Source: a bacterium
GTDB taxonomy: Bacteria > Zhuqueibacterota > Zhuqueibacteria > Zhuqueibacterales > Zhuqueibacteraceae
NCBI GenBank assembly: GCA_044869275.1
Contig: JBIOXB010000011.1
Coordinates: 1 to 36,378 of the forward strand
Length of the DNA stretch: 36,378 nucleotides
Reading direction: 5' to 3'
This document shows, in pieces, positions 1 to 36,378 of this stretch (the first letter of the stretch is position 1; each line of letters begins with the position of its first letter). The notes below the pieces were generated by a model that saw only the letters and a list, made by a program, of their open reading frames with translations, had not been told where the DNA came from and ran no database searches. Made by a program: the position numbers and the translations under genes.

Positions 1-2
1 TT

Positions 3-773
3 CCGGCGCTGGCATTTTGTTGGGCCGCGCTGCCAGTTTTTGCGCAAGAAGCGGAAAAAACACTTGCCGACATGCGCTTGGCGTTTCAGCAGTTGAATTA
101 CATGGCGGCGCAAGCCGCAGGCGAACAGGCGGTGCAAAACTGGCAGAAACTGGCGCCCGCACAGCTCATCGAAGTGTACCAAGTGCTGGGCGTCATCGCT
201 TACACGGAAGGCGATTTTTTTGAAGCCAAAGCACATTTTGAAGCAGCGCTTTCGCTCGCGCCCGACCTGAAGCTGGATTCGTTGCAAGTTTCTCCCAAAA
301 TTCAGCAATTTTTGCTGGACGTGAAAGCAAATCTCACGGCGAGCAATGGTCACGCCGGCGCGGCGTGGCGTTACGTGGTCGTACCGGATCCACGCCCGCA
401 AGCGGCATTGCGTTCCCTGCTCGTTCCCGGCCTGGGGCAATGGCAGAAGCATCAGCACACCAAGGCGCGCATCCTCATGATCGCCGCGGGTGCGGGTCTT
501 GCCACCACCGGCGTCTTGCAATTTCGCCGCGAAGCCGCGCGCACGAGCTATCTTTCGGCCAACACGATTGCCAAAGCCTCCTCCGCGTATCAACGCTACA
601 ACCTGCTCCATCGCGCGCGCAACGGCGCGGCGCTGGCCACCGCCGGTGTTTGGCTATATTCTTTTTTTGACGCTTTGCTCGCGCCCCAACATCAGCCCGC
701 CTTGCGCCTCGGCTATCTGCCTGCCGGCGACGGCGAGTACATGCCGTTGCTGAGTTATCAAATCCATTTTTGA
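3..773 (+). CDS. TPR-containing exported/membrane protein (5'-truncated by window)
   Basis: Frame is open from base 3 (PALAFCWAALPVFAQ, signal-peptide-like) into the ORF listed from 72. It has a TPR-like helix pair (VYQVLGVIAY..GDFFEAKAHFEAALSLAP) and a C-terminal 'ALRSLLVPGLGQW' motif with hydrophobic helices (DUF5683-like). Confidence 0.7.
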   Translation, partial: PALAFCWAALPVFAQEAEKTLADMRLAFQQLNYMAAQAAGEQAVQNWQKLAPAQLIEVYQVLGVIAYTEGDFFEAKAHFEAALSLAPDLKLDSLQVSPKIQQFLLDVKANLTASNGHAGAAWRYVVVPDPRPQAALRSLLVPGLGQWQKHQHTKARILMIAAGAGLATTGVLQFRREAARTSYLSANTIAKASSAYQRYNLLHRARNGAALATAGVWLYSFFDALLAPQHQPALRLGYLPAGDGEYMPLLSYQIHF

Positions 774-931
774 AAATGCTGGCGCTCACCCGGTGGGCGG
801 GAAATTCGGTTACACTGGGTGGGAAAGTTTTTCTCACTGCAAGGCGACGGCGCCGGGTCACTTCCGGCTCTAGCCGCGATCCTCAGCCGTTTTCTTGTGG
901 AATTCTCACGGGAGCAACATGCCATGATCTT

Positions 932-946
932 TGGCATTTGTTTTGC
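932..946 (+). promoter_or_regulatory. Candidate sigma-54 (-24/-12) promoter
   Basis: TGGCAT-N5-TTGC with exact GG-N10-GC spacing, about 110 bp upstream of the CDS at 1059. Confidence 0.5.
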
Positions 947-1058
947 GCAAGAGAAGCACATCTTGTCTTGGCTCTCTCCCTCACAGCGTCAACTTGACCT
1001 GGCATTGTGAAACGGATGATCATGTTCAATATTCGAGAGGGTTTTGAGGTTTATGCAA

Positions 1059-1823
1059 ATGAACAAACGGATGAAATGTTTACTGGCCGGGCAGGCGGTG
1101 CTGGTTTTTTTGTTGTCGTGTTATGACTCCGCTTTCACCGAAACCGGTTTCGACACCAAAACCAAAGTGCGCCTGGTGGAAAACGGCGTCTGGCTGGAAA
1201 CCGAAATCGCTCCGCAGGCGCTGCTGTCGGCCCTGCCGCAAACGGACCAGAATGCCGATGGCCGCTTGGAGGAAGAGGAACTGTCAAGCAGCCGCGCATT
1301 GATCTTGTCTTACTATGCACAAAAAATGCGGCTGGCGGCAAACGACAGGTGGTTGAAGACGGATAGCACCTATTTCGCTTTTCGGTCTCCGGCGGCACCT
1401 ACGGCGATTCCCGATCGTTTTTTTATTTATCACTGGTATGCCATACTGCGCCGGCCCGAGCGCTTGAAACTGGAGAATCATCTCTTCGAAGAATTGGAAA
1501 GAGGCTGCCTCCACCAAGGCGCGGTCGTGGACGGCGAAAGAATTCTCAAATTCGATTTTCCCCGCCGTGAAGCGGACATGGGCGCAGAGTCGCCGTCATC
1601 GGCCGAAATCGAGCTGGGCAAAAGCGGCGACCTCGCCTTGATCGAAACGGATAATAACGTGCTGCAGGCGGGCTATCTTTGGCTGGGCATGGGATTGAGC
1701 GGTTTGCTGGCACTACGCATGGCCTCCTCGCTGCGCAGAAAATTGCGCCGCGAGCAAAAGCCGGCTGCGGCCGAACGCGAACCGGAAGAGCTGCAAATGG
1801 AAGAGAGTGCTGTTTTCAGTTGA
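1059..1823 (+). CDS. Exported (possibly lipo-) protein with EF-hand-like loop and C-terminal TM anchor
   Basis: GAGGT lies 8 nt before ATG 1059. Hydrophobic N-terminus ends in LLSC; DQNADGRLEEEE is a Ca-binding-like loop; a C-terminal TM helix is followed by a basic tail. Confidence 0.7.
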   Translation: MNKRMKCLLAGQAVLVFLLSCYDSAFTETGFDTKTKVRLVENGVWLETEIAPQALLSALPQTDQNADGRLEEEELSSSRALILSYYAQKMRLAANDRWLKTDSTYFAFRSPAAPTAIPDRFFIYHWYAILRRPERLKLENHLFEELERGCLHQGAVVDGERILKFDFPRREADMGAESPSSAEIELGKSGDLALIETDNNVLQAGYLWLGMGLSGLLALRMASSLRRKLRREQKPAAAEREPEELQMEESAVFS

Positions 1824-1865
1824 AGCGAAGCGCAAAATGTATTGGGTGTCGCCCAATAACTATGG

Positions 1866-1975
1866 GTGGTTAAACGGGTGAGTGTAGCGAGAAGTGTGGC
1901 CAGGGAAGGCCGTCACGACTTGCAGCAAAGCAGTCTCCTGTACATTGACGAGCAATGCTCGTCCGTTTCAACCGC
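1866..1975 (+). ncRNA. Candidate structured RNA, family unknown
   Basis: 1866-1885 pairs with 1955-1975 (about 20 bp, one bulge, five G-U pairs that work only on +). It encloses two smaller hairpins and is followed by a terminator. Confidence 0.35.
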
Positions 1976-1978
1976 GCG

Positions 1979-2019
1979 CGGCAGAGATGATTCTCGCAGT
2001 CATCATCTCTGCCGTTTTT
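1979..2019 (+). terminator. Rho-independent terminator
   Basis: CGGCAGAGATGA / TCATCTCTGCCG 12-bp stem followed by TTTTT. Confidence 0.75.
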
Positions 2020-2189
2020 ATTCACGGTCATGCGCCGCATTTGCCGCGCCTGCGAAATACAGTTTCTTTCGAGCAGGCAGTCCCGCACATTTACCGGTGG
2101 AGAGGAGTGGCGCAGCCTTCCGGACGGCAAGCAATGTGCTGCCGCTGGCCACTGATCCTTACGGCACTGCCCGGGAACGGACTTTCCGC

Positions 2190-2218
2190 TTGCTTCTAAA
2201 GGCGATTCTTGCTATCAT
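2190..2218 (+). promoter_or_regulatory. Candidate sigma-70 promoter for the SRPBCC gene
   Basis: TTGCTT-17 bp-TATCAT. Confidence 0.5.
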
Positions 2219-2273
2219 CACGACGTCAACTGGTGCGATTTTAAATCACGAATTGACCGCGAAGGTAGCGCCC

Positions 2274-2702
2274 ATGTCGATGCTGAAAGAAACAATCGAA
2301 ATTAAGAAGCCGGCGGCCGAGGTGTGGAAGTATCTGGACATTGCGCAATGGCCGGAAGTCTCCCCGATTTTTCAGGAAGTGGAAGGCGGCGCAGGCGCGA
2401 TGCAAGCGGGCGCGCAATTCGTGGTGACGGCGGGACCGGGCGAAGCCAGGGTGCAGTACAACGTCGAAGTGGTGGTCTGCGATCAGAGCTTAGGGCGCCT
2501 GGTTTACAAGCGCAGCGGCGGGCCGCTGCCGGGCACGAGTGAATGGTCGCTGTTGAACACGCCCAACGGCACAAAAGTGATTTATACGAATCATTATCAG
2601 CACGATTTGAATTCGACGGTGTTGAGCTCGATCACACGCGCGATGGAGCGCTTCTTAAATGATTTGAAGAATGTTGTCGAAGGTGAAAAAGCGCGCGCCT
2701 GA
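2274..2702 (+). CDS. SRPBCC (polyketide cyclase/dehydrase-like) family protein
   Basis: MSMLKETIEIKKPAAEVWKYLDIAQWPEV matches the typical SRPBCC N-terminus. GAAGGT RBS precedes ATG 2274; the upstream part of the 278-aa ORF looks non-coding. Confidence 0.8.
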   Translation: MSMLKETIEIKKPAAEVWKYLDIAQWPEVSPIFQEVEGGAGAMQAGAQFVVTAGPGEARVQYNVEVVVCDQSLGRLVYKRSGGPLPGTSEWSLLNTPNGTKVIYTNHYQHDLNSTVLSSITRAMERFLNDLKNVVEGEKARA

Positions 2703-2716
2703 AAGGTGCCGTCGCA

Positions 2717-3490
2717 TTATTCCGACAACGACCAGCTATACCCTATCCGCGCTTGGCGGTCTGCCGTGATCTCTCCCCCGATGAAACGTGCCCGGTCCAC
2801 ACTCACGGCAAACTCCAGCCGGTGAATGGTCGGCCGGTACAAGGATGATCCCAGCCATTCCACCCCGAACGCCCCTTCGCGCATTTCAGGAAACCCTGCC
2901 GCCGCCGCTTGACTCTCTCTTTCCGCAAGTTTACCCATCCGAACGCCCAATGCGCCGCGGCCATACGCGCGGAATTTCCCAAGGTCCATTGCATTCTTCC
3001 ACCGTAGAAGAGATTGAGCAGGGCAAATGCGCGCCGCGAAATACCCCCAGGAAAAATTTTTCCGTGCCGGAATAAAGCTCGTCGTAATTCAGTCGAAAAA
3101 GCAGCGGGCGTTTCGCGCAGCTTTGCGCTGCGAAGGGTGCGCGCTTGCTGGGCCTGTTGTTTATAGATCTCGAACTGATTTCTTTCCGGAAAAGCGATCA
3201 GGTTCTGCAAGTTGCGCTTGAGTGCGGCCATGAGCTGCGCCCATTCCGCCTGCGCCTTGCCGCCGAGCAGGCTGCGGCCGGTGGAGTCGATTTCGCTGCG
3301 CCACTGGCGCACATAGCGCGCCAGCGGCAGAGCCGCGCGGCTGGACAGCCGATGAGCCAGCAGCTCGCCGTCTTTGCTGAACACTCGGGACTGTGGCCTT
3401 CTTGCTCACGGGTTACCGGAAAGATTGTCCTTGTGAAAAGGTCATGGAAGGTAGAACGAAAACGATCACACCAGTCAGACGGTGTGAAAA
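2717..3490 (-). pseudogene. Probable fragmented gene for an exported protein
   Basis: Protein-like segments switch frames. A signal-like HRLTGVIVFVLPSMTFSQ ends in a stop. It is followed by ORF 3384-2803, then RPLLFRLNYDELYSGTEKFFLGVF in another frame, then ORF 2989-2717 ending ARIGYSWSLSE. Confidence 0.4.
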
Positions 3491-3565
3491 AGCGTCATCG
3501 CCTGCTTTCCACTGCTCCGCGGTAGCATGAGAGTTTTCGCACAGGCTGAATGCTTTAGGACGGCA

Positions 3566-4366
3566 CTACAGGGCCAGGCGAAACATCGATTTTTCCACGG
3601 CGCGCCCGAGGTCGCCGTCGTGAAAGCGGTGAAGGTAGTCTTCCGCCTCGAACAGATGCTGAGTTTGCGGCTGCGCGCCGCGGGCGATGAGAAACTTCAA
3701 TTCTTCGAGATTGCGCGACCAGCAGGCGCCGTTGAAAAACTCCGCGCCTTCGAATTGGGTTTTGTATAGCGCATTGGAGGAATAGCAACTGCCCAGGTAA
3801 ATGTGCTCGAAACCCTCCGCCGCGCAGTGCTGCACCGCGCTGGTCATCATGAACATGCCGAGATTTTGGGGGGCGTAGCTCAAATCGTAGAAGGCGTAGT
3901 AGTATTGCGCCAGGCGCGGCGGCTGCAAAAACAGCGTCGCCAAGCCGGCGTCGCGATTGGCTGTGGTGTCGCGCACGAGCAGGAGGTGTGAAGTGATGGG
4001 TGCAGCGAAGAGCTGTTCCAGGCGCGCAGGCGTCATGACCTGCTCGCCGAATCTTTGCGCGGCATAACGCAGGCAGAATTCTTTCCAGGCTGGCGTGAAA
4101 TCGAATTGGGAGAAAGGCAAGATCTCGTGCCGAAAATTCGCGCCCTTGCGCAGAATACGCCGGTTTTCCGAGGAGGGTTTGAATTCCGCCAGGGCCACGC
4201 GCAAGCTGCGGCAAAGATAAAAGCGATCGAGCTGCTTGGAGGAAGGGAGGAAGCCGGAGGCAAAGAAATCCGCGGGGGTCTCGTCCTTTTCCGGAAAAGC
4301 CCAAACCGCGTAGGGAAAAATGTAGTTCTGGTAATCGGGCAGGGCCTCGGAAAAAAGCAGTTTCAT
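3566..4366 (-). CDS. Aminoacyl-tRNA-protein transferase-like (Bpt/ATE family, GNAT fold)
   Basis: SLRVALAEFKPSSENRRILRK and YAFYD..LGMF..HIYLG..LYK resemble Bpt/ATE1 motifs. Start ATG 4366 overlaps the pepF stop (ATGA). Confidence 0.7.
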   Translation of the reverse strand: MKLLFSEALPDYQNYIFPYAVWAFPEKDETPADFFASGFLPSSKQLDRFYLCRSLRVALAEFKPSSENRRILRKGANFRHEILPFSQFDFTPAWKEFCLRYAAQRFGEQVMTPARLEQLFAAPITSHLLLVRDTTANRDAGLATLFLQPPRLAQYYYAFYDLSYAPQNLGMFMMTSAVQHCAAEGFEHIYLGSCYSSNALYKTQFEGAEFFNGACWSRNLEELKFLIARGAQPQTQHLFEAEDYLHRFHDGDLGRAVEKSMFRLAL

Positions 4367-6156
4367 GGCACCAGCGCTCGCAGTTCTTCCAACAACTTTT
4401 TGATGACTGCCAATCCGCCTTCCCAAAAGCTGGGCTGGCGAATATCGAAGCCCATTTGCCGCGTCAGGTCTTCCGGCGCCTGCGCGCCGCCGGCGGCAAG
4501 CAGGCGCAAGTAGCGCGGGACAAAGCCCTGGCCTTCTTCTTCATAGCGTTTGAACATTGACAACACCAACAACGCCCCGAAGGTGTAGGCATAGCAATAA
4601 AAGCGCGTGTGGATGAAGTGCGGAATCGCCGCCCAATACCATCTCTGTTCCGGCAGAAAATCCACCGTCTCGCCGTACATCAAATCGCGCTCGCGCGCCC
4701 ACAGTTCGCAAAGGTGCTCGGCGGAAAGCCGTTCTCGGGCGCCGGCGCGATGCGCCTCCAGCTCGAACCGCGTGTAGTAATTCTGCGTGTGAATCGTGGC
4801 AAAAAAATCCTCCAGCACACCGGTGAGGATGGCCAGGCGCAGCTCGCGCGCTTTGACTTCGTGCATCAGCTTGCGCGTCAGTAACATCTCGGCAAAAACC
4901 GAGGCGGTTTCAGCGGCCACCAGCGGCGGGTAGTAGTTGAGCAGCGTCTGCTCACGGCCGGCATAAAAATCGTGGATCGCGTGCCCGAGCTCGTGCGCGA
5001 GCGTGTAAACGTTGTCGATATGGTCGTTGTAGCTCATGAGAATGTAGGGATGGTGGCCGGGCAGTACGCCGTGGCAATAGGCGCCCCCGCGCTTGTAGCG
5101 CCGCACTTCGGCATCGATCCATTTTTTTTCGAACATTTGCCGCGCGAACCCGGCGACCTCCGGGGAAAAGCTGTGGAACGCTTCGAGTACCAGGCGCCGG
5201 CCCTCGGCAAACGGCATTTCCTGGCGTTTATCCGAAACCGGTGCGACCAGGTCACAGCCGCGCAGCTTGGGCATGTTGATCAGCTTCGCCTTCAACGCAT
5301 AGTAGTCTTGCGCGAGATGATTGTGGGCGGTGGTGGTTTGCATCATGGTATCCACAATCTCCGGCGCGAGGCGATTGCGCAAATGCGAGGGCGTGATCGG
5401 GCTGTCGTAGCCGCGCATCTCCATTTCCAGCGCGTGGTCCTTCACCATCGCATTGAAAACACCGCAAAAGATGATCGCATTCTCGCCGTAGCGTCCGTCA
5501 TAGGCGCGTTTCACTCGCTCACGCAAGTCGGCTTCGGGGCGCCGGAGCAAATGGCGCAGCTCTTCGCCGTTCAGCGTTTTGATCTCGCCGTCCACTTCCA
5601 ATTGCCAGGTGAAAGCCGAAGTGTATTCATCAAAAAGATTCACAAAAGCGTTCTTGCCGGTCAGGTCTTTTTTGTTGATGACCTGCTCTTCCTTCTCAGA
5701 AAGCGTGAACGGCTGGAACAGCCGCACGCCTTCGAGATAGTGGCGGTAGCGGTCGATCCGGTGTTCGCCGAACAGTGACGCGAATTTTTCCGGCGGGATG
5801 CGCTGCACCTCCAATTCGAAAAACAGCACGAGATTCTGCACGCGCGCCATGGCTTCCTGGCATTTGGCGTACAGCGCTTTGCATCCATCATCTGCGGTAT
5901 TTGCCGAAAAGGCCAGGAACGCATAGATCTCGGGCCGCATCGCCAGCGTGTAAATCTCTTCGAGTTGTGTGATCGCCGCCGCGAGCGTTTCACGCGATAA
6001 TTCCTCGTGCGCGATCTTGCCATAAAAGCGGGTTTGGAATTGCTCCGCCTTTTGCACGGCCGTTTGCAGATCTTGCGCGAGGTGCGGGTCTTGTGCGCTT
6101 TCATACAAATCTGAAATTTCCCAGCGCACGCCCGCGGCTTTCAATCTCTTTTCCAC
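4363..6156 (-). CDS. pepF: Oligoendopeptidase F (M3B family)
   Basis: RWEISDLY N-terminus, KRGGAYC, HELGH zinc motif, AETAS, W..IPHF..FYCYAY. GTG start at 6156 follows AAGGTG. Confidence 0.93.
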   Translation of the reverse strand: MEKRLKAAGVRWEISDLYESAQDPHLAQDLQTAVQKAEQFQTRFYGKIAHEELSRETLAAAITQLEEIYTLAMRPEIYAFLAFSANTADDGCKALYAKCQEAMARVQNLVLFFELEVQRIPPEKFASLFGEHRIDRYRHYLEGVRLFQPFTLSEKEEQVINKKDLTGKNAFVNLFDEYTSAFTWQLEVDGEIKTLNGEELRHLLRRPEADLRERVKRAYDGRYGENAIIFCGVFNAMVKDHALEMEMRGYDSPITPSHLRNRLAPEIVDTMMQTTTAHNHLAQDYYALKAKLINMPKLRGCDLVAPVSDKRQEMPFAEGRRLVLEAFHSFSPEVAGFARQMFEKKWIDAEVRRYKRGGAYCHGVLPGHHPYILMSYNDHIDNVYTLAHELGHAIHDFYAGREQTLLNYYPPLVAAETASVFAEMLLTRKLMHEVKARELRLAILTGVLEDFFATIHTQNYYTRFELEAHRAGARERLSAEHLCELWARERDLMYGETVDFLPEQRWYWAAIPHFIHTRFYCYAYTFGALLVLSMFKRYEEEGQGFVPRYLRLLAAGGAQAPEDLTRQMGFDIRQPSFWEGGLAVIKKLLEELRALVP

Positions 6157-6227
6157 GTCTTCACCTTTTTGCGAATCGCTGCAGTTGGGCAAAAAAGCAG
6201 TTAGGTCATTCCCCAAATCCGCCGACC

Positions 6228-6298
6228 AATTTAGCCATCGCCGCCCTCTCTTGCAAGGCGAAAAAGCGCTTGCATTCACGGTGGCAACATTCTATTTT
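6228..6298. promoter_or_regulatory. Back-to-back sigma-70 promoters (pepF on -, DUF4416-like gene on +)
   Basis: Minus strand: TTGCAA-17-TAAATT (6256-6228). Plus strand: TTGCAT-17-TATTTT (6270-6298), ending 5 nt before ATG 6304. Confidence 0.5.
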
Positions 6299-6303
6299 GC
6301 CGC

Positions 6304-6846
6304 ATGGCCGATCCGCTGCCTGTCAAGCTCACGGTGGCGACGATTCACGCCGAGGCCGCGCTCGCGGTGCAAGCCCGCACCCAGCTTGCAGCGGCGTTTG
6401 GCGCAATCGATTATGCCAGCTCGTGCTTCCCATTCGACGCCACGGATTATTACGCCCAAGAAATGGGCGCACCACTCGAGCGGCAATTCTTCTCTTTTGC
6501 AGATTTGATTTCGCCTGAAGCACTGCCCGGGATCAAGCTGCGCACGAATGCCATTGAAGCCGATTTCGCCCGCCAGGGAAAGCGGCGCCTCAATCTCGAC
6601 CCCGGTTATCTCGACACGGATAAATTCGTCCTGGCTTCGACGAAGTATCACGGCTACAAGATCTATTTGTCACAGGACATCTGGGCCGACATGACGCTGC
6701 ATTATGAAAAGGGAAAATTCACCGCATTGCCCTGGAGCTTTCCGGATTTTCGCAGCGGCTTGTATCAAGAAACGTTCGTGCACATCAGGGAGATTTATAA
6801 GCGGCAGTTGAAAGAGCTAAACACTTGGCGTCGTGAGCCCCATTGA
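6304..6846 (+). CDS. DUF4416-like protein
   Basis: F..TDYYAQEMG.PL.R, IKLRTNAIE, RRLNLDPGY, LASTK and PWSFPDF motifs recalled for this family. Confidence 0.85.
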   Translation: MADPLPVKLTVATIHAEAALAVQARTQLAAAFGAIDYASSCFPFDATDYYAQEMGAPLERQFFSFADLISPEALPGIKLRTNAIEADFARQGKRRLNLDPGYLDTDKFVLASTKYHGYKIYLSQDIWADMTLHYEKGKFTALPWSFPDFRSGLYQETFVHIREIYKRQLKELNTWRREPH

Positions 6847-6945
6847 AACGCTCCGCGTTTCAGCTTTTTGTCCGATTAAGTTTTGTTTTCGCAGTACCTA
6901 TCAAATCCTGACTTTTCCGGACGCAACACTTGGTTTCAACGCAGG

Positions 6946-6999
6946 CTGAGCCTGTCGAAGCCTGCGATTCTTGAACTTAGCACCCTTCGACAAGCTCAG
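6946..6999. repeat. REP-like palindromic element
   Basis: CTGAGCCTGTCGAAG ... CTTCGACAAGCTCAG, a 15-bp imperfect inverted repeat in an intergenic region. Confidence 0.75.
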
Positions 7000-7059
7000 G
7001 GTGCGGTCTTCACAAGTTTTCACACAGTCTGATTGTTGGCGAACGAAATCGGCTGTATT

Positions 7060-7998
7060 ATGCCCCACAAGATCGGAGTGGTTGGAACCTTCATTCGCGA
7101 CACGATTATCACCCTGGATAATCGCAAGATCGAAAGCATTGGCGGTCTCTATCACACCTCGGCCTACCTCGCCAGCCTGGCGGCGCCTGGCACCGTGATC
7201 CGACCGTTGTGCCATCTGGGCCAGGATTTTCACGAGAACGTGTGGCGCGCGCTCTTGGCTTTCGGAGCGGAAATCGATTTTGATTTGGTGCGCACCAGCG
7301 AGCAAAACAATACTGCCGTCACGTTGATTTATCGCAGCGCGGAAACGCGGGATGAAATCACCACCGCGCCCATGCCGCCGGTCACCCGCGCACAGATGCC
7401 CGCTTTGAGCGATTGCGACGCGGTATTGATCAATCTCATTACCGGTGAGGATGTGGAGCTGCAGGCCTTGCAAGATTTCAAACGCCGGTCGCCCGCGACC
7501 CTGGTTTATATGGATTTTCATTCGCTCGCGCTGGGCATCGATGCCCAGGGCAAGCGCTTTTACCGCCGGCCGGTATCCTGGCAAACCTGGCTGCAGGCGG
7601 TCGATATTTTGCAGCTCAATGAAAAAGAAGCGGCGACGCTGGCCGGCTGGGATACGGACCCGGAGGCCTCCGATTTCGTCGCGTTCGGCGAAAGCTTGGT
7701 GGGAGAATATGTCAGAGCGTGCCACCTCACTTTTGGCAGCCGCGGGTCGATTTTGTTTTATCGTTCGGCAGACAAGATTCTGCATGAATATGTCCCGCCC
7801 ATGGGCGGTGTGCAAACCGTGGACATCATCGGCTGCGGCGATGCCTTTGGCGCAGCGTTTCTGACGCGTTTTCTTGCGACCGGAGATCATGTCGAAGCGA
7901 CGCGTTTTGCCAATCGTGTGGCCGGCTTGAATTGCACGTTCTTGGGGTCGCTGACGCCGGAGAAGTTTCAAGAGCACGTGGCCCGGTTCTTGTCGTGA
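7060..7998 (+). CDS. PfkB/ribokinase family carbohydrate kinase
   Basis: GG motif near the N-terminus, LQLNEKEA, TFGSRGS, and the signature VDIIGCGDAFGAAF. Confidence 0.9.
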   Translation: MPHKIGVVGTFIRDTIITLDNRKIESIGGLYHTSAYLASLAAPGTVIRPLCHLGQDFHENVWRALLAFGAEIDFDLVRTSEQNNTAVTLIYRSAETRDEITTAPMPPVTRAQMPALSDCDAVLINLITGEDVELQALQDFKRRSPATLVYMDFHSLALGIDAQGKRFYRRPVSWQTWLQAVDILQLNEKEAATLAGWDTDPEASDFVAFGESLVGEYVRACHLTFGSRGSILFYRSADKILHEYVPPMGGVQTVDIIGCGDAFGAAFLTRFLATGDHVEATRFANRVAGLNCTFLGSLTPEKFQEHVARFLS

Positions 7999-8040
7999 AG
8001 GCAGCGCCGGCGTTGCTCTATCTGAATTCCCCGGGAGAGA

Positions 8041-8958
8041 ATGATCTTGAAATTGATGCCAAAAAAGTTTCTGGTTTTTGGTGCGAACGGCCTGCTCGGC
8101 CAAAACTTGGTGCACGCTTTGCGTGAGGACTATGAGGTTCTGGCAGCCGGCCATCAAGAGGATTTTGTGCTGGCATTGCCCGAGGTGCATTATGTCTGTT
8201 GTGACATTACCGATCGCGAGGCTGTGCTGAAGGCGGTGAAAGGCTTTATTCCGAATTTCATCATCAATGCGGCGGCGTTTACCGACGTCGACGGCAGCGA
8301 AATACAAAAAGAGAAGTGTTGGAAGGTGAATGCCACTGCCGCCGGTTATCTTGCCGCAGCTGCGTTTCGCCTGGGCGCGCGATTGATCCATGTCAGCACG
8401 GACTACGTTTTTGACGGTACCGCGGCGCCTTACACGGAAGAGAGCCGGCCGCAGCCGCTGGGTTATTACGGTCGCGCCAAGCTCGCGGGCGAGAACGCTT
8501 TGATCAGCAGCGGGGCTAACTATGCGATCGCGCGCACGATGGTGCTTTATGGCGCGGGCAAACACGTTCGCCCAAGTTTCGCCACGTGGTTGATCACGCA
8601 ATTGCGCGCGGGCAAGCCGGTGCGCATTGTGAAAGATCAATGCGGCAATCCCACGCTCGCGAGCGAATTGGCACTGGCGCTGCGCCGGTTGGCGGAATCC
8701 GGACGCCACGGGATTTATCATGTCTGCGGCGCAGAGACACTTTCGCGGTACGAATTCGCCGTGCGCCTCGCCCAAGTATTCGAGCTGGATCAAGAGTTGA
8801 TCATGCCCGCCACCACCGCGGAGCTCGCGCAAGCCGCCAAACGCCCGGCCAATTCCGGCTTTGATATCTCCAAGGCCGTGCGCGAGCTGGGGGTTTCGAT
8901 GTCGAACGTTGAGCAAGGCTTGAGGAAATTTCGCCGGGAGCTGGAACTCCTGAATTGA
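8041..8958 (+). CDS. rfbD: dTDP-4-dehydrorhamnose reductase
   Basis: GANGLLG, NAAAFTDVD, HVSTDYVFDG, YGRAKLAGE, DQCGNPT, KRP.NS. Confidence 0.92.
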   Translation: MILKLMPKKFLVFGANGLLGQNLVHALREDYEVLAAGHQEDFVLALPEVHYVCCDITDREAVLKAVKGFIPNFIINAAAFTDVDGSEIQKEKCWKVNATAAGYLAAAAFRLGARLIHVSTDYVFDGTAAPYTEESRPQPLGYYGRAKLAGENALISSGANYAIARTMVLYGAGKHVRPSFATWLITQLRAGKPVRIVKDQCGNPTLASELALALRRLAESGRHGIYHVCGAETLSRYEFAVRLAQVFELDQELIMPATTAELAQAAKRPANSGFDISKAVRELGVSMSNVEQGLRKFRRELELLN

Positions 8959-8962
8959 AGAG

Positions 8963-8991
8963 ATTCCGTCCCGAAGCATCGGGAACGGAAT
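8963..8991. repeat. TCCCGA-N4-TCGGGA hairpin repeat
   Basis: ATTCCGTCCCGA-AGCA-TCGGGAACGGAAT; the same core recurs at 25086-25101 (one mismatch) and 26974-26989. Confidence 0.6.
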
Positions 8992-9027
8992 GAGAAGCAA
9001 CATTTGATTTCATCACCTCCGAGAGGA

Positions 9028-9774
9028 ATGTTTTCTCTGGCAGTGGTAAACACAAAACACGCATTGGTCGTCGTTCCCACTTACAATGAAGCCGGGAACG
9101 TCGAAAGCTTGCTGACTCAAATTTTCGAGCTCGAAATTCCTGAGTTGGAGGTTTTGATCGTCGATGACAATTCCCCGGACGGCACCTCCGACATCGTGCG
9201 ACGCCGCAGCGCGCTGGACTCCCGCGTTCATTTGCTGTCGCGGCCGCAAAAAATGGGCTTGGGCACGGCCTACGTCGCCGGCTTTCAATTCGCGCTGCAC
9301 AACGGCTACGAGCTCATTTTTGAAATGGATGCCGATTTTTCGCATCACCCGCAAGATCTTCCGCGCTTGCTGGAAAAAATGGACCGCCATGACTTGGTCA
9401 TCGGCTCGCGTTATCTCACCGGCGTGAACGTCACCAACTGGCCGTTGTCCCGCCTGCTGCTGAGCCTGTTCGCCAACGGATACACGCGCGCCATCACGCG
9501 CATGCCCATTCAAGACTGCACCAGCGGCTTCAAATGCTTTCATCGCCGCGTGCTCGAAGCCATTTCTCTGGAAAAAATCGTTTCAAACGGCTACGCTTTT
9601 CAAATCGAATTGCATTACAAAGCGTGGCGCAAAGGTTTCCGCATCCTCGAAATCCCCATTGTTTTCACCGAGCGCATTACCGGAAGATCGAAAATGTCCC
9701 GCAAAGTCCAAATCGAGGCCGCGCAAATGGTGTGGCGGCTCAAAGTTCGGGACCTGTTGGGCAGGTTGTTTTAA
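9028..9774 (+). CDS. Polyprenol monophosphomannose synthase-like GT2
   Basis: VVPTYNEAGN, VDDNSPDGT, GLGTAY, EMDADFSH.P, VIGSRY, DCTSGFK, GYAFQIE. Start may instead be GTG 9043. Confidence 0.9.
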   Translation: MFSLAVVNTKHALVVVPTYNEAGNVESLLTQIFELEIPELEVLIVDDNSPDGTSDIVRRRSALDSRVHLLSRPQKMGLGTAYVAGFQFALHNGYELIFEMDADFSHHPQDLPRLLEKMDRHDLVIGSRYLTGVNVTNWPLSRLLLSLFANGYTRAITRMPIQDCTSGFKCFHRRVLEAISLEKIVSNGYAFQIELHYKAWRKGFRILEIPIVFTERITGRSKMSRKVQIEAAQMVWRLKVRDLLGRLF

Positions 9775-9779
9775 ACGCC

Positions 9780-11951
9780 ATGCCGCGGGACACCACGACA
9801 CTTCGCCCGTCTTTCGGAAGCCAGGCGGACGGACAGCCGCCACGCGAATATTCTCGCACCGACGAGCCCGGGGGCTATTGCGATTTTTCCATCATCATTG
9901 TCAACTATAACGTGCGCGAATTCCTGCGGCAGGCATTGCTGTCTTTGCGGCAGGCGTTGCGCGGCTTGCGCGCGGAGATTTTCGTGGTGGACAATGCCTC
10001 CGATGACGGCAGCGTGGAAATGGTGCAGGCGCAATTTCGCGAATGCCGTTTGATCTCAAATGAAGAGAACTTGGGATTCGCGCGCGCGAACAACCTGGCG
10101 CTGCGGCAGGCGCGCGGCCGCTTTCTGGCTTTGCTGAACCCCGACACCGTGGTACAAGAAGACACGTTTACGGCTTTGCGCGATTTTATGGATCGTCATC
10201 CGCGCACCGGCATGGCCGGCTGCAAGGTATTGAATCCCGACGGCAGTTTGCAGCTCGCTTGCCGCCGCAGCTTTCCCACGCCCTGGGTCGCGTTCACCAA
10301 GCTTTCCGGATTGAGCCGCCTGTTTCCGCGCAGCCGCTGGTTTGGCCGTTACAATCTCACTTATCTTCCCGAAGATGAAACGTGCGAAGTCGAAGCCATC
10401 TCCGGCTCCTTCATGGTGCTGCGGCGCGAAGCGGTCGCACAAGTCGGCTTGCTCGACGAGGATTTTTTCATGTACGGCGAGGATTTGGATTGGTGCTATC
10501 GCATCCGCTCCGCGGGATGGCAAATTCATTATTTCCCCGGCACCCAGATCGTGCATTTCAAAGGAGAGAGCTCGCGCGGCAGCAGCTACGACAGCTTACG
10601 TCTGTTCTATCAATCCATGGGGCTATTCGTACAAAAGCATTTTCGCCGGCGCATGTTCGTGCTGTCCTATTGGATGCTGCATTTGGCCATTTGGGCGCGT
10701 GCGGCGATGGCCTTTGCCAAGACGCTGCTCTCTGCGCTCGCGATTCCCTTCATTGATTTGACCCTGATGCAGCTCAGTCTCAGCGTGGCGATCTGGTTTC
10801 GTTTCGAAAACAGCACGGTGTGGCCCAAATATCTGATTATCGACGCGGTTTATTCGGCCGTTTGGCTGGCGAGCCTGGCATTGTTCGGCTGTTACCACCG
10901 GGCAAAATTCTCCGCTTATCAGGCATTCATGGCCACGGTCACGGGGTTTTTGGTGAATGCGAGCTTTACTTATTTTTTCAATCAGTATGCCTTTTCTCGC
11001 CAGGTCGTGCTGATTGCCGGCGCGCTCAACATTCTCTTGCTCACGGCCTGGCGTCTCGCCATCAAGATCCTGCATTATCTCGGGGTGGCAAAATTCGCGC
11101 ACGTTGCCCGGCACACCATGCGCGGCCTGCGCACGCTCATCGTGGGCGATTTCAGTGCCGAGAGCTCGCTGGTGGAGCGTTTGAAAACGAATGTGCAGGG
11201 CAATTATGAGCTGGTGGGATTGATTAGTCTCGACCCCACTCACCTCGGTCAGGTTCACGGCGGTTTGCCGGTGATTGCCACGCTGGACGAATTGGATGAA
11301 TTGCTGCAGTCTCCCTCTCGCCATCGCATTGAACAGGTGATTTTTTCCACCCAGCGCGTGCCCTACGATCGCATCTTCGGCGCCATGTCGCGCCAGCGCA
11401 AGCAGCGCATCAGCTTCAAGCTGGCGCCGAGCCAACTGGATGTGATCATCGGCAAGGCCGGCATCGATGCGATCACCGCGGTGCCTTTGGTTGAAATCAA
11501 AAACCGCTTGAATTTTTTCTGGCCGCGACTGGGCAAAAGGGTTTTTGATATCGCCTTGGCCGCGCTGGCATTGCTCGTGCTTTTTCCATTTTTTGTCTGG
11601 CATGGGTTGAGAGCGCGCCGCTTTGAGCAGTTGGAGGTTGCCGGCATGCAGCCGCCGATGCGCTTGCGCTATCTTCCCCAGGCCGGGCGCGCCGGGCGGT
11701 GGCTGTGGTTTTGGCCGGTTCTGACCGGCCGTTTGAGCTGGGTGGGCAGGGAATTGACCGCGGCGCCGACGGAGCAATTGCGCTCGCAACAAATCGGCTT
11801 GCCGCCCGGCCTCACCGGTTTGGCGCAGGTGAACCGGCAGCGCGCGTTGTCGCAGGAAGAAAAAGACCAGTATTATCTCTACTACGTGACGCATTACAGC
11901 CCGTTGTTGGATCTGGAAATTCTGCTACGCGCCACTTTCCGCATTTATTAA
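9780..11951 (+). CDS. GT2 glycosyltransferase fused to TM helices, a Rossmann-like domain and a degenerate phosphoglycosyl-transferase-like domain
   Basis: SIIIVNYN, VVDNASDDGS, NLGFARANN, LLNPD, FFMYGEDLDWC; multiple TM helices; C-terminal KRVFDI..PGLTGLAQVN..Y...YS.LLDLEIL. Confidence 0.88.
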   Translation: MPRDTTTLRPSFGSQADGQPPREYSRTDEPGGYCDFSIIIVNYNVREFLRQALLSLRQALRGLRAEIFVVDNASDDGSVEMVQAQFRECRLISNEENLGFARANNLALRQARGRFLALLNPDTVVQEDTFTALRDFMDRHPRTGMAGCKVLNPDGSLQLACRRSFPTPWVAFTKLSGLSRLFPRSRWFGRYNLTYLPEDETCEVEAISGSFMVLRREAVAQVGLLDEDFFMYGEDLDWCYRIRSAGWQIHYFPGTQIVHFKGESSRGSSYDSLRLFYQSMGLFVQKHFRRRMFVLSYWMLHLAIWARAAMAFAKTLLSALAIPFIDLTLMQLSLSVAIWFRFENSTVWPKYLIIDAVYSAVWLASLALFGCYHRAKFSAYQAFMATVTGFLVNASFTYFFNQYAFSRQVVLIAGALNILLLTAWRLAIKILHYLGVAKFAHVARHTMRGLRTLIVGDFSAESSLVERLKTNVQGNYELVGLISLDPTHLGQVHGGLPVIATLDELDELLQSPSRHRIEQVIFSTQRVPYDRIFGAMSRQRKQRISFKLAPSQLDVIIGKAGIDAITAVPLVEIKNRLNFFWPRLGKRVFDIALAALALLVLFPFFVWHGLRARRFEQLEVAGMQPPMRLRYLPQAGRAGRWLWFWPVLTGRLSWVGRELTAAPTEQLRSQQIGLPPGLTGLAQVNRQRALSQEEKDQYYLYYVTHYSPLLDLEILLRATFRIY

Positions 11952-11960
11952 GGAGAACCC

Positions 11961-12923
11961 ATGAATGGTTTCGTGCTGGAATTTGAGAAGCCGTTGCTGG
12001 AGCTGGAAAAACGCATCGCGCAGCTGCGCGAATACGATGTGACTGCGGATTCCGGCGTGGAAGCCGAGATTGAAAAACTGGAAGAGCGCGCACGGCGTTT
12101 GCGCGAAGAAATTTATGCCAAGCTCACGCGCTGGCAACGCGTGCAATTGGCGCGGCATCCGCAGCGGCCTTACACGCTGGATTATGTCGAGCGCATGGTG
12201 GCCGATTTCGTCGAACTGCACGGCGACCGCGCCTTCGGAGACGACCCCGCCATCGTGTGCGGGACCGGCAAGCTCGGCGAGCAGAAAATTTTCCTCGTCG
12301 GCCATCAAAAGGGCCGCGACACCAAACAAAAACTCTACCGCAATTTCGGCATGCCGCATCCCGAAGGCTATCGCAAAGCGCTGCGGGTGATGAAGCTCGC
12401 AGCCAAGTTCCACCGCCCGATCGTCTGTCTGATCGACACCCCCGGTGCATATCCCGGCATCGGCGCGGAGGAACGCGGACAGGCCGAGGCGATTGCGCGC
12501 AATCTTTTTGAAATGTCGCATTTGCCGGTTCCCATCGTCATCGTGATCGTCGGCGAAGGCGCGAGCGGCGGCGCGCTGGGCATCGGCGTGGGGGACCGCG
12601 TGTTGATGCTGGAAAACACCTGGTACTCCGTGATTTCGCCCGAAGGCTGCGCTGCGATTTTGTGGCACGACAGCAGTAAAGCCGAACAAGCGGCGGAAGC
12701 CATGAAGCTCGTGGGCGGCGATTTGTTGAAGTTGGGCGTGATCGACGGCATCATCAAGGAGCCGCTCGGCGGTGCGCATCGTAATCACGATGAAGCGGCA
12801 CGCCTTCTGAGAGACGGCATTCTTGCCGAACTGCGCGAGCTGGCCAAGATTCCGCCGGAAAAATTGATCGAAATGCGCATTGAAAAATACGGCCGCATGG
12901 GCGCGTTTGAGCGCGTGGGTTGA
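11961..12923 (+). CDS. accA: Acetyl-CoA carboxylase carboxyltransferase alpha subunit
   Basis: [65 protein letters not shown]. Confidence 0.97.
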
Positions 12924-12982
12924 ACGGGAGGCCGGCAGCAGGCTTGGCTCGTGCTCCGGGTTTGAACCTCTGTGAGGATGAC

Positions 12983-14815
12983 ATGCAGAAGATCGTGGAA
13001 TGCGTTCCCAATTTTTCCGAAGGCCGGGACAAGCATCTCATCAAAAAAATAACGGACGTAATTGAAGCCGTGCCGGGCGTGCGGTTGCTGGACGTCGATC
13101 CGGGCGCGAGTACGAACCGCACCGTGGTGACTTTCATCGGAGAACCCGAGGCCGTGCCAGAAGCTGCGGTGCGTGCGGTGAAAATGGCTGCCGAGCTGAT
13201 CGACATGTCCAGGCATCACGGCGAGCACGCGCGCATGGGTGCAACCGATGTTTTGCCGTTTGTGCCGGTGGCGGGAGTGACCATGGAGGAGTGCGTCGCC
13301 ATGGCGCGCGCGGTGGGCCAGCGCCTGGGTGAGGAGCTGGGAATTCCGGTTTATCTGTATGAGCACGCAGCCACGCGGCCGGAACGGCGCAATCTCGCCA
13401 GCGTGCGCGCGGGAGAATATGAGGGCCTGCCGCAAAAAATGGCAGACACCAATTGGCGGCCGGATTTCGGCCCGGCGCAATTCAACGCTAAAAGCGGCGC
13501 CACCGCAGTAGGTGCACGCGAGTTTCTGATCGCTTACAACCTCAATCTGAACACGAGGGACCGGCGCTATGCCGAGGACATCGCTTATGAATTACGCGAA
13601 CGTGGCCGCTGGAAAAGATCCGGCAACATTTCGCCGTTCTATTATAAAGGAAACGTGGTTTATTTCGGCCCGGAAAATTTTCCCTGTGGCAACTGTGATT
13701 ATGTCGCCAGATCGTTTGCCGAACTGGCAGAGCATTATCGCCAACGATACGGCAAGGATTTGTACGCGCGTTACCAGGCGCTGGGCATGGACGTGAACCA
13801 TCTCAGCGGGCTGCCGGTTTACGCGGACGGCAAATTCGACCATGTGAAAGCTGTAGGCTGGGTGGTGGAGGCGTACAACCGTGCGCAGATTTCCGTCAAC
13901 CTCACCAACTATAAGATTGCGCCGCCGCATCTGGTTTTGGAAGAAGCGCGGCGGCTGGCGCTGGCGCGCGGCGTGGCGATCAACGGGTCTGAAATCGTCG
14001 GCGTCGTTCCCTACGAAGCGATGCACATGGCGGGTAAATTCTATTTGAAGCGCATGTTCAAATCCACCGGCATTCCCGTGCGCGACATTCTGGAAACCGC
14101 GGCGCAGTCCATGGGTCTGCGCGAAGTGGCGGAGTTCAATCTCGACCAAAAAATCATTGGCATTCCGCACACGGGCGGCACGCTGGTGAATTTGAGAGTC
14201 AATGATTTTGTCGATGAGGTTTCCCGCGACACACCTGCGCCCGGCGGCGGCTCAATTGCCGCGTTGGCCGGCGCCTTGAGCGCGGCGCTGGCTGCCATGG
14301 TGGCCAATCTCTGCGTGGGAAAAAGTGAATTCGATGCACAATATGAAGAGTTGTGTGCACTGGCCGAGTCGGCGCAGCGTGTGAAAGACGAATTGGTGCG
14401 GGCGGTGGACCTCGATACGCAAGCATTCCACCAGGTCTTGGAAGCGATGCGCCTGCCCAAGGATACGCCGCAGCAAAAAGACACGCGCAGCGCCGCCCTG
14501 CGTGCCGGTTACAAATCCGCCGCGGCCGTGCCAGAGCACACGGCGGAATTGTGCCATGAAGCTTTACAGCTCTGCTGGCGCGCCGCGCGCCTGGGAAACA
14601 AGCCGGTAATGAGCGACGCAGGCGTCGGCGCGTTAATGGCCTTTGCCGGTCTGCAGGGCGCCATTTACAACGTGCGCATCAATCTGCCGCACACGAAAGA
14701 CGCCGATTTCGCGGCCAGGACCAGCCGGAAACTAAAGGAACTTCTCAAATCAGCTCAGGAAACATGCGCGGCCGTGCAAATGGAGGTGGAAAAAGCCTGG
14801 GGTGAGCCGGGGTGA
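12983..14815 (+). CDS. ftcd: Glutamate formimidoyltransferase / formimidoyltetrahydrofolate cyclodeaminase (bifunctional)
   Basis: ECVPNFSEGR, NRTVVT, HHGEHARMGATDVLPFVP, GAREFLIAYN, and cyclodeaminase motifs PAPGGGS and GAIYNVRINL. GAGGA RBS precedes ATG 12983. Confidence 0.93.
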   Translation: MQKIVECVPNFSEGRDKHLIKKITDVIEAVPGVRLLDVDPGASTNRTVVTFIGEPEAVPEAAVRAVKMAAELIDMSRHHGEHARMGATDVLPFVPVAGVTMEECVAMARAVGQRLGEELGIPVYLYEHAATRPERRNLASVRAGEYEGLPQKMADTNWRPDFGPAQFNAKSGATAVGAREFLIAYNLNLNTRDRRYAEDIAYELRERGRWKRSGNISPFYYKGNVVYFGPENFPCGNCDYVARSFAELAEHYRQRYGKDLYARYQALGMDVNHLSGLPVYADGKFDHVKAVGWVVEAYNRAQISVNLTNYKIAPPHLVLEEARRLALARGVAINGSEIVGVVPYEAMHMAGKFYLKRMFKSTGIPVRDILETAAQSMGLREVAEFNLDQKIIGIPHTGGTLVNLRVNDFVDEVSRDTPAPGGGSIAALAGALSAALAAMVANLCVGKSEFDAQYEELCALAESAQRVKDELVRAVDLDTQAFHQVLEAMRLPKDTPQQKDTRSAALRAGYKSAAAVPEHTAELCHEALQLCWRAARLGNKPVMSDAGVGALMAFAGLQGAIYNVRINLPHTKDADFAARTSRKLKELLKSAQETCAAVQMEVEKAWGEPG

Positions 14816-14848
14816 AACCGGGTGCGACCCGCACCCAAAAAAAATGAC

Positions 14849-14877
14849 TTGATATGTTTCACCAGATTGTGTATTCT
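14849..14877 (+). promoter_or_regulatory. Candidate sigma-70 promoter for the aquaporin cluster
   Basis: TTGATA-17 bp-TATTCT. Confidence 0.45.
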
Positions 14878-15059
14878 ATCCGTGACAATTTTGCAACAAT
14901 CTGCTTGCGCACGCGCATCTTGGGTGCTCCCAGTAAACAAAAGTATTCTCTGACGCACTGCTTTGTCCTGCGAATTCTGTCTCACCCCACTTTGAAGTGA
15001 AAAGCATCACGGCAGCATCCTGTTGATAACTCGTCGTTTCGGTGCTGGAGGAGGAAGTC

Positions 15060-15692
15060 ATGCCCAAGTATTTTGTCGAATTTATCGGCACATTTTTCTT
15101 GGCGCTGGTGGTCGGAATGACTGTGATCGAACCGGGAGCGGGCGCCTTCGCGCCTTTCGCCATCGGTTCGACGCTCATGGTTATGGTCTATGCCGGCGGG
15201 CATATCTCTGGCGGGCATTACAATCCCGCCGTGACGCTGGCGGTGTGGATGCGCGGCAAGTGTGCCGGGAAAGACGTGGCGCCCTATATGATCTCGCAAG
15301 TGCTGGGCGCGGCCGTTGCTGCATTGGTTGTCGGCGTGTATAAATCGGGCACGGCCATTTCCGCCATGACCTTCGACACGCCCAAGGCTTTTCTCATTGA
15401 AGCCTTGTTCACGTTTGCGCTCGCTTTTGTGGTGTTGAATACGGCGACCTCGAAACGAAATGCAGGCAACAGCTATTACGGCTTGGCGATCGGCTTCACG
15501 GTCCTGGCCGGCGCCTATGCCGGCGCCACAATTTCGGGTGCGGTTTACAATCCCGCGGTCGCGATTGGGATTACGGTAATGGGTTTGAACGCGGTTGCCA
15601 ATCTCTGGCTGCATGTGGTGGCGAATCTGATCGGCGGAGCGCTGGCTGCCGTCGCTTACAAGGTAGTGAACCCGGAAGAGTTTCGCAATTAA
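15060..15692 (+). CDS. MIP family channel (aquaporin)
   Basis: EFIGTF, SGGHYNPAVT, second NPA (SGAVYNPAV), six TM helices; strong GGAGG RBS. Confidence 0.93.
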   Translation: MPKYFVEFIGTFFLALVVGMTVIEPGAGAFAPFAIGSTLMVMVYAGGHISGGHYNPAVTLAVWMRGKCAGKDVAPYMISQVLGAAVAALVVGVYKSGTAISAMTFDTPKAFLIEALFTFALAFVVLNTATSKRNAGNSYYGLAIGFTVLAGAYAGATISGAVYNPAVAIGITVMGLNAVANLWLHVVANLIGGALAAVAYKVVNPEEFRN

Positions 15693-15708
15693 TGTCAAGG
15701 AGGTATGC

Positions 15709-15912
15709 ATGGCTGTCGCACGTGTGACCGAAATCATCTCTTCCTCGCCGAAGAGCTTTGACGATGCCATCAGCATGGGCATCGACCGCGCGAACAAGAC
15801 CTTGGAAAACGTCAAAGGCGCCTGGGTCAAGGACATGAAATTGGACGTTGAAAACGGCAAGGTCACGGCTTATCGCGTGGTGCTGAAAGTAACGTTCGTT
15901 TTGAAGGGATGA
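15709..15912 (+). CDS. Dodecin family protein
   Basis: VTEIISSSPKSFDDAI..G..RA.KTL.NV..YRV.LKVTF; AAGGAGG RBS. Confidence 0.92.
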   Translation: MAVARVTEIISSSPKSFDDAISMGIDRANKTLENVKGAWVKDMKLDVENGKVTAYRVVLKVTFVLKG

Positions 15913-16000
15913 GTCATTTCACCGGTGTGAAAGAGATGATGGCAGTAATAACCCCTATGTGGTTTTGTGAACCTCATCTTCTTAGAGAGGAGGAAACGTC

Positions 16001-16363
16001 ATGGCTCAAATGTTCGCAAAGTACGCCGGCGTGATTCAAATGGTGCTCGGTTTACTCGGACAGTTCGTTCCGCAACTCGGCGGCATGATGGGTGCTGCCG
16101 CGGGCGGCAATGTCTTCAACATTCTGTCTGGCGCCGCGTTGAGCTATCTCGGCTTCAAGGGCTCGGCGCCGGCGCAAAGGACAGGCGCCCAGGTTCTCGG
16201 CGGCCTCAACGGCCTGGTGGGCGTGTTGGGCGCTTTGGGAATCCATAACATTGCCGGCATGCAGCTCAATGAAGGCATGGTTTCCACTATTGTCAACCTC
16301 GGCATCGGGGCCTGGGGCCTTTATTCCGGCTTTGCCAAGCCGGCGAAGGCCACGGCGCATTAA
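16001..16363 (+). CDS. Small Gly-rich four-TM membrane protein
   Basis: AGGAGG RBS, four hydrophobic segments, codon usage like neighbouring genes. Confidence 0.8.
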   Translation: MAQMFAKYAGVIQMVLGLLGQFVPQLGGMMGAAAGGNVFNILSGAALSYLGFKGSAPAQRTGAQVLGGLNGLVGVLGALGIHNIAGMQLNEGMVSTIVNLGIGAWGLYSGFAKPAKATAH

Positions 16364-16598
16364 TCTGCTTCTGGTCGTGTAGCGGGGTTCTGGAAAATTC
16401 CCTCAGCATCCCGCCAGTTCGTTTGCACTGCCATCAGTTTGTACAGTCTGTCACTGATTTTGACTGCCGGGTGATTGTGAAGCGCACAACTGCCCGGCAG
16501 TTGATTTTAGACGGCGCGCAGTCCCGGCTCAATCCCGGGGCAAATCGGGCTTGCGCAAGCCCGTCGCTAATATTCCCTCACCTTGGAGATGGTTTTCT

Positions 16599-16973
16599 AT
16601 GGCAAAGTCCTCCGGCAGGTTCATGAAAGTGCTTTTCACCTTATTACTGGTGGTTGTGCTCGGCTTCGCTTTGTGGAGTTGGATCACTTTGAGCTTTACC
16701 TATGCCTCGGGCGAACGCGCCGGTTTCGTGCAGAAGTTTTCCAAAAAGGGATGGGTTTGCAAAACCTGGGAAGGCGAGCTCGCCATGGTCAATCTGCCCG
16801 GCGCCATGCCGGAGATCTTTTACTTCAGTGTGCGCGATGATAGCGTGGCGAAAAAAATCGAACGCATGATCGGGCGCCGTGTCTCTTTGAGTTACGAACA
16901 GCACGTCGGGGTTCCGACCTCTTGTTTTGGGGAAACGGAGTATTTTATCAAGGATGTTCGCGCGGTGGAGTAG
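16599..16973 (+). CDS. Conserved membrane-anchored hypothetical protein
   Basis: One N-terminal TM helix, then G.RAG..QKFSKKGWVCKTWEGEL and CFGETEYF. GGAG RBS. Confidence 0.85.
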   Translation: MAKSSGRFMKVLFTLLLVVVLGFALWSWITLSFTYASGERAGFVQKFSKKGWVCKTWEGELAMVNLPGAMPEIFYFSVRDDSVAKKIERMIGRRVSLSYEQHVGVPTSCFGETEYFIKDVRAVE

Positions 16974-17138
16974 TTTTCAAGAAAAAAGATTTGTTTCACA
17001 GCAAATTCTTGTTTATGTTCCGGCTTACGTGTATGAATAGGATGCTCATGGGCTTGGCTCACGACTTTCGCGCGGAGCCTGCCATGAGACCACGATCGCC
17101 AGTTCAGGAAAAATCGAGAGCGAGTTTCAGCCACAGCC

Positions 17139-18422
17139 ATGCAACTGTCATCGCGCGACTTCACGCTGCAGATTCCTGACCGCCAAATCATCCCTTTTGG
17201 CCGCGTCCTTCTTGCCCTTCTCATTCTCGCCCTGAGTATTTTCGCATTTTATTTGCTGCGTGACTTGATCACGCCCGTGGTGATTTCCATTTTTCTGGCT
17301 TATCTGCTCGAACCCCTGGTCACCGGCCTGGAAAATCGCGGCATCAGCCGCGGGTGGGGAATCCTCATCGTGCTTTTGGGATTCGTGGCCATCGCCGGTA
17401 CCGGGCTGATGATGGTGCGCGAGCAGATGGCGGACGAACTGGAGGTGGTTTTCAGCCACGTGCGCCTCGATCAGCCCGAGCTCTTGCTCCAACAACTGCA
17501 TGAGAAGCTGAAAGCCGCCTTTCCGGGCGTGACGCAAACCCGCTTGATCGATCTCCTGATCAAAGCTTCCGCGCAAATGCTGCAATCGTTCCTGGGCACC
17601 GGCCTCGCGAGCATGACCGGAATTTTTTCCGCCTTCGGTGCCATGATCATCATTCCGTTTTTGATTTTCTTTATTTTGAACGACGCGCGCGCGCTCGAAA
17701 AGGCGATCCTGCAAAGCATTCCCAACCGTTATTTTGAAATGTCGCTGAGCTTGTTTCACAAAGCCAGCGAACAGCTCGGGCGCTACATCCGCGGCGTGCT
17801 GCTCGACGCCGCCATCGTCGGTGCGATGGTGACGGTCGCGCTTGTGATCTTGGATCTGCGCTACGCCGTCTTCATCGGCATGCTCGCGGGCATGGCGAAT
17901 CTGATTCCTTATCTCGGCCCGGTGGTGGGCGGCATTCCGGCCATCGCCGTTTCCATCATGGATTCCGGCAATTTCTCGGGCGTGCCTTCCATACTGCTCG
18001 CGTTTGCGATCGTGAAAATCATCGACGACATCATCGTGCAGCCGATCGTGGTTTCCAAAAGCGTGGAATTGCACCCCGTCGCCGTGATCATCGCCATCTA
18101 TGTCGGCGGGCACGCTGGCGGGATTTTGGGCATGATCGTGGCCGTGCCGCTGGTGGCCATTGTTAAGGAATGCTTGCGCATTTTGCATTGGGGTTTCACC
18201 AAATACTACATCTTCCGCCAACCGCACTTTGCCGAATTGCCGATGGAAGAATCCTTCGCCGTGGTTTATGCGAACCCACTGCCGGGCGACGCTAAAACAC
18301 CTGCAACCTCACCCTCCTCCCACGCGGCTGCTGTGCATCTGCCGGAGTCCTCGGCCATTTCCGAGCAAGACCAGCCCGACAACGGCAAACCCTCTGCCGA
18401 GATGCAACAAGAAGCACAATAA
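17139..18422 (+). CDS. AI-2E (PerM) family transporter
   Basis: LAYLLEPLV, YIRG, NLIPYLGP, LHPV..I.A...GG..GILGMIVAVPL. Confidence 0.92.
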   Translation: MQLSSRDFTLQIPDRQIIPFGRVLLALLILALSIFAFYLLRDLITPVVISIFLAYLLEPLVTGLENRGISRGWGILIVLLGFVAIAGTGLMMVREQMADELEVVFSHVRLDQPELLLQQLHEKLKAAFPGVTQTRLIDLLIKASAQMLQSFLGTGLASMTGIFSAFGAMIIIPFLIFFILNDARALEKAILQSIPNRYFEMSLSLFHKASEQLGRYIRGVLLDAAIVGAMVTVALVILDLRYAVFIGMLAGMANLIPYLGPVVGGIPAIAVSIMDSGNFSGVPSILLAFAIVKIIDDIIVQPIVVSKSVELHPVAVIIAIYVGGHAGGILGMIVAVPLVAIVKECLRILHWGFTKYYIFRQPHFAELPMEESFAVVYANPLPGDAKTPATSPSSHAAAVHLPESSAISEQDQPDNGKPSAEMQQEAQ

Positions 18423-18637
18423 ATAAAACTGCCCACCTGCCCCAAAACACTCATGCCTGGTTGTGCTATTTGCCGATTGCTCAGGGGCCGCATGCGCCAG
18501 CATTTGTGGCTGTCTCCCTCCGCAAAATTCCGCTTTCGCCGGTAGAATGATCTCAGAATGGCGGCTTTATCGCCCTTTCAGATCACGCGCAATCGCTGTA
18601 GCGTTCATGCCGCAGCCTTTTCTCCTCGTGAGGGAAT

Positions 18638-19735
18638 ATGAGACATCGCATTTGGGCAATTTGGGGACTAGCGCTGGCGGGCTCGCACTGGCTGCAATCC
18701 TGCGACTTCCGGCACCCCACCCCACCCGTGGCCGAGCAATCCAAGTTCACTCAAGCAAAAATCACGCAATTGGAGTCGCACAGCCTAAGGCTGAATTGTT
18801 ACACGCCCTGGATCGATGACCAAGGCAAAGTTCTGGCGATGTTCAGTGTGAAGGATGACACCGGCGCCCCAGTCATTGGCCTTGCTTGTGAGAATTTTCG
18901 TTTGTTTGAAGATGGCGAGCCGGTTTCCAAGCACGAAAGTTTTTTTTCCGTAACCGCGGCACCGGCGACCTACAGTTTGCATACCCTGTTGCTTCTGGAT
19001 GTGAGTGGGAGCGTGCTGCCTAGAAATTTGATACCGCTCAAAGAGGCCTCGCGACAATTCGTGGCCGCACTGCTGCAGAACGCCTCCACTCACACCTCCA
19101 CATTCGACTTCGCGCTTTATTTATTTGCCGGAGAGCCCCAGATCGTGCCCTTCATCCGGTTTAGCGGGGACGTTTCTCATATTCTAAGCAGTATCGATGG
19201 GCTGAAAGATGGCCTCATCAAAGATCGCTCGACCGATTTGCACGGCGCGGTGCGACAGGGCGTCAAATTGCTGAACGATGAGATCCAGAAGAACCAGGCG
19301 CCAGGTGCTGCTGAAGGCGCAATGGTGCTTTTCACCGACGGCACCGATCTCGCCGGCCGGTTTCCGTTTGACTCTGCCCGTGTTGCAGTCGAAAACAGCA
19401 AGGATCGAGTGCTTTCCTTTGTGATCGGGCTCGGCGACGAAATTGATTCGACGAGCTTGCGGGTATTGGGTCACAGCGGATTTGCCCAGGTTGACAGCGT
19501 TGAACATCTGAATGTGAAGTTTCAGTACCTGGCCCAAAAGATCAGGCAAGAAGTGGAAGGCCGCTATTTGCTGCAATATTGCTCGCCCAAACGCCGCGGC
19601 GATCATGAGCTGCAGATCAGAGTGTATGCGACCGGCTCCGAGACTCTTTACAGCCGCTTTACCGTATTGTTTTCTACGAGTGATGCTACGGGCGGGTGTG
19701 TAATTGAAGAAGGCGACTGTAAGCAGAACCCATAA
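18638..19735 (+). CDS. VWA-domain lipoprotein
   Basis: Lipobox LQSC; MIDAS motif LLLDVSGS, T.L..A, LFTDG.D; NFRLFEDG upstream domain. Confidence 0.85.
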   Translation: MRHRIWAIWGLALAGSHWLQSCDFRHPTPPVAEQSKFTQAKITQLESHSLRLNCYTPWIDDQGKVLAMFSVKDDTGAPVIGLACENFRLFEDGEPVSKHESFFSVTAAPATYSLHTLLLLDVSGSVLPRNLIPLKEASRQFVAALLQNASTHTSTFDFALYLFAGEPQIVPFIRFSGDVSHILSSIDGLKDGLIKDRSTDLHGAVRQGVKLLNDEIQKNQAPGAAEGAMVLFTDGTDLAGRFPFDSARVAVENSKDRVLSFVIGLGDEIDSTSLRVLGHSGFAQVDSVEHLNVKFQYLAQKIRQEVEGRYLLQYCSPKRRGDHELQIRVYATGSETLYSRFTVLFSTSDATGGCVIEEGDCKQNP

Positions 19736-19786
19736 GGTGGTATTGAATTTTGAGCTTTGGATTTTGGATTTCTTTGCTCAAAAAGC
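19734..19786 (-). repeat. 53-bp heptad-containing dispersed repeat, copy 1
   Basis: Its reverse complement matches 27027-27079 at 52/53 nt. Confidence 0.9.
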
Positions 19787-20091
19787 CCGGTGTTTTTAAT
19801 TAAACTATTGACTTTTAGGAAAAAAAGGTTATTTTAATAACATTGTTTGCACAAAAATAGTCCCGCCACCAGTTCGTGCAACGTTCCAAGAGAGTTTGTG
19901 AACATCGTTCGCCAAAGCGATGTTCAATTATTCCCGCCAAGTGCTCACACCGATGGATGAGCGGGGTAGCGAGCCGCCATCTAGTCTCCGCAGTCCGCTT
20001 TGGGTTCTGAGGAAAGGAATTCAGGACGCCTTCATTTTTTTTTGCGAAAAATTTCAATTCCATCACCAAAACAAAACGGAAAGCTTCACGC

Positions 20092-23022
20092 ATGAGTAAG
20101 ACATTTGACTCCGCGTGCTTCCCGGCGGATCGGAATTCCACCGCGCGTTTGGGCTGGTGCAGTTTGTGTTTGGCTGCGCTGCTATTGGCACCCGCCGCAC
20201 TTCATGCCCAAACGATTCGAAGCTGGGAAGATGAATTTTTGAACCGCCGCAAAATTGACAGCCTGCAAAATGCGGACATCGATACGGTGCAAGGTTTCAT
20301 TACCCTGACACCCAACCGCGAGACCAGCACCCAGGGACAGCAGTTCCGAGCGGTGTTGAGTGGGATTGATAATACCTTTTTTGAGCCGCACGAAATCAGC
20401 GGCAGCCCTCTCAATCCTCCCATCACCATCGTCGATATCGATACTGTGCCGGGCGAACCGGAGGTCTATTTGATTACGGACTTCCAGAATCGCGTTGTGA
20501 TGGGGTATAACGCGGCCACCTCTCAGCCGGTGAGCGTCAATCTCATCAGCGGAAAGAATGTTCAGACTCCCCAGGACGCCTTTCCCTTTCGCGAACGCGG
20601 CACGCTCAAAGTTTTGATTACGGATTCACAAACGCGACGGGTATTGAAAGTCAACGCCAATAACGGCAATCTCGAGTGGTCTTATCAGAATGGCCTTCTG
20701 AATCCTCGCGATGCCGTCATGCTGCCGCGCTCGAGTGAAGTGTTGATTTGCGATTCCGGCAATGACCGCATCGTAACGGTGGACACCACCACCGATGCCA
20801 TCACTTGGCAATTTGGCGATCGGAGCATTTTCCGAAATCCGGTGGATGTCGATTTCGATCCTACTTCCGCCCTTAACGTTGACGTTTATTTGGTAACCGA
20901 CCAGGACAATCATCGCGTGATTTTGGTTCGGCGCGACAATTCTCAGATTACTTTTCAATTCGGCAAAACCGGCGTCTCCGGCAACACCGACAGCACTTTG
21001 ACCTCCCCGATCGATGCCGATCCCCTGCCCAACGGCAATATTCTGATCGCGGATCAAGGTAACAGTCGCCTGATCGAAGTTAACCGTCAAGGCCAGGTGG
21101 TTTGGCGGATCGCGCGCGACCTTTTCGATCTCCGGGACGCCGACCGCATCGGCTCCGGCCCCCATTTTGACAAAACCCTCGTGGCCTTGCGCGACAGCGC
21201 CAGCGCCACGAATGTCACGGCCAAACGTCTGGCCTATAAAGATGAATACTTCCTTTCTCCGGCGAAAGATTTCGGCCGGCCGGTGGATTTCGATTCGTTG
21301 CGTTTCACCGCCAACACCCCCGAGGGAACCAGCGTTGGTCTGCAATTGCGCACCGTGCTGGATTTGAGCGACACCACCAATACGCCATGGTTTGGCCCTA
21401 ACAGCTCCAGCGATTATTACACCACCTCGCCTGCCGCGATCAACATGATTCATGACGGCTCACGTTTTTATCAATTTCGCGCCCTACTGCAAACGCAAAA
21501 TCGTTTGAAAACGCCGGAACTGACGCAGGTGGACGTCAAAGCGACCTTCTTCCGCACCGACACTTTGGGCCGTGCGCTTTCGCAGGTTGTGCAAGATTCT
21601 GCAAATTCCATCATTACCGCCTGGCGCAGACTGGAATTTGACACAAACTTGGGGCTCGCCGGGTCCATCGACGTCGATATCATGAATGCCACGGGGGATA
21701 CGGTGCTAACTTCCAAGCCTGCGCTAAGCTCGACCACGAGTCCGTACGACATTGGACCGGACAATGAACGAGCTTTGCGCGGCCGGCAAGCCCTGCGCTT
21801 GCGCGCGAATTTGCGCACGACCGGCGCCTCCACGTCGCCCAAATTGCTACGCTGGAAGCTGGAGTGGAATTCGGTCAAGCTCGGGCCCTCACAAACGAGT
21901 TTCCTCAATGCCAGTGGCACCAAAGTGGACAAGTACCGCGTCAGCACAACACCGGGGGACAGCATTTACGCCCGCGTGGATGATGCGAATGTCCTGCCGC
22001 TGAGCGATTCCGTGCGCGTCGAGGTGCGCAGCAGCGGGGGCGATGTGGAGCACATGACGCTAGCCATTGATCGCGCCAGCCTGGCTTTCTTTCGTAGCGG
22101 CGCCGGCCTGCGTTTGGTGCTGTCGAACCAGCCCACCTCCGGCAATCGCCTGCTGGAAGTCAGCGACCGGGACAGCTTGCGGGTGACCTATGTCGATCCT
22201 TTCGATGCCACCGACCGCAGCAGCGCTGCCGCACTGGTCATTCAAAACACGCGGGGCACGATTCAGATTGAATTTTCCAATGGCGTGGTGCGCGATTCGG
22301 TCAGCACCACCGATCTTATTTATATCCGTGTTTTGGGTGAAAACGATCGCAATCTATCGTCGGTGCTCAAAGATACGATTCTGGTCGATCTTACCGATCC
22401 TCAGTCTGGAGATGCGGAAAGGATCATCCTCGAGGAATTAGAGGACCAAAGCAATCATTTCAACACCGGCACTTTCAGAACGCCGATCGGCGTTTCGTTG
22501 GTGAGCACGGGCAGCCCGGACGGTGATGGCAGACTATGGGTCATCGGCGGCAGCACAATGCAGGCAAGTTTTACCGATCCTGACGCCCGGCCAGATGAAC
22601 TGCCCATACAGACTTTTGTGCCGGTGATACGAGGCGACGAGAGCATCATTATAAATTCCACCGACAAATTCGTGCTCCAAATTGCCCCGAATCCCTATCG
22701 CGCACAAAGCACGGGCCCCATCAAATTGCGTGCAGAAGTGCGTTCCGGCTCCATGGGCATGCGGCAGGTTGAGATTTTCAACCTTGCGGGTGAGAAGGTG
22801 ACGACCATTCCGGAGGGATCAATCCGATTTGGCGCCTCTTCCATTCTGGAATCGAGCCAGGGTCCGGTGGTCTCATTTGATTGGTGGAATTTGCAGGGAG
22901 ACGACGGCCGCCCGGTCGCAACCGGCACCTACTTCGCCAAGTTTCACTTGACCTTGACCGATGCCCAGGGCGCGGTGAATCAAATCACAGATCTGAAAAA
23001 AATTCTCATCCTTCAACAATAG
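20092..23022 (+). CDS. Secreted beta-propeller (NHL-like) / Ig-like repeat protein with T9SS-type C-terminal sorting domain
   Basis: Signal peptide (ALHA|Q), repeated 'NP.D....LI.D.GN.R...V' blades and two Ig-like repeats. C-terminus APNPY..IFNLAGEKV..W...DDGRPVATGTYF is CTD/FlgD-Ig-like. Confidence 0.85.
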   Translation: MSKTFDSACFPADRNSTARLGWCSLCLAALLLAPAALHAQTIRSWEDEFLNRRKIDSLQNADIDTVQGFITLTPNRETSTQGQQFRAVLSGIDNTFFEPHEISGSPLNPPITIVDIDTVPGEPEVYLITDFQNRVVMGYNAATSQPVSVNLISGKNVQTPQDAFPFRERGTLKVLITDSQTRRVLKVNANNGNLEWSYQNGLLNPRDAVMLPRSSEVLICDSGNDRIVTVDTTTDAITWQFGDRSIFRNPVDVDFDPTSALNVDVYLVTDQDNHRVILVRRDNSQITFQFGKTGVSGNTDSTLTSPIDADPLPNGNILIADQGNSRLIEVNRQGQVVWRIARDLFDLRDADRIGSGPHFDKTLVALRDSASATNVTAKRLAYKDEYFLSPAKDFGRPVDFDSLRFTANTPEGTSVGLQLRTVLDLSDTTNTPWFGPNSSSDYYTTSPAAINMIHDGSRFYQFRALLQTQNRLKTPELTQVDVKATFFRTDTLGRALSQVVQDSANSIITAWRRLEFDTNLGLAGSIDVDIMNATGDTVLTSKPALSSTTSPYDIGPDNERALRGRQALRLRANLRTTGASTSPKLLRWKLEWNSVKLGPSQTSFLNASGTKVDKYRVSTTPGDSIYARVDDANVLPLSDSVRVEVRSSGGDVEHMTLAIDRASLAFFRSGAGLRLVLSNQPTSGNRLLEVSDRDSLRVTYVDPFDATDRSSAAALVIQNTRGTIQIEFSNGVVRDSVSTTDLIYIRVLGENDRNLSSVLKDTILVDLTDPQSGDAERIILEELEDQSNHFNTGTFRTPIGVSLVSTGSPDGDGRLWVIGGSTMQASFTDPDARPDELPIQTFVPVIRGDESIIINSTDKFVLQIAPNPYRAQSTGPIKLRAEVRSGSMGMRQVEIFNLAGEKVTTIPEGSIRFGASSILESSQGPVVSFDWWNLQGDDGRPVATGTYFAKFHLTLTDAQGAVNQITDLKKILILQQ

Positions 23023-23091
23023 GGAAGGCTGGGGCGGCATTTTCGGGCCCGAGCTCATTCCATGATGCTGGCGCAAGTCAGGATTGATCTT

Positions 23092-24975
23092 ATGAAATCG
23101 CAAACCTCTTTTTCGCTGTGCTTCGGTTTGGCATGCTGCGCCCTTTTCTTTGAGAAACAGCCGGCGGCGGCGCAAACGCCTTCGCAAATTGCGGCGCCGG
23201 CGCTGCGCATCAGTCCTTATGCCCGGCAGGTCGGCATGGGCGAAGCCTTCACCGCGCTCGCCAATGACAACATCAATGCCATGCGCTACAATATCGGCGG
23301 CATGGGCACGCTGCGCAACATTTTGCTCTCCGCGCATTTTCACCAATGGATCGAAGACACGCAGGAGGGTGCGCTGGAAGGCGCGCTGCCCACGAAATAC
23401 GGCGTCTTCGGCCTGAACTTTACTTATTTCGATGAAGGCGAGCTGATCGAGCTCAACGATAACTTTGTCCAGACCGGCGCGGTGTTCAGCAGCAATGATT
23501 TGGTGCTGGCGCTGGGCTATAGCAATTATTTCCCGCTCTTCGACCACAATATGTCGCTGGGCCTGGCCGTGAAAGGCGTACGGCAGAATTTGGCGACTGA
23601 AAATGGCGACGCTATCGGCTTGGATGCGGGATTGCTTTATAGCCTGAAATACGTTTCGATCGGCGCGACGCTGCAAAACTTCACACTCAAGAAAATGAAG
23701 TTCAAAAACGGGCTGGCGGAATATAAACTCCCCGAGACGATTCGCGGCGGCCTGGCCACGCGTTTGCCGCTCAGCGAGCAACTCAAGCTGAATGTCGCGG
23801 TGGATGGGGCAAAATATTTGGACGGTTTCGACAAGAAGATTCGAGTTTCCTCCGGCGCGGAATTGCTCATTTCAGAAGTGTTCGCCGTGCGCGGCGGCTA
23901 CAAGTTTCACGATTACGAATTGTCGAAATGGGGCGCGGGCTTTGGCGTGAACATTCCCACGAGCTGGCTGGGCGGGGCGAGCACGTCTTTGGATTATGCC
24001 TACAGCCCGCTCGAGGATTTTGATGCGCAGGCGCATCGCTTTTCACTCACCTTCAACTTCGGCACCCTGGTGCCGGCGCCGCTCATGGTGAACGTGGAGG
24101 AAATGCAACGCCTGAATCGTGAAGCACAGGAGGCGTTGTTGGCCGCGCAGGAGGCGGAGGCGCGTTTGCGAGACACCGAAGCGCGCATGACTGAGTTGGA
24201 AAGATTGCTGGCGGAGCGTCTGGAGAAGGCCAAGCAAATCGCCGAATCTTCGCAAGGCGCCATCGAAGTGGAGGAGCGCGCGGACCGTAACGTGCTGGCG
24301 ACGTTGCGGGTGAATTTCGATTGGGACAAGTCCGACATCCGCCCGGACATGTACGAAACCCTGAACAAACTGTCCGAAATTTTGAATACTTATCCCGAAT
24401 CGCAAGTCTGGATCTCCGGGCATACGGACAACACCGGCGACGACGAATACAACTTTCATCTGGCGCAGCGCCGCATGGACAGCGTGATGAACTACCTCAC
24501 CCGCCGCAATATCAGCACTGCGCGCTTCATCGACCCCATTCCTTATGGCGAATGGGAGCCGCTGACTGACAACCGCACGCCGGACTTGAGATTCCGGAAC
24601 CGCCGCGTTGAGTTTTTGATTTATACCGGCGAGAACCGGCCACAAGTGCATCGCGGCTCTTTGATCGAGAACGTCGCGGTGGCGAATGATTCGGTGTCCG
24701 TGCTGGGCAACGGCCGGCTGGAGTTTACCACGCGCTTTGTGGATGATCCGCCGCGCGCCGTGCTGGTGTTCCCGAAGACTTACGTGCCCGACGCCAAAAC
24801 CTTCCAGATCAATCGCGGCAACATCCGCCAGGCCCGCATCGGCTTCCATCCCGAAGACGGAAGCACCTGGGTGGTGTTTGATTTAAACGCGCCGTTTACA
24901 CCGAAAGCGATTGTGGCCGGCAAACGGATCAGCCTTGATACCGGCAGCATCGCGGCGAAAGAAACGCCGCGGTAA
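23092..24975 (+). CDS. PorV/PorQ-like beta-barrel fused to coiled coil, OmpA-like peptidoglycan-binding domain and AMIN-like domain
   Basis: LRISPYARQVGMGEAFTALA and LDYAY..HRFSL mark the PorV-like barrel; NFDWDKS, GHTD, N..LAQRR, NRRVEF mark OmpA_C; DPPRAVLVFP, IRQARIG, VVFDL mark AMIN. Start could be 23062. Confidence 0.85.
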   Translation: MKSQTSFSLCFGLACCALFFEKQPAAAQTPSQIAAPALRISPYARQVGMGEAFTALANDNINAMRYNIGGMGTLRNILLSAHFHQWIEDTQEGALEGALPTKYGVFGLNFTYFDEGELIELNDNFVQTGAVFSSNDLVLALGYSNYFPLFDHNMSLGLAVKGVRQNLATENGDAIGLDAGLLYSLKYVSIGATLQNFTLKKMKFKNGLAEYKLPETIRGGLATRLPLSEQLKLNVAVDGAKYLDGFDKKIRVSSGAELLISEVFAVRGGYKFHDYELSKWGAGFGVNIPTSWLGGASTSLDYAYSPLEDFDAQAHRFSLTFNFGTLVPAPLMVNVEEMQRLNREAQEALLAAQEAEARLRDTEARMTELERLLAERLEKAKQIAESSQGAIEVEERADRNVLATLRVNFDWDKSDIRPDMYETLNKLSEILNTYPESQVWISGHTDNTGDDEYNFHLAQRRMDSVMNYLTRRNISTARFIDPIPYGEWEPLTDNRTPDLRFRNRRVEFLIYTGENRPQVHRGSLIENVAVANDSVSVLGNGRLEFTTRFVDDPPRAVLVFPKTYVPDAKTFQINRGNIRQARIGFHPEDGSTWVVFDLNAPFTPKAIVAGKRISLDTGSIAAKETPR

Positions 24976-25000
24976 GAAAGATTGTTGTGGAGGAGGTTGG

Positions 25001-25043
25001 AAGCCACGGAGCGCCGGCAGTAGCCGCCTCCGTGGTTTTTTTT
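25001..25043 (+). terminator. Rho-independent terminator
   Basis: AAGCCACGGAG / CTCCGTGGTTT stem followed by a T-run. Confidence 0.8.
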
Positions 25044-25126
25044 GTTTAATGAATAAAGTCTAGGCTGGTCTTTAAGACAAGTTGATCCTGACGCTTCGGG
25101 AAGAGGGACTTCGGCATAACAACAGA

Positions 25127-26773
25127 CTAAAGCTTCTCCTTCTGCCCCAACAACCGTAGCGACGCGGGAATATGGCGCAAGCGTTTCAGCCACGAAGGCG
25201 CATGCAGGAACTGCGCGTAGCCCTGTGTGTCACGCAACGCCTGGGCGGAATAGCGGAACCACCACGGTTTGCGCAGGAAGGTGAAGGCGTCGGTGTCGAC
25301 ATATTTCGTGCGCACCATATCGAGCAAGCCTTCGGGGCCGCGCGCTTTTCCCAGGCCGCTGTTTTTGATCCCGCCGTACGCGAACTCGCACATGCCCATG
25401 TAAGAAATCACATCGTTGATCATGACCGTGCCGGCTTCGAGCCGCCGGGCGAGGGCTTGTCCGCGTTTCAGATCTTTCGTCCAAACGCTGGCGGATAAGC
25501 CGAAGCTCGTGTCGTTGGCGAGCTGCACCGCCTGGTCGGCGTTTTTCACCGGCACCACCGGCAGCAACGGCCCGAAGGTTTCTTCGCACATCACATTCAT
25601 GCGGGTGTTGACCTCGATGACGACGGTGGGCTCAAAAAAGCTTGGCCCCAAGTCCGGCCTTCTTTTTCCGCCGCAGAGAATTTTGGCGCCGTGCGCCACG
25701 GCCTCTGCGAGCTGCGCTTCCAGCAGTTCCACCTGCCGTGGACGAATCATCGGGCCGACGTCGGTGTTCGGATCCTCACCGCGGCCCAGGCGCAGTTGCC
25801 GCACCTTCTCCACCAATCTGCGCACAAATGGCTCGAATATTCCTTCTTCCACAAAAATTCTCTTGGCGGCGACACAACTTTGCCCGCAATTCATGAATCT
25901 GCCCCAAGTCGCGCCGCTGGTGGCGTGCTCGAGATCAGCGTCGGATAAAGCGATGAACGCATCGCTGCCGCCCAATTCTAGCGTTGCGGGAATAAGCCGC
26001 TCCGCCGCGGCTTGCGACACTTTGTGGCCGACGGCCACACTGCCGGTGAACACGAGGCGATCGAGCTGGCCATGGGAGAGGGCCGCGCCGGTTGCACCAT
26101 CACCGACAAGAACCTGAAGCACACCCGCCGGCAATCCGGCGGCGGCAAACAAGTCCGCGGTTTTCAAGGCCACGGCCGGCGTGAATTCGGAAGGCTTCAA
26201 CACCACGGCATTGCCCGCGAGCAATGCCGGGATGACGGCGTTGAGCGAGAGCATGAAAGGATAATTCCACGGCGAAATCACGCCCACGACGCCGAGCGGC
26301 TCGTGCACGAGGCGGCCTCGTTTCAGTTTCAACACCGGGTTGAGATGGCGGACTTTTTTCGTGTGCAGAATTCTCCCGCCGAATTTGAGATAGTAGCGCA
26401 CAATGTCCAAGCTGACGATCACTTCGGAGATCAGGGCTTCGCCTGTGGGCTTGCCGTTTTCCCGCGTAATGAGCTGCGCGACTTCCATTTGTCTTTGCAG
26501 CAAAATTCCGGCAAAGCGGCGAAGATAGGCAGCGCGCTGCGTCAGAGTCAAACTTCTCCAAGCCTGCTGCGCCTGGTGCGCAGCCGCAATCGCCGCTTGC
26601 ACCTGTTCCGGTGTCGCCGCATCGTATTCCTGCCAAACCTCGCCGGTGGCGGGATCGAGCGATTGCACACGCGCAGCGTCGGGTCCCGCCGTCGTGGACA
26701 CAATTTCGGGCGCCGGACGCGCAGGGGTTGTGGTGGCGCGCACGTTTTCCATGGTCTCGGCAATAGGGTTCAT
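25127..26773 (-). CDS. NAD(P)-dependent aldehyde dehydrogenase
   Basis: ISPWNYP, KPSE.TP, FTGS, LELGG, GQSC, EETFGP, FGLSASVWT, GGIKNSG.G; GGGAGG RBS. Confidence 0.95.
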   Translation of the reverse strand: MNPIAETMENVRATTTPARPAPEIVSTTAGPDAARVQSLDPATGEVWQEYDAATPEQVQAAIAAAHQAQQAWRSLTLTQRAAYLRRFAGILLQRQMEVAQLITRENGKPTGEALISEVIVSLDIVRYYLKFGGRILHTKKVRHLNPVLKLKRGRLVHEPLGVVGVISPWNYPFMLSLNAVIPALLAGNAVVLKPSEFTPAVALKTADLFAAAGLPAGVLQVLVGDGATGAALSHGQLDRLVFTGSVAVGHKVSQAAAERLIPATLELGGSDAFIALSDADLEHATSGATWGRFMNCGQSCVAAKRIFVEEGIFEPFVRRLVEKVRQLRLGRGEDPNTDVGPMIRPRQVELLEAQLAEAVAHGAKILCGGKRRPDLGPSFFEPTVVIEVNTRMNVMCEETFGPLLPVVPVKNADQAVQLANDTSFGLSASVWTKDLKRGQALARRLEAGTVMINDVISYMGMCEFAYGGIKNSGLGKARGPEGLLDMVRTKYVDTDAFTFLRKPWWFRYSAQALRDTQGYAQFLHAPSWLKRLRHIPASLRLLGQKEKL

Positions 26774-26964
26774 TCTTCCTCCCGGCGATCGCTAAGGTGG
26801 ATCGTCGATTTGCACATCATGCTGTCATTATCAAGTTCCCTGGCTTAATGGCGAACGCCATTTTTCTGGCTTTCATTTTTCTGCCCTGGCCTTTGGTCAA
26901 GCCAATTCAACAAATTCAAGATACGACTTCTCTATATCTCTTTGTTCAGTCGCCCGCAGGGCTT

Positions 26965-26999
26965 CGGATTTCATCCCGACCCTTCGGGATGAAAATCCG
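26965..26999. repeat. TCCCGA-N4-TCGGGA hairpin repeat
   Basis: CGGATTTCATCCCGA-CCCT-TCGGGATGAAAATCCG. Confidence 0.65.
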
Positions 27000-27026
27000 T
27001 TGTAGTCCATTACAAGTGAAATCTGT

Positions 27027-27079
27027 GCTTTTTGAGCAAAGAAATCGAAAATCCAAAGCTCAAAATTCAATACCACCTT
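27027..27079 (+). repeat. 53-bp heptad-containing dispersed repeat, copy 2
   Basis: Inverted copy of 19734-19786; contains AAATCGA-AAATCCA-AAGCTCA-AAATTCA heptads. Confidence 0.9.
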
Positions 27080-27203
27080 TGGGCTTTGTGTTTTGAGTTT
27101 TTCGTTTCCGGCTTGTCCAGGTTAGGAATTACAAATTCTACAAACATTCCAAATTCTCATGCAAAGCTATTGCACTTTTGCCAAAATCGCTTAACTTTCC
27201 GGT

Positions 27204-27824
27204 ATGACAGATTATTCCGCCGCGGTGGCGCATTTGCGCCGCGCCGATCCCATTCTCGCGAAAATTATCGCACAATTCGGCCCCTGTACGATCAAGCTCG
27301 ACCGGCGCTATTTTCGCCTGCTGGTGGAAGCGATTCTTTCCCAACAACTCTCGACCAAAGCCGCGGCCACGATCACGCAGCGTTTCTACCAAGCGCTGCA
27401 GCGACAAATCGTTCCGCAGGCGATCTTGAAGCTGCGCGACCCCGATTTCCGCAGCGCCGGTGTGTCACGCCAAAAAACCGCGTATCTGCGCGATTTGTCG
27501 GCAAAGTGGGGAGCGGGTGCCATCAATCCTCGCCGTTTTGCGCGCTTGGACAATGAAGAGATCATCGCCATGCTCACGCAGGTCAAAGGCATCGGGCGCT
27601 GGACCGCAGAAATGTTTTTGATGTTCGCGCTCGGCCGCGCGGACGTGCTCCCCGTGGGTGATCTCGGGTTTCGCAACGCGCTGAGACATGCCTACCGCTT
27701 GCGCAAGCTGCCCGACGCCAAACACATACACGCGCTGGCGGAAAAGTGGCGGCCCTATCGCAGCGTCGCGACCTGGTATTTTTGGGCGAGTTTGGATAAC
27801 AAACCTCTTGCAGAGACTGAGTGA
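27204..27824 (+). CDS. alkA: DNA-3-methyladenine glycosylase II (HhH-GPD)
   Basis: ILSQQLSTKAA, LTQVKGIGRWTAEMFLMF, LPVGDLG, WRPYRSVATWY.W. Confidence 0.92.
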   Translation: MTDYSAAVAHLRRADPILAKIIAQFGPCTIKLDRRYFRLLVEAILSQQLSTKAAATITQRFYQALQRQIVPQAILKLRDPDFRSAGVSRQKTAYLRDLSAKWGAGAINPRRFARLDNEEIIAMLTQVKGIGRWTAEMFLMFALGRADVLPVGDLGFRNALRHAYRLRKLPDAKHIHALAEKWRPYRSVATWYFWASLDNKPLAETE

Positions 27825-28474
27825 AGCCGCCTATGGACGCCGTGCAAAAAATCTTGCGATTGGGTCTGCTCGCGCTTTTTTTGGCGCTGTTGATCGGCAT
27901 CAGCATTTTGCCAAACAAGCCGGTGCTGTGGATTTTCCTGGCACTCTTGATTGCCGGGCGCGCCGCGGAATTGTTCCACCCCGCCGCCGAGGCGCTGGCA
28001 GAATGGCACCGCTCGGCCGGGCACCCGCGCTGGCTCCTGTGGCTCTCGGGCTTGACATTCATCACCAACGTCGCGCTGCCAATTTTGGATTATCGCTACC
28101 GCGGCGAAGTTTTCTGGGCCAGCCCCCTGCCGCGCGAAGCTTGGTGGAGCTGGCTCGGTCTGCTGGGCCTGCTCGCGGGTGCGGCGCTGCGCTGGCAACA
28201 CTTTCTCAATGTGCCCAAACCGCAGCAGCCGGCAGCGGCCAAATCGGCGGCGAAGCGCAAGCGCATTTCTGAAGCCGATGAAAATGAAGTTCCAAAATAT
28301 GATGCGAATTATTTGGCGCAATTGCATCATCATTTCAGCCGCGCCGCCGGCCTTTCGTATCTCGGCACGGCCGTTTTGTTTACCAGCCTTTGGGGTTTGC
28401 TGGCGCTCGCCCTGATCGTCTTGCCCACCATGCTTTATCGCCGCGAAAGCAAAGAGCATGCAGTGACTTCTTAG
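27821..28474 (+). CDS. Integral membrane protein, remotely ICMT/PEMT-like
   Basis: Several TM segments; GTG start overlaps the alkA stop. The 'G..LR....' and 'YLG......S' layout resembles ICMT, but the RHP motif is absent. Confidence 0.65.
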   Translation: MKPPMDAVQKILRLGLLALFLALLIGISILPNKPVLWIFLALLIAGRAAELFHPAAEALAEWHRSAGHPRWLLWLSGLTFITNVALPILDYRYRGEVFWASPLPREAWWSWLGLLGLLAGAALRWQHFLNVPKPQQPAAAKSAAKRKRISEADENEVPKYDANYLAQLHHHFSRAAGLSYLGTAVLFTSLWGLLALALIVLPTMLYRRESKEHAVTS

Positions 28475-31400
28475 CCCGCCAGCCGCGCGCGAGCCATTTT
28501 CATCAGCTCGGCAGTCAACGACTCTTGCAGAGACTGCGGGCAGCCGGCTTCCCGCAACAGGCGTTTGATTTTGCGCCGCATTTCACGCTGCACCTCTTGC
28601 TTGCGAGGCCAGTCGACCACCGCAGTTTCCGGCGCGAGCACAATCAACAATTCGTGCGCCAGCTTTTCCTGTTGCGCATTTTGAACTTGGGAATCGCCTT
28701 CCTGCGGCGCCAAGAATCTTTTTAAGATTCCTGCAAAAGCCAGCACGTGCGTGGCGTCCGTGCGTTCGCCTTTGTCGAGGCGCAGCCGCATCGCTTCGGC
28801 GTGCAGTCTGGCAAAGACGGTCGCCTCCTCCAACCGGCCGAGTTGGCGCTCGATTTCGAGCTTTTCCACGCGTTGCTCCAAAGCGCGATAATAAGCCGGA
28901 TCGGCCGGCGCGGCGCGGTGGATCTCGCGATACAGCACGTGCAACAGGCGCAAAATCTTCGCGGCGAGCGTTTCAAATGTCTCCAGCTCCAGCCAAAAGT
29001 CTTGCCCGTAAAGCGAAGCCTCTTCGCGAATCTTCGACGGGCTGTGCAGGCGCGCTTCTTCTTCAAACAACCGGCTGAGTTTTTGGCTGGGATGTGCCGC
29101 CGCCAATGCTTCATCAAAATAAAACGCCGCAGCTTCCCGCCGGAGTTGATCCCACCTCGAGGCTTCCTGCCAAACAGTTTCGTGGAGAATCTTGGGCAGC
29201 AACTGATCCAGCCAGCGCGTCAAGCGCCGCCAGGCTCTGGTAAACGCGGCGCGTCTTTCCACTGCCGCCAGCGCCACCAAGTCATGCTCGCTGCGGTGGG
29301 GTTCCGCGGCATACTCAAAAAGCGCCGACAATTCGCGCCGCCACCAGCGCAATTCTTCGAACTGAGAGAATCCATACCGGTCCGTGATTGCCGCGGCAAT
29401 CTCCACCGGCGCGGCCGCCGCGCTTTCAGGCTCGCTCTGGATTACGCCCCAGTAATCAACCAACAAACCAAACGTCTTATTTTCATTGTGGGCGCGCTGC
29501 GTGAGCGCAGCAGCTTCGAGCACAGCTTCTTCTTCCAGTCGCCGGTCGATATAAACCGCTTGCACGTGCGGTGTCGAGAAATGTGCCGGCAAATTCTCAG
29601 CAGCAATCAGCAACGACGGTGCGCGCAGATCTGCAAATCTGCACAGAATTTCTTCCGCCTCCCTCGGCACGCGCGATTTCGCATTTTGTTGCTGGAGTGG
29701 GGCAGTGCTTTCCGCCGGGGGCGGCAGAACAACGACTTGGCCGGGCATTTTTTCTGCGAGCAGCGCGAAGTAGCGTGCCGCCAGGGCATTATCGGCTGCA
29801 AGCAGAATGGCGCAATTGCCGTTGGCTGCGATCTCCTGCCGGAAGTGCAGAAAAATATCGTCGGTGATCGCGCGCAGGCGGATTTCGTTTTTGGCCCCGT
29901 CAGGCGCGGACCAAAGGCTGAGACTTTCCGGCGTCCCGCGTTCGGCCATTGCTTCGAGAGGGGGCGGGTGCGCCTCGCGCCTCGCGAGGTGCCATTCGGG
30001 CAATCGCAATTCAAACTTCACGGGAAGAATATAACCTTCGCGTTCCGCTTGCTGGTGAGAGTAGACATGAATCTCGTTTTGCAAACTGCGAGAACGCGCG
30101 CCGCTTTTCGGAGTGAAAGAAAAAGAAGTGAATGCCACAATGGCGGCATGCGGCAAGGCGTGTTCGAGCTCCAGCAGGAATTCGCTTTGTTCGCGGTGCG
30201 GCAAGGCTTCAACCAGCACGATCAAGGGCGCGGCAAGAAGCGGCGGGAAACGCCTGCCGGCATGCTGCTCCGCTTTAATCGCGAGGTGAAATTGCTTCGG
30301 CGAAACGGCGACGGCATCACTCCCAGCCTCCTGTAAAGCCTGCACCAGGTCTCGGTCTTCGGCCAAAGGCGACAAAGGCGGCCCTTGGCTCTGCTGCCCC
30401 CCGGCATGGAACAATTCGATCAAATCCAGCCGCGAGCCGAGGAGGAGCAGCCCGTGCTGTGCGAAACGCGCCTCCTGCCGCAGCTTGCTGGCCAGCCAAA
30501 ACAGGCTGAACGACCTTCCGGTGCCGGCCGGATGCACGATTGCGCCGCTCGCCGTCAGTAACGACCCGGGCTCGGCTTGGGCGAGGCGGCTGTATGCCGC
30601 TTGTACGGCATGAAACTGGTGGCACCAAGCCAGTTTTTTCTCCGGCCCGCGCGCGCTGGGAACAAAAGCGGTGAAATTGCGGAACAACTCGAGAAGATGG
30701 TGGGGCGGGAACATGCCCGCCAGCAGAACGTCCTGCGCCGTGGGCAATTCGCTTTCACGATCCGGCGTTTGCCGCAAACGGGCGCGCACTTCTTCCCAGC
30801 TCAGCGGTGAACAGTCCTCCCAGGTTTTGAAATCCTGCGCGCCCGCAGCAACGCCACCATAACAAGCGGCATTTTTTTGCAAAACGACGAGAAAATGAAC
30901 GGTATAAAACAGGCGCTGGATTTCGTGCAGCGCCTGCAATTGTTGGAGACGTTCTATGCCGCGGCGCAAGCCTTCGGTTTCATGCATGGCGCGCGCTTCG
31001 AAAACGGCGAGCGGGATGCCGTTGACAAAAATAACGGCATCGAGCACGCGCACCCCGCCGGCGCCGGCGAATTGAAACTGCTCGACGATGAGAAAATCGT
31101 TGCGACCGGGATTTTCAAAATCAAAATAGCGAAGTGGCGTTCCTGTTTCAGCCGGGGCCGCGCTGGTTGCCGGCGCACCCGGCGCTTGCTCAAGTGTGGC
31201 AGGCGCGTGCCGGCCACCGGCGACCATCTTGTAGTAAAGCTCTTGTTGCACGGCAGGCAACGGCGCATGCGCCGGCGAGGCCAGATCGTTCACGCCCCTG
31301 CGCAACTCGGTTTCGGAAAGATCGGGATTGAGTTCGCGCAATTTGCGCAATAAGCGGCCGGCTAGAATCGCTTCACCCAAGGTTTGCCGTTCCAGTTGAA

Positions 31401-31503
31401 AAGCCGGGCTGTCCTGGTGAAAGTATCCGTACTGAAATGCCTGCCGCAGGAAGCTCAAGGCGGGCCGGAGTACTTCGATGTTTTTCACGCCGGTGGAATG
31501 CAT
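28471..31503 (-). CDS. Type I restriction HsdR-like protein with degenerate nuclease and helicase motifs
   Basis: LRYFDFENPGRNDFLIVEQF, D...FVNGIPLAVFE, LLELFRNF, Y...AEREG.ILP and C-terminal VDW..K.EVQREMRRKIKRLL are HsdR hallmarks. Catalytic motifs are altered (EAR, AGTGRS, VEALPH). ATG 31503 is preferred over TTG 31545. Confidence 0.88.
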   Translation of the reverse strand: MHSTGVKNIEVLRPALSFLRQAFQYGYFHQDSPAFQLERQTLGEAILAGRLLRKLRELNPDLSETELRRGVNDLASPAHAPLPAVQQELYYKMVAGGRHAPATLEQAPGAPATSAAPAETGTPLRYFDFENPGRNDFLIVEQFQFAGAGGVRVLDAVIFVNGIPLAVFEARAMHETEGLRRGIERLQQLQALHEIQRLFYTVHFLVVLQKNAACYGGVAAGAQDFKTWEDCSPLSWEEVRARLRQTPDRESELPTAQDVLLAGMFPPHHLLELFRNFTAFVPSARGPEKKLAWCHQFHAVQAAYSRLAQAEPGSLLTASGAIVHPAGTGRSFSLFWLASKLRQEARFAQHGLLLLGSRLDLIELFHAGGQQSQGPPLSPLAEDRDLVQALQEAGSDAVAVSPKQFHLAIKAEQHAGRRFPPLLAAPLIVLVEALPHREQSEFLLELEHALPHAAIVAFTSFSFTPKSGARSRSLQNEIHVYSHQQAEREGYILPVKFELRLPEWHLARREAHPPPLEAMAERGTPESLSLWSAPDGAKNEIRLRAITDDIFLHFRQEIAANGNCAILLAADNALAARYFALLAEKMPGQVVVLPPPAESTAPLQQQNAKSRVPREAEEILCRFADLRAPSLLIAAENLPAHFSTPHVQAVYIDRRLEEEAVLEAAALTQRAHNENKTFGLLVDYWGVIQSEPESAAAAPVEIAAAITDRYGFSQFEELRWWRRELSALFEYAAEPHRSEHDLVALAAVERRAAFTRAWRRLTRWLDQLLPKILHETVWQEASRWDQLRREAAAFYFDEALAAAHPSQKLSRLFEEEARLHSPSKIREEASLYGQDFWLELETFETLAAKILRLLHVLYREIHRAAPADPAYYRALEQRVEKLEIERQLGRLEEATVFARLHAEAMRLRLDKGERTDATHVLAFAGILKRFLAPQEGDSQVQNAQQEKLAHELLIVLAPETAVVDWPRKQEVQREMRRKIKRLLREAGCPQSLQESLTAELMKMARARLAG

Positions 31504-31509
31504 GCAAAA

Positions 31510-31538
31510 ATAGTAATACGGATTTTTGTGAAACGCAA
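31510..31538 (-). promoter_or_regulatory. Candidate sigma-70 promoter, leaderless, for the hsdR-like gene
   Basis: TTGCGT-17 bp-TACTAT ending 6 nt before ATG 31503; no SD sequence visible. Confidence 0.55.
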
Positions 31539-31587
31539 ATTCCAAGGCGCGAGGAAGGCGGTGGGGGGCAGGTTGGAAATTTGAACC

Positions 31588-31623
31588 AGTACTCTGTCAC
31601 CTGAATTAAGGTGACAGTGTACT
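31588..31623. repeat. 36-bp palindrome between the hsdM-like and hsdR-like genes
   Basis: AGTACTCTGTCACCT-GAATTA-AGGTGACAGTGTACT, with arms matching at 14/15. Confidence 0.8.
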
Positions 31624-31667
31624 AGCGTGATCTTCATGACCGGCCTACGGCAGGAACCCGGTGGGTC

Positions 31668-33395
31668 TCACGTTTGCGCGAAACGCGCTAAATCCTGCAC
31701 CAGGCGGTCCATCTCCGCTTCCGCTCGCCGGCATTCCGCTGCCAGCGTTTGCAAGTCTTGCAGCTCTTGTGTGAGATTCAGGGAAAGCCCGGCGCGTTGT
31801 TTGGCGCAGTAGTGTGCCGGCGTCAGATAGTGATGCTGACTGCACGCGATTTCGCTCAGGGTGGCGGAGGCGAAGCAGCGCGCCACCGCCGCGGGAGACG
31901 CCAGCCATTGGTGCAGGGCGGCGCTCATGTTTTGGAGCTCGTACATGTGGTCGCGTGCCTCTTGCTCGGCAAGCGCTTGGCCTTGCCTTTCCTGCCGCCA
32001 AATTTCCCGCAGTCGCAGATGCCGGCTCTCTACCGCCGCTTTCCTGCGCTCCAATTCCTCGGTAGTGTATTCCACCAGTTTTTCCCGGCCGTCACTGTGA
32101 AAAATTGCCGCGATCGCCAACCCCTGCAAGTCGCCCTTTTGTGCTGACGTGATCGCCTCCGGAAAGGCGCCCGCGTCGATGAACAGCACGCGTCCCTGCC
32201 GCTCCGCCGCTTTGGCGCGATTCAGCACCAAAATGGCGGAGGGCAGCTTGGCATCATACAGCCGGCCCGGCGGCAGGCTGATCACGGCTTCGATGGCATC
32301 CACCTCCTTTTGCAGCAAGGCGCGGCGAATCTGGGCTTCGGCGCCGCCGCGAAACAACACGCCTTGTGGCACCACGAGCGCGGCGCGTCCCCGGTCCGTC
32401 AGCACGGCCCAAATGTGCAGCACGAACGCCAAGTCGCCGCGTTTCGGAGGCGGCATCCCCGCTGCAAAGCGCTGCCAGGGATCCTGCTGCGCTTCCGTAT
32501 GGCCCCAATCCGAAACCGAAAAAGGCAGATGCGCCGGCATGAGATCGAAGCGCTGCAATTCTCCGGATTCCGCCAGGAGCGGCGAAGTAATGGCATTGCC
32601 GGTCCAGATCAGGTGATCGGTAAGATCGTGCAGCAGCAGGTTGAGCTTGCACAACGACCAGGTCGCGGCATCGATTTCCTGGCCGTAGAGCGAAAGGTTT
32701 TGTGGATTATGGCCGCGGTGCTCCACATGTTGGGCGCAAGCGATCAAGCTGCCGCCTGTACCGCAGGTGGGATCGCAGATGCGCATGCCCGGTTGCGGCT
32801 GCAACAAATCGGCGAGCAGTTGCATCAAGGGCGGCGGGCTGGCGAAGTCCGGCTTTTTCCGGCTGTGGGTGCCGGCCAGCTCGGCAATTGTTTGCGCGCA
32901 AGCGCTTCCGATCATTTCCGGAGAAAACAAATTGCGGCGGGACAAGTCGATCTTATCGAAGTGTTCCCACAAGCGGCAGCATAGTTTTTCCCAGTGTGGT
33001 TGCTGCGCTGTTCCCGCTGCTGGGGCGAAGCGGAGTGGTGCGAAAACGCCCGAGAGCATGTGAGCATAGCGGTTTTCGAGCGCGGCGCAAGCTTGCGCAA
33101 ATTTTTCAGCGCAATGCCCTTCGGCTTCGGCGATCGCCTGCCATTTTGCTTCCGCCGGCAGAAAGAAGCGATATTCATCGGGATCTTCTGCCACGAGGCG
33201 CGCTTCGGCTTCGGAACGGCCGGCGGTTGTTTCCTCCTGTAGAATCGTGCGCCAGCGATCTTCAAACTCATCGTTCACACTCTTGAGCCAAAGCCACGCG
33301 CACAGCAGAAAACGGCTTTCCGGGGTATCGCCGTGCTCGCGCAGAATTTCCAGCGCCCCGCGCAGGTGAGTTTGCAATCCTTCAAGAGAAAGCAT
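31668..33395 (-). CDS. Type I HsdM-like N6-adenine methyltransferase homolog with altered catalytic motif IV
   Basis: HsdM N-terminal domain (L..HL.....LR, LK..ND.F, FFLP.EAKW), motif I DPTCGTGG, YGQE, PP..RGDLAF, GVLFRGGAE..IR, AVI.LP, VLFIDA. NPPF is replaced by HLPF. Confidence 0.9.
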   Translation of the reverse strand: MLSLEGLQTHLRGALEILREHGDTPESRFLLCAWLWLKSVNDEFEDRWRTILQEETTAGRSEAEARLVAEDPDEYRFFLPAEAKWQAIAEAEGHCAEKFAQACAALENRYAHMLSGVFAPLRFAPAAGTAQQPHWEKLCCRLWEHFDKIDLSRRNLFSPEMIGSACAQTIAELAGTHSRKKPDFASPPPLMQLLADLLQPQPGMRICDPTCGTGGSLIACAQHVEHRGHNPQNLSLYGQEIDAATWSLCKLNLLLHDLTDHLIWTGNAITSPLLAESGELQRFDLMPAHLPFSVSDWGHTEAQQDPWQRFAAGMPPPKRGDLAFVLHIWAVLTDRGRAALVVPQGVLFRGGAEAQIRRALLQKEVDAIEAVISLPPGRLYDAKLPSAILVLNRAKAAERQGRVLFIDAGAFPEAITSAQKGDLQGLAIAAIFHSDGREKLVEYTTEELERRKAAVESRHLRLREIWRQERQGQALAEQEARDHMYELQNMSAALHQWLASPAAVARCFASATLSEIACSQHHYLTPAHYCAKQRAGLSLNLTQELQDLQTLAAECRRAEAEMDRLVQDLARFAQT

Positions 33396-33420
33396 GGTTC
33401 ATACCTGGTGTGAAATGCCA

Positions 33421-33462
33421 AAATCCAAAGCACAAAATTCAAAGCGCAAAGCACAAAACGCA
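33421..33462 (+). repeat. Degenerate heptamer tandem repeat (6 units)
   Basis: AAATCCA AAGCACA AAATTCA AAGCGCA AAGCACA AAACGCA; same family as the 19734/27027 repeat. Confidence 0.85.
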
Positions 33463-33516
33463 AATAGATTTCAAGATGCAAGGAACTCAAATCCACCAAT
33501 CCATTAATCCGAAGAT

Positions 33517-34116
33517 CTACTCTTCTACAAAAAGCATATTGATCGCCAGGTGTTGCGCCAGAGTCAGGCGCTTTTCCGCCACTTGCATGGCCAGGCGGTG
33601 CTGGCGCTCGGCCGACTCCAGCAGGGCAACGGCTTTTTGCTGAACTTCTCGGGGCGGTACGGGGATTGAGATTCTTTTGACCAGACGCACGGTCAAGTTT
33701 TTTTGCGCCGTGGTGGATTGGGAGGCGCGCAACAAAGCCGCTTGACCGGCCGGGTGCTGGAAGTATGCTGCCAGGAGCTGATAGGCCAATTGCGGTCCGC
33801 AGTGAATGGCCATGATATTGGAATCGATCAACATGCCCTCAGCTTTCTCCGGCGCCACAATGATGCGCAAATCCGTGCCGCGGCAGGGCAGTAAAACATC
33901 GTGCGCCGCGATCCTGTAATTCTCCAAATTCGTGCGGGGCGAAAGATGGACGATTTCAATGGCGTTGAAGTCGATTCCCTGCGAACGCAGCGCTTTCATC
34001 CCCAGCAGCGGCACGGCAGGATTGTTTTCGTCCCAGGACAAACCGCGGCCATGGCGCGCCACGCCCACGAACACTTCCGCGATTTCACCCAATTCCAACT
34101 CTGGATACTGTGACAT
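33517..34116 (-). CDS. Half-size HsdS-like specificity subunit (single TRD plus conserved helix)
   Basis: LGEIAEVFVG, DVLL..RG, TAQKNL....K.I.IPVPP.EVQQK and a C-terminal long helix; about 199 aa from ATG 34116. Confidence 0.82.
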   Translation of the reverse strand: MSQYPELELGEIAEVFVGVARHGRGLSWDENNPAVPLLGMKALRSQGIDFNAIEIVHLSPRTNLENYRIAAHDVLLPCRGTDLRIIVAPEKAEGMLIDSNIMAIHCGPQLAYQLLAAYFQHPAGQAALLRASQSTTAQKNLTVRLVKRISIPVPPREVQQKAVALLESAERQHRLAMQVAEKRLTLAQHLAINMLFVEE

Positions 34117-34140
34117 GGCCCACCCTTGGAACAAGGTTAT

Positions 34141-34422
34141 TCATGCATCCACGATTTCAACGTCGCAATACAACAGACCCTGCAGGTCGCGCGAATGGAC
34201 GTAGCAACGCACGGTCCTGCCTTGCAACCACTCTTCTAATTGTGTTTGGGCTTCTTCTCCGGCGAGTGTAACGTAGACAGGCGAGCTGCTGGCGATGCGG
34301 ATGCTTTCCCGGCTGTGATAAGGATAGTCGTTGTGCCGGCCGACGAGCGTAACTTGCATTTCAAAAGTATCACCCGACAACACCAGCACCACCGGACCCT
34401 GAATCCAATCTTCACTGCGCAT
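34141..34422 (-). CDS. Small staphylococcal-nuclease-like OB-fold protein, degenerate active site
   Basis: V..VLSGDTF, IRI, G.EA...L...L.GRTV, RD..G.LYCDV match the SNase scaffold; GAAAGG RBS; no signal peptide. Confidence 0.7.
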   Translation of the reverse strand: MRSEDWIQGPVVLVLSGDTFEMQVTLVGRHNDYPYHSRESIRIASSSPVYVTLAGEEAQTQLEEWLQGRTVRCYVHSRDLQGLLYCDVEIVDA

Positions 34423-34553
34423 GATTTGCCTTTCTGTGGCCCCGCCACGAATTGAATGATCCTTCCGGCAAAATGCGTTTTGACATCTTTGACCAGTATC
34501 GTGCTCAGCCTGCTTCGTTGTGAGGGCTGAGGCAAGATTGTCTGCAGACGCTG

Positions 34554-34582
34554 ATGATAAGACATTTCTTTAATTTTGTCAA
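34554..34582 (-). promoter_or_regulatory. Sigma-70 promoter for the SNase-like/hsdS/hsdM operon
   Basis: TTGACA-17 bp-TATCAT on the minus strand, with an AT-rich tract upstream. Confidence 0.7.
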
Positions 34583-34676
34583 CAAATATTTTATACATGT
34601 CATATTAATCATAATAATAATTAGTAACGTGATTATTAATTTTACAATTTCAACTTAGCTTACCTTCATCATTTCA

Positions 34677-34752
34677 TGTCATCCCGGAGGGATCTTTTTC
34701 CGCACTTGGCACAGTGCTTATGCTGAAAAAGGTCCCGCAAGGCGGGATGACA
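34677..34752. repeat. REP-like long imperfect hairpin
   Basis: TGTCATCCCG / CGGGATGACA outer arms (10 bp) and GGGATCTTTTTC / GAAAAAGGTCCC inner arms. Confidence 0.75.
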
Positions 34753-34859
34753 AGAAGTGGGTGAGATACTCAACTTAACATTGTTTGTAATTGAGATCAG
34801 TTCGTAAAACTCTGTAACACCAGCATGGGCAATTTTGCCTGTTCAGCAAAGCTTCAGTC

Positions 34860-34886
34860 CACAGATTTCGCAGATTACGCGGATTT
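34860..34886 (+). repeat. Nonamer tandem repeat (3 units)
   Basis: CACAGATTT CGCAGATTA CGCGGATTT. Confidence 0.7.
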
Positions 34887-35148
34887 CTTATCTACCTAGT
34901 CCGCAAAATAGGCGGACAGAGAGTATATTGTGTTGGACTCGGCTGCTTCAAGTCATTGGTGTTTTTCTCTTGGTGAGATCATAATTCCAAATGTGTGACA
35001 GCCAAGCAAATGGTATCATTGTGACAAACAAACTGAACAAGCCTTCGAGAAAATCTCAAGTACATAATAGTGATACAGCTGTCAAGTTTTAAAACAGTGA
35101 GACTGAAATATCATTCAGCTAAACCGAGAATCTCCATTGCGCAAGGCT

Positions 35149-35163
35149 TGGCATTGCGCTTGT
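35149..35163 (+). promoter_or_regulatory. Possible sigma-54-like promoter
   Basis: TGGCAT-N5-TTGT, 60 bp upstream of 35224; the -12 element is imperfect. Confidence 0.3.
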
Positions 35164-35223
35164 ATTTCACTTTAATGCATTCAAAACAATTCCAATCAAG
35201 GACCCACAAAGCAGGGATGTATC

Positions 35224-36255
35224 ATGAAACGAGAACTACTTACTTTGGTCGGTTGCCTAGCCATCTCTAGCTTTTTGATGCAGGCATGCGACAAAGAACA
35301 ACCGCTGGGAACCGGCGCTGACCGCATTGGCGGCGAAGAACTGAACCTGGAAAAAGACTTCGGCGGCTTTACCACTGACGACGAAGCCGTGATGTTCAAC
35401 AATGACGAAGTGAGGGCTGAATTCCTCGAGGACGGAAGCGTGAGCGATCCGGTGAGTGACCAGGCCACGTTGAATCTCTCCGCGGCCGACGCCCCAAAGG
35501 CCATTGAAGTACGCCTGACTTGGGGATTGCTCGCCGGCGATCCCACCGCCGAGGAATTGATTGATTGGTCGGGCATGGTGAGCGTCTCGCGCGGCGTGTT
35601 GGCAGTGCTGAAAGTGATTCGCTTTGAATCCGAACTGCAGGGTGACCGTTTGCACCTGCCGCGTGCCAACTCCAGGGAGTTGGCTTTCAGCTCCTACGCG
35701 GATAAACATTATGATGGTTTATTGCTGCTGATCGTGGATGATGACCTCAGCGGCACGCCCGGGGAATTCACCATTCAAGCCGGCAATTACTCGCGCACAT
35801 TTACGTTCGAGGAGCTCGCGCCTTTGAATATCGTTGAGCCGGTCGGCCCAAATGCGAACGCGGTCTCCATCATCGGCCGCAGAAGAGGAGCGCAGGCTCC
35901 CGACGGCGGCTTTCTCTCTGGCAGCTGGCTGGAGACGAATAATCACGGCGGCAGGTTTTCCGGCCGCTGGATCAATAGCGCCGGGGAGAACGCCGGCGCG
36001 GTTTGCGGCATCTGGGGCGTGCGCCGCAACGGCGAGCAAGTATTTTACGGCAAATATATCGGCTTGAACGGCGAGTTTGCCGGGTTGCTCGGGGGCCATT
36101 GGAGCTATGCTGGCGACGAGCATACTGGCGTGTTCGAAGGCAGTTGGTTCAACCTCGACCTCCAGGAAAGCGGCGTCGTGGCCGGGAATTTCCAGTTGGG
36201 CCAGTCCTGTGAGGACTGCGGCTTTTTCGGCGGCCGCTGGTTCAAGCAGCAATAA
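35224..36255 (+). CDS. Hypothetical lipoprotein with C-terminal Gly/Trp beta-repeats
   Basis: MKR + hydrophobic stretch + MQAC lipobox; repeated G.F.G.W units in the C-terminal third. Confidence 0.85.
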   Translation: MKRELLTLVGCLAISSFLMQACDKEQPLGTGADRIGGEELNLEKDFGGFTTDDEAVMFNNDEVRAEFLEDGSVSDPVSDQATLNLSAADAPKAIEVRLTWGLLAGDPTAEELIDWSGMVSVSRGVLAVLKVIRFESELQGDRLHLPRANSRELAFSSYADKHYDGLLLLIVDDDLSGTPGEFTIQAGNYSRTFTFEELAPLNIVEPVGPNANAVSIIGRRRGAQAPDGGFLSGSWLETNNHGGRFSGRWINSAGENAGAVCGIWGVRRNGEQVFYGKYIGLNGEFAGLLGGHWSYAGDEHTGVFEGSWFNLDLQESGVVAGNFQLGQSCEDCGFFGGRWFKQQ

Positions 36256-36290
36256 TGACTGCGGTTTTCACATCACGTTTCACGTGTGCC

Positions 36291-36326
36291 AGCGCCGCGG
36301 GAGATTCTCCCGCGGCGCTTTGTTTT
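36291..36326 (+). terminator. Rho-independent terminator
   Basis: AGCGCCGCGGGAG / CTCCCGCGGCGCT 13-bp stem followed by TTGTTTT. Confidence 0.85.
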
Positions 36327-36378
36327 CCCGATCTGCCCTTTACCCGTCTCACCATCCCCTCCGCTCTTTTACTTGCAC

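Follow-up and report, generated by a model that had tools for sequence, protein, structure and literature searches.

An apparently disarmed type I restriction system is conserved across three genera of Ca. Zhuqueibacteraceae

The window, by which we mean the whole 36,378-nucleotide stretch of DNA that was analyzed, carries on its minus strand a gene for the restriction subunit HsdR and an X-hsdS-hsdM operon, each with its own promoter (Table 1). A first-pass annotation described HsdR as a homolog with degenerate nuclease and helicase motifs; it overlooked that M, S, and the fourth gene, X, are disarmed as well and that three genera have inherited the set vertically as a core feature.

Table 1. 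Genes and sequence features of the locus, in window coordinates
Feature	Position	Strand	Description
Disarmed HsdR	28471..31503	-	1010 aa from ATG; nuclease fold, two RecA-like, helical, and C-terminal domains
Basic helix of HsdR, residues 975-998	28552..28623	-	Predicted HsdM binder; D978, W979, R987, R990, R991, K994, R998
hsdR's own promoter	31510..31538	-	σ70-like, TTGCGT-N17-TACTAT; 6 nt before ATG
Disarmed HsdM	31668..33395	-	575 aa; motif IV HLPF, GEFYTP replaced by DFASP, LFYGTGIP lost
One-domain HsdS (half-S)	33517..34116	-	199 aa; HsdS_short/Esub1-like
Gene X	34141..34422	-	93 aa; truncated thermonuclease (SNase) OB-fold without catalytic residues
Structured 5' leader	34423..34550	-	Two mutually exclusive pairings, one over the ribosome-binding site
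Promoter of X-hsdS-hsdM	34554..34582	-	σ70-like, TTGACA-N17-TATCAT
Interrupted palindrome	34621..34639	.	TTARTAA-N5-TTAYTAA; candidate operator

The hsdR open frame (28471-31545, minus strand) encodes 1024 residues when counted from a TTG at 31545, the form used for residue numbering here, although the database protein and the promoter both favor the ATG at 31503 and a length of 1010 residues. Because that promoter stands so close to the ATG, the sequence suggests that the transcript is probably leaderless; the promoter motif recurs in 6/6 genomes of genera g1 and g4 and in 0/5 of g3. HSDR_N, SWI2_SNF2, T1R_D3-like, and T1RH-like_C domains are all present in this order, and an AlphaFold2 model (pLDDT 84.1) resembles EcoR124I HsdR along its entire length (Foldseek E 7e-25). 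The match to TIGR00348 reaches 157 bits, below the cut-off of 284.55, and a single-sequence search of the PDB gave no match.

The nuclease motif of the window protein reads D169...E183-A-R185 (31041-30991), in agreement with the annotated change of ExK to EAR, and all motif positions were verified. The Walker A position is occupied by AGTGRS (30528-30511), Walker B by VEALPH (30213-30196), motif III by FTSFS (30132-30118), motif V by AHFS (29586-29575), and motif VI by EAAALTQR (29517-29494), so that the canonical form is absent for every SF2 motif from I to VI. These degenerate motifs share alignment columns with the canonical motifs of 13/13 active relatives, and there is therefore no canonical motif elsewhere in HsdR.

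Conservation among the 14 full-length HsdR orthologs separates what the clade has lost from what it has kept. None of them retains the nuclease lysine or helicase motifs V and VI; Lys185, Thr654, Asp657, Arg681, and Asn683 are found in 0/14 orthologs versus 13/13 active relatives. The Tyr of QxxxY, annotated as missing, is likewise absent from all 14. Within the nuclease site, Asp169 is present in 14/14 and Glu183 in 10/14; mutation of the lysine position in EcoR124I (K167A) is reported to abolish cleavage (PMC2602864). The annotated degeneracy of the helicase motifs holds throughout the window protein and clade-wide for motifs V and VI, but the Walker motifs survive in many orthologs (Lys344 in 9/14, Asp446 in 12/14, Glu447 in 10/14). 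Of 25 segments along the protein, residues 975-1014 score highest for conservation (0.55 between genera versus 0.42 in active relatives), which bears out the expectation of a well-preserved C-terminal region, and the nuclease-domain fold is retained as well as the C-terminus. The motor domains have come under weaker constraint, but the nuclease fold and the C-terminus have not. The Ala/Pro-rich insertions are also real: they form low-confidence loops in the model (residues 111-133, 536-545, 612-626, and 704-712) that vary among orthologs. Judged by sequence, with catalytic residues gone clade-wide and motor constraint relaxed, HsdR appears neither to cut nor to translocate, as the first-pass annotation had proposed.

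HsdM shows a comparable pattern of retention and loss. It keeps motif I (DPTCGTGG), motif II (GQE), and the C-terminal helix, and in the disarmed set the SAM-motif residues Asp208, Pro209, Cys211, Gly212, Gly238, and Glu240 are present in 20/20 members, with Pro291 in 20/20 and Phe292 in 18/20. The Asn of motif IV (NPPF; Asn289), which is reported to contact the target amino group in methyltransferases (PMC3874165), occurs in 0/20, as do Glu183, Thr186, and Phe379, versus 19-20/20 in active relatives. Motif IV varies by genus (HLPF, EPPF, or HPPF/HPPM/HPPL), motif I reads GAAR in three genomes, the motif III Asp remains in 5/20 members, and the motif VIII aromatic residue in none. In some g4 members the protein is shortened to 507-525 residues.

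The one-domain HsdS lies directly before hsdM in 11/11 genomes. Most of its nearest representatives are proteins of ≈200 residues that stand alone, and its best full-length match among solved structures is Esub1, with a profile match across positions 22-183 that covers one domain and the dimerization helix (E 5e-8). Conservation is higher for the half-S than for M and R, with 51-86% identity to the window protein versus 40-72% and 33-61%. Arg79 is found in all 101 relatives, and the invariant loops are partly conserved family-wide; they therefore do not prove a clade-specific target. No long two-domain HsdS was found in the window or the fetched loci, including those that reach past M; the sensitivity of a PF01420 search across the genome did not suffice to rule out a distant long S.

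Gene X has the OB-fold of thermonuclease (SNase, PF00565), although a Pfam sequence search of the 11 members and a profile search gave no match. Intact relatives carry the catalytic residues, whereas DGDT is kept in 4/11 members and the DAPE Asp and Glu and the YGR Arg in 0/11. An Rfam search of the leader returned a single chance-level match and no known RNA family. The TTGACA of the operon promoter is present in 11/11 genomes. In G154, an X relative that stands alone, with no restriction genes, shows a similar promoter and hairpins, so the promoter may predate the restriction-modification genes.

Upstream of this promoter, TTARTAA-N5-TTAYTAA occurs in 11/11 genomes, a consensus derived from the same 11 sequences and lying in DNA of 77-93% A+T. 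The 5-nt spacer is free, and by position the sites form two classes, offset by roughly one helical turn. The palindrome is the sole site at ≤1 mismatch in 7/11 genomes, and its profile has one match in the window's genome; in relatives, the extra pattern matches share no common context. Because the site is nearly unique, a regulon is not visible. In a genome-wide survey of bipartite palindromes, the extremes of excess and depletion resembled repeats or low-complexity words, none of them the candidate site. The palindrome is absent before the half-S genes of active systems in 29 loci, 8 of which have a perfect 7-bp inverted repeat of some kind (2.4 expected). Another transcription factor could bind the palindrome; its motif differs from the RptR site.

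All four genes are single-copy in 11/11 genomes from three genera of Ca. Zhuqueibacteraceae (KSB1). The half-S family is found in 11/167 genomes of the phylum at E ≤ 1e-97, and the next match is at 1.4e-9. The gene trees agree with that of rpoB, and dN/dS is 0.18-0.30 for R (7 pairs), 0.14-0.20 for M (7), 0.04-0.28 for S (9), and 0.02-0.22 for X (9), at synonymous distances of 0.16 to >1; neighboring genes give 0.09-0.18 (7 pairs). The four genes are therefore not pseudogenes. No strong match contains an internal stop codon, and sequencing error is ruled out together with pseudogenization by the 14 open orthologs, dN/dS ≤0.30, and non-patchy presence. A recent horizontal island is excluded by a gene G+C equal to that of the window and by the rpoB-like trees. 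In at least 8/11 genomes hsdR is no longer linked to hsdM, yet every genome retains it. In the window's genome (94% complete), no N6_Mtase or HSDR_N match turned up besides these, and we found no active type I system there that the set could partner. A single-protein scan of the genome contigs yielded nothing.

The suggestion that HsdR may still dock on the M/S core gains support from structure prediction. The R-M complex scored 0.85 versus 0.00 for the best control, a value that may stem from likeness to solved EcoR124I complexes; the mark applied is reached by 116/157 solved complexes and 2/215 mismatched pairs. Prediction runs, whose alignments included active relatives, share ≥97% of contacts, with partner pLDDT ≥76. 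The basic C-terminal helix of HsdR is predicted to bind an acidic patch on HsdM. Residues on both faces of this modeled interface are invariant in the disarmed clade, and interface residues outscore the rest in conservation there (0.73 versus 0.61 for R, 0.75 versus 0.58 for M).

Our literature search found no paper on this disarmed system, but several known systems share parts of it. The hsdRSMS variant of type I systems (Staphylococcus xylosus, PMC10030836; BlihIA, PMC12429846) is described with the same ≈200-residue one-domain HsdS, conserved along its length, directly before hsdM; there, M and R are reported as active and a long HsdS as setting specificity, whereas here M and R are disarmed and long S is absent from the fetched loci. 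Among loci of active relatives, half-S occurs in 31/80, 26 of which also have a long S. EcoR124I and HindI-like enzymes (TIGR00348; PDB 7BST, 6H2J) share the four-domain HsdR fold, the HsdM fold, and the predicted R-M docking, but the nuclease Lys, QxxxY Tyr, motifs V/VI, and NPPF Asn are lost here, and inheritance is vertical and single-copy. One-domain HsdS proteins are reported to dimerize and read interrupted palindromes, as in EcoR124I Δ50/NT, EcoDXXI truncations, NgoAV, and M.AhdI (PMC3874165); these are described as active methyltransferases with many genomic sites, whereas here M seems to be inactive and the candidate site is almost unique in the genome. Sequence recognition by HsdS_short was considered unlikely in the account of the hsdRSMS authors (PMC10030836). 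Esub1 of Streptococcus pyogenes (PDB 8VSQ, 8VSR), which shares the stand-alone half-S fold, forms a homodimer whose DNA cleft is conserved, and its authors propose a transcription factor-like role; it lies apart from hsd genes, with no known site and no demonstrated HsdM binding (PMC11754733), whereas here half-S is retained alongside M and R that are both disarmed. RptR and dual-function methyltransferase repressors likewise control a restriction-modification promoter through a palindrome, and an inactive M.EcoRII mutant is still a repressor; RptR, however, is a separate small protein acting on TAGCTA, and the repressor methyltransferases have a fused repressor domain in active type II systems (PMC12255303; PMC12707154).

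Overall, the system is probably disarmed, under selection, and still assembling. Its function is a more tentative matter: we propose, at slightly less than even chances, that a disarmed hsdRSMS-type remnant is kept as a DNA-binding, self-controlling regulatory complex. The ancestor would have had the layout half-S, M, long-S, R; after loss of the long S, two half-S chains may pair, by analogy with Esub1, and together with two M chains would read an interrupted palindrome, putatively the conserved site described above. Because that palindrome sits before the system's own promoter, a complex bound there would control its own operon. R would be a non-motor accessory subunit that stabilizes or modulates the DNA-bound core, and the signal might, at a guess, be read through the partly retained SAM pocket of M or come from proteins that attack type I enzymes. 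An R of ≈1000 residues is not obviously needed in a regulator. It is possible, though we lean against it, that a whole type I enzyme has been domesticated as a core-genome, sequence-specific regulator, in which R-M-half-S would read its own operator and sense SAM or anti-restriction proteins via old pockets, in the company of an inactive thermonuclease and an RNA leader with switch-like features.

A role in defense, in which the disarmed complex titrates or detects the anti-restriction proteins of phages (Ocr, ArdA, or paratox-like), or else binds foreign DNA and blocks it without a cut, seems unlikely. The entire architecture is retained, including the nuclease fold, the DNA cleft of Esub1 is a binding site for a phage protein (PMC11754733), and most genomes of the clade also carry canonical NPPF HsdM genes and thus something to protect. 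The window's genome, however, holds no such match to protect, and no effector gene was found linked to the loci. Typical defense genes, moreover, are not single-copy, vertically inherited, slow-evolving, and associated with housekeeping genes, as these are.

We consider it distinctly unlikely that M and half-S are still a methyltransferase, one whose motif IV is altered and which acts as an orphan epigenetic methylase on a short palindrome, with R being no more than its disarmed partner. Such an enzyme would fit the retained SAM motifs I and II and Pro291/Phe292, and in some amino-methyltransferases motif IV begins with a His. Type I methylation is also reported to regulate genes independently of HsdR (PMC13624659). 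Against this, no single new form of motif IV has been fixed, and motifs I, III, and VIII are altered or eroded as described above. Very unlikely, too, is a structural or protein-scaffolding role without sequence specificity (linked to the nucleoid, to repair, or to RNA), in which case some unrelated factor would bind the palindrome. It would fit the constraint on all folds and on the R-M surface, the lack of a visible regulon, the OB-fold of X, and the structured leader, but half-S, the DNA-reading part, is conserved more strongly than M and R. Slow decay, or retention of parts that no longer act together, is highly improbable given the absence of internal stops, the low dN/dS that had already disfavored it, the promoter motif still standing before R after its move, and the invariant interface, even though motif losses differ among genera, R is separated from the operon, some M proteins are shortened, and the motor domains evolve faster.

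As a rule, type I systems are mobile and patchily distributed, and their specificity varies. In this case, a complete set that has shed key residues for each of its chemistries is fixed and slow-evolving in three genera, and the assembled machine would therefore have a job that requires no cutting, translocation, or methylation. Domain-based tools annotate the locus as an ordinary restriction system, which may inflate the tally of defense systems in these genomes. The system also offers a natural test of HsdS_short function, a question left open by the hsdRSMS, BlihIA, and Esub1 papers, with a candidate binding site included. If the regulatory proposal is true, DNA-binding regulation would be a role for the widespread and unexplained one-domain HsdS proteins.

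The genes for HsdR (R), HsdM (M), a one-domain HsdS (half-S) and the thermonuclease-fold protein X shared by three Ca. Zhuqueibacteraceae genera (g1, g3 and g4) form, judged from their sequences, a derivative of type I restriction-modification systems and not a member, because the set fails the catalytic tests for that class. Strong R matches without an internal stop occur in 11 of 61 genomes searched, which are all those of g1 (2), g3 (5) and g4 (4), and in none of the eight genomes of a fourth genus, g2; in G010 the gene is divided between two contig ends. Because the database protein in the window has 1010 aa and a promoter motif ends just before ATG 31503, 28471..31503, the span proposed in the first-pass annotation, is probably the true hsdR gene; residues are numbered here by the 1024-aa form. 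A convergent gene for a 217-aa membrane protein without a family match (27821-28474, forward strand) overlaps the hsdR stop region and adjoins hsdR in G001 as well. Pfam places HSDR_N at residues 30-234, SWI2_SNF2 at 309-524, T1R_D3-like at 643-698 and T1RH-like_C at 847-1019, and R scores 157 bits against TIGR00348, below the cut-off of 284.55. The AlphaFold2 model of R (50-row alignment, pLDDT 84.1) resembles EcoR124I HsdR over its full length (7bst_C, E 7e-25).

Each degenerate R motif quoted in the first-pass annotation lies where it had been placed. We set 14 full-length R proteins that have lost catalytic motif residues (P0002-P0006, P0008, L003-L010; fragments P0007 and L011 excluded) against their 13 nearest canonical relatives (P0009-P0021), scoring columns invariant in all 13. 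Among the nuclease residues, the ExK lysine is lost across the clade (K185, 0/14), as first read in the window, while D169 (14/14) and E183 (10/14) are kept in all or most members. The EcoR124I mutant of the equivalent lysine is described as unable to cleave (PMC2602864). The QxxxY tyrosine, reported as missing, is indeed absent from all 14. Degeneration of the helicase motifs is borne out in motifs V (T654 and D657, both 0/14) and VI (R681 and N683, both 0/14; Q677, 4/14; R684, 6/14), but is incomplete in Walker A (K344, 9/14; Q340, 0/14) and the Walker B region (D446, 12/14; E447, 10/14; H449, 2/14); G474 of motif III is found in 0/14. Motif VI arginines are required for ATP hydrolysis in SF2 helicases. 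Some members, such as that of G007, retain both Walker motifs, and nucleotide binding may therefore survive in places. The disarmed R proteins form a single clade (FastTree support 1.0) whose sister comprises the active P0009-P0012. We infer that R would be a non-motor accessory of the M/half-S complex; a role of the whole disarmed complex as decoy or sensor of anti-restriction proteins appears unlikely.

Catalytic residues are also lost from M and X. Among 20 clade HsdM proteins compared with 20 canonical ones, none has the motif IV Asn (HLPF in g1, EPPF in g4 and HPPF, HPPM or HPPL in g3), nor E183 or T186 of GEFYTP, nor F379, which its motif position suggests to be an aromatic-cage residue; roles of the Asn and the cage are discussed in PMC3874165 and PMC9613975. 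The motif III Asp persists in 5/20, D208, P209, C211, G212, G238 and E240 in all 20, and the C-terminal helix residues in 18-19. A residual methylase is distinctly improbable. P0130, on a contig of 5722 bases, is a disarmed HsdM with EPPF that branches deeply and has a long branch; it may represent another lineage within the clade. The window's genome holds no other N6_Mtase or HSDR_N match, which argues against a helper role for an active type I system there. By structure comparison, X resembles staphylococcal nuclease. It shows 45% in alignment with P0424, which has complete DGDT, DAPE and YGR motifs; the DAPE Asp and Glu and the YGR Arg occur in 0/11 X proteins.

Features of the locus in the window
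Feature	Position	Strand	Remarks
Lipoprotein-like protein	35224-36255	+	343 aa; no Pfam match; divergent from X
Structured leader	34423-34550	-	same leader in metagenome sequences L074-L083
Gene X	34141-34422	-	93 aa; upstream of hsdS
hsdS, one-domain	33517-34116	-	199 aa; upstream of hsdM
hsdM	31668-33395	-	upstream of hsdR, same strand
hsdR promoter motif	end 6 nt upstream of ATG at 31503	-	
hsdR open frame	28471-31545	-	1024 aa; TTG start

The C-terminus of R, claimed at the outset to be well preserved, is so: identity between disarmed genera and among active relatives is 0.40 and 0.38 there, 0.40 and 0.44 in the nuclease domain and 0.37 and 0.40 in the helical domain, against 0.30 and 0.60 in motor 1 and 0.30 and 0.51 in motor 2. 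Pooled dN/dS (three independent pairs) is 0.13 in the C-terminal domain, 0.15 in the helical, 0.16 in the nuclease, 0.29 in motor 1 and 0.25 in motor 2. R is predicted to dock on M: the complex of M with R 706-1024 scores 0.85 versus 0.00 for the best control, a mark attained by 116/157 solved complexes and 2/215 mismatched pairs, with at least 97% contact agreement between runs and partner pLDDT of at least 76. Because a similar complex is already solved and the alignments included active relatives, this score shows likeness to a known complex, not proof of binding. Conservation at the modelled interface within the disarmed clade is an independent point: D978, R987, R990, K994 and R998 of R are present in 14/14 and D71, D73, E74, M204, R205 and D260 of M in 20/20. 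A per-residue check among orthologs thus finds these interface residues invariant and K185, T654, D657, R681 and N683 lost. Mean conservation at the interface versus the rest is 0.73 versus 0.61 in R and 0.75 versus 0.58 in M (permutation values of 0.019 and 0.002, which ignore kinship). A contact between the HsdR C-terminal domain and the methyltransferase has been proposed (PMC5248579). A non-specific scaffold seems quite doubtful.

The set is inherited vertically. At E <= 1e-97 the half-S family is present in 11 of the 167 genomes of the phylum (next match, 1.4e-9). Clade-type M occurs in the same 11 (cut by contig ends in G010 and G013), and so does X, of which G154 has a further, distant copy standing alone. 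The names in use for these genomes are candidate division KSB1 and Ca. Coneutiohabitans thermophilus, the NCBI family being Ca. Zhuqueibacteraceae. In an rpoB tree of 21 genomes (4/8 of g2 included; G015 without an rpoB match), g1, g3 and g4 group together to the exclusion of g2, and trees of S, M, R and X yield these genera and pairs again. X-S-M are contiguous in 11/11 genomes; R directly follows M in G000 and G001 only and is unlinked in eight (~58 kb from M on the same contig in G007), with G013 left uncounted. In g3, hsdR lies behind a gene that reads as hydroxyacyl-CoA dehydrogenase-like; TTGCGT-N17-TAnTnT precedes R in 6/6 g1 and g4 genomes and 0/5 of g3. The genes are under selection, with Nei-Gojobori dN/dS of 0.18-0.30 for R and 0.14-0.20 for M (7 pairs each), 0.04-0.28 for S and 0.02-0.22 for X (9 pairs each) and 0.09-0.18 for neighboring genes (7 pairs), the pairs being non-independent and dS exceeding 1 in some. 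A mere relic is very improbable.

For the active sister protein P0137, 80 related loci from metagenomes were compared; at 32-52% identity they are relatives, not an ancestor. Half-S immediately precedes M in 31/80 (29/59 with room); 26 of these 31 also have a two-domain (long) S after M and 17 have R, whereas X occurs in 0/80. The order half-S, M, long S, R is that of hsdRSMS (PMC10030836; PMC12429846), which shares half-S before M with the disarmed clade but keeps the long S that the clade appears to have lost. An hsdRSMS-type system may thus have settled behind gene X, then lost its long S and then its catalysis. The closest half-S representatives are mostly stand-alone proteins of ~200 aa. 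Thirteen active relatives (L106, L111-L114, L129, L132, L151, L153, L155, L156, L158 and L162) have an HsdM of 803-923 aa and no separate upstream half-S seen.

Promoter elements are conserved upstream of X: in 11/11 genomes TTGACA lies 160-268 nt from the gene, preceded by TTARTAA-N5-TTAYTAA, which starts 47-48 nt (g4) or 53-57 nt (g1, g3) upstream of TTGACA. At one mismatch or fewer, this candidate operator is the sole genomic site in 7/11 genomes; because matches elsewhere number 0-6 in g2 genomes, scattered, and 0-28 for a reversed control, its position, not its count, is the signal. Shuffled regions attain the observed match at P <= 0.010, for a consensus derived from those very sequences. 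One-domain HsdS proteins are described as pairing up and reading interrupted palindromes (PMC3874165). Esub1, the best full-length solved match of half-S, forms homodimers, has a DNA cleft that is conserved, and is compared by its authors to a transcription factor (PMC11754733). Against palindrome reading, HsdM binding by Esub1 was not demonstrated in that account, half-S loops are partly conserved across the whole family, and the hsdRSMS authors express doubt that HsdS_short reads sequence (PMC10030836). The X of G154 also counts against it, having a similar promoter without RM genes, although the palindrome is absent there; this X relative (L227, G154:C94, ~7890-8219) has two leader hairpins and no restriction genes nearby. 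The lipoprotein-like gene adjoins X in the window and 7/10 related loci (47-66% identity), and the intervening palindrome could therefore serve it too. Within 150 nt before active-system half-S genes (L096-L175), a perfect 7-bp inverted repeat occurs in 8/29 versus 2.4 expected from shuffles, with no common sequence. The bipartite inverted words TCCC-N8-GGGA, CCCG-N6-CGGG and ACAC-N7-GTGT, strongly enriched genome-wide (window, ~34727-34750), are probably small dispersed hairpin repeats.

The leader, without a match in Rfam, can adopt either of two mutually exclusive pairings in g3 and g4. Both show some compensatory changes, and one covers the ribosome-binding site. Its central GAUUUUGCCGG can pair with an upstream arm or with start-codon-adjacent bases, as in a translational switch, and the motif GCCACAGAAAGGC is nearly invariant.

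We found no paper on the clade or on any wholly disarmed type I complex in a literature search that covered few subscription journals. In the proposed mechanism, two half-S chains paired as a dimer and joined by two M chains would bind the palindrome and regulate their own operon, perhaps in response to a signal.
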